A DNA stretch of 64,000 nucleotides from a virus (lineage: Duplodnaviria > Heunggongvirae > Uroviricota > Caudoviricetes). Position 1 is the first letter of the stretch. Each line of letters opens with the position of its first letter. Both the position numbers and the translations under genes were made by a program. Positions 1 to 64,000 of this stretch are shown piece after piece. Location of the stretch: IMG/VR virus record IMGVR_UViG_3300036760_000193, positions 91,395 to 155,394 of that record; one strand, written 5' to 3'. The notes beneath the pieces were generated by a model, which saw only the letters and a list, made by a program, of their open reading frames with translations, had not been told where the DNA came from and made no database searches.

Positions 1-163
1 CAACTCTGATGGTAGCTCTCCACGGGGAATTCAGAGAGTCACGAAACACCACTTGAATGTGGTTTACGTTTACATCTTTGAATTTACCAGGGAACCACGA
101 CATAACTCTGCTGATCGTTTCTTCTACACTACTTACATTTCCGAGGGAATGTTCACTGCTCAT
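1..163 (-). CDS. hypothetical protein, 3'-truncated by the window edge (MSSEHSLGNVSSVEETISRVMSWFPGKFKDVNVNHIQVVFRDSLNSPWRATIRV...)
   Basis: ATG at 163 overlaps the MgtC TGA stop (ATGA); the frame is open to position 1. Not in the ORF track; read by hand. Confidence 0.7.
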   Translation of the reverse strand, partial: MSSEHSLGNVSSVEETISRVMSWFPGKFKDVNVNHIQVVFRDSLNSPWRATIRV

Positions 164-624
164 TTGATACTCCTTGCTTTGCTTAATTTTTCGACTTTTG
201 CAACAAATTGGCGTTCCAGAACCCCTATTACAACCATGATAATCACTGTCAGGATGGTAGTTTGCAGGGCTAGGAGAAGCTTTCCGAAGCCCACGGCCAT
301 CCCAATAGCGGCCACTACCCAAATAGCGGCGGCTGTTGTTAATCCAATGACTTTATCGCGGGTAGTTATAATTGATCCAGCACCCAGGAACCCGATGCCT
401 TGGACGATATTTGACGCGATACGGGCGGGGTCTGAACCTGTAACAGAAAGGGATAGGATTGTGTAAAGGGCGGAACCCAAACAAACAAGGGCGCATGTAC
501 GAATGCCAGCGGGTTTGTGGTTTATCTCCCGCTCAACGCCCACCAACATGCCCAAGATCATTGCATAGAGTAATGTAATGAAGGGGTTAGTGTGCAGGTA
601 TGTAAGAATCTGAGAGTAAGTCAT
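160..624 (-). CDS. mgtC: MgtC/SapB family membrane protein (N-terminal MgtC domain only)
   Basis: Hallmark motifs LGMLVGVERE..KPAGIRTCALV, DPARIASNIVQGIGFLGAG, GLTTAAAIWVVAAIGMAVG; several hydrophobic helices. Confidence 0.92.
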   Translation of the reverse strand: MTYSQILTYLHTNPFITLLYAMILGMLVGVEREINHKPAGIRTCALVCLGSALYTILSLSVTGSDPARIASNIVQGIGFLGAGSIITTRDKVIGLTTAAAIWVVAAIGMAVGFGKLLLALQTTILTVIIMVVIGVLERQFVAKVEKLSKARSIK

Positions 625-1198
625 CGACTGCTTTCCGTGCCTTTATGAACTTCTTCCAATATATTTCTGATAGCTTGCCGCCTTTCTTGACGAGTCCATT
701 ATAAGCTATCATACCGATTTTGTAATCAGGATGCTCTTGATATTTCCATGACAGGACTATAAGTGCCAATTCCGTGTTCACTTTGATATCAAACTGGTTC
801 TTGTTAACCCCAGCGTCTTTGCAAGCTTCTGGCATGATCTGGAAGATTCCGAACTCTTTACGAGTCCCGACCAAATACTGGTCAAATCCAGATTCCACCA
901 TTGCCATCGCTATCAAGTCATTCCTGGTATAGGGGCCATTAGGGAAATACTTTGGTAGGTAGGTATCAATCGCTTGAAGCGTTTCGCGGATGACGACCAC
1001 TCTGGCGGTTATGTCATTCCTAGAGTAATACTCGTCAATGCGCTCCGCTTCCTGATAGTATTGGAGTTTCTTGGATATCTTAACCGAACTCTCAGCCCGT
1101 TCAACTACCGATTTCCATTCAACGACCTTTTTGGTAGCGAAGACGACCAAGATCAAGATGAGGACTGATATGGTTGAGTAGACGATTTTGTTTTTCAT
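587..1198 (-). CDS. SLT/lysozyme-like lytic transglycosylase with N-terminal membrane anchor
   Basis: AMAMVESGFD catalytic-Glu motif, GIFQIMP, IAYNG. Likely start is MKNKIVYS at 1198, followed by a hydrophobic stretch; the track's longer start lies inside the AAA gene. Confidence 0.82.
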   Translation of the reverse strand: MKNKIVYSTISVLILILVVFATKKVVEWKSVVERAESSVKISKKLQYYQEAERIDEYYSRNDITARVVVIRETLQAIDTYLPKYFPNGPYTRNDLIAMAMVESGFDQYLVGTRKEFGIFQIMPEACKDAGVNKNQFDIKVNTELALIVLSWKYQEHPDYKIGMIAYNGLVKKGGKLSEIYWKKFIKARKAVDDLLSDSYIPAH

Positions 1199-1204
1199 AC
1201 TTAC

Positions 1205-1233
1205 ATTATACCATGAAAACAGCAATTTGTCAA
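1205..1233 (-). promoter_or_regulatory. consensus sigma70 promoter with extended -10
   Basis: Minus strand TTGACA (1233-1228), 17-nt spacer ending TGG, TATAAT (1210-1205); the SLT ATG follows after 6 nt. Confidence 0.88.
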
Positions 1234-1256
1234 GAGAAAAGATCATTTGAAAACCC

Positions 1257-2618
1257 TTAAAGGCAAGGTCTTTCCGTGGGGTCATCATAGTCTGGCGGGA
1301 ACCCGTCATCATCATCTTCATCATTACGGGAAGTGAACCCGACGGACTTAAAGTCTTTCTTCTTAACGGATGGTAGGGCTTGTTCAAAATGTGCTGTCTT
1401 TACAGATAGAATCTTATTCTCGTCATAGGACTTCCCGTCGATAGCGTACAGGATCGCTAAATTGACCAATTCCTTCACCTGGGCACCCGTCAATCCATTT
1501 AAGCCTTTAGCCAGCGTATCAAAATCCACATCAGGGTCTAAGCGCACCCCATTGGAAAAGAGCTTCAACATTTTAATGATGTTCTCCCCTCGCGGTTCCC
1601 CGAACTCGATAACTCGGTCAAATCGCCCAGGACGCTTGAGAAGAGCCTTTTCCAGTACCTCAACATTGTTGGTTGTGGCAATGGTAATAATGTTGCGGTT
1701 CTCTTGGATGCCGTCCAACTGATTCATTAGCTCTCCAAGCACCCCGACGTTTGAATTCTGATGCCTATTGCCGCCGAACAAATCTATATCTTCCAGAAAC
1801 AAAATAGTTGGGGCTAAATCACGACACATTGACACAATTCTTGTCACATCTCTAGCGTCTTGTAAATGGCGTGGTGTTACCCAAACAAACGTCCAGTCGA
1901 TTAAATTACAGAGAATTTTGCCAAGCAACGTTTTACCTGTTCCAGGAGACCCGTGGAAAATCAATCCCCGTTTAATCGTCAATCCATTTTTCTCGTATAC
2001 ATCACTATGGTCAATAATGTTCGCTAGGTTTTGACGCACTTCGTCTTTTCGTTTGTCATCTAAAACTAAATCATCCCAAGTGTATGCCCTATCGAAGGAA
2101 ATGAATTTGCATTTGGCGTCCATTTTTTGCCCTTTCAAGAAGTTGTTCTTTCTTGAATAAGCTAAAAGGTCTGTGAGAATGTTCTGTCCAGTTATAGGTG
2201 AGTCCTTGCGGCTTGACACACGAAATACGGTGTAATCAGGTCCGTGGTCAATATCTAGAATGTATCGAATCCCGTCTTTCTTTAGAAAGAAGCATCCCAC
2301 ATACAAACAACTTTTGTATTTTTGATATTCGTATTCGATATTGGCGTAAGAAGGTGGGTAATCTCCTTCATGCCCCAGGTCAGCGGCTTTCTCAATCTCA
2401 AATTCACGCTCTTTCAGAAAGTCTTCCAAAGAAAATCGGACGTACAAGCCGTCCACTACGGAAACTCGTTCCTGAGCAAATACCATACCTCTATAGTCTT
2501 CTACTTCAAGGTATTGTATGATTGCTTGCTGTTCGTAATTTGTATGCCAACTGCCCTTGCGTCTAATGTCTATCCAATCTTCCTTCTCGAAGTCTGGAGT
2601 CTTTTTTTCATCGGCCAC
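1257..2618 (-). CDS. classic-clade AAA ATPase (FtsH/PAN/BCS1-like AAA domain) with uncharacterised N-domain
   Basis: Walker A GSPGTGKT, Walker B LFLEDID, sensor TTN, SRH motif ALLKRPGRFDR; GTG start after GGAG; no TM segment or protease domain. Confidence 0.9.
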   Translation of the reverse strand: MADEKKTPDFEKEDWIDIRRKGSWHTNYEQQAIIQYLEVEDYRGMVFAQERVSVVDGLYVRFSLEDFLKEREFEIEKAADLGHEGDYPPSYANIEYEYQKYKSCLYVGCFFLKKDGIRYILDIDHGPDYTVFRVSSRKDSPITGQNILTDLLAYSRKNNFLKGQKMDAKCKFISFDRAYTWDDLVLDDKRKDEVRQNLANIIDHSDVYEKNGLTIKRGLIFHGSPGTGKTLLGKILCNLIDWTFVWVTPRHLQDARDVTRIVSMCRDLAPTILFLEDIDLFGGNRHQNSNVGVLGELMNQLDGIQENRNIITIATTNNVEVLEKALLKRPGRFDRVIEFGEPRGENIIKMLKLFSNGVRLDPDVDFDTLAKGLNGLTGAQVKELVNLAILYAIDGKSYDENKILSVKTAHFEQALPSVKKKDFKSVGFTSRNDEDDDDGFPPDYDDPTERPCL

Positions 2619-2635
2619 AATGTCTCCAATTTAGT

Positions 2636-4003
2636 TTATTTTGCGATTATTCTTCCACGGGGAGTCCACCAAACATGGACTTTTCCGTAAGTGGTGTCAT
2701 ATGGGGTAATAATTTTATTGAAACGTTTATGAGTTTCAGACGATGCACTATCGGCGCGTTTGCAATGAACTTGTCTCAAATCCCCCTGAGCGAAGTGAGT
2801 TGTTGTTTCCCACAATACTTGTGTTGGATTATTGTCATTGATCCCTACGGACAATGCAAACGGGTCTGTGCCGACCATACAGCCGTTTACTATAACTTGA
2901 ACATTCCCTACATGGTTTTCCATGTAGTGATGAACATGTCCTGTTAAGAACAATTCGTATCTAGGTTCATTCATATCCAAATTTGCATTTATGCTATTGA
3001 TCTGTTTTTCAATGGATGCAAGAGGAATGGATTTTCCTGGATTTCCAACATTAAACACCGTATCACCATGCGTTGCGTATATGCGATGACCTTGTACAAT
3101 AACATCTGAATATGGGGCTTTCGGGATATTAATTGTAACTCTTTTATCTTGTGCGAAATACGACATGATGTTAGATGCTATCATAGTTTCAAATGAATCG
3201 AACTTCGCAACCATAGCACGATCTTTAGATTTCTTGTGCATCACACGACCATGATTTCCAGTCTGACATTCAATACGAATTTTTGGAAATATGTTCAGAA
3301 GATACGAAATGGCTTGAATGTAATACCCCGAAGTCCCCCATACCTGCTCTGCACTCAAGTCAATATGTCCACCTTCTTGATCGTGAATGACGCCAGCGAT
3401 ATTGTCACCAAGAAGAAAAATAACAAGTTCTTCATGTACCATCCGTCGTTCGATTTTGAATGTGGCAATTTGTTCACAGAGCAATGCAAGCCTGTGGGCA
3501 GCAATGTCCCAATTATACGCATTTAAGCCTTTGGTATGGTCTTTCGTGAAATTCGTTCCGAAATGTTGATCTGACCAAATCGTACAAATAGACCGTTTAC
3601 TATTATCTGATGGGGGAGACGCAATCTCTTTAAGATAGCGTTTGGTTGCAGTTTTATCAAGAATTAACGGCCTTATCACAGAAGTTCTTGTTACTATTTC
3701 ACTCAATACTTGAGGAAATTTTCTCATTCTTAATTCTACTTCGCCAATTTCTTTTTCGAGTTTTTTAACATAGCTATTCTTGTTTTTGTTATCAACAACA
3801 CTTGCCAAGTCTTTATCTTCAAAAGGAAAATAGGCTGTCTGCAAAGAAGTCAAGCCTCCTACTTTTCTTAAATCCCACTCTTTGAATCCTTCTAATTCTG
3901 AAATAACTTGGGATTTGGTAAGAGAAGCTGGGTGAACGTTCAGCTTTTCCGCTATTCTCTTAATTTCAGCAACCAATGCCTCTACAAGTTTAGGACTTTT
4001 CAT
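2636..4003 (-). CDS. calcineurin-like metallophosphoesterase
   Basis: All five motifs in order: SDQHFG, LLGDN, GNHGR, ATHGD, TGHVHH. Confidence 0.85.
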   Translation of the reverse strand: MKSPKLVEALVAEIKRIAEKLNVHPASLTKSQVISELEGFKEWDLRKVGGLTSLQTAYFPFEDKDLASVVDNKNKNSYVKKLEKEIGEVELRMRKFPQVLSEIVTRTSVIRPLILDKTATKRYLKEIASPPSDNSKRSICTIWSDQHFGTNFTKDHTKGLNAYNWDIAAHRLALLCEQIATFKIERRMVHEELVIFLLGDNIAGVIHDQEGGHIDLSAEQVWGTSGYYIQAISYLLNIFPKIRIECQTGNHGRVMHKKSKDRAMVAKFDSFETMIASNIMSYFAQDKRVTINIPKAPYSDVIVQGHRIYATHGDTVFNVGNPGKSIPLASIEKQINSINANLDMNEPRYELFLTGHVHHYMENHVGNVQVIVNGCMVGTDPFALSVGINDNNPTQVLWETTTHFAQGDLRQVHCKRADSASSETHKRFNKIITPYDTTYGKVHVWWTPRGRIIAK

Positions 4004-4994
4004 CTACTTTTTCCTCCGTACCTTTATGAATTGCGGCCAATAATTCTTCTTGGAGTTTTTTATCGCCTTTAACAGCTTCAAAGGCAGCATCTTGACCTTT
4101 CCAAGAAAGAGTCTTGAACTTATACATGGGGCCATTCTGTTCAATCACTTGCCGCTTGAGACCCATCAAAAATAACTCCCTTACTCGGTCTACACCTGTA
4201 AAGTAGTTTACATCCAATTCTGCTTCACCATATCCTGGCCCCACTTTGCTTTTGGTAACACGGAATTTTATTGTATGACCAACCTTTCTCTTTTCTCCAT
4301 TGATTTCACCTTCAACAAATGATTGACTTTTGATACTTACATTCAATCTTATAGATGAATAGAAAGGCAACGCTTTACCACCAGAAGTTGTTTCTGGATT
4401 TCCGTAAGCAACTAGAGAGGAACGAATTTGGTTAATGAAAATGACTACTGTCTTTTTACCAACCAAGTCATTATTAAGAACCTTTAGGGCTTGACTCAAC
4501 ATTCTTGCTTGAACAGCCATATGGTTATCTTCCATACTGGCTTCTCGTTCTTTCTCTGTGGAGAGTGACGCAATGCTATCTAGAACAACGATATCAAACA
4601 AGTCACTTTGAACCAACTTTCTCAATACGTCTAGAGCTTTTTCTCCACCATCAGGCTGTGTAATTGTAAGCCTCTTTGTGTCCACTCCCAATTTACGTGC
4701 CCAATCAGGATCAAACGTATGTTCTGCGTCGATGAAAGCGGCCTCCCCACCAGTACGTTGCGCTTCCGCAACCGCCAGCAAAGACATCAAGGTTTTTCCA
4801 CCTCCAGCTGGGCCGAATATTTCGATGATACGTCCTTTAGGATAACCACCTGTTCCAAGAGCAAAATTCAATGTCTCAGAACCACTATGAAGTGACTCAA
4901 TTTTAACAGAAGGCATGTCCTCTAAGCGTCCAATATGAACACCTAAAGCATCTTGGATATCACCCAAGAGTTTATCTACAGCATTTTTAGCCAT
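3990..4994 (-). CDS. recA: RecA recombinase
   Basis: GGYPKGRIIEIFGPAGGGKT, AAFIDAEH, QPDGGEKAL, VLDSIASL, QARMLSQAL, FINQIR, GNPETTSGGKALPFYSSIRL. Confidence 0.97.
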   Translation of the reverse strand: MAKNAVDKLLGDIQDALGVHIGRLEDMPSVKIESLHSGSETLNFALGTGGYPKGRIIEIFGPAGGGKTLMSLLAVAEAQRTGGEAAFIDAEHTFDPDWARKLGVDTKRLTITQPDGGEKALDVLRKLVQSDLFDIVVLDSIASLSTEKEREASMEDNHMAVQARMLSQALKVLNNDLVGKKTVVIFINQIRSSLVAYGNPETTSGGKALPFYSSIRLNVSIKSQSFVEGEINGEKRKVGHTIKFRVTKSKVGPGYGEAELDVNYFTGVDRVRELFLMGLKRQVIEQNGPMYKFKTLSWKGQDAAFEAVKGDKKLQEELLAAIHKGTEEKVDEKS

Positions 4995-5005
4995 TGTATT
5001 TCTCC

Positions 5006-5602
5006 TTAGAACGGTATGGTGTCGTCTTTCGTGATTTCACCTTGAGGGACAGCTGAGGCAGGTGAAGATGTAATTTTGACTTGGGTAGACCCAGGGGTTG
5101 TCACCTGCGCGGCTGGTTGACTGACTTGAGGGGCTGCACTAGGCTGTGCTGCTGGCTTAGCGAAACTAGATTTCTTATGAGCATCTGGAGAAATTCTAGC
5201 CTTATCTCTGTCTGCCATTACGCCAAGATCGGTTACATTAGCGAACCCATCTTTACTGATAACAACAGTTGCCCGAACGATGGCTTTCTTAAGCTGATCG
5301 GATGACAATGAATCTCCGATATTAGCTCCTGATACTCCAAAGGCGGTCAACCACTTGTCTAGTTTGTTCCCAGGTGTCCAAATGGACGTTACCAAACCTG
5401 ATGCAAACCCACCCACGAACGGCTCTTCCAAAACTCGGAAAATGAATTTAATGGAAGGTGCCCAATCTGGATGCTGTTTGCTCTGGAACGGCTCTATTTT
5501 AACGACTTCTGCTACATATTCCCGCGATTCTCCAGGTGATCCTGTGATCTTGGGGGCTTCTGTTTTCTCGTATTGCGCTTCTTGTTTTCTGAACTCTATC
5601 AT
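5006..5602 (-). CDS. probable single-stranded DNA-binding protein
   Basis: Beta-rich N-domain, Pro/Ala/Gln linker, acidic-aromatic C-terminus KDDTIPF like the bacterial SSB tail; next to recA. Confidence 0.65.
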   Translation of the reverse strand: MIEFRKQEAQYEKTEAPKITGSPGESREYVAEVVKIEPFQSKQHPDWAPSIKFIFRVLEEPFVGGFASGLVTSIWTPGNKLDKWLTAFGVSGANIGDSLSSDQLKKAIVRATVVISKDGFANVTDLGVMADRDKARISPDAHKKSSFAKPAAQPSAAPQVSQPAAQVTTPGSTQVKITSSPASAVPQGEITKDDTIPF

Positions 5603-5618
5603 TGTATTCTCCTCTTAA

Positions 5619-6158
5619 TTATGTTATTGTGATTTGTTTGCCTTGTTGCGGTGTATATTTATTTGTTCCTAAATCGTCACGACGTATTTCTCCCAATTCC
5701 ACACCCATTTGAATAACTGTGATCTGTCTTGACAAACTTTCAAATGCGCTTTCAATGTTTTTGTAGACTTGTTGGGCAATGTTACAATAACTATCTGCCC
5801 GAATGAAATCCAATTCAGCATGGTGCTTCTTCAATTCCAAATCGGCGCATTTTGTACTCGCCAAGGCGGAACGAAGTTCTCCTGTTTTTTGGGCTTTCAC
5901 ATCATTGTCAGTTGCCAAAAGCGAATTGATCTGCATTTCCAACTCTGTATTGCGGCTCTCAAATACAATCTTTGCTTCCGCACGATTATGAATAGCTTCT
6001 ACAAACATGGAATTGACATTATCTTTCTGCGCTTGAGTTTCGGATATTTTAGCATTGAGGGATGCTAAACCAATTGATACTGGGTCTGGATCAAGGTGGA
6101 TTTTTATTTCTTTAATGCGGTCAAGCCGCACCTGGTAGTCTTGGTCGGTCAAAAGCAT
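5619..6158 (-). CDS. helical/coiled-coil hypothetical protein (possible recombination mediator)
   Basis: Track ORF with GGAGG-like SD; mostly helical; role inferred only from position next to ssb/recA. Confidence 0.55.
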   Translation of the reverse strand: MLLTDQDYQVRLDRIKEIKIHLDPDPVSIGLASLNAKISETQAQKDNVNSMFVEAIHNRAEAKIVFESRNTELEMQINSLLATDNDVKAQKTGELRSALASTKCADLELKKHHAELDFIRADSYCNIAQQVYKNIESAFESLSRQITVIQMGVELGEIRRDDLGTNKYTPQQGKQITIT

Positions 6159-6167
6159 TGTGTCTCC

Positions 6168-6356
6168 TTATCCTATGATCTTTGCGATATCACGCTCAGT
6201 AAGCATTTTCGCTTGGGCGAAAAGTTTATCACTTTCTTTCGTGAATTCCTCAGCAGACTTCACATCTACTGTTTTCATCAAGGTGGTCATGAACTTCTTG
6301 TAGCGTTGACCAGCAGACACCGTTTCGCTGTACATCTTTGTGATCGTGTACGTCAT
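6168..6356 (-). CDS. small hypothetical protein (62 aa)
   Basis: Strong SD GGAGG upstream; fills the gap between neighbouring genes. Confidence 0.7.
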   Translation of the reverse strand: MTYTITKMYSETVSAGQRYKKFMTTLMKTVDVKSAEEFTKESDKLFAQAKMLTERDIAKIIG

Positions 6357-6382
6357 TAGTTTTTTCCTCCGTAGTTATCTAG

Positions 6383-6398
6383 TTTATTATACGAAAAA
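6383..6398 (-). promoter_or_regulatory. putative promoter element TTTTTCGTATAATAAA (class A, copy 1)
   Basis: Intergenic, contains TATAAT, and is 15/16 identical to 40270-40285. Confidence 0.5.
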
Positions 6399-6424
6399 TG
6401 TTAAAAGAGAAATAGTAATTTTTA

Positions 6425-6922
6425 TTAAAGTTTTTGTAATTGTTGATTCAAATTGGTCAAAATCTGGGATACCCCTGTTGGAGATATGGGGTGTGAAAAC
6501 CTTACGTCCAAATCTCTTAAAATGGGGAGAATAGCATCCACCTTGCTTGGGTTATTTCGCAAAAATTCCCTTACTGTATGGCTCACTAAGATATTCAAAT
6601 CGGTGTTAAATTCAAGAGGTTCATCTTCTATACATATCCCGTTAATCTTCTCTTGCAACTCCTGTAAATCAACGTCTACCCCCTCTACCTTTCGTTTGGC
6701 AATCGCATAAGTGGTATTGTCCATCTTAGCTACAAAGGCCGTTACATCGCCGCCTTCTTTACATGCCCAACAATACCAGGAATTGGTGTCTTCATAAACT
6801 GTAAAGTTTGGACGCCCGTGGTCATCATGGAAAGGACAAAATGCCCGAAGTACGCTTCCTTCGTGCTTGATGTCGATTTCATACTCCGACAGGATGCTTA
6901 TGATGCCTTTTTTGACGCCCAT
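6425..6922 (-). CDS. stand-alone CHC2 zinc-finger protein (DnaG primase zinc-binding domain)
   Basis: FCPFHDD..P.FTVY....SWYCWACKEGGDVTAFV; no TOPRIM core follows. Confidence 0.88.
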   Translation of the reverse strand: MGVKKGIISILSEYEIDIKHEGSVLRAFCPFHDDHGRPNFTVYEDTNSWYCWACKEGGDVTAFVAKMDNTTYAIAKRKVEGVDVDLQELQEKINGICIEDEPLEFNTDLNILVSHTVREFLRNNPSKVDAILPILRDLDVRFSHPISPTGVSQILTNLNQQLQKL

Positions 6923-7647
6923 AGTTCTTGCTTTATATCCTCAAACTTCTTAGAAATTCTTTTCAATCGGTACTTGATTCCTGGTGTCGTCAGTTCTAGA
7001 CGTTTAGCAATGTCGCTAAGGTTGTATCCGTCCATGATGGACTGTAACATGTACCTATCATTGCTAGATAGCTTGTCCATCAATTGTTGTACTAATAGCT
7101 TGTGGGTAATCTGAGAATCCAACACGTCTTCTTTTTCTTCAATAAATTTGAACAATGGGGCAATAAATTGTCTATCTCGACTTCTATTTTCTGCTTCATA
7201 ATCTTGCTGAGAAGCTCCCAGAATAGTGTCGAGGCTTACATATAAAGAAGATGGGATTCTACCCATTTTCCGTTGCTTTCGTGTCAACCCTTTCCCAGCA
7301 TACCTAATGTGATTTTTTCTCGCATAGTCCATTGCAAGATTTTTCAAAACATTGGTCAAATATGTAATGAATTTCGTAATACGATTCCTGCTTTTGTACG
7401 CTGTCTTAAAATTTGATACTGAAGCCAATAAACCGTCATGAATAATGGATACACAGTCTTCTTCGGATAGGTGATGTCTACTTTTCCATTCCATCTTCAA
7501 CACCGAAAAATAATCTGATAGTTTGGTCAGGACTTCTGAGAAAATCAAGTCTCTATACTTGTAATACCCATCACTTTCGGGGATGTTCTTTTCTTTCTCT
7601 TCAAACCATTCCAACAACTGTTCTTCGTCTTTTGCAGATAGACTCAT
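6898..7647 (-). CDS. sigma70-family RNA polymerase sigma factor (phage-type)
   Basis: Region-2-like DCVSIIHDGLLASVSNFK...KFITYLTNVLKNLAMDYARK and region-4 HTH GYNLSDIAKRLELTTPGIKYRLKR. Confidence 0.75.
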   Translation of the reverse strand: MSLSAKDEEQLLEWFEEKEKNIPESDGYYKYRDLIFSEVLTKLSDYFSVLKMEWKSRHHLSEEDCVSIIHDGLLASVSNFKTAYKSRNRITKFITYLTNVLKNLAMDYARKNHIRYAGKGLTRKQRKMGRIPSSLYVSLDTILGASQQDYEAENRSRDRQFIAPLFKFIEEKEDVLDSQITHKLLVQQLMDKLSSNDRYMLQSIMDGYNLSDIAKRLELTTPGIKYRLKRISKKFEDIKQELWASKKAS

Positions 7648-7656
7648 AAATGCTCC

Positions 7657-8985
7657 TTAGTGTAGAATTCTATTCAAATCGTATTCGCTGATTTTCATGA
7701 TATTGGTATTCATATTGAGAGTGACTTTACCACTACCGCAAAACCTGGAGCCAGATAAAGTCAATACTCCTTGGCCTTGACGAGTCGTGTCTAGTTCTTC
7801 TTGGTCGTTGATCTTCCAGGACATAATCAAATCCACATGTTTTAACGGTTCTCTGGAAAGACCCATTTGGTGCATTTCAAACTGTGCAGTTTCACTCTTT
7901 AATCCGTCAGCATTGACGTGCATGATGGTTAAGATTGGAACATTGAGTTTTGCAGCTAAGTTTTTCAAATCCATCGCTACGGCTCCAATTTTTTCCCACC
8001 CTTGATTCAAGGTTTTATCATCAGGAGACATAATACTCATGTAATCTACAATTACCAAATCCACTGCGCCGTCAATTTCTAAATCCTTGACCTTTCTCTC
8101 GATGTAAGAAATGGAACTTAAAGATCGTGGAACGCTATCTATATAAATTTGCTTGGTCTTGCTAATAGATTCCAAGAATTGGGTGTATGTTTGAAATTCA
8201 GCATCAGATAGCTGCCGACGTTCAATCCTATCCATTATAAGTCCTGTAGCACGGCAAGCCAAACGATTTTCAACCATTTCCTTACCACCTTCATTGACAT
8301 GGTAGTAAATTCTCTTTTTCAACAAAAGATTGTGATAGGCAACATTCACCAAAAGAACGCTTTTGGCACTCTTAGGGGAACCCATGATGATTGTGACTGT
8401 GTTCTTTGGAAGACCATTGGTAATGTTATCAATGGTGCGGTATCCTAACTCGATGCCTTTATATTTTTCAGGATGATTCTTGGAATCCAAATACTTAAAA
8501 ATCATCTCTTTATGATTCTCTCCGAAATATCCGCTTTCCAATCCAGCGGTATTAATTGCCCGTTCTAAAGAGACGATATCAGACTTCAATCTATCTAATG
8601 CTTTATCGGGGTTTTTATCCGCCAAAAATGAAACGCTGGCTTCCAAAGAATTCTTAATACATGTGATCTTATAGTAATTTGTGAATTCATCAAGCAACAC
8701 ATTGAAATCAGAACAATCAGGTAGCAACTTAACTTCTTCCAATAGAATTGTAACTTGAGACTGATCTTCTGGGGTCATTCTTTGGCTCACCCGTAAAAGT
8801 GATTGTAAAGTATCCGTTCTCAAAACTTGACTATACCGATCAAAATTGTACTTAATAATACGGAACAAAAGTTTTGTCTCTGGATACTGAAAATAGGCTT
8901 CTGTAACGTGCCCATCAATAGCAAGTTTGACAATTTTTTCGTCTCTTGTAACTTCGTGAAGAAAACTTTTTTCTAATTCAATCAT
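7657..8985 (-). CDS. dnaB: replicative DnaB-like helicase
   Basis: GIELGYRTIDNITNGL, Walker A GSPKSAKS, LVIVDY, LKNLAAKLNVPIL; no intein. Confidence 0.88.
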   Translation of the reverse strand: MIELEKSFLHEVTRDEKIVKLAIDGHVTEAYFQYPETKLLFRIIKYNFDRYSQVLRTDTLQSLLRVSQRMTPEDQSQVTILLEEVKLLPDCSDFNVLLDEFTNYYKITCIKNSLEASVSFLADKNPDKALDRLKSDIVSLERAINTAGLESGYFGENHKEMIFKYLDSKNHPEKYKGIELGYRTIDNITNGLPKNTVTIIMGSPKSAKSVLLVNVAYHNLLLKKRIYYHVNEGGKEMVENRLACRATGLIMDRIERRQLSDAEFQTYTQFLESISKTKQIYIDSVPRSLSSISYIERKVKDLEIDGAVDLVIVDYMSIMSPDDKTLNQGWEKIGAVAMDLKNLAAKLNVPILTIMHVNADGLKSETAQFEMHQMGLSREPLKHVDLIMSWKINDQEELDTTRQGQGVLTLSGSRFCGSGKVTLNMNTNIMKISEYDLNRILH

Positions 8986-9728
8986 TTCGCAAGTCTCCTT
9001 GGTATAATTTGATATTTTTGAGCATTGTTGGATTTCAGTTGTCGATAGTCAAATTGGGCGTCAATTTCTATGAAGTCTAACCGTTGCATCATCACAGAAT
9101 AAAGTCGAGGCCCATAGTTAGCTCGAAGAACATCAGGTTTTAGGTTGCTGGTAAGAATGGTGGGGCGTAGATTGCTGCCACGCTCTTTGAATAAGGTGGT
9201 AAAGGTACTGGTAATCAAGGCGTGATTACCTGGAGTGTGAATCTCTGTGCCTCCGATGTCATCTAACAAAAGCACTTTACTGTTCAAAATACGGTTTTCA
9301 AATTCTTCTTTCATGGCCTTATCTCTCCAACCGCCTGTCACTAGATTTACACAGTCTTCCAAACTAGCGAAGTACCCACTGTGTCCCGCTTTAATTGCCT
9401 CTTTCAAGACAATGCACCCAAAACTCGTTTTTCCAGTTCCGCAATCGCCGCATAACAGAAGACCTGTACCACTATTGATATTGGTATCCAAATTGTCTAT
9501 ATAGGTTTTGATTTTGGCTTTTACAGAAGAAAGTTCTGGCTGAACGATATCATCTAATGTCAGAACTAAATGCTCTAGGGGGATATCAGCTTTGACATAT
9601 GACCACTCAATATGCAACTCATCACGACATGGACAAGGAAGTCCGCTTCCATGACATAGTTCACACTTTGATCCGCAATACTCTTCTTGAAATTTTCTAA
9701 GATACTCAAATTTTTCTTCACTAAACAT
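8982..9728 (-). CDS. DnaC/IstB-like helicase-loader ATPase
   Basis: N-terminal Cys cluster (CELC...CPC), Walker A GDCGTGKT, LLLDDIG, TILTSN, YGPRLYS; overlaps dnaB by 4 nt. Confidence 0.85.
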   Translation of the reverse strand: MFSEEKFEYLRKFQEEYCGSKCELCHGSGLPCPCRDELHIEWSYVKADIPLEHLVLTLDDIVQPELSSVKAKIKTYIDNLDTNINSGTGLLLCGDCGTGKTSFGCIVLKEAIKAGHSGYFASLEDCVNLVTGGWRDKAMKEEFENRILNSKVLLLDDIGGTEIHTPGNHALITSTFTTLFKERGSNLRPTILTSNLKPDVLRANYGPRLYSVMMQRLDFIEIDAQFDYRQLKSNNAQKYQIIPRRLAK

Positions 9729-10131
9729 TTGGTTTCTCCAATTTTTTCTTTTCTTCCTCTATCCAAGCTTGCATATCATCAGGAAGAACAACATCTGGAC
9801 GCTTTTTCTTTTTCTTCTTACCAACACGGGCTAATCCTAGATAGTCTCTAACTAAACAAGAAAGAAAGCTTATTGTAATAGGCAAGACGTATTGTGGGTT
9901 CTTCTGATAGAAGGTGAATGACCAATCCAGAAACGCCTTTACGTCTATTCGGTAGCGACCGTTCATTTCAAACAAATCTATAATTCTTTTAATTCTCATA
10001 CAATCAGCATCTACATCTTTTGTAACTTTATCGGCTCCATATGCTGTCTCACATTTACTGTAAAAGTATTTTACGAAATCAAAAGACATCCACTCATCAA
10101 CAGAAACCTTTTTAATACCCACTTTCGTCAT
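9721..10131 (-). CDS. hypothetical protein, possible replication initiator
   Basis: ATG at 10131 in a TAATG overlap with the helicase stop; sits directly before loader and helicase, the usual initiator position. No motif recognised. Confidence 0.55.
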   Translation of the reverse strand: MTKVGIKKVSVDEWMSFDFVKYFYSKCETAYGADKVTKDVDADCMRIKRIIDLFEMNGRYRIDVKAFLDWSFTFYQKNPQYVLPITISFLSCLVRDYLGLARVGKKKKKKRPDVVLPDDMQAWIEEEKKKLEKPNV

Positions 10132-11633
10132 TACCAACTCCCATCATCAAAAATCAAATCATCAACAGAGTTTACATCTTGCATTTTATAACGAGATTCA
10201 GTTTTATATATTTTTTCACGATCATTTGCATGAGACTCTAAAAACTTACAATTTTGATCGAAGATGTCTACTATATATGCTTTGACTTTATTATACGGTT
10301 TACGCAAAACACGACCGATTAATTGAAACGCATCTACTGATGATGCTGCGGCTTTTGCGTTTATCAAAACATCTAAATTTGGAACGTCGATGCCTTCACC
10401 AAAAATTGTTGTGCAAATAACGATCTTTCTTTTTCTCTCATCAAGTTCTTTCAAAACATCTTGACGCAATTGTGATTCAGATTCTCCGAAAACAAAAATT
10501 GCAGTCGGATCAAATTGCTGAAGCATCGCTTCTAAAATCTTCCCGTGTTCAACTTTCGTAACTGCGATCAAAACAGTTTTCCCTGCGGAAATCGCCTTCA
10601 AAGCCGCCTGTGCGATGACTTTATTTCGCTCTGTATTGTGAACTACTTCAATGTCATAAATATCTGGGTATCTCATTTTGTCTCTACCCTTTCTTGGATG
10701 CTTAAACAAAAACATTTGGACTAAAGGAGGTACAAGGTATCCAGCATCAATCAATTTGGATGCTGATATATCAACAATGATTTTACCTTGCCATGCTTCA
10801 ATCAATAAGTCAGCATTATCTTCTCTCCACGGGCTTGCGGACATGCCAATTTTATAAAACGCATTTTCTGCTTTTTTATGAATCATGGAAAACGAATCCG
10901 AGGGCACATGATGACACTCATCTGTAATTAAGCAGTTAACGCTCTTCACGTAATCCTGTACTTTCTGCTTTTCTGCCACGGTCTCTGGTGCATCTGGAAG
11001 GAATATGGTTTTGGCATTTCCATTCTCGTCTTTTTCTTCCCGTTCACGACCAAAATTGTAACAGGCTGCAATAGACTGAACCATCCCCACTGTAATAGGT
11101 TGAATGTCTTTGACTTCATCCCCGATACGACCAATGTGAATTCCCAAAGCTGCTTCCAAGCGAGAAATGATCTGGTAGAACACATCTGTCTTATGAATAA
11201 GTATGAGTGTAGGCACGTTTAACTTGGCTACAACCCCGATAAACACGTTTGTCTTACCGCCGCCTGTCCCTATCTTTACAATGCCTCTTTGCTTCTTAAT
11301 CGCTTCATTAATCGCTTCATTCTGGTAGTCTCGAAATACAATTCCTTTGACCTTCATTTCAGAACCAATCTGAACTTGCGGCCTATTATCTCTCAAATGA
11401 CAGGAAATGCCAGCCTTCTTAAGGGCGTCCACCACATAATGAATCAGCCCCGTTGGAAATGATTGACTATAGGGGCTGAACAACTTCACAGTACCAGCAA
11501 AACGATTATATTTTCTAGCATAGAAGGCTCCTGGTATTTCATAAGACGTTGCCATGTCAATGCTCTTAAGAATCTCGTCTGGAACCTCTCCTATAATCTT
11601 TGACCTAACATTGTTGATCTCAATTTCTATCAT
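10131..11633 (-). CDS. SF2 DNA helicase (UvsW/ResIII-like)
   Basis: FRDYQ, GTGGGKT, ITDECHH, GMSASP, FGEGIDVP, QLIGRVLR; start moved to the ATG at 11633 (ATGA overlap). Confidence 0.92.
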   Translation of the reverse strand: MIEIEINNVRSKIIGEVPDEILKSIDMATSYEIPGAFYARKYNRFAGTVKLFSPYSQSFPTGLIHYVVDALKKAGISCHLRDNRPQVQIGSEMKVKGIVFRDYQNEAINEAIKKQRGIVKIGTGGGKTNVFIGVVAKLNVPTLILIHKTDVFYQIISRLEAALGIHIGRIGDEVKDIQPITVGMVQSIAACYNFGREREEKDENGNAKTIFLPDAPETVAEKQKVQDYVKSVNCLITDECHHVPSDSFSMIHKKAENAFYKIGMSASPWREDNADLLIEAWQGKIIVDISASKLIDAGYLVPPLVQMFLFKHPRKGRDKMRYPDIYDIEVVHNTERNKVIAQAALKAISAGKTVLIAVTKVEHGKILEAMLQQFDPTAIFVFGESESQLRQDVLKELDERKRKIVICTTIFGEGIDVPNLDVLINAKAAASSVDAFQLIGRVLRKPYNKVKAYIVDIFDQNCKFLESHANDREKIYKTESRYKMQDVNSVDDLIFDDGSW

Positions 11634-12391
11634 GATACTACTTTTTGATCGTCCCAATATCGTTCAAGAAGCTGCATTTGCAAATCATTGATTTTGTCCA
11701 AATCAGGCCCATATGGTAGTTGACTTTTTACATACGCCTCTTCTATCAAAGATTCAAACTGGTCAGCCTTGGATAGAACTTCTTCAATCTTGAACTTGCC
11801 AATTTTTATATCTCGAACGAGCCTATTATGAGTGATAGGAAACGACAAACGGCCATCAACCAAAAGTTCAAGACCTTCGGTCAACAGCCGTATCAAATGG
11901 CTTGCGAATTTTACATCGTAGCCGAATTTCTCGTAATACTCAACCCGTCCGCCTTCTGCTTGTTTGAAAAGCAGTTTTTGCTTTTGGGAATGAGCATAAC
12001 CAAGAAATCTATGTTTTACTTTTTTGCTTATAAAAAGGGGAGCCGCCATTAAAAGTTCTGCGCCGTATGGATCACAATTAATGATGTGCTTTTTGTCTGC
12101 AAATAGAATTTCAACGATATTGGGGTTATTCTCAGCGCATAGTTTGATGAATTTAGGAAGAGAATATAAAGTGCAGTCAGTATCGCTCTTGTCATTGCGA
12201 TGCCCTGAGTCAGAAGGATTGGTTCTGATCTCAACTTGTTCACACGTCTTCAACCCCATGACATACTCTTTGTCAGGGATGAATACCCCGACGTAATCTT
12301 TGTCGGAGTTTTCCGTTTCGGTTCCGTATAGATGTGAACCAACCATAACCTTTAGGATAAGGTTACGTTCAGCCATTTCTCTTTCTTTCAT
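11630..12391 (-). CDS. DNA polymerase beta-family nucleotidyltransferase
   Basis: VGSHLYG....SDKDYVGV motif, NPNIVEIL, YDVKFASHLIRLL; start at ATG 12391 (ATGA overlap with map). Confidence 0.88.
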   Translation of the reverse strand: MKEREMAERNLILKVMVGSHLYGTETENSDKDYVGVFIPDKEYVMGLKTCEQVEIRTNPSDSGHRNDKSDTDCTLYSLPKFIKLCAENNPNIVEILFADKKHIINCDPYGAELLMAAPLFISKKVKHRFLGYAHSQKQKLLFKQAEGGRVEYYEKFGYDVKFASHLIRLLTEGLELLVDGRLSFPITHNRLVRDIKIGKFKIEEVLSKADQFESLIEEAYVKSQLPYGPDLDKINDLQMQLLERYWDDQKVVS

Positions 12392-13176
12392 AGCTCGTCG
12401 TCCTCTAAGTCTGGGTGTACAATTTCTTCGTCTCGTAATGTTAAAATCGTTGGGCCATCGTCTTCTATGGCGATCATGTGTTCCCAATGGCAAGCAGGTT
12501 TTCCATCTGCTGTCACTATCTTCCATTCATTAGGTTCCACGATCTTCCCGTCAGGGTTCCATGTCAAAATCGGTTCAATACAAATCACCATGCCAGACAC
12601 TAACTCTGCGCCAGGGTCTTTCACCTCGACATTTGGGATGGAAGGCTTCTCATGGATGTTTCTACCAATCCCATGACCAACATAGCGTTCGACGGCTCCA
12701 TATCCTTGCTTTTTAATGTATTTGGCAATGGCATTGGAAATGTCAGCCACATGATTTCCAGGATAGGCTTTCTCAATACCTTCCAATAGGGCGAGATACC
12801 CGTGGAGCACAAAAGCTTCCACATCGGGGTTGACCTTTCCTATTATATAGGTCTTGGCTGTATCACCACAAAAGCCGTCTAAACTGGCTCCTAAATCTAG
12901 GGTGACAATATCGCCGTCTTTCAAAATGTAATTGGAAGGGGTACAGTGTATCACTTCTTCGTTGACACAAGCACAAAGAGTGTTTGGGAAGTTTCGATAG
13001 CCTTTGAACACAGGGATGCCGCCATTGGCGCGAATAAATTCTTCCGCTTTGGCGTCAAGTTCAAGGGTGGATATTCCAGGACGGATTATCCCTCCCAACA
13101 TATTATGAGTCTCAGCACAGAGTTTGCCTACAGCTTTCATCTTGGCAAGCTCTTCGCCTGTCTTTATCGTAATAAT
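12388..13176 (-). CDS. map: type I methionine aminopeptidase, probable ATT start
   Basis: Metal ligands all present (DLG, GDTA, GHGIG, IEP, WEH). The frame extends 12 codons above ATG 13140 to ATT at 13176, giving (M)ITIKTGEELAKM, with GGAGAGG 7 nt upstream. Confidence 0.93.
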   Translation of the reverse strand: MITIKTGEELAKMKAVGKLCAETHNMLGGIIRPGISTLELDAKAEEFIRANGGIPVFKGYRNFPNTLCACVNEEVIHCTPSNYILKDGDIVTLDLGASLDGFCGDTAKTYIIGKVNPDVEAFVLHGYLALLEGIEKAYPGNHVADISNAIAKYIKKQGYGAVERYVGHGIGRNIHEKPSIPNVEVKDPGAELVSGMVICIEPILTWNPDGKIVEPNEWKIVTADGKPACHWEHMIAIEDDGPTILTLRDEEIVHPDLEDDEL

Positions 13177-13209
13177 GGCCTTACCTCTCCGTAATCGTTT
13201 TTCGTGAAT

Positions 13210-13551
13210 TTACAGCGTTTTTAATGATTTTAGCAAATCCGTAACTGTTTCTACATTTCTAATGGTATTCTTAAGTTTATGAAAATCTGTTATTGCATCC
13301 ACATCTTCTACAAATTGTTGGCTCTCATTTGGTTCTTTGTAAAATTGAGCCGATCCAGGTTTCACTGGGTTCAAATAAAATTGTTTGTGTCCATCTGGAG
13401 CAGTTCTGAAATTTCCGTACTCGTCAAGAACGGCGATCACTTCATATCGTGCCCCACAAATAGTACAGTACGCCCATTGCCAATCTGGGGTCACTTTACC
13501 ACAATCTCTCAAGGAGTTTTGACAGGTTATACAAGGCATAGAATCAATCAT
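13210..13551 (-). CDS. zinc-ribbon protein (CxxC...CxxC)
   Basis: MIDSMPCITC...YCTIC; ATG at 13551 has a GGAG SD and an ATGA overlap with the upstream gene. Confidence 0.65.
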   Translation of the reverse strand: MIDSMPCITCQNSLRDCGKVTPDWQWAYCTICGARYEVIAVLDEYGNFRTAPDGHKQFYLNPVKPGSAQFYKEPNESQQFVEDVDAITDFHKLKNTIRNVETVTDLLKSLKTL

Positions 13552-13988
13552 TTGTTTCTCCTTCTCTTCGTATTCATTATACGTACTTTCTTTTTGTTTG
13601 TAAAGAGTTCTTTGAAAAACACCTTGGGAATACGCTTTTGTAACACCGCCCGAACAACCTTCTCCACCTTGCAACAAACCAACTCTTCTTTGTATTGTTG
13701 ATGCTTGTGCCCCTTGCTGTTGTTATAAATTCGCCACTTATTCCGTAGGGTTTGGTCTCTTTTTATAACTTTCTGCTTGGCGTTGTCAATTTGGTATTGA
13801 GTAAACAGGTCAAATACAAAATGTGTCACTTCATGATAAATGGTCATACATTGCTCAAATGGCGGATCGTCTAGATTTACGTCGATCCTGCAAGACTTTC
13901 GTCCATCTATTGCACTGTAGTATCCACTGTCTTCATCTTCTTTAGGTCCATTGAATCTACGAAAATACAGGTTGAGTTTGACTTTCAT
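13548..13988 (-). CDS. HExxH zincin-like protein (possible metallopeptidase)
   Basis: TIYHEVTHF preceded by beta-strand IDVNL, later EELVC (possible third ligand); very basic C-terminus. Confidence 0.55.
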   Translation of the reverse strand: MKVKLNLYFRRFNGPKEDEDSGYYSAIDGRKSCRIDVNLDDPPFEQCMTIYHEVTHFVFDLFTQYQIDNAKQKVIKRDQTLRNKWRIYNNSKGHKHQQYKEELVCCKVEKVVRAVLQKRIPKVFFKELFTNKKKVRIMNTKRRRNK

Positions 13989-14007
13989 ACCTGTTACCCC
14001 CTTAAAA

Positions 14008-14661
14008 TTATTTTTGCCTCACTAAAACCCAGAACAAATTCCAGTTGAACGGTTGGGGGTCTATTTTCCGCCCAGCAGGTACTGCAATGTCCTTGTGTCC
14101 TACGATACAGTTGTCTTCAATATTGTACTTCAATTTCATCATTTTTATAACCCATGCCAAAGCGTCATATTGTTCCCGTGGAAATTCTTCTACACCATCT
14201 CCAACAAGTTCGATTCCAATGGAAAAGGTATTGACATTTGTTTTCCCATGTAGAACACTATCTCCACAATGCCATGCCTTGTCTGCTTCTTTGACCATTT
14301 GATAGATGTCGCCGTTTCGGTCGATGACATAATGGGCTGATACTCCGCTTTCCTTACTTTGAAACCATGAAAGGGTTGACTTTGCAGTCATAGCCCCTGT
14401 GTGGTGTAATACTACGGCCTTAATTGTATCTTCATTTCGTGATGAAAAGTTAGGGGACTGTATAAACGTCACTTGGCGAGGGTTTGCCACTGGTACGTGT
14501 ATCACGGACACCTCTTGGGTCGGTTGCACCATATCTAGCACCGTCTGGTGCTTCTCTAACAGGCTTTTTACCAGCTTGGCGACGGCTCCCAGAACCACAT
14601 TCACCACGGCTTTCTTAATTGTGTCTTTGTTGTTACTTATAATTTCACTGAACGTACTCAT
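14008..14661 (-). CDS. N-acetylmuramoyl-L-alanine amidase (Amidase_2/AmpD-like), probable endolysin
   Basis: VVLHHTG, VSAHYVIDRNG, AWHCG, SIGIEL, GHKDIA..RKIDP. Confidence 0.93.
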   Translation of the reverse strand: MSTFSEIISNNKDTIKKAVVNVVLGAVAKLVKSLLEKHQTVLDMVQPTQEVSVIHVPVANPRQVTFIQSPNFSSRNEDTIKAVVLHHTGAMTAKSTLSWFQSKESGVSAHYVIDRNGDIYQMVKEADKAWHCGDSVLHGKTNVNTFSIGIELVGDGVEEFPREQYDALAWVIKMMKLKYNIEDNCIVGHKDIAVPAGRKIDPQPFNWNLFWVLVRQK

Positions 14662-14680
14662 AGTCTTCTCCTAATTGTAA

Positions 14681-16006
14681 TTATGGCAATTGAACCCATG
14701 AAACGCCATTGTAATATTCTAACTTATCCAAAGTCAAATTGTATCCAAAACTACCTCTAATGATCTCTGAACCTTGAGGCCGGCCAGCTGTATACCATCT
14801 TGCCAACCGTTGAATCGTACCAAATCGACGGTGATCTATTGTCGATGTAATATCAAGTGTTCCAGCGTTCCAAAGTACATCTGACAACCATAATTTTGTA
14901 CTATCACCAACAACAGAAATTGTACTCTTTCCAACTGTGCCACTTATCGAATCAAAATATATATGATAGGTTCCAGTTGGGTCTGTGTCAAAATGAATAT
15001 CTACAGGAGTAGGAAAATCGGCGTTATCAAATGCTAAACCATCTATAACGGCTAGTTCTCCACCAAGTAAAGGTTTAACAGTTACGTAATCTCCTATACC
15101 GTGTGGAAAAACATCAATCATTTGAACATAAAGACCGGAAGCAATTGGAGCCGGATTAGAAACATCTCCAGCTATGATTCCTGCTTGATGTTCACTACGT
15201 CTATGTGAACGAACAAGTTGTGATTCTGTTAACCCCAAATCATCAGCAGATAATCCATGTGGGTTAATCGGTGAAATAGTTCCTGTTCCTACTGATTTTA
15301 CATGATCGTCCAAAGACAAATCCAAATTCCCAGTTGAATAAACGGCGGGTCTATCAGTGATGCCAATATTATTCGTTTGAATACCAACTCGCAATTTAGT
15401 TGTTCTAAAATGTGAACGTGGTGCAATAGAAATATTAGAAGCGACAGCAGTGTTTATACCAGTCAGATTGACAGTTCCTAAAACAAGATATCGACCTGGA
15501 TCAGGATTTAATCCAGTTGTATTAACAAGAATTTCATAGCCATCTGTTCGTTTATAAAATTGTTTTGTACTTGTAATTTTATGTAATGTGAATACTGAAT
15601 CATCTGTTGTCTGAACATAGGCAATATAAATATAATTAATAAATCCAGTTGCTAGTGGTACATCAAAACTTCCAGTAGAACGTGGTGTGCTAAGAGGGAA
15701 TCCTGCTCCATTATCAGTGGTATGTGTTAAATTAGAGGTATCATATGTAATGAAAGCATTATCAAGTAAAATTCTCTCTCCATTTTTGTAGGCGGCACCT
15801 GTATTAACCTGGACATGAAAAAAGTCTGTTAAAGTTGGTTCCAAATCTTTTCCGACAATATTCAAATTGCTAAAAAGACCATCGACAACTCCATCACTAT
15901 ATACATCCGTAATTCGTTCTTCAATTGCGTCTGCTTTAGAAGTTTGCAACCAATCAAGAATTTGTTTTATTACTCTTTGGCCTGAAAATAAATCTGTAAA
16001 TTTCAT
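14681..16006 (-). CDS. baseplate-associated/tail-fibre protein, paralog of 16017-18278
   Basis: N-terminal ~390 aa align with the next gene (SGQRVIKQILDWLQ, PRSTGSF, LHK...FYK.TDGY, NPHGLS); located at the end of the baseplate cluster. Confidence 0.55.
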   Translation of the reverse strand: MKFTDLFSGQRVIKQILDWLQTSKADAIEERITDVYSDGVVDGLFSNLNIVGKDLEPTLTDFFHVQVNTGAAYKNGERILLDNAFITYDTSNLTHTTDNGAGFPLSTPRSTGSFDVPLATGFINYIYIAYVQTTDDSVFTLHKITSTKQFYKRTDGYEILVNTTGLNPDPGRYLVLGTVNLTGINTAVASNISIAPRSHFRTTKLRVGIQTNNIGITDRPAVYSTGNLDLSLDDHVKSVGTGTISPINPHGLSADDLGLTESQLVRSHRRSEHQAGIIAGDVSNPAPIASGLYVQMIDVFPHGIGDYVTVKPLLGGELAVIDGLAFDNADFPTPVDIHFDTDPTGTYHIYFDSISGTVGKSTISVVGDSTKLWLSDVLWNAGTLDITSTIDHRRFGTIQRLARWYTAGRPQGSEIIRGSFGYNLTLDKLEYYNGVSWVQLP

Positions 16007-16016
16007 AATTTATCCT

Positions 16017-18278
16017 TTATACTCTTTCATAAGAGACATAGGGCGTGTAACCCCATCGTCCATCAGAAGCAGATAGTGGTTGAACTTGAAGTGTAAAACC
16101 AGTGGTGAATCCAAAATAAAATTGAGAATGACTATCAACCCCAGAAACAATACCAATAGCACTGGCTGAGTTAATTGAATTTGCCACATACGCATAGTTA
16201 TTTACGGTTCCCCAACCTTGTCCTGCGTTAACACCAGTTCTTAAATCATTAAATGTATAGGTATGACCATCAATGGTGAGTTTGAAATTGAAAGATGCTC
16301 CACCGCTATTTGGGTTAGAAGTCAAAAGCCATGTAGCTCCCTTCAAAGCTCCCTTACCACTAAATGAATATACAGTTGTAAAAGTAGAAGTCGAAAAGTC
16401 AGTCCATTGAAAAGCAGTACCAGTATCAGCTACGTAGTGCATTGGTTTAATTAAATCTGTAGCAGAAACAGTGTCTCCAGTAATTGTTATATAAGTTCCG
16501 TCAACATTAACAGCTAAGGGTGATCCGCTACCACCAGACAGACCGTTACCAGCCGCAGATGATGAAATACGTAAAGCATCTGCTGATATTTCCAATCCTG
16601 AACTTACATTAACTGATAAAGGTGAACCACCACCACCTGCTAAACCATTGCCAGCTACAGAAATATTCAATTCATTGCCAGTAATACCGCTTGCTTTTAC
16701 TCTTAAAGTATCTGCATTAATTTCTATGGTGCTATTATCTACATTTACTGCCAATGGCGATCCCCCACCACCAGACAAACCATTGCCGGCTACGGAAGTA
16801 GCTAGTTGGGCGGATGTTATGCCACTTGCTTTTACTCTTAAAGTATCTGTATTGATTTCTATTGTGCTGTTGTCAACATTAACATCTATAACGCCAGATG
16901 AATATGCTAAACCATTGCCAGCAATTGTTGCGGCAACTCTAACATTGTCCGCAACTATTTCTAATCCGAATGATGTATTAACAGCCAATGGAGTGCCATT
17001 TCCACCAGATAATCCATTGCCAGCAACAGACGGGTCTATTTCAGATGATGTAACCGCATTTGCTTGAATATCTCTTGTGGCGATTGTTCCGAATTTACGC
17101 CGATCTATTAATCCGGATAGGTCTCCATCTCCTGCCCCCATATCTCCTGGATATAACCAGGTAATGGTCACTAAAAGAAATTTTGAAATATCTGGCGTAG
17201 CTATAAGATTAGTTTGTGTTTTCTGAATTGTTTTAGTGGTTCGATCTACATAAATGTACCATAATCCACTTGGGTCTAAAGCAGTGAATAAAACATCTAC
17301 ATCAGATGAAATATCAGAAGAAACAATTACATCACCTCCAACATGTACTCTTTCAGTTCCCGTTAAGGCTTTGAAAGTGATGTAGTCCAATCCTGGATCA
17401 AGTAATGTTACAATGGGGAATAAAGCAGATGTCGTACTAACTTCATTTGGTACAATGAGTCCGTTGGAATGGAAAAATTCTTGATGTTCTTGAATCGTAC
17501 TTGCAGGACTTAATCCAATATCAGTTGGGGACAATCCATGTGGATTATTGAAACCAACGACACCTGTCCCAACTGCACGTACATGGTCATCGGCATAGAT
17601 TTCTTGATTTGGTGTATAAACAAGAGTTCTATCACTCTTGTCTGCTAATGTAGTATGAATTTTTACACGATAATGAGAGATTCCTCCCAAAACTCTATTC
17701 GCCTTACTTATTGTCGTTGTGGAGACTACACCTCCCGCAGTTAAATCGACATTACCCAATTTTAAGGCAACAACGGATGGGGGCGTATTTACTGAAGTGA
17801 CAGTTATCTTATATCCGTCAGTTTGTTTATAAAAAATCTTTGTGTTTAATAATTTATGCAAAGTAAAAACGGCATCCTCTGTAGCTTGTAAATATTCAAT
17901 CCAAATATAATTGTTTATATTTGTTGTTAAGGAAACATTAAAACTCCCAGTAGAACGTGGTGTGCTGACAAAACTTCCTGAACCATCGTCTGTTGTATGT
18001 GTAGCATTAGCTCCGTTGTATGAAATAGACTCGTTATCTATATTTATTCGTTGCCCATTAGTATCGTAAGCTACTCCAGTTCGAACGGTTATTTTGGGTG
18101 TTGCTGGTGTATTAAGAGACCCCACAATAATATCAAATTCATTTAACAGATTCTTAACAATTCCATAATCTGTTAAGTCAGCTTTTCTTTCCAGAATAGA
18201 ATTATCTCCCGCATCTTGAAGCCAATCAAGAATTTGTTTGATAACTCTTTGTCCAGATTTCCAAAATACTTTCTTCAT
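16017..18278 (-). CDS. tail fibre protein with Gly-rich repeats
   Basis: N-domain shared with 14681-16006; five AGNGL(S/A)GG.G.PL.VNV repeats; distinct C-terminal domain. Confidence 0.6.
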   Translation of the reverse strand: MKKVFWKSGQRVIKQILDWLQDAGDNSILERKADLTDYGIVKNLLNEFDIIVGSLNTPATPKITVRTGVAYDTNGQRINIDNESISYNGANATHTTDDGSGSFVSTPRSTGSFNVSLTTNINNYIWIEYLQATEDAVFTLHKLLNTKIFYKQTDGYKITVTSVNTPPSVVALKLGNVDLTAGGVVSTTTISKANRVLGGISHYRVKIHTTLADKSDRTLVYTPNQEIYADDHVRAVGTGVVGFNNPHGLSPTDIGLSPASTIQEHQEFFHSNGLIVPNEVSTTSALFPIVTLLDPGLDYITFKALTGTERVHVGGDVIVSSDISSDVDVLFTALDPSGLWYIYVDRTTKTIQKTQTNLIATPDISKFLLVTITWLYPGDMGAGDGDLSGLIDRRKFGTIATRDIQANAVTSSEIDPSVAGNGLSGGNGTPLAVNTSFGLEIVADNVRVAATIAGNGLAYSSGVIDVNVDNSTIEINTDTLRVKASGITSAQLATSVAGNGLSGGGGSPLAVNVDNSTIEINADTLRVKASGITGNELNISVAGNGLAGGGGSPLSVNVSSGLEISADALRISSSAAGNGLSGGSGSPLAVNVDGTYITITGDTVSATDLIKPMHYVADTGTAFQWTDFSTSTFTTVYSFSGKGALKGATWLLTSNPNSGGASFNFKLTIDGHTYTFNDLRTGVNAGQGWGTVNNYAYVANSINSASAIGIVSGVDSHSQFYFGFTTGFTLQVQPLSASDGRWGYTPYVSYERV
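16490..17030 (-). repeat. intragenic tandem fibre repeats
   Basis: Five AGNGL units; identical 25-nt DNA segment at 16690-16714 and 16825-16849 (135-nt period). Confidence 0.8.
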
Positions 18279-18288
18279 AAATTCTCCA

Positions 18289-20082
18289 TTATGTTACATA
18301 CTCAAAAAATACTAATACATGTGTTGGTATTAAAAGTTTTACCAACATTTCTAAAATAGATTTGGGCAAAACAAATTCACCTGGATTCAAAATTCTTATA
18401 ATCAACCCATCTGCTAAACTTGATTTACTCCATAATGTCATATCTTCATAAATTAATTTTCTAGTATGAACATTCGGATATGGAGTAGTCGTCAATGGGT
18501 AATAGATAGGAACAAAAGGATGACTACCTGTCCACGGTGCCGTTAAAACTAAATTCGTTGAATCTGTAATAGATAGTATTTTACCAGTTACTCCATAATC
18601 ATCCATTATGGTGTCTCCTGGAACCAATTCGTCACCAAAATTTGTCGATGATCCGGTAACTGCCGTACTACCATTTTGAAAAGTAATAATTCCGCTTAAA
18701 TGTACAGCACTATTATAGTTTAATTTGTATCCTGTTCCAGTTCCAGTATCTCCTATCCACGGGCGTTTTAATGTCAAATTGATATTACTGTTTACTACAT
18801 CTACCAATCCAAGAACTAAACCAGCTGCATCAGTTATTAAGTCTCCAATATGAAGTGCTGATAGAAATGATGTTCCAACTCCAATAATTTCGGTATCTCC
18901 ATGTGTGAAAGTAATGACGCCAGCGAGCATCAATGAATTCGTCAGATCAAATATAACTGGGGTAGGATCGGTTCTTTCTCCGATATCAAAAACTACTGTT
19001 AATACATCTAAAGCTCCAGGAGCCGTTGTCATTTTGAAACCTGGAAGAGGAACAGCGAACCTATCTTCTACATAAGCATCTCTGGTTCCAGTATTTGCTG
19101 GATTATTTGGAGATAATGGGGACTCATATACCGTGTAATATCCTGGGTCTTGTGCAACTCCATTTTTTAATACTACCAACGTTCCAGGAGAAAAAATACT
19201 GCTAGTGGAGAAAAATTTTCTTGTTCCATTTGGAGCTTCTGGTGGTATTTCTAAAATTGTATTGAGAAAAAAGTCTTCTCTATCTTTAATAAGCAATAAA
19301 TCTGGTGTGACTCCTGTGAATGACCGCACTACTCGTTGTATAGAATCTAAAGTGCCCCCATCTAATGAAGCCAAAACTAAATTCTCTAAAATTCCTCTAT
19401 AATCAACAAATTGTAATGTTTGCGGTTTAGAAAAATTAAATAGAGTTCCAAAATTATCAAAAAGTTGTTCATCACGACAAAGAGAAATATAATTATTGGT
19501 TACAGTTAAAGTATTTTCTAATGTGACTTGATCTAACTCTTTTCCATACATATCAGCAATTTTATAAAGTTTTGAACTTCGTTGCAGAACGGGTTTCAAT
19601 AAGTCCTCTTTACCATAAACATGATAATCTGGAAGATTATTTATAATATTTTCCGCTTCTTGAACCTCAGTTTTTTGTAAAATCATCCAAATTAAAGGAA
19701 GAGACCAAGCTGATGAAGTTAACCCAAATTTTGTACGAATTCTTGCATACCATACTTGTGTTGATCCATCTATTCGGGGTGCTACTTCAATAGCAAATCC
19801 CTTTCTAACATTTCCATTAAAATACTGTAATGCTGTAAGTGTATTGAAAGTAACTAGATTTGGAGACCCAAAAGAGGGGGTATTATCTAGTTGAAGGTCG
19901 AAGTCAGCTGTCGCTAAACCAGGACTGATAAAAGCTTCTTGGAATCCCCAATGAAAAACATAAACATTATCTACATTGGTTCTGTAAAAAGCAAGATTTA
20001 CTGGAACGTCTCTATCAGACGCTCCATAGAATCCGCCTTCGTCTCCACCGCCGTAAAAAATGCTGTCAAAAAATGAAGCCAT
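18289..20082 (-). CDS. baseplate wedge protein (gpI/gp7-like) with inserted accessory domains
   Basis: LFDNFG.LFNF...YRGILENLV.A...GGTLDSIQRVVRSFTG, C-terminal LVKLLIPTHVLVFFEY; downstream of baseplate J. Confidence 0.6.
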   Translation of the reverse strand: MASFFDSIFYGGGDEGGFYGASDRDVPVNLAFYRTNVDNVYVFHWGFQEAFISPGLATADFDLQLDNTPSFGSPNLVTFNTLTALQYFNGNVRKGFAIEVAPRIDGSTQVWYARIRTKFGLTSSAWSLPLIWMILQKTEVQEAENIINNLPDYHVYGKEDLLKPVLQRSSKLYKIADMYGKELDQVTLENTLTVTNNYISLCRDEQLFDNFGTLFNFSKPQTLQFVDYRGILENLVLASLDGGTLDSIQRVVRSFTGVTPDLLLIKDREDFFLNTILEIPPEAPNGTRKFFSTSSIFSPGTLVVLKNGVAQDPGYYTVYESPLSPNNPANTGTRDAYVEDRFAVPLPGFKMTTAPGALDVLTVVFDIGERTDPTPVIFDLTNSLMLAGVITFTHGDTEIIGVGTSFLSALHIGDLITDAAGLVLGLVDVVNSNINLTLKRPWIGDTGTGTGYKLNYNSAVHLSGIITFQNGSTAVTGSSTNFGDELVPGDTIMDDYGVTGKILSITDSTNLVLTAPWTGSHPFVPIYYPLTTTPYPNVHTRKLIYEDMTLWSKSSLADGLIIRILNPGEFVLPKSILEMLVKLLIPTHVLVFFEYVT

Positions 20083-20091
20083 ATTATATCC

Positions 20092-22359
20092 TTACCAATG
20101 TAATGTGTACTGAACTCTCAATGATTGGGTATTTGATTTTGTAATGATAACTGGTAGTGTGGCATAAGTAAAATAATTTCCTCTAGCAAATTCAAAAAAT
20201 GATCCATAATATGTTGATTCACCAGTATCAACAGCGTATGCTCCAATTATTTTATCAACTGTTTGGTGCATTATGAATGTTTTCCAAGCATTGGTGTTTA
20301 GATACTGATTATTTAGCCACGCCGCTACCATAGCAGGTTGATCCAAAGTTGTTATAGATGGAAATTCCATAATATAAGATTGACCATATATGGTCATTAA
20401 TTTCCCCGTGACTGGGCAAATATTCCATGCTTGTGAATCCCCTATGCTCAATCCAAAAGAGATTGGACTTGGGACAAGAGATACTGCTGCGCTAGTCACA
20501 GGATTAATCGTAAGAACTGCTGCTCTATTGCTCGATTCATTATACATGAGACCATAAATATTAGTTCCATCTGAACACCAATCATAAGGGTATACTTGCG
20601 ACCAGTTATTAGGTTTTGTATAAGAAATATTGAATCTTCCATCAGTTAAACTGGTTGTGTTATTGAGATTAAGAGTAGTAGCATCTGGGATACTTGAGAT
20701 AGTTTTGGAATTTATACCTTGAACAATCGTATCTCCGGGGTGCATACCCGCTGTATTAGGAACACGAATTTGGGTACTATTCAGAACTTCCACAATAAAA
20801 AATGGAATGGATTGTGTGGTATTATTTGCTAGGTCTCCAAAAGTAATCGAATTCCATCCTTTTGTAGTTCCAACAATTAAATGTGTAGCGTCCACTACTA
20901 TCGTGATTGTTGTAGTATAGGTAACACCTTGAATTATTTGATGTATGGTATCCCCACCAGTCATCCCTGTTGTACTATCTACAACTAAATGATGTAAGTC
21001 TGTTACAGAAATAACTTTGAATGTGCTATTAGCATTGGTTACATCTACAGCTAATGGTACATCTGTAACCTTCTGGAATGTAGTTCGTGGTACATTAGGA
21101 TCATAAGTAATTACTATCCAATATTCATTGCCACTCGCACCATTTGGCGTGAAAATAATATCTTTCTGTGATGCACTCCAAGAACCTTGTCCATTACGAG
21201 TTGAATTGATTGTTTTTTGTTGAACCAAAGAAAAATCATCATGATTTATAACAGCTAATAAGTTTGGTTTGGTTGTACTATCAATATTCGCAATTCTAGA
21301 AACAAAATGCAATTGATGGCGTCCAAGAACTGTTTGGAAACCAGCATAAGTATAATGGTCAGCATTTCTCATTTCTGGTACTTGTGCTATCTGCATCATA
21401 CTATTTCCGTTATTACTATTTGGGACAAGTCCAGAAGGAAAAAATCCTACTGCTGCAATCTGTCCATTTCCTTGTGTTGTCCCCCATTCATATACCCATT
21501 GAATTGAACGGTTACGTTGATAACCACTGTCTGGATAATTTGGTAAATAAATTCCACCACCAGTTCCACTAATTGTAATAGCATTTTGATAATTGAAACC
21601 ACTAAGTCTTCTATTAACACTCGTTGAACCATAATTACCATTTCCATCATATGTAATCCAATCCGTCGTATCTGCTACAACAAGATTATTTGCATCTGTT
21701 ACAATACTTATAGTTGTCGTTCTAAGGCTGGCTACCCAACCAGTAGTGCTTCCAACTGTAATATGTGTCCCGTCATCTACACTGGTGATCGTTGTTATAT
21801 TGGTACTTTGTTGAATTGTGTCTCCGTTTTGAAGACCAACTGTTGACATCAATATTAGATGTTGCCCATCAGTAACTGTTCTAACACAAAATGGAATATT
21901 TCGTGTTGTATCAGAAGCGTCTGAGACTAATTGAGAAATTGTATCCCCAGAAATCATTCCAGTAGTATTTGGATACACATATAAATGTGTTAGGTCTATT
22001 ACTTGTCCTACATAAAAAGGAAAATTATGTGTAACATTAGTTGCTTCTCCAAATCCATTCCATCTATACACTCCAGCATAAGCTCCATCCGCAGAAATAC
22101 CATAATCTCCGCTAAATAATGCGATAGCCATGTCACCACCACCTATTAATGGCAAACTATAAGTGCCAGCGTATCTACCATTATTTGCAAATTCTTTATA
22201 GGCATGATTGGCTTTTTGTTCAAATACCAAACCTACAGAATTCTTAAACTCTAATTCTTGGTCAATGTGACCAGTTGCTTCGTCAATAAGTGTAAATTTG
22301 AAAATATTTTCTGGTTGTCTTATCTCCAAATCTTTGAATGATTCTTCTGGGTGGTTCAT
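20092..22359 (-). CDS. virion structural protein with repeated V.D..HL.V.ST.G...GDTI.Q beta modules
   Basis: About five internal repeats; ends IITKSNTQSLRVQYTLHW; in the baseplate cluster. Confidence 0.5.
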   Translation of the reverse strand: MNHPEESFKDLEIRQPENIFKFTLIDEATGHIDQELEFKNSVGLVFEQKANHAYKEFANNGRYAGTYSLPLIGGGDMAIALFSGDYGISADGAYAGVYRWNGFGEATNVTHNFPFYVGQVIDLTHLYVYPNTTGMISGDTISQLVSDASDTTRNIPFCVRTVTDGQHLILMSTVGLQNGDTIQQSTNITTITSVDDGTHITVGSTTGWVASLRTTTISIVTDANNLVVADTTDWITYDGNGNYGSTSVNRRLSGFNYQNAITISGTGGGIYLPNYPDSGYQRNRSIQWVYEWGTTQGNGQIAAVGFFPSGLVPNSNNGNSMMQIAQVPEMRNADHYTYAGFQTVLGRHQLHFVSRIANIDSTTKPNLLAVINHDDFSLVQQKTINSTRNGQGSWSASQKDIIFTPNGASGNEYWIVITYDPNVPRTTFQKVTDVPLAVDVTNANSTFKVISVTDLHHLVVDSTTGMTGGDTIHQIIQGVTYTTTITIVVDATHLIVGTTKGWNSITFGDLANNTTQSIPFFIVEVLNSTQIRVPNTAGMHPGDTIVQGINSKTISSIPDATTLNLNNTTSLTDGRFNISYTKPNNWSQVYPYDWCSDGTNIYGLMYNESSNRAAVLTINPVTSAAVSLVPSPISFGLSIGDSQAWNICPVTGKLMTIYGQSYIMEFPSITTLDQPAMVAAWLNNQYLNTNAWKTFIMHQTVDKIIGAYAVDTGESTYYGSFFEFARGNYFTYATLPVIITKSNTQSLRVQYTLHW

Positions 22360-22370
22360 TTTAATTCTCC

Positions 22371-23012
22371 TTAGAATGTCGATATTAATGCACTTGCTAC
22401 AAAACCTGTTGTATCTACAACAACTAGATGATTCCCGTCTAAAATGCCTCCAAGACTAATAGTTGTTGAGGCAAATCCTTGTACAAGTTCATCTCCTGTT
22501 TGCATTCCAGTTGTTGAATCTACTGTCATAAGCATTGTGTCATATGGGTCTATGAACACGATAGTAAAATGTTTCGGATGTGTTGTATCATCAGCATCTC
22601 CACCTGAATAAAATTCTCCTGTTGACTCTGATGGAGTCGCTATAAAATCTCCAAATGAATCATCTAAATTTTCTGATGTCTCTGGCGCAGATAATGAGAT
22701 AATATCTGCACTTGTATTTGTCATAGTTGTGGTTACTGGATCAGTAGCAAAAAAATCAGATGCGGGTTCAATAAAATTAACTGATAATGGAATCGTTTTA
22801 TTAATTAATTCCACCAAAGAATCACTTGGTGAAGCTACTACTCCAAAGGTATTCAAAGCATTAGATAGAATAGTTTTGTCGAATGTAATTGCATTAACAA
22901 TATCAGCGTAACTCGTTGCAGAATCTAATTCACTTCCAACAGCATTAGCTACTCCATTACCGTCCAGAATTAACATGTTCCCAATATAAACTTTACCTAA
23001 TAAAATTGACAT
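22371..23012 (-). CDS. structural protein, acidic, sharing the repeat module of 20092-22359
   Basis: VDSTTGMQTGDELVQG...HLVVVDTTGF. Confidence 0.5.
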   Translation of the reverse strand: MSILLGKVYIGNMLILDGNGVANAVGSELDSATSYADIVNAITFDKTILSNALNTFGVVASPSDSLVELINKTIPLSVNFIEPASDFFATDPVTTTMTNTSADIISLSAPETSENLDDSFGDFIATPSESTGEFYSGGDADDTTHPKHFTIVFIDPYDTMLMTVDSTTGMQTGDELVQGFASTTISLGGILDGNHLVVVDTTGFVASALISTF

Positions 23013-23014
23013 AA

Positions 23015-24016
23015 TTAAACCACAATATACACGGTATGAGGGTCATGCGGCGTTATGGCTGCGTACTCTGTTGCCGATCCAGTCCATATTTTGTCCCGTG
23101 TATGTTTTGTTTCAAATTTCCAATTAGCATTATCAGAAAAAATGACTGCCCCTTCATCTAAAGTGTTTATAATATAGTTACTATTACCATCAATTGTTTC
23201 TGCACCAAATGGTTGTATGGTTACTATAAAAGAATTTAATTCTGGCGAACCTCCGGTTACAATCCGTTTAATTTCATAACGTTGTCCATTATTTCCAATA
23301 GCAGTTGGCAAAGTAACTACAATAGAATTTGCTGTAACATTTGCAAGTACATAAGAATCGGTTAATGCAAGAGTTGTATTGGCAGTGATATAAATTGGAT
23401 TCGCATTGATACCACCTGGAATTGATATTTGTGTCTTAAATCCAGTATCAGTAGCGATTACTCCGGAACCCACAAAATCTAAAGTTGAACGTTGAACTAA
23501 TGGCGTACCTTCATCTTGTATGGTATGCCCCCCACCACCACCGCTTGAATTGATTGTTATATTATTGCCACTTTGATTCAAAGTCACATTTGTACCAGAT
23601 ACTAAATGCACACTTCCAACAATATCTGGGTTAAGATCGGCATGAACGCCAGTAACTGTACCAGCATTGGTATTTACGCCGTCTTGAAGTTCATCAATAT
23701 CTTCTGCATCGACAATTGATCCGCGTCCTTTATAAGAAACAAGTACAATTAAACCGTTTTTTGACGGGTCAAATAAAATTCTTCCATTTATATAATCTAC
23801 TTTGAATTTATTAGTCGTTGGTGGATTAGTTGTCTCTACATATCCTGGTATACTAATAGAAGAAGGAGCCTCTAATAATGGAACTTCAATTAAACGAATA
23901 TAATTTGGTGATGAAGTCGAAACTGCTGTAACCCCAATCGTATGTTGCTCATTGAAAATTAAAGTTTCTTGACCTAAAGTTCTTTGGTTTATTTTTGGCT
24001 TAAATGGTATAGACAT
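23015..24016 (-). CDS. modular fibre protein
   Basis: N-domain paralogous to 24027-26372; HTIQDEG module shared with 50761-51576; C-terminal LPTA.GN.G..Y.IK...NW module. Confidence 0.55.
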   Translation of the reverse strand: MSIPFKPKINQRTLGQETLIFNEQHTIGVTAVSTSSPNYIRLIEVPLLEAPSSISIPGYVETTNPPTTNKFKVDYINGRILFDPSKNGLIVLVSYKGRGSIVDAEDIDELQDGVNTNAGTVTGVHADLNPDIVGSVHLVSGTNVTLNQSGNNITINSSGGGGGHTIQDEGTPLVQRSTLDFVGSGVIATDTGFKTQISIPGGINANPIYITANTTLALTDSYVLANVTANSIVVTLPTAIGNNGQRYEIKRIVTGGSPELNSFIVTIQPFGAETIDGNSNYIINTLDEGAVIFSDNANWKFETKHTRDKIWTGSATEYAAITPHDPHTVYIVV

Positions 24017-24026
24017 TCCTGCCCCC

Positions 24027-26372
24027 TTATCCTAAAATCACAATACTGGTTCCATTGTATCCCTTAAATTGAAAGTCTGTTGTATTAAACCAAACTTGTC
24101 CGGTAAATGGGGAACCTGGGTCGGATGAAACTGTTGTAAAAGATGCTGCAACATTAGTATTAGAAAATTGTGTCCAATTAATAGTGTCTGTTCCAACTAC
24201 TATATTACCGTCCCATACAACAACCCATCCCGTACTGACATTAAGAGTGCCTGTCTCTACAAATGTGTAATTTCCACCCGAAACCTCATTAGATGGTGTT
24301 CCGTCAAAATCTGTAGCGCGTGTCCAAGCTCCAGAATGTGCATTATAGATACCATTGTTTATGGCTGAAGTTTGATTCTTAACAAGAACTCTGTCACCAT
24401 CAATAACAGTAGTACCGTCTACAGTTAATAGACCGCTTAGAACGATGTTGGCCGTTGTTGCAGCACGTACAGACTGTTTTGGATCAAGGCCAGCGGAAAT
24501 CCCATCGACATATCTCTTATTGGCGGCGTCTGTAGCAACGGTTGGATCAGCAACGGAAGTAATTTTACTGCTTGCCACATCAACGGTTGTACTACTAACT
24601 GTCATCTTAACTACATCATCAATTGTCACTTTCAATGGTAAAGAATTCTTAGTATCAATTGTTGATGCAATTATATCTGTTCCATCTGCTTGATAGCCCA
24701 ACCCTAATGGAAAATCAATAAGTGCTGTACCTGTTGGAAAAAACTTAAGGAGTCTATGAAATCCGTTAGAGAATCCTTGAGAAATATTCAAATAGAAAGA
24801 ACGATCTGCGGCAAGACCTTGATTAGAATTATAAATATGTACAGAACCATCCTGTGGCATTGAAATATTAGGTTCCCCACTACCAACAATAGCATGTGAG
24901 AATAAAATGGTGTCTTGGGCTGACCCCAGTTTGAATGTTCCTAAATTATCTGTTTGTCCATAAAAAGAATTCGATGGTGTGTAACTTAAAAATACATCCC
25001 CAATGCCATCAAATATAACTTTCTCCCCTTCCAAGATTTGAAAATCACCATTGGGAGTAAATCTTGCTACTTCAAACCCTGCAATTGAAAATCCTAATGT
25101 ATTAGAAAATGGTTTTGAGATACCTAATGAGGTATCAGTTAAAAAACTGATTCCAGGCAATGAAAATGATCCGTCTCCAAATTGTGCTTGACCACTTTTC
25201 AATCTGGCAATTTCAGTAGATGCTACTGTAAATTTGAAAAAATTACTACTATTTATATCCAATGCTAATACGTTCAAAGCTGGATGTTCAATACGAAGTG
25301 CACTATTGGTATTATCTGAAAATGTAGCACTTGTTCCACCGACTGATCCCAATACATTGATAGGAATCTGAGTTGAAATTAAAGACGTAGTGATGTCTAA
25401 TTGTAGAAGACTGTTCGTTATGAATCCTAAATGATTAGAACCAATGCGGTACATACCAAGACCGCCTTGGGTAGCAAAACCATAAGCTGGTAGAGCCAAT
25501 ACACCGTCATTCGCTTGTACAACAGTATTTGGAAATGCTGTATCTGCAAACCAAATACCACTAGAGGTAACTTCCCATTTGAGACTACCATTTGTGGAAA
25601 AACCAAGTCTATCTGTCCCGCTATTATAAATTCCCGTATCCGGATCTAAAGCAAAAGAATAACTTGGGAGTAAAGCTGTTCCCGTTCCTACTTGTAATTG
25701 CCCATTAAAAACAATATGAGAATCATCAAAAATCTGTAAATTAGCTGTTCCAGTTGAACTTACAAATTCCCAAGCATCTACACTTTCATTCCACCGTAAA
25801 CTTGTTGTAGGAGACGAACCTCTAGCTGCTGTAAATAAAGCATTTAAGGTTGGAGAGCCTATTTCTCCAGCATTTATGGTTAATATTGATCCGTCGATAA
25901 TTAAATTTCTAGTTGCCGTGACATCGCGTGGAAATATGAAATCATCTAATGGGAATGAGAGTGCTGTACTGATATTATTTGGGTGTACAATTTCATTTAC
26001 TAAAGAACCATTGGCATTCAAAGCTACACCAACGGGAATTTGTAATTCATTAACATCCTCTGAATCTACTTCTGATCCTAAACCTTTATATGAAACAAAA
26101 ATTGTATTACCATTTCGTGCAGGATCAAAAAAGATATGTCCTACAGAATAATCTACAGCGAATTGAAACCCAGTTGGTGCTGGGCCATTAATATCAACTT
26201 CGCTATATCCAGGTATGAAAACCGAAGAAATTAATTCTTTTAATGGGACTTCAATCAACCTGATTCTATCAGGAGTTGAAGTAAATACACCAGATATTCC
26301 TATAACATGTTGTTCACTACTAATAGGAGTCGCTGGACGTTTATTAACTTTAGGTCTATATGCAATTGACAT
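24027..26372 (-). CDS. modular tail fibre protein
   Basis: PSYSF/DPDTGIY repeats, DPT..TDAANKRYVD-GLDPKQSVRAAT...WTQFS module. Confidence 0.6.
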   Translation of the reverse strand: MSIAYRPKVNKRPATPISSEQHVIGISGVFTSTPDRIRLIEVPLKELISSVFIPGYSEVDINGPAPTGFQFAVDYSVGHIFFDPARNGNTIFVSYKGLGSEVDSEDVNELQIPVGVALNANGSLVNEIVHPNNISTALSFPLDDFIFPRDVTATRNLIIDGSILTINAGEIGSPTLNALFTAARGSSPTTSLRWNESVDAWEFVSSTGTANLQIFDDSHIVFNGQLQVGTGTALLPSYSFALDPDTGIYNSGTDRLGFSTNGSLKWEVTSSGIWFADTAFPNTVVQANDGVLALPAYGFATQGGLGMYRIGSNHLGFITNSLLQLDITTSLISTQIPINVLGSVGGTSATFSDNTNSALRIEHPALNVLALDINSSNFFKFTVASTEIARLKSGQAQFGDGSFSLPGISFLTDTSLGISKPFSNTLGFSIAGFEVARFTPNGDFQILEGEKVIFDGIGDVFLSYTPSNSFYGQTDNLGTFKLGSAQDTILFSHAIVGSGEPNISMPQDGSVHIYNSNQGLAADRSFYLNISQGFSNGFHRLLKFFPTGTALIDFPLGLGYQADGTDIIASTIDTKNSLPLKVTIDDVVKMTVSSTTVDVASSKITSVADPTVATDAANKRYVDGISAGLDPKQSVRAATTANIVLSGLLTVDGTTVIDGDRVLVKNQTSAINNGIYNAHSGAWTRATDFDGTPSNEVSGGNYTFVETGTLNVSTGWVVVWDGNIVVGTDTINWTQFSNTNVAASFTTVSSDPGSPFTGQVWFNTTDFQFKGYNGTSIVILG

Positions 26373-26382
26373 TTTTTAATCC

Positions 26383-27834
26383 TTAAACGGACGTTATGAG
26401 CAATATCTTGGCACGGGGGTATTCGACTTTTGTAACTAGCAATCTTTGCTGTATATCTGGTATTGGTATCCCATTTTTAGACAGGATTAAAGTATTTACA
26501 TTCACTGAATCTACCCCAGAAACTGATTCTATGATTGAAATAATATCAGAACGATCAATACTGTCTCCAAGACCAAGCACATTTATATTTTGTGTTAAAG
26601 ATGTTTGAATTTCAGAAATTGTGTCTGCAACAATATACCCAGGTAGTAGGGACACATCAGCTTCAATATCTATTGTAGCCAATGAAGCTTCCTTGACAAG
26701 AATATCTGTTGTTACAATATGAGCGTCTAATTGATCGTATTGAAATTGTAAATCTTCTATAAGAGAATCATACGCATAATTTATAGTGACTGCGGTTCCA
26801 TCATCTGGGTTATCACCACCAATATTAAAAACAATCTTATTTTGGAGTCTTGTACTACCATTCAATAATGTTGTTGGGTCTTCGACAAATTGATAATCAG
26901 TATTTTGAATAAATGTATGTGGGACTGCGCCAAAAATACCAGTAACTCCATTTGGGTCGTCAATAGCTATGGCAGGTTGGTGTGAAAGAATAAATTCTTG
27001 AGACCCACTAATAGTATATAAAACTAGGTCAACGGTATGAGATAATACTTCTCCAATTATATAAACATCTACTTCTCCGCCAAACTCATCTCTTAGCATC
27101 TCTGGATCATTAGGAGAAACAACTATTGCATCTATAACATTAGCGTTTTCCCGTGCTTTTGATTCAATACCCGTAGGAGTACCAACATTATTTCCAGAAA
27201 GTTTAATTTTAATACGATCAGCAAAATCTATGTTAGATTCTACATCAGTCCCGCCTGTTGAAGCAGTAGTATTTGTGATGCGTGTAATTCCAGTTATCAA
27301 TGATACAAGAGTCCGGATTGTTCCAGCACCTACATTGGTAATTGCTCCAATAGATTGTGCTTGAATTGTGGCCGTTTGTTCATAAAAACCTGTTGTTGGG
27401 TTAAAATAGGCTGGAGCTAAGCTAGAATCAAAGAAGAGTGATTGGGTAGTGACAAATGTTACTTGTGGAGTTGTATTACCACCAATAGTTGAAACAACAG
27501 TGCCTGTGGCAATTGTAACATCGCTACTTGTTGTTGAAAAATTAGAAATTTGGAATGTTACTGTTCCCGTAGAAGCACGTCCTGCTGAACGAGTTAAATT
27601 AAAATTTGCACCTAAAGCGTCCAATTCATCTGTAGTCATTTCATCAGCATAAATAAGACTTTGCAACTTCTGTGTGTGTGATAATTCTGTGTATACTTGA
27701 TCGAATTCCTCTGCGGGGGATTCAATAACAAGGTCTCTTACTACGGAACCGACGAATGTGGCAATATTGGGGATTGCCGATGCTATAAACGAAATTGCAT
27801 CTGCGATTATTTGTGATTTAGTTCTAATAGCCAT
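26383..27834 (-). CDS. baseplate J-like protein
   Basis: LDALGANFNLTR...ASTGTVTF, GAITNVGAGTI, GGTDVES..DFADRIK; canonical position after the gp25-like gene. Confidence 0.88.
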   Translation of the reverse strand: MAIRTKSQIIADAISFIASAIPNIATFVGSVVRDLVIESPAEEFDQVYTELSHTQKLQSLIYADEMTTDELDALGANFNLTRSAGRASTGTVTFQISNFSTTSSDVTIATGTVVSTIGGNTTPQVTFVTTQSLFFDSSLAPAYFNPTTGFYEQTATIQAQSIGAITNVGAGTIRTLVSLITGITRITNTTASTGGTDVESNIDFADRIKIKLSGNNVGTPTGIESKARENANVIDAIVVSPNDPEMLRDEFGGEVDVYIIGEVLSHTVDLVLYTISGSQEFILSHQPAIAIDDPNGVTGIFGAVPHTFIQNTDYQFVEDPTTLLNGSTRLQNKIVFNIGGDNPDDGTAVTINYAYDSLIEDLQFQYDQLDAHIVTTDILVKEASLATIDIEADVSLLPGYIVADTISEIQTSLTQNINVLGLGDSIDRSDIISIIESVSGVDSVNVNTLILSKNGIPIPDIQQRLLVTKVEYPRAKILLITSV

Positions 27835-27845
27835 GATTTATCCTC

Positions 27846-28319
27846 TTATGAAAGCACTATGGTATCTGTTATAGCTCTTTTGCCTGATCGTGATATAACT
27901 GATACGCGAATTTCAAATTTACCAAGAGCGATTTGCTCCACTGATAGAGATTCAAAAATATTTGGTACTTCATCATCATTTGTATTGTCTGCGTTAACCA
28001 ACAAAAGAGTTGCTAAGGCGGTTTCTACTTGATCTTTCAAATGTGCCTTGATTTCTTCGATGTTTACTTTATTTCCAACCAATGTCTGCAAATCAGTTCC
28101 ATAAATTTCAAAATTAATATTTTTACCTACTTCTGTCAAAAAAATCTTGTTCAAATCTTGTCGCAATTTATCAATACCAGATAAAGTCGCAAGATCATTA
28201 ATATTATCCAATTGTAAATCATTAGATTGTTCCCCAAAATATTCAGAAGGCTCACCAGGTTGAGGTGGTCTAGGATGTTCAATATAATTTGTCTCTGTAA
28301 TTATTTTTAGGTCTGACAT
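27846..28319 (-). CDS. baseplate wedge gp25/gpW-like protein
   Basis: LATLSGIDKLRQDLNKIFLTEVG...YGTDL; position before baseplate J. Confidence 0.7.
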   Translation of the reverse strand: MSDLKIITETNYIEHPRPPQPGEPSEYFGEQSNDLQLDNINDLATLSGIDKLRQDLNKIFLTEVGKNINFEIYGTDLQTLVGNKVNIEEIKAHLKDQVETALATLLLVNADNTNDDEVPNIFESLSVEQIALGKFEIRVSVISRSGKRAITDTIVLS

Positions 28320-28328
28320 TTTGACTCC

Positions 28329-28793
28329 TTATGGGCAAAGACTTGCGATTGCGTCCACCATGTCCTGCAATCTACGTATTTCTTCTTCTTTTTTCTGTTT
28401 AATAGCATCCTGTACTCGTATTAAATTTGTAATTCTATTGATATCATACAATTTCTTATATACAGCTGTTAAATTTCTCCCCACTGCACTATCTTGCACT
28501 GTTTCATTAAGTCTGGCAAGTGCGGAACAATCTGCTGCTTGCTGAAGAGGCCCAAGTAACAAGTTCAAATCTGTTTTTACTTGATTGATAAGACCATTCA
28601 AAGCACTGATTCCCAAACTGGTTATCTGATTAACTATATTCAATCTCTCAATCTGCAAAGTCAACAAATCTATCTCCAAGGACAATCTAGCAATGATCGT
28701 GTTCAATAATGTTACAAAAGCTCCTTTAAGAATTGGGTTTCCACATAGAAAAAATAATATGAATGTCTTTACGCAAGGTGCTACATCAGCCAT
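28329..28793 (-). CDS. hypothetical helical protein in the baseplate cluster
   Basis: Fills the gap between the spike-like and gp25-like genes. Confidence 0.55.
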   Translation of the reverse strand: MADVAPCVKTFILFFLCGNPILKGAFVTLLNTIIARLSLEIDLLTLQIERLNIVNQITSLGISALNGLINQVKTDLNLLLGPLQQAADCSALARLNETVQDSAVGRNLTAVYKKLYDINRITNLIRVQDAIKQKKEEEIRRLQDMVDAIASLCP

Positions 28794-28794
28794 A

Positions 28795-29799
28795 TTATCC
28801 TCCGGCCTTTACTGTAGTGCTGGCTGTTGAAATTCTTCCCGTGATCGACTGTGGATACATTGCTGTTAAAGTAATTAACGCCGCCTTCAACGCATTTGCT
28901 AAAGCTGTCGTACTCCCTGGGTCGGTTGCTGGTGGTAATGCTGTAAAAATTGCATTTTGAGTTGTCCAAAACTGCCAATATAGAGGGTCAGTTGTTGGAT
29001 TAGCTACTGTGCTATCATTTAATCTAGCAACTCCAAAGGTGCCACTATTCAAATTTATCAACGATGAGTCCGCTGTTATTTGTCCAACTGAATTCAATAC
29101 TAAAAATCCAGATGGCTGCAAAGTTATTAAAGATTGACTTAATCCTATCACATTATCACTTTCTATAGTGATCGTTCCCATAGCATCTATAGTTATATGT
29201 CCTATGGGTATTTCTGTTATAGAACCTGTGCTTGGAACTGTCGTGCGAAAGTTCCCAATCTCTATGTTATTATCTTCATCAAATTTATAGGAACTTCTGG
29301 TACTCGTTAAATGATTAATGTTAGACTCGAAAAACCCGTTATCTCCTGTTAAGATGACTTCTCCATCATCATCCGTGTCTTCGCCGCCCAAAATCAAAAA
29401 TTCTTTCTGTTTTCCTGATTTCAGAGCTACAGTTCCATCATTACCTAAAAAAAACGTTCCCCCTGTTCCTGAAAAAGAGTCTTTGGGGTTTTGCGTTCCA
29501 GCAGCCTCAAAAAAAACCTCTCCAGCTTGCAAAAAGTTTTCTGTATCATCGGTACTGCCTCGTATACCAACCCCATTCTCTAAAAACCCTTGTGGATCAC
29601 GTAAAGAAGTCAATAAAAATGATTTATAATCGTCCGTAGCGACAACTAAAACAATACTTCCTTTTAATGGTTTTCCTTGGTTAAAGAGAGTGTGAGGCAC
29701 CCGCACATCTGTGAGCAAATAATTATCGGGGACTTGTATCACGTTACAAGTTCTTGGACCAGTATATGTTTGCAAAATACCCTGTTCTATACGAAGCAT
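28795..29799 (-). CDS. probable baseplate central spike (gp5/gpV-like)
   Basis: OB-like N-region (KGSIVLVVA), beta-helix-like ITIDAMGTITI, C-terminal GRISTASTTVKAGG; position after the hub. Confidence 0.55.
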   Translation of the reverse strand: MLRIEQGILQTYTGPRTCNVIQVPDNYLLTDVRVPHTLFNQGKPLKGSIVLVVATDDYKSFLLTSLRDPQGFLENGVGIRGSTDDTENFLQAGEVFFEAAGTQNPKDSFSGTGGTFFLGNDGTVALKSGKQKEFLILGGEDTDDDGEVILTGDNGFFESNINHLTSTRSSYKFDEDNNIEIGNFRTTVPSTGSITEIPIGHITIDAMGTITIESDNVIGLSQSLITLQPSGFLVLNSVGQITADSSLINLNSGTFGVARLNDSTVANPTTDPLYWQFWTTQNAIFTALPPATDPGSTTALANALKAALITLTAMYPQSITGRISTASTTVKAGG

Positions 29800-29811
29800 T
29801 TATTATCCCTC

Positions 29812-31944
29812 TTAAATTTCACTTTCTTGAAATTGCTGTGCCAATTCTGTTAATGTGTCGAGGTGTTCAAAATTAAAAGCCGATACTCCTGCTGGAACTT
29901 TGTTGTTAAAATAACAATCACGCACATATGATAAATTAACTGTAATTGTCGCGGTTCCACCAGTATTGATTGCCTTACTAACACCAGTGATGTACCCAAA
30001 TTTATTGTTTTTTGCATCAAAAAATGTCTTTCCTACTATCACTCGTTGGTCATATCCCATGACTACAGTTCCAGTCCTCAAAGAAGCATTATGAAGTCTT
30101 AAAAGATATTGTGCATACCGGATCAATCCAGACCGTCTCTGTTGTGTAAACTCATCTCTTGTAGTTTTATTATTTGCAGCATTAGGGTTTGAATCCGCAG
30201 CGGCTTCTATGAATCCATACTGCAAAAAGAGTTTACCATCCATGAATGAATAGAATGAGTTTTCAAAAACCTCGTTAATTATATCTGCTACATATGCTAC
30301 TTTTTGAAGCGTTACTAAATTTGTTGATGTCTCTATATAATTCGTATTTATTATATTCAAAGTCAAACTATTCAGTGTTGATTCTGTATTATTATATTGA
30401 GGTGCGCGAATCTGAAATTCTCCATTTGGCTGTTCAAAAAATTCTATGAAAGATTTTTCTTTAATCTCATCTATAATCTCAAATGGCGTCTTCAAATCTG
30501 GGGCATATCCCTTTAATACATCTGCAAAAAATAGAAAATATCCTCTTAAAGTATTTATTTCTTCTGAAAAATTTATTGGATGTCTAGTCCCACGAACTGT
30601 TTGTAAACTTAAGTTATCTGCTATGGTGGTGTCTATAAAATTCTGATCCAAAACAGTTGCCGATCCAGATTTTTCTATTTGATTGGTAACAATTTGATTT
30701 GTAACTGGGTCAATATGAAACTTAGATACCAAAACTGTTGGGTTTTTTTGCTCTGTACGAATTTGATCTGTCAATGTAGCTAATGATGTTTGATCTAAAG
30801 GTGCTCTGTATGCAAACCCATGTCTTTTCATGACCAATGATAATAAAAATGGTGGAATGGTAAATAGATTAGTAGTAAATTGATTACCAAGCATAATTAC
30901 AGAGATGTCATAAAAGCTCGAATCTGGCACAACGGTTTCGAAAATCTTTGCTGCTGATGAATTACCAGTATCTATTTCTACGGCAAACCTAATTCCATAT
31001 ATTGACTTAAAAAAATCTAAGAAAACTCTGACCATCGTTTTATCAGCATAGTTGGTGGTATATGCTGTGTATTCTTCTGGTGTATCTGACAAAGCGATAT
31101 CATAAAGAGATGATTGTAATACACCCTGTTTCACAACCCGTCTTGTAGCTCCAAAAAGTCTGCTTATTCCATTTCCAGAAATATTGACGGTTTCTACTGA
31201 CCCCACTTCTGATGAAACTGATTTCACCATAATAAATCCATTAAATTCATTAGAAAAAAGAGTGATGTCTTCATCATCTGGATCGGGACTAAGAAGAACT
31301 GATTCCAAACGTAAATCCCCTGCCGTCAAATGATACAATCCAGATTGATCTATATTAAAAGTGATCCGGCCAGTAGCTGGGTCTTTTATTCTAGTACCTG
31401 TTAATTCTGTGATTGGGGCTTTGCCTCTATATAAAAATACAGATATCACATCATAAGGCTGTATTAAATCCGATATTTTCAACCCCTTTTTGACTGGTAA
31501 AATAGCTCCTGCTTGAATCGACATCGAATCTGGCGTTGTCCCACGATTTTTCTTTGCTTGAACGATTATATTTGTAACATTCGTGATATCATTAGAAGAA
31601 GCTTCATACTGTGCTAAGTTTGTAAGATTATTGGAGCCAAGTCTTTGCCCCTCTACCAAAAAATTTGTATTCAATTCATTAAACGTCAAAAAAACATTCT
31701 GCATTATTACAGACCATGAATACGTGTTTTCGCTTAAGTCTTGAGAAAATGAATATGATGATATGAGATCGGTAATATCGTATTTACTAAAATATTTTGA
31801 TTCATTTAACTCTACAACAAATTTATCAACTTGCGGAAAAGAAGCAGTCGTGGGAGATGAATTCCCCACTTTTGTGAAGGTTGGTGTGTATTTATACAGA
31901 AACACCTTCATTTTATAATTATCTATAGTTTGATTCTCTGACAT
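29812..31944 (-). CDS. probable baseplate hub protein
   Basis: 710 aa between tube initiator and spike; EFFEQPNGEFQIRAP and C-terminal GYITGVSKAI...TITVNL. Confidence 0.55.
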   Translation of the reverse strand: MSENQTIDNYKMKVFLYKYTPTFTKVGNSSPTTASFPQVDKFVVELNESKYFSKYDITDLISSYSFSQDLSENTYSWSVIMQNVFLTFNELNTNFLVEGQRLGSNNLTNLAQYEASSNDITNVTNIIVQAKKNRGTTPDSMSIQAGAILPVKKGLKISDLIQPYDVISVFLYRGKAPITELTGTRIKDPATGRITFNIDQSGLYHLTAGDLRLESVLLSPDPDDEDITLFSNEFNGFIMVKSVSSEVGSVETVNISGNGISRLFGATRRVVKQGVLQSSLYDIALSDTPEEYTAYTTNYADKTMVRVFLDFFKSIYGIRFAVEIDTGNSSAAKIFETVVPDSSFYDISVIMLGNQFTTNLFTIPPFLLSLVMKRHGFAYRAPLDQTSLATLTDQIRTEQKNPTVLVSKFHIDPVTNQIVTNQIEKSGSATVLDQNFIDTTIADNLSLQTVRGTRHPINFSEEINTLRGYFLFFADVLKGYAPDLKTPFEIIDEIKEKSFIEFFEQPNGEFQIRAPQYNNTESTLNSLTLNIINTNYIETSTNLVTLQKVAYVADIINEVFENSFYSFMDGKLFLQYGFIEAAADSNPNAANNKTTRDEFTQQRRSGLIRYAQYLLRLHNASLRTGTVVMGYDQRVIVGKTFFDAKNNKFGYITGVSKAINTGGTATITVNLSYVRDCYFNNKVPAGVSAFNFEHLDTLTELAQQFQESEI

Positions 31945-32450
31945 TAAAGTTTCCTAAAGAAATTGTCAACTGTAGACTGAACTTTCGTGATATCTATTTG
32001 CTTGTTAATGAAGTCTTCTAGTTTATTGATCTGACCATTCAAAAATCCGGTACTGGAACGAGTCAATGCGAAGTCCTCTATGGCAAATTTCTCCCCAAAT
32101 AGTAACTGGAATGTAATGGTATAGGCAAATCTGTTGGGGTGTCCTGTGATATTATGGTCAACTTGTAAATTCTGTATGAATCCCTTGTACAAACGAGTCT
32201 TATAGAATAATTGACTAACTTTATTGGTCTTCTCAAAGTTGTTCTTCAAAAATAACAATTCATTATATGCCGTGTTGCCAGCAGAGTCGCCAGTAATAGT
32301 CAAGATTTCAGGAGCATCATACCAAACTTGGTATTTGACTCCACCCTGTGTATTCAAAGGAGCAAAAACTACTCCCTTTTGGATATTAAGTCCTGTTGGA
32401 TTAACTGAAAATCGTAGATTATTTATTTGTATGACGTAGCGTGATGCCAT
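31944..32450 (-). CDS. probable tail tube initiator
   Basis: FSVNPTGLNIQK, YKGFIQNLQV, FAYTITFQL; directly after the tape measure. Confidence 0.55.
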   Translation of the reverse strand: MASRYVIQINNLRFSVNPTGLNIQKGVVFAPLNTQGGVKYQVWYDAPEILTITGDSAGNTAYNELLFLKNNFEKTNKVSQLFYKTRLYKGFIQNLQVDHNITGHPNRFAYTITFQLLFGEKFAIEDFALTRSSTGFLNGQINKLEDFINKQIDITKVQSTVDNFFRKL

Positions 32451-32453
32451 ATA

Positions 32454-34322
32454 TTACAGCCCCTTAAATTGTTCAGCTAATGCCGCAGGTCTACTGTGAG
32501 CCTGGGCACGTCTTCGAGCACGTACACTTTGGGTCATGTTTCTTTCTATCGAAGAACGATATTTCACACCCATTGATTCATCCATTCCGGCTTCATAAGC
32601 TACTGTTCCTGGACTTTTATTTTTCGTAAGAGAATCAAACGTCATTATTTTTACAAATTTATCAAAATTATTTGCGAAACTTGAAAATTGAGGCATAAAT
32701 GTATCAACAAAATCTACTGCGAATGTACCCATTGCTGTAGCTAATTTATTCAACGGCGGAACCATCTGTTTTTGAGCCGCAAACCCTTCCTCTTGGGCTT
32801 TCTTAAATGCCGCAGCAGCTTTTCTAGCTTGCTCTTCTCTGGCTTTCATTTCTTTTTCCAAAGATTCTTTAGTTACTTTCTCCGTCTCTGTTCCAACGCT
32901 TGCTTTCCATTTTGTTAGAACCAATTGCATCTCTTTAGCGGCCATTACAGGGTTGTCCCCCATATTGATACCAAGAGTTTCCATTCCTTTTGCTATCTTG
33001 TTCATGGCTGATGAGTCTTTGCTTGTAAAAGTCCCGCCCATAATTTTATCAAAGAACTTCATTACATCATTGAATCCAAGCCCCTCTGCTAATTCGTCCT
33101 CAGAAGGCATACGCCCTTTTACAAAAGAAAGTATACCCGTAAGTTTTTCAATGGTCATTGAACCGAGAGCACTTGAAAAACTTGCAGCAAATTTTTGTGC
33201 ATCAGCGGCTGAAAATTTTGTGTCTCCTAATTTTCTAAGACTTATATATGTTGAAGTGAAAATTTTTCTTGCTTCGTCTGTATTGAATGTCAAATTACGC
33301 ATTTCAGCATTGATGTTAATTAAGCCATTGAAAGCATCTTTGAAATTTATACGAGCTTCCGTAGCTACATCCGAAGCACTCATAAACATCTTCCCGACTT
33401 CTTCCATAGACATGTTTTGCGTCTTTGAAGCGTTAGTTACCATGTCTGCTACAGTGCTGGCATCTATTCCAAACTTAGACATTGCATCTCTGATAGCTTT
33501 CCAAGCTTCAGGGCCACCTTCTTTCGTGAGTTCTCTCAACGCATCAGGAGCTTTAGATAGTTCTGAGACCAATTTATTAACATCATCGGCACTTTGCCCC
33601 AAAACTTGTCTATCTTGACCTAGAGCATGAAATGCTTTTTGCGCGGCCTCTACACTACGGGCAGATTCACCCAATCCCTGTCCACCTGCGCGTAATTGAG
33701 CTTGTAACTTAGTTAAATCAGCCAAACGTTCTGTGCCCAATTTGAAAACAGCTAGAAGACCAGTTACAATTCCAGACATAGCTCCCATTGCCGTACCCAA
33801 TTTAGGTAGAAGTTCAATGAACCCTGCCAATTTTCCGGCCATTCCACCCAAAACTCCGCTACCTTCTGAAGCCAATGCTCGTAAACTCTGTGCTGCGAGT
33901 TGTGGTTTGTATGCTGTTTCTACTTTTTGAACTTTTTCAGCGTGTTGTTTTTCTAGTCCTTCATGGATACCACGCGCTTCTCTCTTGGTTAACCCTTCCG
34001 TCTGAATTTTCTTTTGAAGCTTTAATTCTTCATCCAACATCTTAATCAGGTCTTTCTTCTCTTTCAAAAGAACAGTATGCTTATGACGTTCAGCGGTCTG
34101 GATGACTTTGAGATATTTTAGGTGGATTTCAGCGGCTTTCTTTTCGTTCTCTTCCACAATCATTGGAGAAATACGAAATACGCGCTTCATTTGGTCTTGT
34201 ATTTGGGCAACGTCAAAAACGTCCTCAAATCGAAGTTTATCTACTTGAAGTTTCGGTAGGGGTTGGTTCGCAGGATTTTGTCCTGGGTTCTGTGGCGGTT
34301 GATTTGGGTCGATTGGGGGCAT
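32454..34322 (-). CDS. tail tape measure protein
   Basis: 622 aa, Ala/Lys/Gly-rich helical; follows the chaperones. Confidence 0.8.
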   Translation of the reverse strand: MPPIDPNQPPQNPGQNPANQPLPKLQVDKLRFEDVFDVAQIQDQMKRVFRISPMIVEENEKKAAEIHLKYLKVIQTAERHKHTVLLKEKKDLIKMLDEELKLQKKIQTEGLTKREARGIHEGLEKQHAEKVQKVETAYKPQLAAQSLRALASEGSGVLGGMAGKLAGFIELLPKLGTAMGAMSGIVTGLLAVFKLGTERLADLTKLQAQLRAGGQGLGESARSVEAAQKAFHALGQDRQVLGQSADDVNKLVSELSKAPDALRELTKEGGPEAWKAIRDAMSKFGIDASTVADMVTNASKTQNMSMEEVGKMFMSASDVATEARINFKDAFNGLININAEMRNLTFNTDEARKIFTSTYISLRKLGDTKFSAADAQKFAASFSSALGSMTIEKLTGILSFVKGRMPSEDELAEGLGFNDVMKFFDKIMGGTFTSKDSSAMNKIAKGMETLGINMGDNPVMAAKEMQLVLTKWKASVGTETEKVTKESLEKEMKAREEQARKAAAAFKKAQEEGFAAQKQMVPPLNKLATAMGTFAVDFVDTFMPQFSSFANNFDKFVKIMTFDSLTKNKSPGTVAYEAGMDESMGVKYRSSIERNMTQSVRARRRAQAHSRPAALAEQFKGL

Positions 34323-34705
34323 TAACTTACTACCTCTATGGTATCAAGATCGTCTTCTGGTTTACTGTATTCTTCTGGGTGTTGTACGCGCTTCTTAAGC
34401 TCAGAAGGTGAAATGCCCGACTTGCTATGGGCAAGTATCTCTTTCCAGATTTCGTCGTTATTTTCGTCAGAAACTGCTTCTGATACAGTCTTTTCGTCCC
34501 AAATTTCGGCTGCTGCTTGAGGATTTATGAACCTGCAAATAAGCTTGAACTTTTCTAGGTCTTCTTCTTGGTCTTTGTAATAATTGGCGATGGCCCACAT
34601 TACTTGTGATTCGGAGAGGGATTCAAAGGAACTGCTAAATGGAGAAATATTAAGGGCTTTTGCGGCTACCCATAACGTTCTGAAAGGGAGGTCGTTATCA
34701 GTTAC
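34322..34705 (-). CDS. tail assembly chaperone T segment, reached by -1 frameshift
   Basis: The frame of track ORF 34322-34600 stays open from 34705 (VTDNDLPFRTLWVAAKALNISPFSSSFESLSESQVMWAIANYY...). Confidence 0.82.
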   Translation of the reverse strand, partial: VTDNDLPFRTLWVAAKALNISPFSSSFESLSESQVMWAIANYYKDQEEDLEKFKLICRFINPQAAAEIWDEKTVSEAVSDENNDEIWKEILAHSKSGISPSELKKRVQHPEEYSKPEDDLDTIEVVS

Positions 34706-34714
34706 TTTTTTTTT
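34672..34714 (-). other. -1 programmed ribosomal frameshift signal
   Basis: Slippery A-AAA-AAG (34711-34705), 6-nt spacer, 6-bp stem ATAACG (34698-34693) / CGTTAT (34677-34672). Confidence 0.85.
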
Positions 34715-35043
34715 AACTCTTCCATGACTTTCGTCTGTTCTCCAGCCACATCAGAATAAGCGGTAAAGATTTCTGACAAAATATTATACTGCACATTGTC
34801 ATAGAGTTCTTTGGCTTGCTCTTTTGTAACTGATTCACCATTGACGGCATCTGTGGCCTGTATCAATACAGCAACTTGCAGATAAGTGAAACGTGCTGTT
34901 ACATTTTCAACGGCTTCTGGAACGGAAGAGAGAGCGATCTGTTGTTCAATTGTAGATAACGTATGCAATTTAACACGAAGCTCTTTGTTTACTTCTACTT
35001 CTTTTTCGATTCTACCCAATTGGGCGAGACTTTTCAAGTCCAT
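34702..35043 (-). CDS. tail assembly chaperone (gpG-like)
   Basis: 113 aa between tube and tape measure; ends EELKKK on a run of nine A. Confidence 0.82.
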   Translation of the reverse strand: MDLKSLAQLGRIEKEVEVNKELRVKLHTLSTIEQQIALSSVPEAVENVTARFTYLQVAVLIQATDAVNGESVTKEQAKELYDNVQYNILSEIFTAYSDVAGEQTKVMEELKKK

Positions 35044-35082
35044 TGCTAATCTCCTTTGCTAATCTTTTGCTACACTTTGCTA
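35043..35082 (-). repeat. four TAGCAA direct repeats over the chaperone SD and start codon
   Basis: Plus-strand ttgcta at 35043, 35056, 35067, 35077 (spacing 13, 11, 10). Confidence 0.75.
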
Positions 35083-35250
35083 ATTGTAAATCTTTGGTCA
35101 ACCGACAGTTATCACCGAGCGTCCAATTAACTATGAGACCATTACGCAACGTCAGTGGCAGGGTCGCACCCTACTTGATGTGTCATGTTACATAAATGTC
35201 TCCTTCTTTTGCTTCAGGTCTACTTGTAGGGCTAAGAAACCACCCGTACC

Positions 35251-35766
35251 TTAGCTAATGACTTTCTTGGTGTAACCGACTTCAACGTTCTGCATAACCC
35301 GAAGGTCGCCCGTGATGTCGTATACTTTAGGAAGGTTGTGAAACCAGCATCCTTCATAGATTGTAGTTTTGAAAGGAACATTTGATCCTTCAGGTGTTCT
35401 TTCTTCTTTCACAATAATGAATGGGATATTCTGGTCTATGATGCTCTGTGCATCGGTAAATCCAAATGCTTCCAGCATGTCAGACTCAAAAAGAACAACG
35501 CGATTCAAAGTAAGAGTGCTATCGGCAAGTCCTGGGGTTCTTTCCACCATTTCTCCGGCTTTAGCTGCGTCCAACTCGTATCGTGGGGTTGTACCTCTTG
35601 GGTTTTCCTCACTGAATGAGATAACAGCACCTATGACTTGAGCCTTCGCTGCCAATGCTTGAATTGCAGCTGCGTCTCCACTCGATGCGGTTGCAAGGTC
35701 TCCCTTGATTGCGCGAATTGTAATTGATGTACTTAGCCGCGCTGTTGTTACTGGTATCTTTGCCAT
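35251..35766 (-). CDS. tail tube protein
   Basis: 171 aa after the sheath; LTLNRVVL, IYEGCWF, VMQNVEVGY. Confidence 0.82.
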   Translation of the reverse strand: MAKIPVTTARLSTSITIRAIKGDLATASSGDAAAIQALAAKAQVIGAVISFSEENPRGTTPRYELDAAKAGEMVERTPGLADSTLTLNRVVLFESDMLEAFGFTDAQSIIDQNIPFIIVKEERTPEGSNVPFKTTIYEGCWFHNLPKVYDITGDLRVMQNVEVGYTKKVIS

Positions 35767-35790
35767 GTTAAATTCTCCTTATTTCAATTC

Positions 35791-37470
35791 TTACGCCGTT
35801 GGACTCAACGAGAAGGTTATCAAGATGAAGTTCAAAGGAAATACAGGTGCTATTGCAAATGAAACATCTATCTGTGTTGGGTCTAGATTGTTAACTGCTG
35901 CTGTGATATCTTGGAATGCCACGATAATTTCACTCGTAACCATGCTCGACAGAATTGAACTTTGTGTTGACTTCACCTGTGAAGGTGTTCCTGCTAGAAT
36001 CTTCTGTCCAATAAAGATATTCTCCAAGATGCTCCGCGAATTTGAAGCAACAAAGTCGATAATCTCAACAACAGAATACTCGTTGTTCTCTCTGGTCGAA
36101 ACATCGGTTGTTACCTGTTGTAATACGCGAATGACACCGCTGATATTCTCGATAACCATAACACCTTTACTCAAAAGTTGAATTTTCTCTTGGCGAAGAA
36201 GTGTGTCTGGCATATCAGAAAATCCTGCTAACGTTTTATGTGTCAAAGGATCAGCAACATCAAATGAGCGGCTGGTTCTTACACCGGCAACAGCGGCTGC
36301 AACATATGAACCATCAAGAAGAGTAGCTTCATCATCATTTCCAACGAAATATGAAACTTCTGATGCACTAACAAGAACCATTCTCTTATGTACAAGAGCT
36401 TGTGCCTGTGCAGACAATCCAGCAACTGTTGTGGGGGCTGGCATTGATACAATGGCCGTTCGCTCTTTACGTTCTGTAATGGAACTTGCAGCAATAACAT
36501 GACTCTTTAGATAAGCGTGAAGTGTTGTATTATTTGAGAGAGGAACAATAATATTGATTCCATTAACTGGAGCTAATTTGTCGATAGCTTGCTTGAATTG
36601 ATTTAGAATTGATCCATCGGCGGGGTCTATTTGAATCAAAGCAATTGCACTGGCTCCTTGAGCAAATACAATTTCTGATCCCAATGATAGAGTATTTGTC
36701 GTACTTACATCACCATAATCTGCAATGACATCTGCCATGCTGAAATAAAACTTAGGAGTGTAATCAGCTGATACTTTATCATATTCATAACTGACTGTAT
36801 ATTTCTTTGCGGCAGCTGGTTCTTTAGAACTTTCTTGAAATGATCCAACTACGAAACCAATTAATGAATTCGATGTTCCATCACCAATCAACAGGGAGGT
36901 GTTGTTGGTAGCGGTTGTCGCAACCTTAACTTGATTTGAGACCGCAGTTACTAGAACAGTGGCATCAAACGCTGCTTCTAATGCTGTAGCTACTTCTGCT
37001 GCTGTTGCATTAACACCAGAAAAGTCACCACCTACAAAAGTATAGGATTGTTCACTTCCACTTCCTATAGTAACCTTAAAAGTTTTTCCAGAGAGACTTG
37101 CAGCTGTAACAACAGTGATATTAAAATTCGTTGTCCCCGTGAGAGAAGCAACAACCGCTGGAGTCCAAGCTACATTTCCACTACTTAGAACATAATCGGT
37201 CGTAAGATTGTAGACTTTCAAGTCTTCATCTGTGATTGTATCGCCCAAAGAAACAGCGGGATGTGCTAATGCTGTAGAACCATTATTACCATCGTCTACG
37301 CCATTCGCAATAGTTCCCCTTGTTACTTCTTCCGCTGCGACAACGTTAGTTGTTCGTCCAGCACCAACCAAAGCGGCAACACGAACACCACCAGGTAGCA
37401 CAGGAAATGTGCGAACTGGTTTGAATTGTGAAAATACGCCTGGTTCTGTGAAAACATTATTAATAGCCAT
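35791..37470 (-). CDS. contractile tail sheath protein
   Basis: EPGVFSQF N-terminus, ERKERTAIV, YVAAAVAG, LLSKGVMVIE, VEIIDFV, FIGQK, PVFPLNFILITF. Confidence 0.93.
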   Translation of the reverse strand: MAINNVFTEPGVFSQFKPVRTFPVLPGGVRVAALVGAGRTTNVVAAEEVTRGTIANGVDDGNNGSTALAHPAVSLGDTITDEDLKVYNLTTDYVLSSGNVAWTPAVVASLTGTTNFNITVVTAASLSGKTFKVTIGSGSEQSYTFVGGDFSGVNATAAEVATALEAAFDATVLVTAVSNQVKVATTATNNTSLLIGDGTSNSLIGFVVGSFQESSKEPAAAKKYTVSYEYDKVSADYTPKFYFSMADVIADYGDVSTTNTLSLGSEIVFAQGASAIALIQIDPADGSILNQFKQAIDKLAPVNGINIIVPLSNNTTLHAYLKSHVIAASSITERKERTAIVSMPAPTTVAGLSAQAQALVHKRMVLVSASEVSYFVGNDDEATLLDGSYVAAAVAGVRTSRSFDVADPLTHKTLAGFSDMPDTLLRQEKIQLLSKGVMVIENISGVIRVLQQVTTDVSTRENNEYSVVEIIDFVASNSRSILENIFIGQKILAGTPSQVKSTQSSILSSMVTSEIIVAFQDITAAVNNLDPTQIDVSFAIAPVFPLNFILITFSLSPTA

Positions 37471-37499
37471 TTATACGTCCTCCCTAAAAATTTTCCTTC

Positions 37500-37814
37500 T
37501 TAAATATATTTTCGAAGTCCAGTGTCTGGATCGAACTTTGTTCCTTTCTGATTTTCTTTTGCGATCTCTTCTAAAAGTCTCATCACCTGATTGACTTTGT
37601 AGTTGACAAGAAACGGTGTCAACAAATTTACAATGTTTTGAAACTTCGGATCGTTTATCAAATCACCAAGCCCACCAACTTTTGTCATAGAGTTTAGAAG
37701 CGTCTTTGCTTCATTGATCGCTTCATCTTTTAACTCTACTTCATTAAGAATCCTTTGTGCTTGTGATAAATATACAGACATTTCCAATACCTCGTAATTA
37801 TAATTTTCGGACAT
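37500..37814 (-). CDS. hypothetical protein (104 aa)
   Basis: Between tail completion and sheath genes, directly below the class B motif. Confidence 0.65.
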   Translation of the reverse strand: MSENYNYEVLEMSVYLSQAQRILNEVELKDEAINEAKTLLNSMTKVGGLGDLINDPKFQNIVNLLTPFLVNYKVNQVMRLLEEIAKENQKGTKFDPDTGLRKYI

Positions 37815-37818
37815 AGGT

Positions 37819-37846
37819 CTATATAAACATTCGAAAATATTATACT
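37819..37846 (-). promoter_or_regulatory. putative phage promoter/operator AGTATAATATTTTCGAAT-NNN-TATATAG (class B, copy 1)
   Basis: 25/28 identical to 52774-52801; fills the short intergenic gap. Confidence 0.6.
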
Positions 37847-37848
37847 TT

Positions 37849-38430
37849 TTACGGGATCAAAGACAAAGAGATAGGGATTTTAGCCAAGGTCGTTCCTGGC
37901 CCCGTATCATCATGCCATTCTGTGTAAATTTCGAGTGTCAAACCACCAGTTATAAACCACCTGTCCCCATTGAAAGACCTCTTGTCCTGGGATAGTGTGG
38001 TTCTCTTGACTTCTATCCCCCTATCCGCTAAATCATCGTTGATCGTCTTCAAATGGTCATAAATCCTGTCTACTATTTGGTCTTTGGTCTTAAGGTCATC
38101 AATTGTATGTACAGCTATCGTTACGTTCATGTCAAAGCTGGTGAACATCTCATCGCTGATCTGAACTTTGTTGTTGTCCAGCCTCGTTCTGTGAGAATCA
38201 GGCCCCAAATACCGCTGTTCTTGACCTGGTACAGTCTCTACCGTAATCGCGGGGAAGAATACAGGCTCCTGAGATAGGACGGCGGCAATTACAATTCTCG
38301 TATTGTCAAAATCGTATTCCCCATCAATCGTCTCAGCATAATTATAATCTGGGTCGCCTGTAAAGATACGTCGCAGGTTCAAAATAACGGCTTCCCGTAC
38401 CTTCTTTGATAGTTGAAATTGGTTGCTCAT
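37849..38430 (-). CDS. tail completion/terminator protein
   Basis: FFPAITVET, VTIAVHT, RDQI-type KDQIVDRIYD; position between neck and sheath. Confidence 0.6.
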   Translation of the reverse strand: MSNQFQLSKKVREAVILNLRRIFTGDPDYNYAETIDGEYDFDNTRIVIAAVLSQEPVFFPAITVETVPGQEQRYLGPDSHRTRLDNNKVQISDEMFTSFDMNVTIAVHTIDDLKTKDQIVDRIYDHLKTINDDLADRGIEVKRTTLSQDKRSFNGDRWFITGGLTLEIYTEWHDDTGPGTTLAKIPISLSLIP

Positions 38431-38729
38431 TAGTCGCCCTCTGTGTAAAAATAATGAATGTCTGTTTCTGGGTCATAAAACCAGGCCAATTGCCCTTTTG
38501 CGTCATTTATCCCAAATGCAATGCCAGGCTTATTGATTAGTACCCGATGTTCTGGGGGTAGTATCACCATCCCTACGAATTGCCCCAAAGTAAGAGGTCT
38601 CCCTTCATCCACAATGCTCTGTAATTCTGAAGCGTCTGCGATATTGCAGTCCTCTTGATCTAAAATTGTTTGACAGGTATCCCAGAATCGCAAACGATCT
38701 GATGCCAAAAGTTCCCGTAGCCAGTTCAT
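38430..38729 (-). CDS. hypothetical protein (99 aa)
   Basis: Track ORF coupled to the tail completion gene. Confidence 0.6.
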   Translation of the reverse strand: MNWLRELLASDRLRFWDTCQTILDQEDCNIADASELQSIVDEGRPLTLGQFVGMVILPPEHRVLINKPGIAFGINDAKGQLAWFYDPETDIHYFYTEGD

Positions 38730-38737
38730 GGGATGCC

Positions 38738-39256
38738 TTAAACCGGAATCTTATAAATTGGGGCGTTTCTCTCGACTTCAGTGGTCTCAAAATCTTGTCT
38801 TGTTACAAAATGCTTCCAACGCCGTTGATAGGTGGTCGTGATCCAGAGTCTTTGTCCATTTCGACGGACAATGAAATCACCATTCGACAAAACTGGCTCC
38901 CAAAGCGTCCAGGAACGAGGTGTATACACTCTACGTCGTCCCCACTCTTCTATAACAGCAGCTTCTTGCCCACCACTGATTAAACTGACTACGATCTCGA
39001 TAGGTTTGAAGTATCCACCAACATATCCTGTTCCGAAACAAATAGGTGGGTTTTCCTGTTCATGGTTTCCATCTTTCTTATAAACTTGGTCAAAATTTGG
39101 GCAGCGCGTACCAGTATGTTTCTTCTTATATAGAAGAACACGCTCTCCACCCATGTCCAAAAGCCATTTGTAACGATTTCTGATTTCCAGAAAAAGTCTT
39201 TCTTTGGAATGGGGACCTCTGTTAGAAGTTCCTGGCAATATTTGAAGATGTGACAT
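38738..39256 (-). CDS. neck/head-closure protein
   Basis: CPNFD...ICFGTGYVGGYFKPIEI, WTLWEPVLSNGDFIV; start ATG 39256 with GGAG SD. Confidence 0.6.
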   Translation of the reverse strand: MSHLQILPGTSNRGPHSKERLFLEIRNRYKWLLDMGGERVLLYKKKHTGTRCPNFDQVYKKDGNHEQENPPICFGTGYVGGYFKPIEIVVSLISGGQEAAVIEEWGRRRVYTPRSWTLWEPVLSNGDFIVRRNGQRLWITTTYQRRWKHFVTRQDFETTEVERNAPIYKIPV

Positions 39257-39869
39257 TTTGTTCTCCTGCAATCTTAAATCTTAATTTTTGGGCTATACTT
39301 TGTTTGTTTCGACTTTCTTGTGACCACTTTGTCCCAATTCTAGCTTTTGAAGCATTTTTTATATGTTCGGAAGTTTGCTTATATCCTAAATGCGCCAACT
39401 TCATTTTTAATTTCGTTTCTTCTGAATGTTTCTTACCACGCATTCTACTAGGATTACTTTTCCGAACACCATCACGTATTTTTCTGCGAATTTCATCTGT
39501 AAAAATCATTTTTGATCCAGAAATCTTTGCTTTTGCTTTGAATTCTTCGGTTCGTTTTATTCCAAAACTGTTTCCTGCTGTTGGGCTGATATTATATCCA
39601 TTTTCTCTATTATAACTTCCATATAAATCCAACCAATATTGTTCTCGGTCTAAAAGTTTTTCAGCGTCATATACTAACTCTAAAATTATAAATTCAAAGG
39701 CAGCAGCTTCATATTTATTCCAAGCTGCTTGTAAATGCGCCGAATGATGTTTGTTCTTACGGAGTCTATGCAAATGTATATTCCATCTGCGATTCAAAGA
39801 TATTGCCGAACCCACATAAATCTTTCCAGATATTTTATGTCGTATTCCGTAAATTCCAGACTTTATCAT
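39222..39869 (-). mobile_element. free-standing GIY-YIG homing endonuclease with NUMOD3-like repeats
   Basis: SGIYGI.H....KIYVGSA..L.RRW..H, REQYW, GYN; C-terminal KHSEETKLKM-type repeats; start ATG 39869. Confidence 0.9.
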
Positions 39870-39879
39870 AAAATCCAAT

Positions 39880-39928
39880 AGAAAATACAAAGCGCGGCAT
39901 CTACGGCATAACCGTAGACACCGGCTTT
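39880..39928 (-). terminator. long hairpin with U-rich tail, probable intrinsic terminator/attenuator
   Basis: Minus strand AAAGCCGGTGTCTACGG-TTATG-CCGTAGATGCCGCGCTTT then GTATTTTC; two positions pair as G-U only on the minus strand. Confidence 0.7.
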
Positions 39929-39952
39929 GAGATTTTCAAACTTTCAAACTTC

Positions 39953-40213
39953 TTATTGTGCAGCGGGTGTTTCTGCGGGTGTACCTACGAGTTCAGAAAG
40001 AAGTCTCTCTTGCCCTTGTAGTTCTAGCCCTCTTGAGAGCAGCTTGTCTTTTGCAGCTTGCAACTGTTGCTGGTTCTTGACTTGTTGCTCTTCTACTTGA
40101 CGGATTTGCGCCTTGATCTGCGCTAACTCTGCACTAACAGCTTTCAGACGATCCGCAAGGCTCACTTCTTTAGTTGCCTCTGCGCCATTTGCTACGACTT
40201 CTGTGTCATTCAT
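39953..40213 (-). CDS. small coiled-coil protein
   Basis: Strong SD GGAGGAG; heptad-rich Gln/Glu/Leu sequence. Confidence 0.7.
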   Translation of the reverse strand: MNDTEVVANGAEATKEVSLADRLKAVSAELAQIKAQIRQVEEQQVKNQQQLQAAKDKLLSRGLELQGQERLLSELVGTPAETPAAQ

Positions 40214-40269
40214 TTTCTTTTCTCCTCCGGTGGATTTTACTTCTTGTATGGGTATACACCATACGTTAC

Positions 40270-40285
40270 TTTATTGTACGAAAAA
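40270..40285 (-). promoter_or_regulatory. putative promoter element TTTTTCGTACAATAAA (class A, copy 2)
   Basis: Intergenic, 15/16 identical to 6383-6398. Confidence 0.5.
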
Positions 40286-40310
40286 ATTTCAATTATAAAA
40301 AGAGTTATAA

Positions 40311-40625
40311 TTACTCTGGTTTAGGATATTTTAGCTTTACTGCGTTACAGGCGGCGACATATGCTTCCCAAACTGAAGGGTCGCCATTTTCCTTATGTAC
40401 CAAAGCGTCTAAACCATCACCAATTGGTGGATATTCAGGTGCTCTCAATTCTCTATAGGATGTAGAATCCATTAAAGCTTCACCTGCTACAAATTCATCA
40501 TTCGTTGGTAAAGTTTGAACTTCATCTATCCATTCTAAATCTTCAAGTCGATCTCCACGAAGAGTCCATTCCGCATTTGGGCGTATCAAACTCAAAATTT
40601 TTGTAATTTTTTCATGGTTATCCAT
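40311..40625 (-). CDS. small tail-fibre-associated protein (XkdW-like/fibre assembly type)
   Basis: RPNAEWTLRG..LE.LEW, R.PEYPPIGD.LDAL, VKLKYPKP; start ATG 40625 with an AGGA SD. Confidence 0.6.
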   Translation of the reverse strand: MDNHEKITKILSLIRPNAEWTLRGDRLEDLEWIDEVQTLPTNDEFVAGEALMDSTSYRELRAPEYPPIGDGLDALVHKENGDPSVWEAYVAACNAVKLKYPKPE

Positions 40626-40635
40626 AATTTCCTCT

Positions 40636-41385
40636 TTACTGGCCGTATTCAATAGCGGTGATGACAGCGGCTGGTGTAAATGCACCGGCTGTTACTGGAT
40701 ATCTCGCAAATCCACCACCACCATTAGTTCTAATTCTCACTCTGTAAGTTTGAGCAGCAACAGAACCTGGGGAATTGTATGTGTGCATACAAATATAGTA
40801 ATTGTTATTCTGTCTTGTTCCGTGAAATCCACCGTTATCTGGCGCGAGATTAGTACCATTTCTAGCAATAGTAGCGAATGAAATATCACCAGCTTCTTGT
40901 GTCATATTTCCAGAAGCAATGACAAAAATTATACTTGTTGAAAATTTAGGAGTGATAGTTACAAAAGATGTTGTGTCAGTAAATGCTGTAGCTGTAGTAC
41001 TGGTTTGAGTATTTGTAGTGCCTGTAACAACTTGAACAACGGGGCGTATAACATTTCCGCCAAGTTGCATTCCTGTTGGGGAATTAAAATTATGAGTTCC
41101 ATTGGATGTAATTAAACCAGCGGAAGATATTGTTAATGGATTAGCATGGCCGCTTGTACGAAAAGTCAATGTTGGAGAAATATACTGCATTCCAGTATTT
41201 CCGTCAGCTAGAAATGAATAAAATTGCTGTACTTGTTCTCCACCATTAAAAAATCTAGCGACTTGAGTTCCACCAGAAGAAAGATTAATTATATTAGATA
41301 CAGTAAAATAAAAACCTGTATTGGTAGAGCTATTCCAATGAAGTGCGGGAGTTCCAACTGCACCATCTTCTAGTTTTACAGCCAT
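40636..41385 (-). CDS. short fibre protein
   Basis: DG....PALHW repeat at the N-terminus; C-domain VVQVVTGT...VTITPKFSTSII...ITAIEY. Confidence 0.55.
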   Translation of the reverse strand: MAVKLEDGAVGTPALHWNSSTNTGFYFTVSNIINLSSGGTQVARFFNGGEQVQQFYSFLADGNTGMQYISPTLTFRTSGHANPLTISSAGLITSNGTHNFNSPTGMQLGGNVIRPVVQVVTGTTNTQTSTTATAFTDTTSFVTITPKFSTSIIFVIASGNMTQEAGDISFATIARNGTNLAPDNGGFHGTRQNNNYYICMHTYNSPGSVAAQTYRVRIRTNGGGGFARYPVTAGAFTPAAVITAIEYGQ

Positions 41386-41386
41386 G

Positions 41387-42688
41387 TTATTCTACCTCTT
41401 CTGTTAAAAATCTGAACTTTTTACCTTCTGGTGAAATTAAGAGAACTTCATTTTTATCTCTCCCAACTTTATCACCTTCTGTGATTTTCCATCCATTATC
41501 TAATGCGATATCACCAGAATGGATCGTTTGTGCCCAAAGATTCAACCATCTATGTGTTGAATTACCATTATCATTTGTAATATCTGTAGTAGGTGAGTGA
41601 TCTACACTAAATACAAGAGCCGTATTGGTTAGGTGCAATCTTTGAATGCCATTAGTTGCGAAACCTATATCATTAGAAGCAGCTAAGAAAAGTCCTGTCG
41701 TTGTGCTTGAATTGAAATATAATCCAGGAGCCGCTGCGGTTCCACTTTGAATACCAAAAACTGTTTCAATAAAACTATTCGTATTAGAAACAGTAAAAGT
41801 TCTAGTTCCATTTGTTGCGAATGAAATTGCTTCTGGCCCATTCCAATACATACCAGTATTTGTATCACCAGAAAAAGATAACGATGGACTTCCTGCAAGA
41901 CCATTTGCTAAAAATACTGTTCCACTGAATGTAGAATTATTACCAAAAGTAGTTGTGCCATTTATTGTACGTGATCCTTCAGTCAAAACAAAACTGGCTG
42001 AAGCACCAGCATCAGGTATGGTATAAGTTCTAGCACCTGCCTGAGACGCATTAGTTATTAAAGTTGTAGTATTACCCGCGTTATTAACAGATGAAATTCT
42101 TAATTTACCAAGATTTAATCCAGAAGGGTAAACATCAAATGTTGCTGCTTCACCATTAATGCCAGCTGAAAGAGAACTTCGTCCAGCTAAATTAAAAATA
42201 TAACTGCTGGTATTGAAATTTGCATAAATCCCGCCAGTTACAATATACAAAAGACTGTCGCCAGATGAATATAACCCAGTATTAGATGACGCTCCCTGAA
42301 AATGTATACCTGGGTTTGACCCCAATCCTTCATAAGAATGAAGTGTTGAACTAATTGTCAATTGCCCCGAAAGTCCTAAACTTCCAGACCCGATTCTATA
42401 TAATCCCGTACTTGGTTCAGACGAAAATGAATATGAAGGAAAACTTAATGTTCCATCAGGAGCTAAAAGAGGAAATGAAGTACCACCAGTCGCGCTTATT
42501 AATTTCCAAGTAGACCCAGTATAAACATAAAGTTCATCTGTATCTGATTTCCAATAAACTTGCCCCTCAATACCACTTCCTGGTAATGTGGCAGAATTTT
42601 CAAAAACCAGATTGGCAGTACCTTTCTGTTTGAAGTCTACTTTTCCTTCGCTTCCACCGCTTCCTGTTACTTCAAAATAATTTCCCAT
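41387..42688 (-). CDS. modular fibre protein
   Basis: APDGTLSFPSYSF, GTAAAPGLYF repeats, RTYTIPDAGA module shared with the 2111-aa protein. Confidence 0.6.
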   Translation of the reverse strand: MGNYFEVTGSGGSEGKVDFKQKGTANLVFENSATLPGSGIEGQVYWKSDTDELYVYTGSTWKLISATGGTSFPLLAPDGTLSFPSYSFSSEPSTGLYRIGSGSLGLSGQLTISSTLHSYEGLGSNPGIHFQGASSNTGLYSSGDSLLYIVTGGIYANFNTSSYIFNLAGRSSLSAGINGEAATFDVYPSGLNLGKLRISSVNNAGNTTTLITNASQAGARTYTIPDAGASASFVLTEGSRTINGTTTFGNNSTFSGTVFLANGLAGSPSLSFSGDTNTGMYWNGPEAISFATNGTRTFTVSNTNSFIETVFGIQSGTAAAPGLYFNSSTTTGLFLAASNDIGFATNGIQRLHLTNTALVFSVDHSPTTDITNDNGNSTHRWLNLWAQTIHSGDIALDNGWKITEGDKVGRDKNEVLLISPEGKKFRFLTEEVE

Positions 42689-42710
42689 CTCATTTTACTC
42701 CGCTTTACTC

Positions 42711-44150
42711 TTAAATTATGAACCAATTTGATCCATCACAAACAATTGTAATAGATTCATCTTGTGTTGTTATAACTAATGTTGTGAATGTATCTATCAT
42801 TTCACTACCATCTGGGTCTACTGTTACTGTATTTACAGAACTGTCTATTTTTTTGATGACATATTGAAGGCCGCTATTTCCAGAAGCTGCTGGCAAGTTT
42901 ACAGTAATGGCATTGCTTGTTGCATCTGCTAAAATTATTCCATCGGATGCCGCCGTATAAGACGCCGATGTGATAGTAACCACTGATGGTGCGCTACTAG
43001 AATTCGTGTCTACATAAGATTTTGTAGCGGCATCTTGTGGGTCTGTTGGATCAGTTAATCCTGTTATAAATCCACTATTCAATTCAATAGTTAAATTGCT
43101 TCCACGAATTCTTGAACCAGTTCGTACTGATCCGTCAGCATCGTAACCAAGTTGCAAATAAATATCTGCCGCTGGATTGCCTTTTGAAATTCTTACGGCA
43201 GGATGAAATCCACTAGATATTCCTTGTTCAAAACCAGTATCAAGCATACGATCAGCATCAGCACCAAAATTAACTGAGTAAAGTTGGATTCTTCCACTAC
43301 CGTCTGTTCCAAGTCCAAAAAATGGTTCATATTCAGTAGAAGCATTTGCAGCTAAACCAAATCCCCCATTCGATACTAATTCTGCATTTGTTCCATCTAA
43401 AGAAACTAAAACAGAACCAATTGTGGAGTCATAACTAATCCAAGCATCGTCGCCATTTCCAAGAATGACTTTATGATTATTTGGAATTTTGAAAGCATTG
43501 GTGGTCATTCTTGCCATTTCTGTTTGAGCTAGATACCCACTTATAAAAATAAGTTCTGAATTGCTTTCTAAAGTGTTAATAATAGTTGCTGGGGTATTTG
43601 TTCCATCAGCATGATAACCAAAACGAAGTGTACCTGCATTTCCATTATTTCCAAAAGATTGTCGTCCAACGTGCATGACATAGTGATCGCCTATATCAAC
43701 CCCATGATTCCAAGTAACTTCCAAAACATTGAAGACATCATCTATTGTACCTTGAAATACATTATCATTAGTAATTTGAACTTGTCCACTATCTTCCCGA
43801 AGATAAATACCAGGATTGTATGTTCCACTGCCATCTGATTCAGTATTTGAATAAAGATACAAACCCTTTCTTGAAGCTAATGTGTTTTCTGTACCACTTG
43901 CATCTGATGATAACTCAATACTTCCAATATCTGTATTATATTTCAAAAATGCCTGATTGCTTAATCCAAAAATCAGTTTATTGTTATTGGTTATTCTCAA
44001 ATCTCTGTTTGTAGAGATATCCCGTGGGAAGGTAAAATCATCTGTTACCACAGCACTTATCTTGGAAGGTATAATAGACCCGTTAGCTAAGTCAGCTGAT
44101 GTGAGGTTAGCATCTAAAATTTGATCTCCTGGTATTTGTGTTCGTCCCAT
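42711..44150 (-). CDS. modular fibre/decoration protein
   Basis: DDFTFPRD N-module, two LGY.ADG modules, DPQDAATKSYVD, C-terminal CDGSNWFII module. Confidence 0.6.
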   Translation of the reverse strand: MGRTQIPGDQILDANLTSADLANGSIIPSKISAVVTDDFTFPRDISTNRDLRITNNNKLIFGLSNQAFLKYNTDIGSIELSSDASGTENTLASRKGLYLYSNTESDGSGTYNPGIYLREDSGQVQITNDNVFQGTIDDVFNVLEVTWNHGVDIGDHYVMHVGRQSFGNNGNAGTLRFGYHADGTNTPATIINTLESNSELIFISGYLAQTEMARMTTNAFKIPNNHKVILGNGDDAWISYDSTIGSVLVSLDGTNAELVSNGGFGLAANASTEYEPFFGLGTDGSGRIQLYSVNFGADADRMLDTGFEQGISSGFHPAVRISKGNPAADIYLQLGYDADGSVRTGSRIRGSNLTIELNSGFITGLTDPTDPQDAATKSYVDTNSSSAPSVVTITSASYTAASDGIILADATSNAITVNLPAASGNSGLQYVIKKIDSSVNTVTVDPDGSEMIDTFTTLVITTQDESITIVCDGSNWFII

Positions 44151-44401
44151 TATAGATTCTCCAATAAATTTTCTCTTGCTACAATTTCATCTGCCATTTT
44201 AGATACTTCTGGTGGTATAATACCATCAGAATCATCATGCCGGAATGTTCCATACAGTGGCGTTCGATTAAAATTCTTTATCTTACTTCCTTTAATCAAA
44301 ACAATGTAATACATCGTATCTTCCACTGCGAATGCTCTTAAAATTCGCATAGGTACAGAAATTTTCAACTCTAAGTCTTGACCAACCCTATAAATAGCCA
44401 C
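44150..44401 (-). CDS. small hypothetical protein (83 aa, GTG start)
   Basis: Fills the gap between two fibre genes; coupled by a TAATG overlap to the downstream gene. Confidence 0.55.
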   Translation of the reverse strand: MAIYRVGQDLELKISVPMRILRAFAVEDTMYYIVLIKGSKIKNFNRTPLYGTFRHDDSDGIIPPEVSKMADEIVARENLLENL

Positions 44402-44404
44402 GGG

Positions 44405-47400
44405 TTACGCTTTCCAATAAGAGACACGTACCTTTGATCCAGTGATAGGAGCCATATTAAATGTAATTATAGCTCCAGAGATTGTGTAGTCATTGCTACC
44501 ACCTTCATCTTGCAAAATACCATTTAAGTATACATGTTCAGACCCTACAGCGGTAGAAAAGGCCAATATGAATGTAACATTTGAACTATCTACTGCACCC
44601 AATGGGGTTTCACGGGTTACAATGTTTGTCATTGCATAGGTGATGCCAGCGGTGTTAACTTTTACTCCAGCACCACTTTCAAAGAGAGACGTTCCATCTA
44701 ATTTTACACTAATGACACCAAATGAAATATCAATACCATCTCCCGCAACAAGCGCGGTAGATGCAGAGAATTGTGTCCAATTAACATTATCTGTGTCTAA
44801 TACAATATTTCCATCCCAGACAACTACCCAACCAGTACCAGGTTGTGAACCAGATTCAACCAATGTGAAGTTTCCGCCAGATACTTCATTCGCTGGTGTT
44901 CCATCCATGTCAGTTGATCTAGTTAGAACTGCGTCAGTGACGCCTTGATCTCCTTCATTTACAACAGAATAAATACCATTTTGTTTAGCATCTGTTTGGT
45001 CTTTGACAAGAATTCTATCTCCAGCCACAACTGTTACGCCATCAATAGAGGCGGCTCCAGGGGCAGGAAAGTATGTAGCATCATTTTTATCAATTGTTAT
45101 CGTACCAGTAACATAACCAGGAATATCTAACAAGGTAGCTGCACGAACTGATTGTTTAGGATCAAGTCCAGCTGATACACTATCTACATATCTCTTGTTT
45201 GCGGCATCGGTGTCGCTCGTTGGGTCTCCAAGAGAAGTAATCTTATTATTGTTAAGATCAATTGTTGAAGAACCTTGCATTTCGATACCACTATTGGTGA
45301 ATCGAAGACGCTCTGTACCACCAGTTGCTATACCGATTTTTTGTGTATCGACTCTAAAGAAACCAGTACCTTGTTGAGCACCAGTGATGTTAATAGAAGG
45401 ATTTGTAGCATCACCTTGATAAACTTGAATTTGTGCATTTTGTCCCATTACTAAGTCTATTTCATCACCCAATAGAAGGGCACCAACATTTCCGGGCTTA
45501 GCACTTGCATTGGTATCTGTTGTAAGCCATTGAATTGTATTACCTTCAACAGAAAAGGCTAAGTATTGTGAACCGTCGCGGAACATACCCATCATGGGGT
45601 CACTTAAGAAGGCATAGCCTGGATAAGTAGAAGTTCCATCTAGAACTTGTAGTCCTTCTTGGGTGAATCGTCCCGATGCTGTACCATGAGCCGCGAATGA
45701 AACAGTAGAATTGAAATATCCAGTAATTGCATCTTGTTCTGAATAGATACCATTTGATCCAACTCCAGTTCCACCCATTCTAATTGCTGGGAATCCCAAT
45801 GATCCATAATTATCTCCACCAAGACGATCTAGAACTATGAATGTTTCATCCCAATTTATATTTGCGGGGTCTCCATGCAAGAAAAGAGGATTATAAACAC
45901 TGGTTTCCATTGTGAAGAATCCACCACAATTAAAATCAAACCCAGGATCACTTGCATCAAAGAAAATATTTGTATTTACATCAGATGCTAAAGAAACATA
46001 TGTGTTGTCCGCCATTCTGATATTAGAAGCAAATGATACTTCACCACTATCAGCAATAGAAACGGCACTAGCTGAACTGGCGGTTCCTAAAATAAGAGGG
46101 TGACTATTTCTAGATTGAATCAATGCAGCTGTAACCGCAGAACCGTCCGCTCTATAACCAATAGATAAATGCTTTTGTGCTGCATCATTAATTGGGGTAT
46201 TTGTTCGAGAAATCCAAATTTGATCGTAGTCTCCAGCGGTCAAATCTTGCTCGAATATCAATTCTAAGTGATGATCTGCGGAAGTTGCGCCTTGCGCTGT
46301 ATTGGCATTTCTAATTTTAACTGTTCCATTTGTTCCCATTTCAATACTAGGTTGATACGTTCCACCACCATCTGCATTTACATTAGAGAATAATTCCATA
46401 CTACCTTCGGAAGCAAAATAGAAATCTCCTCCAGAACCAGTAGATGTTTGTCCTACAATCCCACCAACATCAGTGCTGTATTTGAACCACGCTTGGTCAG
46501 AGTTTCCTAGAATTAATTTATTTCCTTCTGCTAATTTAAGACTTGTATCATTAATTCTAGCTCTCTCTATTCCACCTGTAGCAAAACCAACAAATGTGTA
46601 ACCTGATCCAAATACTCCAGTATCAACTGTAGCCGCATCAGGGCCACCGATAGCGATGTCATCAGTATAATAAGTGTTGGCACCTCCCGTGATGGTTAAA
46701 TCTGTTGCGCTGAAAGTAGCAACTCCTAAACCATTAACCATGATGTTAACACCAGTATCTAATACATCACTGGTAATACCAGTTGTGGGATGAGATGAGA
46801 ATCCATAAGCAGGAATGGTTTGATTTGAAGTATCACCCTGAGTTTGACCAGTAAATATATGTGTTGTAGCAACAAAGTTAAGAGGACTCAAAGATTCAAC
46901 AGTTAGATTTTCTCCACGGATTCTTGAACCTGTACCAACTGATCCATCAGAATCATAACCAATCCAAACTTGTGAATTTCCTACATTCCAATCAAAATGA
47001 ACAGCTGGATTAAACCCAACCGTTGCAGTTCCACGGGCTATTTCTACAAGTAATTCCTCAGTACCAGAAGCAAGATTTGATTCTATATGTACAGAACCAT
47101 TAGTATTAAGATGAAATGCAGGAAGAAAATCTCCGCCTGAAAAACCAGCCCCAGCATTACTATAAAGAACAAGATTATTTTGTGCTCCTAAATAGAAATG
47201 ACCAGCAGCTACAGTTTGTCCACCAATAACAGTACCAGCGGCAGCATACTCTAACCAAGCATTATCAGAATTTCCAAAAATTACTTTTTTATCATTTGTT
47301 AAACGAACATTCTGTGAAAAATCAACATCGCCGGAAGTTTGAACGATTATTGCCTCTGTTGAGAAAGGTTTAATATGTAGAGGAACATCCGTTACATTGT

Positions 47401-50400
47401 CTTGACCACCACGAATCCAGGAATAAGAGATACCTGTTCCACCACCATTCATCATATAACCGATGTCTAGTAATTCGCCGGCAGATTCATTTGCTACATC
47501 AAGTACAACATGGCTAGAATTTGCTGCGTAGCCATTATTCATTGAAATAGAAACGTATCTATTATCTACTGATCCCTGAGAACCATCATTTTCAATTAAT
47601 ACAAGTCCAGATGATTGCATAGAAACAAGAGGAAATCCACTCGTAAATGAAAGAGTTAAATCTCCGGTACGTCCTATAACAGTATCCGTTTTTATTTGCC
47701 CATCTACGATTAAATCATTTGTAACTGTAACATCAGTTCCATCGGTTGTTAAAGAAGTTGTATCATCTAAGACATTTCCAGTCGCTGGATAATATGCGAA
47801 TCGTCCAATTTGACCACCATTAACAGTACCTGTTCCTTGTGATGAGAATTGTGTCCAGTTAACATTGTCTGTTCCAAGAATAATAGTACCGTCCCAGACA
47901 ACTACCCAACCAGTTCCTGACTGTGAACCAGATTCAATAAATGTAAAGTTTCCACCAGATACTTCATTCGCTGGTGTTCCATCCATGTCAGTTGATCTCG
48001 TCCATGCTCCAGAATGTGCAATGTAAATACCGTTTTGTTTAGCATCGGTTTGGTCTTTGACAAGAATACGATTTCCGTCAACTAATACAATTGTATCTAT
48101 TGTTAGAAGACCACTGAGAGCAGTATTGGCTGTTGTTGCGGCACGAACGGATTCTTTGGGGTCTAAACCTGCGGCGACACCATCTACATAATATTTTGTG
48201 GCAGCATCTTGAGGGTTTGTTGGGTCTACGACATTTATAACCTTATGGGTATTCATGTCTAATTGACCAGTTGTTGTGTTAATAACGATTAAACTTGTTC
48301 CTGCTGCATTGGCGAATTTAATACCACTTGAAGAATCTGCGAACGGATGAATTTGAATATCACCAGTACGGCCTTTCAATTCATTAGTAGAAATTTTTCC
48401 ATTGACTGTAGCATCGCCTGTCAATGTAGAATTTCCAGAAGCGTCAATACTGTATCTTAAAGTACCTGCTGTAGAAAAACCAAGTTGATCTGCACCAATT
48501 CTATACATACCCATTCCAGCACTATTAAAGAATGAATGTGTTGGGGCTGCTGCTGTACCATCTCTACCTTGCAATTGCCCGGCACTTACGATTCCAAGTT
48601 GTGTTGTTCCACCAGTAGAGAAGAATAAATTTCCACTGACTTTATACATACCCATCGTTGTATCAGTAGAGAATGTGAATCCAGGTGCTCCTGCTGAACC
48701 ATCTTGGGCATTTAAGTGATTAGCGTAGATATTTCCTTTTGCTGGTGAACCAGGACTTCCATCTGCTCCTGTACCAGTCAATACAATACTTCCACCATTA
48801 GCAGCGGTATCGGATGTTAAAGTAATGTTTCCACCAAGATCATCACCAGATATAGGACAATCACCAGACGTTAATGTTATACTTCCACCACGGGTCTGAT
48901 TTGCTGCACCCGATCCGAAAGTCATCGTAACATCCCCGCTTGTTAATGTGATGCTACCACCAAAAGTTTCACCACTAGCTCCACCGACTCTAACATCAGC
49001 ATTTCCAGACGTTAATGTGATACCACCACCCGATGAATGCGAAGGAGAACCATTTTGAGAACCCCCCGTCGTTAAAGTTATACTTCCACCAGTTTGCGAA
49101 GCAGTTCCATTTGAGCCTGGATAATCTCCAGATGATAATGTTAAATTTCCTCCTTGACCAGAAGCGGCATTACCAATTTTACTTGTAATAAATACGTTAG
49201 CATCAGATACATTTGCTTGTTTAGCAACATAAAAATTTTCTGTAACTGTTTTGCTACCATTGATTATTTGAGGACTTTCTGTCATTACGAAAGTAGCATT
49301 TGCACCCGCATCAGGAATTGTATAAGTACGAGAAGCTACAGGGGCAGGAGACGTAATAGTTGTGGTGTTTGTTGTACCCAAAACTATTTGATTGGTTGTT
49401 GAAGTAATTGTAACAGGAAGTTGTGCCGTTACATTGGCAGTGTCTACACGCAATTTCTCTGTGCTATTTGTTGTAACTGCCCAAATATTTGCGCCAGGAG
49501 AGAATGTACCAGTATCTGGATCACCAGTAAAACCTTGAGAAGCTACGCCAGCTGTACCTGAAATGAATCGAACGGGACTAAAAGATTCCCATTGGACACC
49601 ATTATGAGACCATCTTTCAGAACTTCCTACAGTAATACGAAAATCAGACCCACCTGTACTATTAAAGATACCAGTTGTTGCTGATCCTATTTCTATATCA
49701 GGAGCAACTGCGCTACCCCCACTTTTTGTTCTTAAAGCATTGAATGCAGTCGTTCTTGCAGTTGCAACACGAAAATATTCTGTACCGCCAGCAGCAACAC
49801 CAACAGAATCTGGAGCTTGACTAAATATACCTGAATTTGAATTGCTAGTAAATGAATATGAAGGAAGTGCATTGGTGCCGTCTGCATTTAATATTTTATT
49901 ACCAACATTCAAAGCACTTGTAACTGTAACATTTATATTATCAGTTGTTAAAGCAATTGTGTCATCAACAGTTGTTCCAGTTGATGGATAATAAGCAAAA
50001 TTACCTGCAAGACCTGAATTTACAGTTCCACCGGCAGTATCAGCAGCATCTACATATGACTTAGTGGTAGCATCTTGAGCAGATGTTGGATCAGAAATAT
50101 TAGTTATTTTATGGCTAGTCATATCTAATACATTATTATTTATTGCGACTATACCATTCGTTGCTATGCTTACGGCATTTGGAGTAGTTTCAGAACCCAA
50201 AGATAATGGATAAGAAACGCTATGAACATAAGCTGCCGTAACAAGGGCACCATCAGCAACATATCCCATTCTTAAATAGGAATCAACGCCATTTTTTCCA
50301 ATTTTTAAGGCCATATGTGACCCGATGTCTACTCCATTTTCCATTTGTATGTAGACAAAACGCGAATCATCTGATCCTTGGAATATATTTTGAAGAGTTA

Positions 50401-50740
50401 TATTTCCTGAAGTTCCTAATTCAAAATAAGGTTCGTAATTTCCTGAACCATCAAAAGCTGAATTAGAACTGATTGCCACTCTACCACCCGCAGCAATATT
50501 AAAATCTGTTGATGCCTGATCTTGAGCATATAATGATCCATGATCTGTTGAATATTTTACAAACGCATTATCAAAATTTCCAAGAACCAATTTATTATCA
50601 TCAGTAATATGTAAATCTCTAGCAGCAGAGATATCTCTAGGGAATAAAAAGTCATCCGTAGGACTCGTACTAATCTTGCTAGGTATTAAAGTGGCGTCCA
50701 TCGCCTGTGTATCTAATCTGATTTCTGTTATTGTTGACAT
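44405..50740 (-). CDS. giant modular fibre protein (2111 aa)
   Basis: Three DAAxKxYVD motifs, two GLDPK...WTQFS modules, GG.ITLTSG repeats, many PSYSF repeats, C-terminal ETPLGAVD..N..F module. Confidence 0.7.
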   Translation of the reverse strand: MSTITEIRLDTQAMDATLIPSKISTSPTDDFLFPRDISAARDLHITDDNKLVLGNFDNAFVKYSTDHGSLYAQDQASTDFNIAAGGRVAISSNSAFDGSGNYEPYFELGTSGNITLQNIFQGSDDSRFVYIQMENGVDIGSHMALKIGKNGVDSYLRMGYVADGALVTAAYVHSVSYPLSLGSETTPNAVSIATNGIVAINNNVLDMTSHKITNISDPTSAQDATTKSYVDAADTAGGTVNSGLAGNFAYYPSTGTTVDDTIALTTDNINVTVTSALNVGNKILNADGTNALPSYSFTSNSNSGIFSQAPDSVGVAAGGTEYFRVATARTTAFNALRTKSGGSAVAPDIEIGSATTGIFNSTGGSDFRITVGSSERWSHNGVQWESFSPVRFISGTAGVASQGFTGDPDTGTFSPGANIWAVTTNSTEKLRVDTANVTAQLPVTITSTTNQIVLGTTNTTTITSPAPVASRTYTIPDAGANATFVMTESPQIINGSKTVTENFYVAKQANVSDANVFITSKIGNAASGQGGNLTLSSGDYPGSNGTASQTGGSITLTTGGSQNGSPSHSSGGGITLTSGNADVRVGGASGETFGGSITLTSGDVTMTFGSGAANQTRGGSITLTSGDCPISGDDLGGNITLTSDTAANGGSIVLTGTGADGSPGSPAKGNIYANHLNAQDGSAGAPGFTFSTDTTMGMYKVSGNLFFSTGGTTQLGIVSAGQLQGRDGTAAAPTHSFFNSAGMGMYRIGADQLGFSTAGTLRYSIDASGNSTLTGDATVNGKISTNELKGRTGDIQIHPFADSSSGIKFANAAGTSLIVINTTTGQLDMNTHKVINVVDPTNPQDAATKYYVDGVAAGLDPKESVRAATTANTALSGLLTIDTIVLVDGNRILVKDQTDAKQNGIYIAHSGAWTRSTDMDGTPANEVSGGNFTFIESGSQSGTGWVVVWDGTIILGTDNVNWTQFSSQGTGTVNGGQIGRFAYYPATGNVLDDTTSLTTDGTDVTVTNDLIVDGQIKTDTVIGRTGDLTLSFTSGFPLVSMQSSGLVLIENDGSQGSVDNRYVSISMNNGYAANSSHVVLDVANESAGELLDIGYMMNGGGTGISYSWIRGGQDNVTDVPLHIKPFSTEAIIVQTSGDVDFSQNVRLTNDKKVIFGNSDNAWLEYAAAGTVIGGQTVAAGHFYLGAQNNLVLYSNAGAGFSGGDFLPAFHLNTNGSVHIESNLASGTEELLVEIARGTATVGFNPAVHFDWNVGNSQVWIGYDSDGSVGTGSRIRGENLTVESLSPLNFVATTHIFTGQTQGDTSNQTIPAYGFSSHPTTGITSDVLDTGVNIMVNGLGVATFSATDLTITGGANTYYTDDIAIGGPDAATVDTGVFGSGYTFVGFATGGIERARINDTSLKLAEGNKLILGNSDQAWFKYSTDVGGIVGQTSTGSGGDFYFASEGSMELFSNVNADGGGTYQPSIEMGTNGTVKIRNANTAQGATSADHHLELIFEQDLTAGDYDQIWISRTNTPINDAAQKHLSIGYRADGSAVTAALIQSRNSHPLILGTASSASAVSIADSGEVSFASNIRMADNTYVSLASDVNTNIFFDASDPGFDFNCGGFFTMETSVYNPLFLHGDPANINWDETFIVLDRLGGDNYGSLGFPAIRMGGTGVGSNGIYSEQDAITGYFNSTVSFAAHGTASGRFTQEGLQVLDGTSTYPGYAFLSDPMMGMFRDGSQYLAFSVEGNTIQWLTTDTNASAKPGNVGALLLGDEIDLVMGQNAQIQVYQGDATNPSINITGAQQGTGFFRVDTQKIGIATGGTERLRFTNSGIEMQGSSTIDLNNNKITSLGDPTSDTDAANKRYVDSVSAGLDPKQSVRAATLLDIPGYVTGTITIDKNDATYFPAPGAASIDGVTVVAGDRILVKDQTDAKQNGIYSVVNEGDQGVTDAVLTRSTDMDGTPANEVSGGNFTLVESGSQPGTGWVVVWDGNIVLDTDNVNWTQFSASTALVAGDGIDISFGVISVKLDGTSLFESGAGVKVNTAGITYAMTNIVTRETPLGAVDSSNVTFILAFSTAVGSEHVYLNGILQDEGGSNDYTISGAIITFNMAPITGSKVRVSYWKA
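44877..44920. repeat. 44-bp exact direct repeat, copy 1
   Basis: ccagatacttcattcgctggtgttccatccatgtcagttgatct, identical to 47955-47998. Confidence 0.9.
47955..47998. repeat. 44-bp exact direct repeat, copy 2
   Basis: Identical to 44877-44920. Confidence 0.9.
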
Positions 50741-50760
50741 TTTATTGGTTCTCCATTAAA

Positions 50761-51576
50761 TTAAGATGGGTATACAATTTGCAATCCATCCCCTACTGTT
50801 AATATGATCCCTGGGTCTAGAGTGATAATATTTCCTGAAATTGTGTAATCAAAAGATGCTCCCAGTCTAAGAACTATTCCATTCCATGAAACTATTGTTG
50901 AATTTGGAATTGGCGTTTGTGATAAAACTATTGTATGATCTGTAATTGTATTTGAAACTGTTACTTCGTCTACAAAATACGTACCTACACTGCTTGGAAT
51001 ATCAACTTGGGTCTTACCCCCGCTATCTGTTACCGTTACACCCGCTCCAATGAAATTGATTGTTGGTCTTTGTGTAAGTGATATACCTTCATCTTCAATA
51101 AGATGCCCATTAAGTGATGATAATGGAATAAATGATACTCCATTATCTACAAGTATCTCATTTAAGTCAGTTCTCCAAATCAATCGTCCTGAATTACCAG
51201 GTGCTGGATTGGAAACAAGATTTTCAAGTCTAAAATTTAGAGATTGATTATTGTGAAAGTCCAAATCTGCATCAATATCTAGATGAATAGTATGAACACC
51301 ACCAGGTTTTATTTCTAGCATGTCTGCGGTGATTTCTAAATTAGCAAGATCAATATTTACGTCTATAGCATTGGTAAAAGAGTTATAAACAAGACCTTCT
51401 CCAAACACAGCTGAAGCAAACTTACTTGCCGTTATAGTTCCATCTAAAATAGAAATATTTGTAACAGCATCAGTTGCCAATTTTTCTGATGTAACTGCAC
51501 CATCAGCCAAAATTTCTGTTGTGCAAGACCCTACTCTAGCTTGTTCTTCTAAATTTACTATTCTAGGTTGCGCCAT
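50761..51576 (-). CDS. modular structural protein
   Basis: GAVT.EKLA repeats, GHLIEDEG..L.QR.TINF.G.GV module shared with 23015-24016, LGASFDYTISGNIITL. Confidence 0.55.
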   Translation of the reverse strand: MAQPRIVNLEEQARVGSCTTEILADGAVTSEKLATDAVTNISILDGTITASKFASAVFGEGLVYNSFTNAIDVNIDLANLEITADMLEIKPGGVHTIHLDIDADLDFHNNQSLNFRLENLVSNPAPGNSGRLIWRTDLNEILVDNGVSFIPLSSLNGHLIEDEGISLTQRPTINFIGAGVTVTDSGGKTQVDIPSSVGTYFVDEVTVSNTITDHTIVLSQTPIPNSTIVSWNGIVLRLGASFDYTISGNIITLDPGIILTVGDGLQIVYPS

Positions 51577-51578
51577 AA

Positions 51579-52745
51579 TTAAATACCAAACTTTTTATAG
51601 TTCACTCTGATAAAACCACCTAAGTCAGGTGGATCGGTGAACGTAATTTGTTGTGAAAGAGGGCCTTCATTAAAATGTACTCCTGGCAACATCTTTACAC
51701 CGTTCAAATATACTTCAACTGATCCTTTTCTATACGGAGCTAGAGTAATAAACAATGTGTTCACCGTATCAATAACCCCAATCGGCGTCTCATCGGTTAC
51801 AAAATCCAATGGACTGATCGAATTAGGGAATGGCTGCTCTTCAAAGCTGTGATATGTATTCTCATGAACAGGTGTTGTCAGTAACAATGAACTTTCATTG
51901 CCTCCGTCATCAACTGCTGTCACGGAATAATAAAAAACGATACCAAAAGTGAATGGAACCCGGTCAAGAACAGATAAAACTGGTGTCGCTGTCTCCCCAA
52001 TCTTTTGAAAATTTACAATATCTGTTGGTGACTCACTACGATACACCCTATAGTTGGCGATGTTTGTCTCTTGGTTTGGTTGCCAGGTAATCAAATAACC
52101 TCTTTCTGCCAAAAGATTGAAAACTCTGATCGCTTTCACTGTATCAGGGCCTGTCGCTGTGTTAACTGACCCTAAAGATGTTAAACTTGTTACAGCCAAA
52201 ACAGAATTTCTAGCTTTTACACGTCCGTAATAGGTTATGGATGGTATTAAATTTGTAAAAACATATCCAACTGTGGTTACGAATCCAGAAGTAACTACAC
52301 CTGTGAGAAAACTTGGGTCTGTTGCAAGTTCCACTTCATATTCAGTACCAGTGGGATTTGCATTGGCAAGCCAATTCGCCATTACAGTCGTTGAAAAAAC
52401 ATTTGCAAAACTTGCTGTTATAGGTTGTGCTGCTAAAGTAGTCGCGGTTATGACAGGCCCGTTGACTGATTCATTGGTTCCTATAGCATCGTCCGCTGCC
52501 GTCAAAGAAATTGTATGCAATGTGTTGGGAACCGCATTTATAACGGTGATACTCAAAACGGGGAGAAATACTTTGGTCGCTTGCAATACACCCAAAGCAT
52601 TGACGTAAAAAATTCCCAGACCTGTTATCACTCTAAAAGTGTAATAGGTTAAAGGTGGAGCGGGATTTCCGTCGGGGTTAACCGAAATTGTAAATCCATT
52701 GGCTGTAAGTGCTGAAATTGATGGAGCTACCGGTGTTAAGGCCAT
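51579..52745 (-). CDS. FN3/Ig-like domain structural protein
   Basis: WLANANPTGTEYEV...YYGRVKARN and LITWQPN...YRVYRS...YYSVTAVD FN3 signatures; C-terminal ETPIG module. Confidence 0.7.
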   Translation of the reverse strand: MALTPVAPSISALTANGFTISVNPDGNPAPPLTYYTFRVITGLGIFYVNALGVLQATKVFLPVLSITVINAVPNTLHTISLTAADDAIGTNESVNGPVITATTLAAQPITASFANVFSTTVMANWLANANPTGTEYEVELATDPSFLTGVVTSGFVTTVGYVFTNLIPSITYYGRVKARNSVLAVTSLTSLGSVNTATGPDTVKAIRVFNLLAERGYLITWQPNQETNIANYRVYRSESPTDIVNFQKIGETATPVLSVLDRVPFTFGIVFYYSVTAVDDGGNESSLLLTTPVHENTYHSFEEQPFPNSISPLDFVTDETPIGVIDTVNTLFITLAPYRKGSVEVYLNGVKMLPGVHFNEGPLSQQITFTDPPDLGGFIRVNYKKFGI

Positions 52746-53302
52746 AATTTATCGTCTTCCTCCGTAACAGGAGCTATATACTTATTCGAAAATATTATAC
52801 TGTCGATATTGACGGAAACGTCACTAATTTCGCTTGTTTCAGCATTTTGTAACGATGCAGACACAGTTCCCTCGAAATCAATCAGTTCTACGTTGTTTTC
52901 TTCAATCTTGTTGATCCGAGCCTTGGAACCCGCAGGAACGATCAAAATTCCGTCGCCAACTGCTTCTGTGACAAGGTTTTTTGCGCCTACAATGAGACGC
53001 CCGTTGTAGTCTTCGACTTTGGCGGTCACTTCTACGTCTTCAGTTACAATTACCATGTCACCGACTTTGAAGGCTCCCATCGTTGGAATGGCTTGCCCAG
53101 CTTTATCAGTTTTTTCAAGGTCAAGGCGGGAGATTTTGTTGAGGACTGGATCACCTTCGACACTGTATGCAATAGACTGGCGGAGGTCATCTATTGACAT
53201 CTGATCGTCGTCAGAAATATCCACTAAGAAAGTCACCTTGTAGGTGCCTTTCAAATTCTTTTCGCCTGATAGTTCGTCCCACGGAATTTTGTAATCATTC
53301 AT
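52736..53302 (-). CDS. acidic hypothetical protein
   Basis: Track ORF with a strong SD; no motif recognised. Confidence 0.6.
   Translation of the reverse strand: MNDYKIPWDELSGEKNLKGTYKVTFLVDISDDDQMSIDDLRQSIAYSVEGDPVLNKISRLDLEKTDKAGQAIPTMGAFKVGDMVIVTEDVEVTAKVEDYNGRLIVGAKNLVTEAVGDGILIVPAGSKARINKIEENNVELIDFEGTVSASLQNAETSEISDVSVNIDSIIFSNKYIAPVTEEDDKLWP
52774..52801 (-). promoter_or_regulatory. putative phage promoter/operator (class B, copy 2)
   Basis: 25/28 identical to 37819-37846; embedded in the 3' end of 52736-53302, 29 nt above the next start. Confidence 0.6.
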
Positions 53303-53336
53303 AGTTTTGTCCTCTTCTCCTTAGAGTGTCTTCACG

Positions 53337-53819
53337 TTATGATACGGAATTCCAAGTAAACGAAGAACCCAAAGCAATTTTCAAGAACTGACCAATCTGG
53401 CTTTGGAATCTTGGAGTACCTAGACCTTTTCCACCAATTCTGATGATTTCTGTCTTCTTAAAGTTCATGACCATATTCTTGTAGATGTTCAACATGTTCT
53501 GATAACTTGTATTGATCTTCTCTACTTGGTTTACACGAACACTGAGACCGTTGTCATTGTAATCAAAATCCTCTAAGGTCGCCCGGCATTGTAGGAATAA
53601 CTCTGAGAACAAGGTAATTCCAAAATAAAGAACGGGCAATAAATTTTCAGGTAATGTTTCTGTTGTGAATCCTCCCAATGGTGGGAAAAGATTAATGTCA
53701 GCCACAAGAACTTCAGAGAATGCCAAAATCTTCTCATCTGTTGTATTAGATGAGAAGTTGTCAGGCATAAGTTGCCGTGATTTCGTTATAATCAATTGCT
53801 GTCTAGCTGTGAATGCCAT
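53337..53819 (-). CDS. probable head-tail adaptor/neck protein
   Basis: DEKILAF.E..VADIN..PP, EDFDYNDNGLSV; size and helical pattern like myovirus adaptors. Recognised by resemblance only. Confidence 0.5.
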   Translation of the reverse strand: MAFTARQQLIITKSRQLMPDNFSSNTTDEKILAFSEVLVADINLFPPLGGFTTETLPENLLPVLYFGITLFSELFLQCRATLEDFDYNDNGLSVRVNQVEKINTSYQNMLNIYKNMVMNFKKTEIIRIGGKGLGTPRFQSQIGQFLKIALGSSFTWNSVS

Positions 53820-54331
53820 TATACGATCCTTTTTATCAAATCGGTGTTGCCAGCTATTTCATCTGGCGTTATCAATGTTCCCACCCCTATCTTTTTGATC
53901 TGCTTAAATTCGATTCCTGCATTTGCCCAAGCTTTTGACACAAATGTTGAACATACTTCTTCATGTTTCGTATCAATCCAGCCCCATATAAATAATCCAA
54001 GATCATACCATTGACCAACATTTTCATGCGCCCATTCCAAAGCTTTGTCAATCTGATCTTGTGTTACTTTTTTCACTCTCCAAAGTTCTATTTTATATTC
54101 TTTATCTAATTTCTTCCAATCTATAGGTATGCAATGTGACTTAGGCCATCTTGACTCCAACATGTTGTCGGTATTCTCATCCACTATTGCTACATGGCAA
54201 TAAGTGACATTATGCGGAGTTTTACCAGTCACATTTTGCGCCCATGCTATGAACCATGCAGACACATGAAAAACAGATTTTGGTCTGTACAGCAAAATGT
54301 CTCCAGGACGTAAAATCTCTTTCTTAATCAT
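53819..54331 (-). CDS. permuted papain-like amidase (YiiX/YebB, permuted NlpC/P60)
   Basis: LRPGDILLYR, YCHVAIV (His), WYDL, EVCSTFV (Cys), ITPDEI; start at 54331 (TAATG) or 54340. Confidence 0.82.
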   Translation of the reverse strand: MIKKEILRPGDILLYRPKSVFHVSAWFIAWAQNVTGKTPHNVTYCHVAIVDENTDNMLESRWPKSHCIPIDWKKLDKEYKIELWRVKKVTQDQIDKALEWAHENVGQWYDLGLFIWGWIDTKHEEVCSTFVSKAWANAGIEFKQIKKIGVGTLITPDEIAGNTDLIKRIV

Positions 54332-54984
54332 TACTTCCATCCAACAATATTCAATGCTACTTGAGAATCTTGTGAACCAACATTAACAAATTTTGCTCTT
54401 ATATAAATATCAACTATTACACCGGGGGCTATTGTAATGCTTGATGGAATGACTTTAACAGTTGGCACATCAAAGAGTCTATTCCCACTTCCAAGAATTT
54501 TATATTTATTTCCAAATTTATTTAATGAAGTAAATGTCGCTTCATTATTAACATCAGAATAAAATCCTACTTCAAAATCTACATAATCACCTGGATTGGC
54601 ATTAGTCCATTGAAGATCAACACCTGCAAGTGTAAATGGCACAGAATAATGGGTTCTTGCATAAACTGTTGAACCATCACCTATAGATACTGACCCATTT
54701 TCTCCATCAACATACAAATTCAAAGCTTCAACAAATTTTGCAGAAGCTACTTTGGGGAGACCATCTGAACTACGATACTCCAATGGCATATTACAAGTTG
54801 CCTTTAGATTTGCTTCAAAATCTGTACCTTCACTACTATTTTTTAGTATGCAAGTTTCCCAAGAAACATTAGCTTCCACTGCAAACAATTCATATTTGTC
54901 ATCCAGTTCTTTATATTGACCAAGAAGAACTTTTGAACTTACAATAGATTTGAATTGTGCATAATCAAGATCAACTATTTTCAT
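54331..54984 (-). CDS. hypothetical structural protein
   Basis: Track ORF in the structural cluster. Confidence 0.55.
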   Translation of the reverse strand: MKIVDLDYAQFKSIVSSKVLLGQYKELDDKYELFAVEANVSWETCILKNSSEGTDFEANLKATCNMPLEYRSSDGLPKVASAKFVEALNLYVDGENGSVSIGDGSTVYARTHYSVPFTLAGVDLQWTNANPGDYVDFEVGFYSDVNNEATFTSLNKFGNKYKILGSGNRLFDVPTVKVIPSSITIAPGVIVDIYIRAKFVNVGSQDSQVALNIVGWK

Positions 54985-54985
54985 T

Positions 54986-56200
54986 TTATACCTCTACCCA
55001 AACAATAGTTAATGCTGCGTCTCTATTATTTGATCCTGGATTTCCTGTAATCAAAAGTGCGTGATTGGCTGCAACGTGAATTGAAAAATCTTCAACAAAA
55101 CTTCCAGAATTATTATTTGATCCTGCTTCATATGATTCTATTTCAGCCCCATTAGCAGTGATCGTAGGTGTAGATGTTGACAATACAGAAGCTGCTGGAG
55201 CACCACCCCCAATGTTCAAAGAAGTTGCTGCTTGCGATGTACCATTTGCAGTTACTGTTGGATCGGAAAATACCTTAAAAACTGCGGAAACGTTTGCTAC
55301 AGTTGAACCAAATCCAAGTTTATAAACATAAAGTGTCTTTCCACTGCCCGTAGGATTTCTTACTAAAAGTAAAGGATTATCAGTACCTGATGTTGGCATG
55401 TTAACATTGAACGCCGTAACATATACCTTATTAGCGGAGGTGTATGCTGAAATCGTAGCGGCAGTAGGTGGAGTTGTTCCTGTGGTAGATGAAGTAACAT
55501 TAACAAGTAAATTTCCCGATGAGTCCACTTGCAAAGATGCTTGTTGCGTATTTGTTAATGTTGGGGCTGTTGAGTTGTATTGTCCACCAACTAATTGAGA
55601 CTTAGTTGCTGCTGTTCCTGGAGATACTGGGCCATCAGATGTATCAAGAACTCGTAATTCTCCAGAAGTCGTTAATGATAAAGGACTTGTTTGTGCTGTT
55701 GTATATGATGGGGCGGCTGTTGTCACTGCGCCCAGAGTTAATGCTCCCTGTTGTCCAGAAGTTGTAGACCCTTGTGAAACTTGTAATCCAGTAACAGATG
55801 TATTCAATGCTAGACCGTTAGTCGTTCCAATATTAGCTGTGACCGTTCCTGATACTGGCTGAATGACACCCGAACCATCTACTAAAAGCCGGGTAGCTGC
55901 GAATGTCAATTTATCTGTCTGAGTCTTTACTGACGCTAAAGTAGTTTCCGTTGAAGCACCAGTTGGCAAAGAAATCGTCCCACTGATATTATTTATATTC
56001 CAAGTACCACTTTGTGTAACAGCTAAAGTGGCATTCGTAACATTAACATTCAAAGATGACCCAGTAACAGTTAATGCCGTTCCACTAGCTACCAGATTAG
56101 TACCGATTCGTCCAGATGAATCAATTACTAATTGGAAGCCAGAGGTCTCGTCAAATAATGATACAGGCTGTGAACCCTGTGCGCCAGATAGATCAGGCAT
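54986..56200 (-). CDS. virion structural/decoration protein
   Basis: Thr/Ser/Gly-rich; YNSTAPTLT...ASLQVDSSGNL motif; C-terminal jelly-roll-like segment. Confidence 0.55.
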   Translation of the reverse strand: MPDLSGAQGSQPVSLFDETSGFQLVIDSSGRIGTNLVASGTALTVTGSSLNVNVTNATLAVTQSGTWNINNISGTISLPTGASTETTLASVKTQTDKLTFAATRLLVDGSGVIQPVSGTVTANIGTTNGLALNTSVTGLQVSQGSTTSGQQGALTLGAVTTAAPSYTTAQTSPLSLTTSGELRVLDTSDGPVSPGTAATKSQLVGGQYNSTAPTLTNTQQASLQVDSSGNLLVNVTSSTTGTTPPTAATISAYTSANKVYVTAFNVNMPTSGTDNPLLLVRNPTGSGKTLYVYKLGFGSTVANVSAVFKVFSDPTVTANGTSQAATSLNIGGGAPAASVLSTSTPTITANGAEIESYEAGSNNNSGSFVEDFSIHVAANHALLITGNPGSNNRDAALTIVWVEV

Positions 56201-56217
56201 TGTAGTCTCCTACTTTA

Positions 56218-57144
56218 TTATACTTCGTAACCTTGAACTGTGCTATACAACGGCTGTGCCTGGTTATCCAGGTTTGTACGAATAATTTTTACACTATCAG
56301 TTGTTGCAACTAATAGTGGTTCTGTCAAATGCCAAGGAGCTTGTCTTTCTGATTGTGTGAAAAGAACAACTCTTGTTACTTCACTGCCCGTTACACCTGT
56401 TTTAATTTCAACTTTGAATTTACCAGAAGCCGAAGTAATAACATCTGTTAAATAAAAGTCTGCTGCTGGTGTATATGTATGTGTTGAAGTGGCATTGGTT
56501 GCAATATCACCAGAAGTGTTTTGATCGAATACATTAACCTTATCGCCTGTTCCGCTAACTGCTACATTGATACTACCGTCAGCGTTAATTGCTAAGAAGT
56601 CTGTCCCATCTCCAATTTTAACTGAATCTGAAACATGTGTCAAATCACGAATATCAAGATTAAGTGCATCAACTGTTAATGACCCACCATTATCTGTAAT
56701 ATTTATGCTGCCATCGGCATTGATTGCTAAAAAGTCTGTGCCATCTCCGAGTTTAATTGAATCAGAAACGTGAGTAAGGTCACGAATGTCTAAATCTGTT
56801 GATTGAACTGCTAATGCCCCAGAAATAGAGGTTAAACGTTCCCAACTTGTGCCGTTGTGAGCATATGATAGATTGATATTTAATGGCAGTGTTTGGCTAT
56901 CCGCAATATCATCATCATCTACATCTGTAACCGATCCGGTTACATCTACATCAATAGCGGCTTGGTCAGAAGCCAGAGTGACTCTCTGTGTACCAGCATC
57001 CGCTGTTCCTGTGTTAACGGAAACGGTTGTACCGTTGACCCGCTTTAAGTCTGTACTTAAGTTAGTACCAACCTTCGTCTGAACTTGTAATTCTTCGACG
57101 GAAACGGTTCGTACTGGTAGTGAACTGTCAAAATCTCCAGCCAT
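56218..57144 (-). CDS. virion structural protein with tandem repeats
   Basis: Two LDIRDLTHVSDS.K.GDGTDFLAINADGSIN units (about 56565-56800). Confidence 0.6.
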   Translation of the reverse strand: MAGDFDSSLPVRTVSVEELQVQTKVGTNLSTDLKRVNGTTVSVNTGTADAGTQRVTLASDQAAIDVDVTGSVTDVDDDDIADSQTLPLNINLSYAHNGTSWERLTSISGALAVQSTDLDIRDLTHVSDSIKLGDGTDFLAINADGSINITDNGGSLTVDALNLDIRDLTHVSDSVKIGDGTDFLAINADGSINVAVSGTGDKVNVFDQNTSGDIATNATSTHTYTPAADFYLTDVITSASGKFKVEIKTGVTGSEVTRVVLFTQSERQAPWHLTEPLLVATTDSVKIIRTNLDNQAQPLYSTVQGYEV

Positions 57145-57146
57145 GA

Positions 57147-57350
57147 TTATTTATCCCCTTGTTGTTTAAGTTGTGCATCAATTTCAGAAATCTCTTTCTG
57201 TGAAGCCTTCATATTATCATCTATCTTTCGTAACTCTTCTTCTATTTCCATTTTTCGTAGCTCTAGTCTTTGTACAGAAAGAAGCATTTCACTTTTATGT
57301 ACTGTCAACCGTTTCTTATTTAATTCTAAATTAGGTTTGATGTCTGCCAT
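57147..57350 (-). CDS. small coiled-coil protein
   Basis: 67 aa heptad pattern; SD present. Confidence 0.65.
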   Translation of the reverse strand: MADIKPNLELNKKRLTVHKSEMLLSVQRLELRKMEIEEELRKIDDNMKASQKEISEIDAQLKQQGDK

Positions 57351-57365
57351 ATCGTCTCTCCTATC

Positions 57366-58229
57366 TTAGGTCAAGTCGCCTATCAAATTTGTTTTGAACA
57401 TCTCTGAAGAAGCTTTGAAATGTACCACAGAAATTGTAATTGCTGATCCAGAAGCAACTTCAATAGGTGTCTGATATGGCAAAATGATGGTTCTGTCTGC
57501 TTCGCTTGTTCTACCACCACCTACCTGAGTTCCATCCACCCTAATAAAAAATTCTCCAGCTACATCTCCCCAAGCAATGACTTGTGACACCAAAAGGGTA
57601 CTGGCGGGTATATAACTCAAAATTGTAGTTTCTACATTGTATGGAACTGAATCTTCATCAAACTGATTGACACCATTTAATGGTGTTTCTGAAACGACAT
57701 TGACGTTAAGAGCCGACCCAGTAGAACTTAACGCGATTCCAGTTGAAGAAAAAAGCCGTGTATGAACTTGACCGCTTGTGGAATTTACCCGTTGCCAGTC
57801 AATTCCGTCATATCCATACAATAAATTTGTTGTTGTGAGCCGCGACAATCCAGCAGGAACTGAATCGTCTTCGTCGTCCAAACTGTTTGTTAAATAGACA
57901 TCAAGTCCTTGCTTCCCAGCTGTTAAAGTTGATGTCAGTGCGGTTCCTGCTGCGTCATAAAGTCTTGATTGAACCAAAAGCTCATGATCTGGAGAAATAT
58001 ATGCCCGATCATCTGTATTGTAATTTTTTAACTCTACTGCGCCAATTTGAACATCATTCATGTCCAAAGTAATCGTGGAACCAATAATTAATGATCCATC
58101 ATCCGTTACTTTTACAGGAATCCACTTACTGTCTGGGGTGACACCATACAATACTGACGCTGGGTCTTGCGACGTTAGCGTTAATTCGTCTTTTTTCACT
58201 CCATATAATGGTGGTCTAATGTTTGACAT
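57366..58229 (-). CDS. virion structural protein
   Basis: VTDDGSLI, QIGAVELK, YGYDG.DWQRV motifs related to 56218-57144. Confidence 0.55.
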   Translation of the reverse strand: MSNIRPPLYGVKKDELTLTSQDPASVLYGVTPDSKWIPVKVTDDGSLIIGSTITLDMNDVQIGAVELKNYNTDDRAYISPDHELLVQSRLYDAAGTALTSTLTAGKQGLDVYLTNSLDDEDDSVPAGLSRLTTTNLLYGYDGIDWQRVNSTSGQVHTRLFSSTGIALSSTGSALNVNVVSETPLNGVNQFDEDSVPYNVETTILSYIPASTLLVSQVIAWGDVAGEFFIRVDGTQVGGGRTSEADRTIILPYQTPIEVASGSAITISVVHFKASSEMFKTNLIGDLT

Positions 58230-58242
58230 GACTTACCTCGTC

Positions 58243-58509
58243 TTAAGCTATTGCTTTTGTAATTGCGTCATCTACTGAAACAACAAGTATTGCTGTTGGA
58301 ATGACATTTGCCTTAAAATCTACTGCGTTTGTATCTTCTGGTGTACGTGCTAATTCTACCAAAAATACATCCACAATTCCAGAAACCTGTTTAACCAAAA
58401 TTCCTATATAATGAAAATCGTGTTTCACATAATAGGTAGTTCCAGCCAAAGCAGTTCTTTCTGTTTTCCAATTATCATAAGTAGGTTGGAATACGTTGTA
58501 TGATGCCAT
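58243..58509 (-). CDS. small hypothetical protein
   Basis: Strong SD GGAGG; fills the gap. Confidence 0.65.
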   Translation of the reverse strand: MASYNVFQPTYDNWKTERTALAGTTYYVKHDFHYIGILVKQVSGIVDVFLVELARTPEDTNAVDFKANVIPTAILVVSVDDAITKAIA

Positions 58510-58521
58510 GTGAATCCTCCG

Positions 58522-59049
58522 TTAAAGATTTTCTAAGCGGTATTGAATATTATTCTTGAGTTGTGGGGAGTCTATTTTTGAGAGAAGTTCGGATAAAACG
58601 CCCTTATCAGTGCAATTCTGAATAAATTTCAATCTATTGAAAAAGCTTAGTTTGAAAAAGTCATCTACTGCTTTAACGTCTTTCAAATCTGCTGGTGCAT
58701 CTTGCACCTTCGGGGTCTCTTCCGGTTGTTGTTGAATGGGCTGAGCCACTTCAACGGAAGGTTGGGTCTGTTGTACTACTGGTACTTCTACTGGCCGTGG
58801 TTTACGTTTCTTATTATTTTTCTCTAGGTCGCTGAATTCTACTCGTACTGCTCCAGAACGAACATAGCTTCCTAGACTTCCTACGGCTAATGATTTCTTA
58901 ATGTCTAAAGGATCAAAAATTTCAATGGGCACCATATCGCCCTGTTTAACTCTTAGCGCAAATTTAACACCAGAGGAATAAAGTACGACTAAATCCTCAA
59001 AAAGTAAACCATCCATTCCGCCATAAACTGCGACTCTGTATTGTGGCAT
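58522..59049 (-). CDS. hypothetical protein with Pro/Gln linker and helical C-domain
   Basis: Strong SD; three-part architecture. Confidence 0.6.
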   Translation of the reverse strand: MPQYRVAVYGGMDGLLFEDLVVLYSSGVKFALRVKQGDMVPIEIFDPLDIKKSLAVGSLGSYVRSGAVRVEFSDLEKNNKKRKPRPVEVPVVQQTQPSVEVAQPIQQQPEETPKVQDAPADLKDVKAVDDFFKLSFFNRLKFIQNCTDKGVLSELLSKIDSPQLKNNIQYRLENL

Positions 59050-59093
59050 TATATCTCCTCATTTCTTTTCTTTTGTGCAACTTCTTGTCTTAA

Positions 59094-60848
59094 TTAATTA
59101 GGTATTCTTAAAAGCTTAAATCCTGATCCACCAGAATTTGCACTACCAACTGTCACTCTTTGGAGTGCTCCACTATCTACATCCCAAAGAAAGAAACGAG
59201 TATTACCAGCAGTAGAATCTGAGTCTACTTTCATAGTAATCGCACTGCTTGTTGCAAATCTAATGTATGGATTACCACCTTCCACATTTCTGATATTACA
59301 AGTGGCACCAAATAGCTCGAAATTCCCGTCACTTATACCGCCGCTTACTATTAATCCAGAACCTTGAGTGGCATTACTATACAAAGCTGCCCCTTTAGTA
59401 TCTGGCCCTTGTAGAATAGAGTTATCTCCATCAAATAATATACCGCCAGTTGGTTGGTTAAAAAATGAAAAACTTGGGGCTGTAACTGTTCCGTCAGGAA
59501 GTTTAATTCCACTTGGGTCAAGTTCCATAAGGCGTTGGGCACCACCTGAGTAGTAGTCAATTCCTAATGAATTATTTGTTGCTCTAATTTCAAGTCCCCC
59601 ACTTGACCCCATATAAATTTGGTAAGTGTCATCGAAGGCTCCATCATAGTCAAATTCTAGATATGTTTCACCAGCAGCAGTGAATCTTATACCATCATTG
59701 GCAAATGTATAAATGTGTGTACCACCAGCCGCATATCCAAATCCAGGGTTTGATCCACTGAAATAAAAGAATCCATCTGTTGGGGCAGAAGAAAATGTAT
59801 AAGAAGGATCAGATGGAGACCCATCAATAAGTTTTATACCTGTATCTGTTATTTTAGCAACGGTTGTTACGGCTGTTGTTCCAAATACAAGAGGAAATCC
59901 ATTTCCATGAATAAATGCAGCTGTAACAGCTGAGCCGTTAGCTTGATAACCTAAAGTTAAATGTACTGAAGGTTGATTATGTTGACCAATCTTTATCTGG
60001 ATATGATCTCCAGAATCTACCTCTTCTGCGCCATAACTTGTAGTAAGTTGTACAAAGTTATTTGTAAAGTCAGATAATTTACCTGTTTGAAATTCTATTT
60101 CTCCACCATCTCTTAAATAAATAGAAGGTTCATATGGCCCAGAACCATCTATATTAGTATGTGATTCGATATTTAATCCTTTAATTGAATTAAGTGAATC
60201 TTCACCGGAAGATTGACTATTGAATACGAAACCGACAACATCTGAATTATATTGTATCCAAGCATCTCCGCTATTTCCAAAAATTACTTTTTTATTTTCT
60301 TGTATCGCCACATCACCAGCATCGGCAATTGTAATAGCACTTGGGGTTCCAGCTGTTCCCAACACTAAAGGAACGGTATTAGTTGATTGAACTAATGCAG
60401 CAGAAACTCCATCTCTATATCCCAATATTAAATGCGTTTTCGATGGGTCATTTGTTATACCATCAGACCCGCGACCTACCCAGAATTGTTGATGATCTCC
60501 AGCATCTGTACCTTGATCCATGAAAATTGCAAAATGACGATCTGCTTCTGATCCTTGAGGGCTACCGCAATTTCTTAGAACTGTTGTACCACTAGCGTCG
60601 AATTCTAATCCAGGTTCATAATTTCCAGAACCAGTTGGGCCACAATTTGGGTATATCCACAATGTACCTGATGAATTAATAGAATAGGTTCCGCTAGGAT
60701 CAGTTTGACCTACAATACCACTGAAATCATTACTATATTTTAACCACGTATTCTCAGAATTTCCAAGAATTAGTTTTCTATCATCAGTTAAATTAATATC
60801 TGAATCAATCAGTGATATAAAGCCATTTTCTCTGTCAATAGCACTCAT
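59094..60848 (-). CDS. modular fibre protein
   Basis: Two LILGNS..W.KYS.D...LGY modules shared with the 2111-aa protein; DGSPSDPSYTF repeats. Confidence 0.6.
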   Translation of the reverse strand: MSAIDRENGFISLIDSDINLTDDRKLILGNSENTWLKYSNDFSGIVGQTDPSGTYSINSSGTLWIYPNCGPTGSGNYEPGLEFDASGTTVLRNCGSPQGSEADRHFAIFMDQGTDAGDHQQFWVGRGSDGITNDPSKTHLILGYRDGVSAALVQSTNTVPLVLGTAGTPSAITIADAGDVAIQENKKVIFGNSGDAWIQYNSDVVGFVFNSQSSGEDSLNSIKGLNIESHTNIDGSGPYEPSIYLRDGGEIEFQTGKLSDFTNNFVQLTTSYGAEEVDSGDHIQIKIGQHNQPSVHLTLGYQANGSAVTAAFIHGNGFPLVFGTTAVTTVAKITDTGIKLIDGSPSDPSYTFSSAPTDGFFYFSGSNPGFGYAAGGTHIYTFANDGIRFTAAGETYLEFDYDGAFDDTYQIYMGSSGGLEIRATNNSLGIDYYSGGAQRLMELDPSGIKLPDGTVTAPSFSFFNQPTGGILFDGDNSILQGPDTKGAALYSNATQGSGLIVSGGISDGNFELFGATCNIRNVEGGNPYIRFATSSAITMKVDSDSTAGNTRFFLWDVDSGALQRVTVGSANSGGSGFKLLRIPN

Positions 60849-60860
60849 GTTTTTCTCCTA

Positions 60861-62738
60861 TTAAATATTCGTCCAAGGCAACCCATATTTGGTTGCTAAA
60901 TAATTTCCGACTTTATTCAAGTCAGTTGAAGACAATGGGGAATCATAAATAATTATCTCTGAAACTTTAGCGTTTGCTCCGTCTTGAACTCCGAATCTAC
61001 GATCTGCACCAATCGAAACTTGATTTGGGGAATAAACTCTTCCACCACCACCACCACGTCCACCAAAACTTCCAACAGAAACCCCACCTCTATAGAATGT
61101 TGCGGAGGTTGGGTCTGTCTCAACTGTAAAAATTTCAAAAGTATTTGCTACTAGATCAGCGGCAGATGATATAGCCCCACCATGACCTCCAGGAGCGTCA
61201 TCACTTTCTCGATAAACATATTCTGGTGTATCAGATACTGTAAATTGTTCATGAACAGTATTACTTGTGTTCCGAGTAGCAGAAAGAATGGTATAATTAA
61301 AATTATCCAAATCAAGATCGGTAAGCGCACTGACAACAAAAAATGTGAAATTTGACGGCGACCCAGCAAAAGTGGGAGCTATTCCAGCTATTGTAAGATA
61401 TTGATTATCTACAGATTTGTTAAACTCCACACAAGGTAATGAATTAGCTCCGCCTATTGCTCTAAAAACAGGTTGATTTACTGAAGTGACTTGGTTTGCG
61501 TCGTTCTCATTGCCAGATTCATCAGACCATGTAGAAACGGAGGCTCCGTCTGATACACCAATATTGCTACCTCTGAACCATCCTGTCAATCCTGGTAAAT
61601 CCGCAGGAGTAAACGGAACGATGGAAGGAGCTTTTGTGATTGTACCATTATTGGTTAAATTATTAGAACCAAAAGAATCCATTCTCGTTGTATTGTCGTC
61701 TTCATCTAATGCCCACCATGAAACTAAACCAATAGTTGTTTTCTCACCAGAAGTGACATCCAAAAATCTCTTGCCCATTCCACCATTATAAATAGATGAT
61801 TGAATTGTGCTAATAGCTGTCGCCATATCTGCTGGGTTCTTACAGAAGAACCACTCATCAAGAACTTCGTTTCCACCAATACCACCAGCACCATCGTCAT
61901 TTGCAAACATAACAAAATTTCCACCTGTCGGAGGATTTGTAGTTCTAATGTATGGATTACCACCTGTATTTACAGTTCCACCATTTATTTGAATATTTAT
62001 AGTTTGTGCTCCAGCATCTGCCCACGCTAAAACAAATGCAGGAACATCCACAGAAAGTGGTTCTGAATCTACGGTTACAGAGGTACTAGGAGCCGCGAGA
62101 TTCACATTAAATGTGATAACCCCACTTCCAGCACTGACATACATAGAATACTCATCATTTGTGGTATTGAAATCTTCTCCTTTCGTTAAAATGTATCCTT
62201 CATTGGTATCTTTCAACATAACCCATCCAGCTAAAATAAATGAATCATTTTGTACGGTTTGAAGACTTGCCGCATCTCCACCGAACAACCAGTTTGAATT
62301 ATTTCCACTGTTTCTAGCTGCAAATGCCATAGGTGGTGGTGGAGCTTCTTGACCAAATGCCAAAGAAAAGAATGATGCCTTAGCAGACCAGTCATAATCA
62401 TTATTTGTATCGCCAGTTACTTGGACATCTATTCTCGTTCCATCAATGACTAAATTAACATCACAATTAACATTATCTTTATCTACATATTTTTCAGGTG
62501 TTCCAAATGGAGTTACAACATCATTGACATTTTTATACTCAGATAAAAGTCTCGCAAAAATTATATCGTCAGGATTTCCTGCACTTCCGCCCTTTCTCGT
62601 ACCAATTACTTCCACCATAACCAATATCCCAGAATTTGTTGCGATTTCTACGGCAACAATGAAAGTTGGTGTATTATCAGTAGTAGAGACTGTGCCAGTT
62701 ACCTGACTCAAAATTTTATTTGTAGGAATAAATGCCAT
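60861..62738 (-). CDS. LamG/concanavalin A-like domain structural protein
   Basis: SFILAGWV, GLVSWWALDE...DSFGSNNLT, GWFRG...VSTWSDESGN.NDA.Q...P.F, EIIIYDSPLS...VGNYLATKYG. Confidence 0.72.
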   Translation of the reverse strand: MAFIPTNKILSQVTGTVSTTDNTPTFIVAVEIATNSGILVMVEVIGTRKGGSAGNPDDIIFARLLSEYKNVNDVVTPFGTPEKYVDKDNVNCDVNLVIDGTRIDVQVTGDTNNDYDWSAKASFFSLAFGQEAPPPPMAFAARNSGNNSNWLFGGDAASLQTVQNDSFILAGWVMLKDTNEGYILTKGEDFNTTNDEYSMYVSAGSGVITFNVNLAAPSTSVTVDSEPLSVDVPAFVLAWADAGAQTINIQINGGTVNTGGNPYIRTTNPPTGGNFVMFANDDGAGGIGGNEVLDEWFFCKNPADMATAISTIQSSIYNGGMGKRFLDVTSGEKTTIGLVSWWALDEDDNTTRMDSFGSNNLTNNGTITKAPSIVPFTPADLPGLTGWFRGSNIGVSDGASVSTWSDESGNENDANQVTSVNQPVFRAIGGANSLPCVEFNKSVDNQYLTIAGIAPTFAGSPSNFTFFVVSALTDLDLDNFNYTILSATRNTSNTVHEQFTVSDTPEYVYRESDDAPGGHGGAISSAADLVANTFEIFTVETDPTSATFYRGGVSVGSFGGRGGGGGRVYSPNQVSIGADRRFGVQDGANAKVSEIIIYDSPLSSTDLNKVGNYLATKYGLPWTNI

Positions 62739-62752
62739 TTTTGATTACCTCT

Positions 62753-64000
62753 TTAGAATACAAACCAATTCGATCCATCACAAATAATTATGATTGATTC
62801 GTATTGTACTGTTAAAATATATGTCGTTTGACCGTCAACTGTTTCGCTTGCATTTGGGTCTATGGTTACTGTGTTTGCAGAACTATCTGTCTTTTTGATA
62901 AAATATTGAAGACCACTATTTCCAGAAGCCATTGGTAAATTTACTGTAATGGCATTGCTTGTGGCATCAGCCAATATAACGCCGTCTCCGGCAGCTGTAT
63001 ATGATGCGGATGTTACTGTAGCAACTGTTGGTGCTCCACCTGCATTAGCGTCTACATATGCTTTGGTTGCAGCATCTTGGTCACTTGTAGGATCGCCCAT
63101 ATTGGTGATCTTATTCGTGCCCATGTCGATTGTTGATGTGCTAAGCATGTTGATGCCAGTGCTTGAGAATTTTAATGTTTCTGTTCCACTGATTGATACT
63201 CCGATTCCGCTGTCATAATAGAAGCCCATACCAGAAGAATCACCATTGAAATTAATGTCTGGGTAATTTGCTCCACCACCGCCACTTAATTCTGCATTGA
63301 TCTGACCATAAACAATAAGATCAACATTGTCGAACATGTAAACTTCACCGATAGTGCCAGGGCGTCCACCACCGTCACCTGTTCTATTAGTAATATCCAT
63401 GAAATATTGACCGTCAAGACTTGTCAATAAATGTGTATTAGCATTTGTTAAAGACGAGAATCCTCTATCTGGTGCGCTTACAAATGAATAGGAAGGATTC
63501 GTCTGTGTTCCATCAGTATTAAGAATGATAGATGAATTTTTCATCTCAATACCACTGTTGGTAAAGCGAAGACGTTCTATACTGGTTGTAGCTACAGAAA
63601 ATGCTTGCGCTGCACTACCAAATAATCCGACACCTTCGTTTCCAAAAGCAATATCTGGGTAAGTAGGATTATTACTGTTGTTAGCAATAATTTGAAAATT
63701 ACTATCCATTTCTATATTTGAGTCAAATGCTGTGTGAGGACCACCATCTTTCAAATTTCCAGTATCTTCTGAGAAGAAAGTTCCTATTCCATTTACCGAG
63801 AATACAAGAGCACCACCACCTGCTCTTGACATTCCAGTTCCTGTACCACCTGTAAATGAATAAGATGGAACAGAGTCTGTGCCATCAGTATTATAAATTT
63901 TTGAAGTGCTTTGCATTTCAATACCAGATGTCGTAATTCTTGCTCTTTCTACTCCTGTAACTTTGAATAAAAAGGCAGACGCCCCACTATCAAGAATCAA
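62753..64000 (-). CDS. modular fibre protein, 5' end beyond the window
   Basis: Open to the window edge; PSYSF repeats, DPTSDQDAATKAYVD, C-terminal CDGSNWFVF module. Confidence 0.65.
   Translation of the reverse strand: MILDSGASAFLFKVTGVERARITTSGIEMQSTSKIYNTDGTDSVPSYSFTGGTGTGMSRAGGGALVFSVNGIGTFFSEDTGNLKDGGPHTAFDSNIEMDSNFQIIANNSNNPTYPDIAFGNEGVGLFGSAAQAFSVATTSIERLRFTNSGIEMKNSSIILNTDGTQTNPSYSFVSAPDRGFSSLTNANTHLLTSLDGQYFMDITNRTGDGGGRPGTIGEVYMFDNVDLIVYGQINAELSGGGGANYPDINFNGDSSGMGFYYDSGIGVSISGTETLKFSSTGINMLSTSTIDMGTNKITNMGDPTSDQDAATKAYVDANAGGAPTVATVTSASYTAAGDGVILADATSNAITVNLPMASGNSGLQYFIKKTDSSANTVTIDPNASETVDGQTTYILTVQYESIIIICDGSNWFVF

Follow-up and report, generated by a model that had tools for sequence, protein, structure and literature searches.

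An AUU codon as the probable translation start of the methionine aminopeptidase gene in a clade of phages

Where does translation of the methionine aminopeptidase (MAP) gene of this phage begin? The gene, map, lies on the minus strand of the window, the whole 64,000-nucleotide stretch of DNA that was analysed (G000:C1:91395-155394), which comes from a virus record of 193,203 bp bearing direct terminal repeats. Gene callers chose the ATG at 13140-13138 as its start. The initial annotation held instead that this ATG is not preceded by a Shine-Dalgarno (SD) sequence and cuts off the conserved N-terminus of MAP, and that translation probably starts at an SD-led AUU 12 codons upstream.

Direct reading of the minus strand bore out the arrangement on which that proposal was built. 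A TAA at 13212-13210 is followed by 11 sense codons, none of which is ATG, GTG or TTG, and then by the ATT at 13176-13174. A second ATT (13173-13171) and the codons ACG ATA AAG come next, and the ATG at 13140, 12 codons downstream of the first ATT, is the first ATG, GTG or TTG in the map frame; the claim that none lies between the TAA and 13140 was thus correct. The in-frame TAA bounds any N-terminal extension. The SD sequence GGAGAGG (13190-13184) is separated from the ATT by the 7-nt spacer TAAGGCC, as had been described. A motif scan found no GGAG, GAGG or AGGA 4-17 nt upstream of the ATG at 13140, in agreement with the earlier reading of this codon as lacking an SD. Read from the ATT, the coding sequence occupies 12388-13176 on the minus strand and comprises 262 codons, ending with TGA at 12390-12388, and its translation begins (M)ITIKTGEELAKMKAVG. 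Codons 2-12 (ITIKTGEELAK; 13141-13173), which encode the N-terminal strand and the first part of helix 1, fall outside the database gene call, and the called ATG becomes codon 13, most likely an internal Met.

The genes on either side, both also on the minus strand, are closely packed against map. The upstream ORF (13210-13677), which has no Pfam match, ends with the TAA at 13212-13210, 33 nt ahead of the ATT. Downstream, a gene for an RlaP-family nucleotidyltransferase (11630-12391; Pfam RlaP, E 4.6e-24) begins with an ATG (12391-12389) on the map stop codon, forming an ATGA overlap, and the same 4-nt overlap of map and RlaP genes was found in L002, L006, L007 and L144, four of the relatives described below. 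The gap between the upstream ORF and map is too small for a terminator and holds no convincing promoter, and a promoter and terminator scan at map gave nothing above the shuffled expectation. No conserved RNA structure was detected around the map start across 11 sequences (RNAalifold -0.74 kcal/mol, 0 covariation), and the leader of the window sequence is unstructured (single-sequence z-score 0.36).

The product read from the ATT matches the pita-bread-fold profile Pfam Peptidase_M24 (PF00557; MEROPS M24A) over residues 12-238 with an E value of 1.2e-45 and 156 bits, against a cut-off of 23. It matches 47 solved MAP chains at E < 1e-30, and the best of these, the Enterococcus faecalis MAP 3tb5 (E 2.8e-56), aligns from residue 2 to residue 254 with residues 2-254 of the phage protein. 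Because residue 2 of the two proteins coincides, the ATT sits at the position of Met1, and the called ATG does truncate the conserved MAP N-terminus, as the initial annotation had stated. The type Ia architecture, without an N-terminal extension and with an M-(I/A)-x-(I/L)-K start, is obtained only when the ATT is taken as the start, and the same N-terminal motif occurs in the surveyed bacterial MAPs. Residues D94, D105, H168, E201 and E232, together with H77 and H175 at the positions of the catalytic histidines, are invariant columns in the protein alignment (A1). The first five correspond to the metal ligands D97, D108, H171, E204 and E235 of the E. coli enzyme. We infer a three-residue offset to the E. 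coli numbering from sequence alignment; residue 2 of the phage protein matches residue 3 of 1mat. The phage protein shares 45-50% identity with the nearest bacterial proteins, which are labelled Bacillota/Clostridia. The gene is thus read as encoding a complete type I methionine aminopeptidase of 262 residues that is predicted to be catalytically intact.

An AlphaFold2 (AF2) model of the 262-residue protein, built from a 31-sequence alignment, had a mean pLDDT of 95.6, and residues 1-10 alone averaged 95. Helix 1 spans residues 7-30 in this model, which places Met13, the residue encoded by the called ATG, inside the helix. A protein begun at Met13 would, according to the model, lose the N-terminal strand and about a quarter to a half of helix 1.

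The initial annotation had proposed an alignment of map from related phages as a check. A megablast search of the locus against GenBank phages gave no match, and tblastn against the same set gave a best match of 39% identity, with many records that look like bacterial contamination; an IMG/VR scan with the single MAP protein returned no relatives, and one with the clade alignment returned relatives at 43% identity or less only. A scan of genome contigs for the homologue P0033 gave no match. The DNA comparison comprises 10 distinct syntenic relatives and the window, 11 sequences in total, in which L003-L005, being identical to L002 across the region inspected, are counted with it as one sequence. 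All ten relatives share the gene block amidase_2, small ORFs, map, RlaP nucleotidyltransferase and helicase. Amino acid identity among the 11 map sequences is 53-87%. The codon at the position of the window's ATT is ATT in nine relatives (L002, L006, L007, L139, L141, L142, L143, L144 and L145) and ATA in one (L140), so that ATG occurs there in none of the ten, and with the window included, 10 of the 11 sequences have ATT and the remaining one has ATA. A GAGG-type core lies 6-8 nt upstream of this codon in all 11 sequences.

ATG, GTG and TTG are absent from the interval between codons -15 and +3 in 8 of the 10 distinct clade sequences, the window being outside this tally. The two exceptions are L144, in which a GTG within the SD itself (GAGGTG) was taken by the gene caller, and L142, in which GTG encodes Val4, 17 nt from the SD. 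In L143, a near twin of L144, a 1-nt indel places the GTG out of frame. At the codon corresponding to the window's called ATG, L140 and L145 carry TTA (Leu), and the callers fell back to a TTG further in; a start at the internal ATG is therefore not the conserved solution. The second ATT of the window (13173-13171) was also considered as a start and was rejected, as four relatives have ATC at this codon and three others have CCA or ACA.

These 11 sequences are not 11 independent observations, since they represent about five deep lineages. Identity at four-fold degenerate third positions between lineages is mostly 0.2-0.4, that is, saturated, indicating that the map lineages are old. ATT accounts for 49% of the Ile codons in these map genes, and 1 of 13 control columns with a conserved Ile is likewise ATT in 10 of 11 sequences; the conservation of ATT over ATC and ATA is therefore not decisive by itself. 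The case for AUU comes from four features taken together: the lack of a canonical start, an SD in the right place, agreement with the fold and the boundary of the coding signature.

This boundary was examined by comparing codons in the eight sequences without a codon insertion at the N-terminus. In codons 2-12, amino acid identity was 0.71, 44% of the differing codons were synonymous, and conservation at the first, second and third positions was 0.86, 0.93 and 0.74, respectively. In the 11 in-frame triplets upstream of the ATT, amino acid identity was 0.11, 2% of the differences were synonymous, and the three positions were conserved at 0.55, 0.61 and 0.59. By this measure, codons 2-12 are under purifying selection whereas the triplets just upstream are not, and the coding signature begins exactly at the ATT. 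Furthermore, in-frame stops occur 5-17 codons upstream of the ATT or ATA in all sequences, and the region contains non-triplet indels. The stop codon of the upstream gene lies 10-30 nt ahead of the start in the relatives, in varying frames.

In a maximum-likelihood tree, all ATT and ATA sequences fell within one clade of 28 rows (SH-aLRT 100), the backbone of which was not resolved. This phage clade contains the 11 verified ATT/ATA starts, 10 sequences with a short N-terminus and 7 with a full one (beginning with Leu in one case); the latter two groups were placed by their protein calls alone. The short group consists of nine sequences flagged automatically and P0014, which begins about 40 residues in. 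In the bacterial sister group of 51 rows, all sequences have a full N-terminus except P0045, which was flagged automatically for a differing beginning. Most of the closest homologues are stored as calls of 238-253 residues, begun at an internal Met or later. Thus, 21 of the 28 phage-clade MAPs are either verified as starting at ATT/ATA or publicly stored without the first 12 or more residues, and structural or biochemical work on such deposited sequences would use a crippled protein. Taken together, the aligned genes indicate that a non-standard start, AUU and in one case AUA, is inherited and maintained across a clade of phage map genes.

A JGI/ENA metagenome scan with the alignment was dominated by bacterial MAPs at 50% identity or less and was used as background only. 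Among the matches listed, 76 of 78 distinct bacterial or metagenomic MAP loci were usable, and all 76 had a canonical start: ATG in 51, GTG in 11 and TTG in 3 at position 1, and a canonical codon within a few codons in the remaining 11. Because the SD-ATT arrangement recurs in 10 relatives and none of these 76 listed loci lacks a canonical start, its occurrence is far above chance. Within the phage itself, a heuristic scan of 238 ORFs for SD-plus-ATT starts gave map as the only clear case, which singles out this gene and argues against a genome-wide habit.

We conclude that translation of map very probably starts at the SD-led AUU at 13176-13174 and not at the ATG at 13140; the earlier proposal of an AUU start is strongly supported by the comparative, structural and assembly evidence. 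Several other explanations have to be weighed against it. The ATT might stem from an error in sequencing or assembly, or from a former ATG recently lost to an inactivating mutation, the gene being mis-assembled or decaying; the record is a single metagenome-assembled virus, and non-canonical starts are rare. Nevertheless, a Logan contig of run X1, a sediment metagenome that is the probable source (depth 17.6), is identical to the window over 12300-13700. A soil-metagenome contig from another study (X2; 258 nt, covering 12958-13215, about 96% identical) has 11 differences, none of them at the ATT; the nearest is at 13178, and the SD is too near the contig end to be judged. The initial annotation had suggested in particular that the AAG at 13182-13180 might be a mutated ATG. 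This codon is not conserved, the relatives carrying AGT, TGT, AGA and others, and this alternative fails. With ATT or ATA at the site in ten distinct relatives from independent samples and assemblers, and with strong purifying selection on map and invariance of all metal-ligand positions, we regard the error that the initial annotation had allowed for as excluded and give error or decay next to no credence. Equally little credence is due to the view that the MAP N-terminus arises by read-through or frameshifting from the upstream ORF, as a fusion protein without AUU initiation. The upstream stop is in the map frame in the window, L002, L007 and L142, as this view would have it, but it is in another frame in L006, L139, L141 and L143; moreover, the triplets from the stop to the ATT lack a coding signature, and a non-triplet indel separates L143 from L144 in this region. 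A start at the ATG at 13140, which would yield a naturally N-terminally shortened MAP of 250 residues and leave the 36 nt upstream as an untranslated leader, is very improbable. It is the sole canonical start in frame, and gene callers picked it or its equivalent in most relatives. However, it is without an SD and is replaced by Leu in two relatives, the 11 codons preceding it evolve as coding sequence, and it lies inside helix 1, and the residues that would be missing have a modelled pLDDT of about 95 and match solved MAPs position by position.

A different kind of alternative accepts the AUU and concerns how ribosomes arrive at it. The AUU might be reached mainly by termination-reinitiation or 70S scanning from the upstream ORF and not by de novo binding of 30S subunits; how much MAP is made would then follow translation of the upstream gene, and the weakness of the codon would be less important. 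In the window and every relative, only 10-33 nt separate the upstream stop from the start, and the gene block is tightly packed with ATGA overlaps. In E. coli reporters, about half of second-cistron initiation occurred in this way at short gaps, including an infC-like UAA-GGU-AUU arrangement (PMC3592434). On the other hand, the strong, optimally spaced SD of every member speaks for a role of de novo SD-led initiation, and the gap in the window is 33 nt, while reinitiation decays with distance (PMC3592434). We therefore consider it unlikely that reinitiation is the main route. Reinitiation and de novo SD-led initiation are not mutually exclusive on map. Ordinary SD-led initiation on the AUU by initiator tRNA, from an unstructured leader, is the most economical reading, and ribosomes terminating 10-33 nt upstream may add to it.

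What might such a start codon do? AUU is read by fMet-tRNA several-fold less efficiently than AUG, and IF3 discriminates against it. From weak initiation and IF3 discrimination it is safe to expect, though not to ascribe a regulatory purpose to it, that MAP output is held low and would rise when discrimination by IF3 is relaxed. In E. coli, reporter output from AUU was 6-8 times lower than from AUG or GUG (PMC3592434), and non-canonical starts are barred by IF3 (PMC9723500). Expression of E. faecalis ebpA is attenuated by an ATT start (PMC4447247). MAP output is therefore probably low or fidelity-dependent in this phage, on precedents that come from E. coli and Gram-positive bacteria. We put the chance that the AUU is a plain expression throttle at about even, and view a fidelity- or time-dependent switch as a tentative possibility; plain throttling is at least as likely as IF3-sensing.

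The phage carries several other genes related to translation. It encodes a peptide deformylase (PDF), a bS21 homologue in the terminal repeat, and 34 tRNAs, one of which is of the initiator type. This tRNA (11112-11187 of record G000) has C1xA72, A11:U24 and the anticodon-stem pairs G29-C41, G30-C40 and C31-G39; the third pair of the initiator anticodon stem is near-universally G31-C39. No gene for IF3 (PF00707) or IF1 was found in the phage.

A specific form of the switch would have the phage time it, MAP and the ATGA-coupled RlaP nucleotidyltransferase and helicase being produced efficiently only after discrimination between start codons has relaxed in the cell during infection. Discrimination could relax through titration of host IF3 by a flood of phage mRNA or, by another route, through the phage's own bS21 homologue and its initiator tRNA with C31-G39. 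We consider this form doubtful. We know of no action of MAP on IF3 and of no role for it in start-codon discrimination. Since no such action is known and the phage carries no IF3 gene, the AUU would not form an autoregulatory loop of the infC type.

The comparison with E. coli infC is nevertheless instructive. There, too, a conserved AUU stands behind an SD, close to the stop that ends the preceding gene, and the product, like that of the phage map, is part of the machinery for initiation and N-terminal maturation. Initiation at AUU is repressed by IF3 (PMC3592434, PMC9723500); since the discriminating factor is the infC product itself, a feedback loop closes there, whereas the phage MAP implies no autoregulation. 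For E. coli, confirmed AUU starts are limited to those of infC and pcnB (bioRxiv 10.1101/063800). The phage gene resembles E. coli pcnB and E. faecalis ebpA in having a rare ATT upstream of a mis-annotated ATG; in those two genes the codon reduces production of a protein of which little is needed (PMC4447247). These are cellular genes, however, whereas the phage codon is kept across a deep phage clade and map, unlike pcnB and ebpA, heads a series of replication and repair genes linked by translational coupling. Streptomyces sigR also has a non-canonical start, a GTC repressed by IF3, which has been proved to be a regulatory handle (PMC5472188); both codon and organism differ, and the sigR mechanism was established by experiment, while for the phage map a regulatory role would be a prediction from the codon.

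As an enzyme, the phage MAP shares its fold, length and metal-ligand positions with bacterial type I MAPs (3tb5, 1mat/2mat) and differs from them in being phage-encoded and in having an AUU start in place of AUG, GUG or UUG. Like the PDF of cyanophages (PMC3660681), it is a phage copy of a co-translational N-terminal processing enzyme; the cyanophage PDF removes the formyl group, whereas MAP removes methionine. No description of a phage MAP or of its start codon was found in the literature searched. Initiation at AUU is already known, and what the phage map adds is a comparative series of unusual depth, together with an annotation error that recurs systematically. Since conserved AUU starts are very rare, this deep and naturally replicated series offers a new system for studying the function of rare starts.

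Phages depend on MAP activity: according to the summary in PMC8829019, Streptococcus thermophilus becomes broadly resistant to phages through a mutation in the host MetAP (Labrie et al. 2019). With its own MAP, PDF, bS21, initiator tRNA and 33 other tRNAs, this phage would be partly independent of that host function, and how such a phage doses MAP is a real question. If the AUU does act as a switch, the output of the enzyme that trims methionine from new proteins would be tied to the state of the initiation machinery.

Public gene calls for the phage MAP clade, the type I methionine aminopeptidases that include the map product, were systematically short at the N-terminus, with 12 to ~40 residues missing, because gene callers ignore ATT and ATA starts. 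The truncated calls were P0002-P0009, P0012-P0014, P0017, P0020, P0022, P0023, P0030, P0032, P0033 and P0070 among the homologous database proteins. Unusual start codons were likewise seen in another, distant viral MAP clade (36-41% identity). In L043 of this clade (IMGVR_UViG_3300037184_000121), ATC occupies position 1 (L043:1501-1503); a TGA precedes it by three codons, and none of the following 25 codons is a canonical start. The start position is ACG/ATC in L015, and TTG is the start in L025, L027 and L014.

Two weaker candidates for additional non-canonical starts were noted in the complete virus record (G000), both outside the window and both on the minus strand. The ORF at G000:C1:42604-43252 has an ATT 20 codons upstream of its first canonical start, and that at G000:C1:163911-164346 has an ATA 5 codons upstream. 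In both ORFs, the first canonical start lacks a Shine-Dalgarno sequence and an AGGA-type motif lies upstream of the ATT or ATA.

The map stop codon overlaps the start of the RlaP nucleotidyltransferase gene in an ATGA (12388-12391), and the nucleotidyltransferase gene itself abuts the helicase gene (11630-11633); therefore, a restriction on map translation could spread to the genes downstream. The 4-nt map-RlaP overlap was also found in the relatives' loci L002, L006, L007 and L144. In L141, a 54.6-kb JGI contig, ORFs with an Endonuclease_7 domain lie on either side of map (652-1002 and 2225-2641). These ORFs, which were found in none of the other relatives, look like mobile nuclease genes inserted around map. 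The ATT start of map is identical whether or not it is flanked by them.

Outside the window, the phage genome encodes further translation-related genes. A homologue of ribosomal protein bS21 (33.4 bits, cut-off 27) lies in the terminal repeat (G000:C1:16-138 and 193083-193202), immediately beside a peptide deformylase gene (G000:C1:192485-192922, 150 bits). An initiator-type tRNA-Met(CAU) gene on the minus strand (G000:C1:11112-11187, corresponding to L150 313-388) adjoins an elongator tRNA-Met gene (G000:C1:10936-11010). The initiator-type tRNA has the C1xA72 mismatch and A11:U24, and its anticodon stem contains G29-C41, G30-C40 and C31-G39, so that, of the three hallmark G-C pairs, the third is reversed. 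In total, the phage has 34 tRNA genes. Together with map, peptide deformylase and bS21, these tRNAs are a phage gene set for translation initiation and N-terminal maturation.
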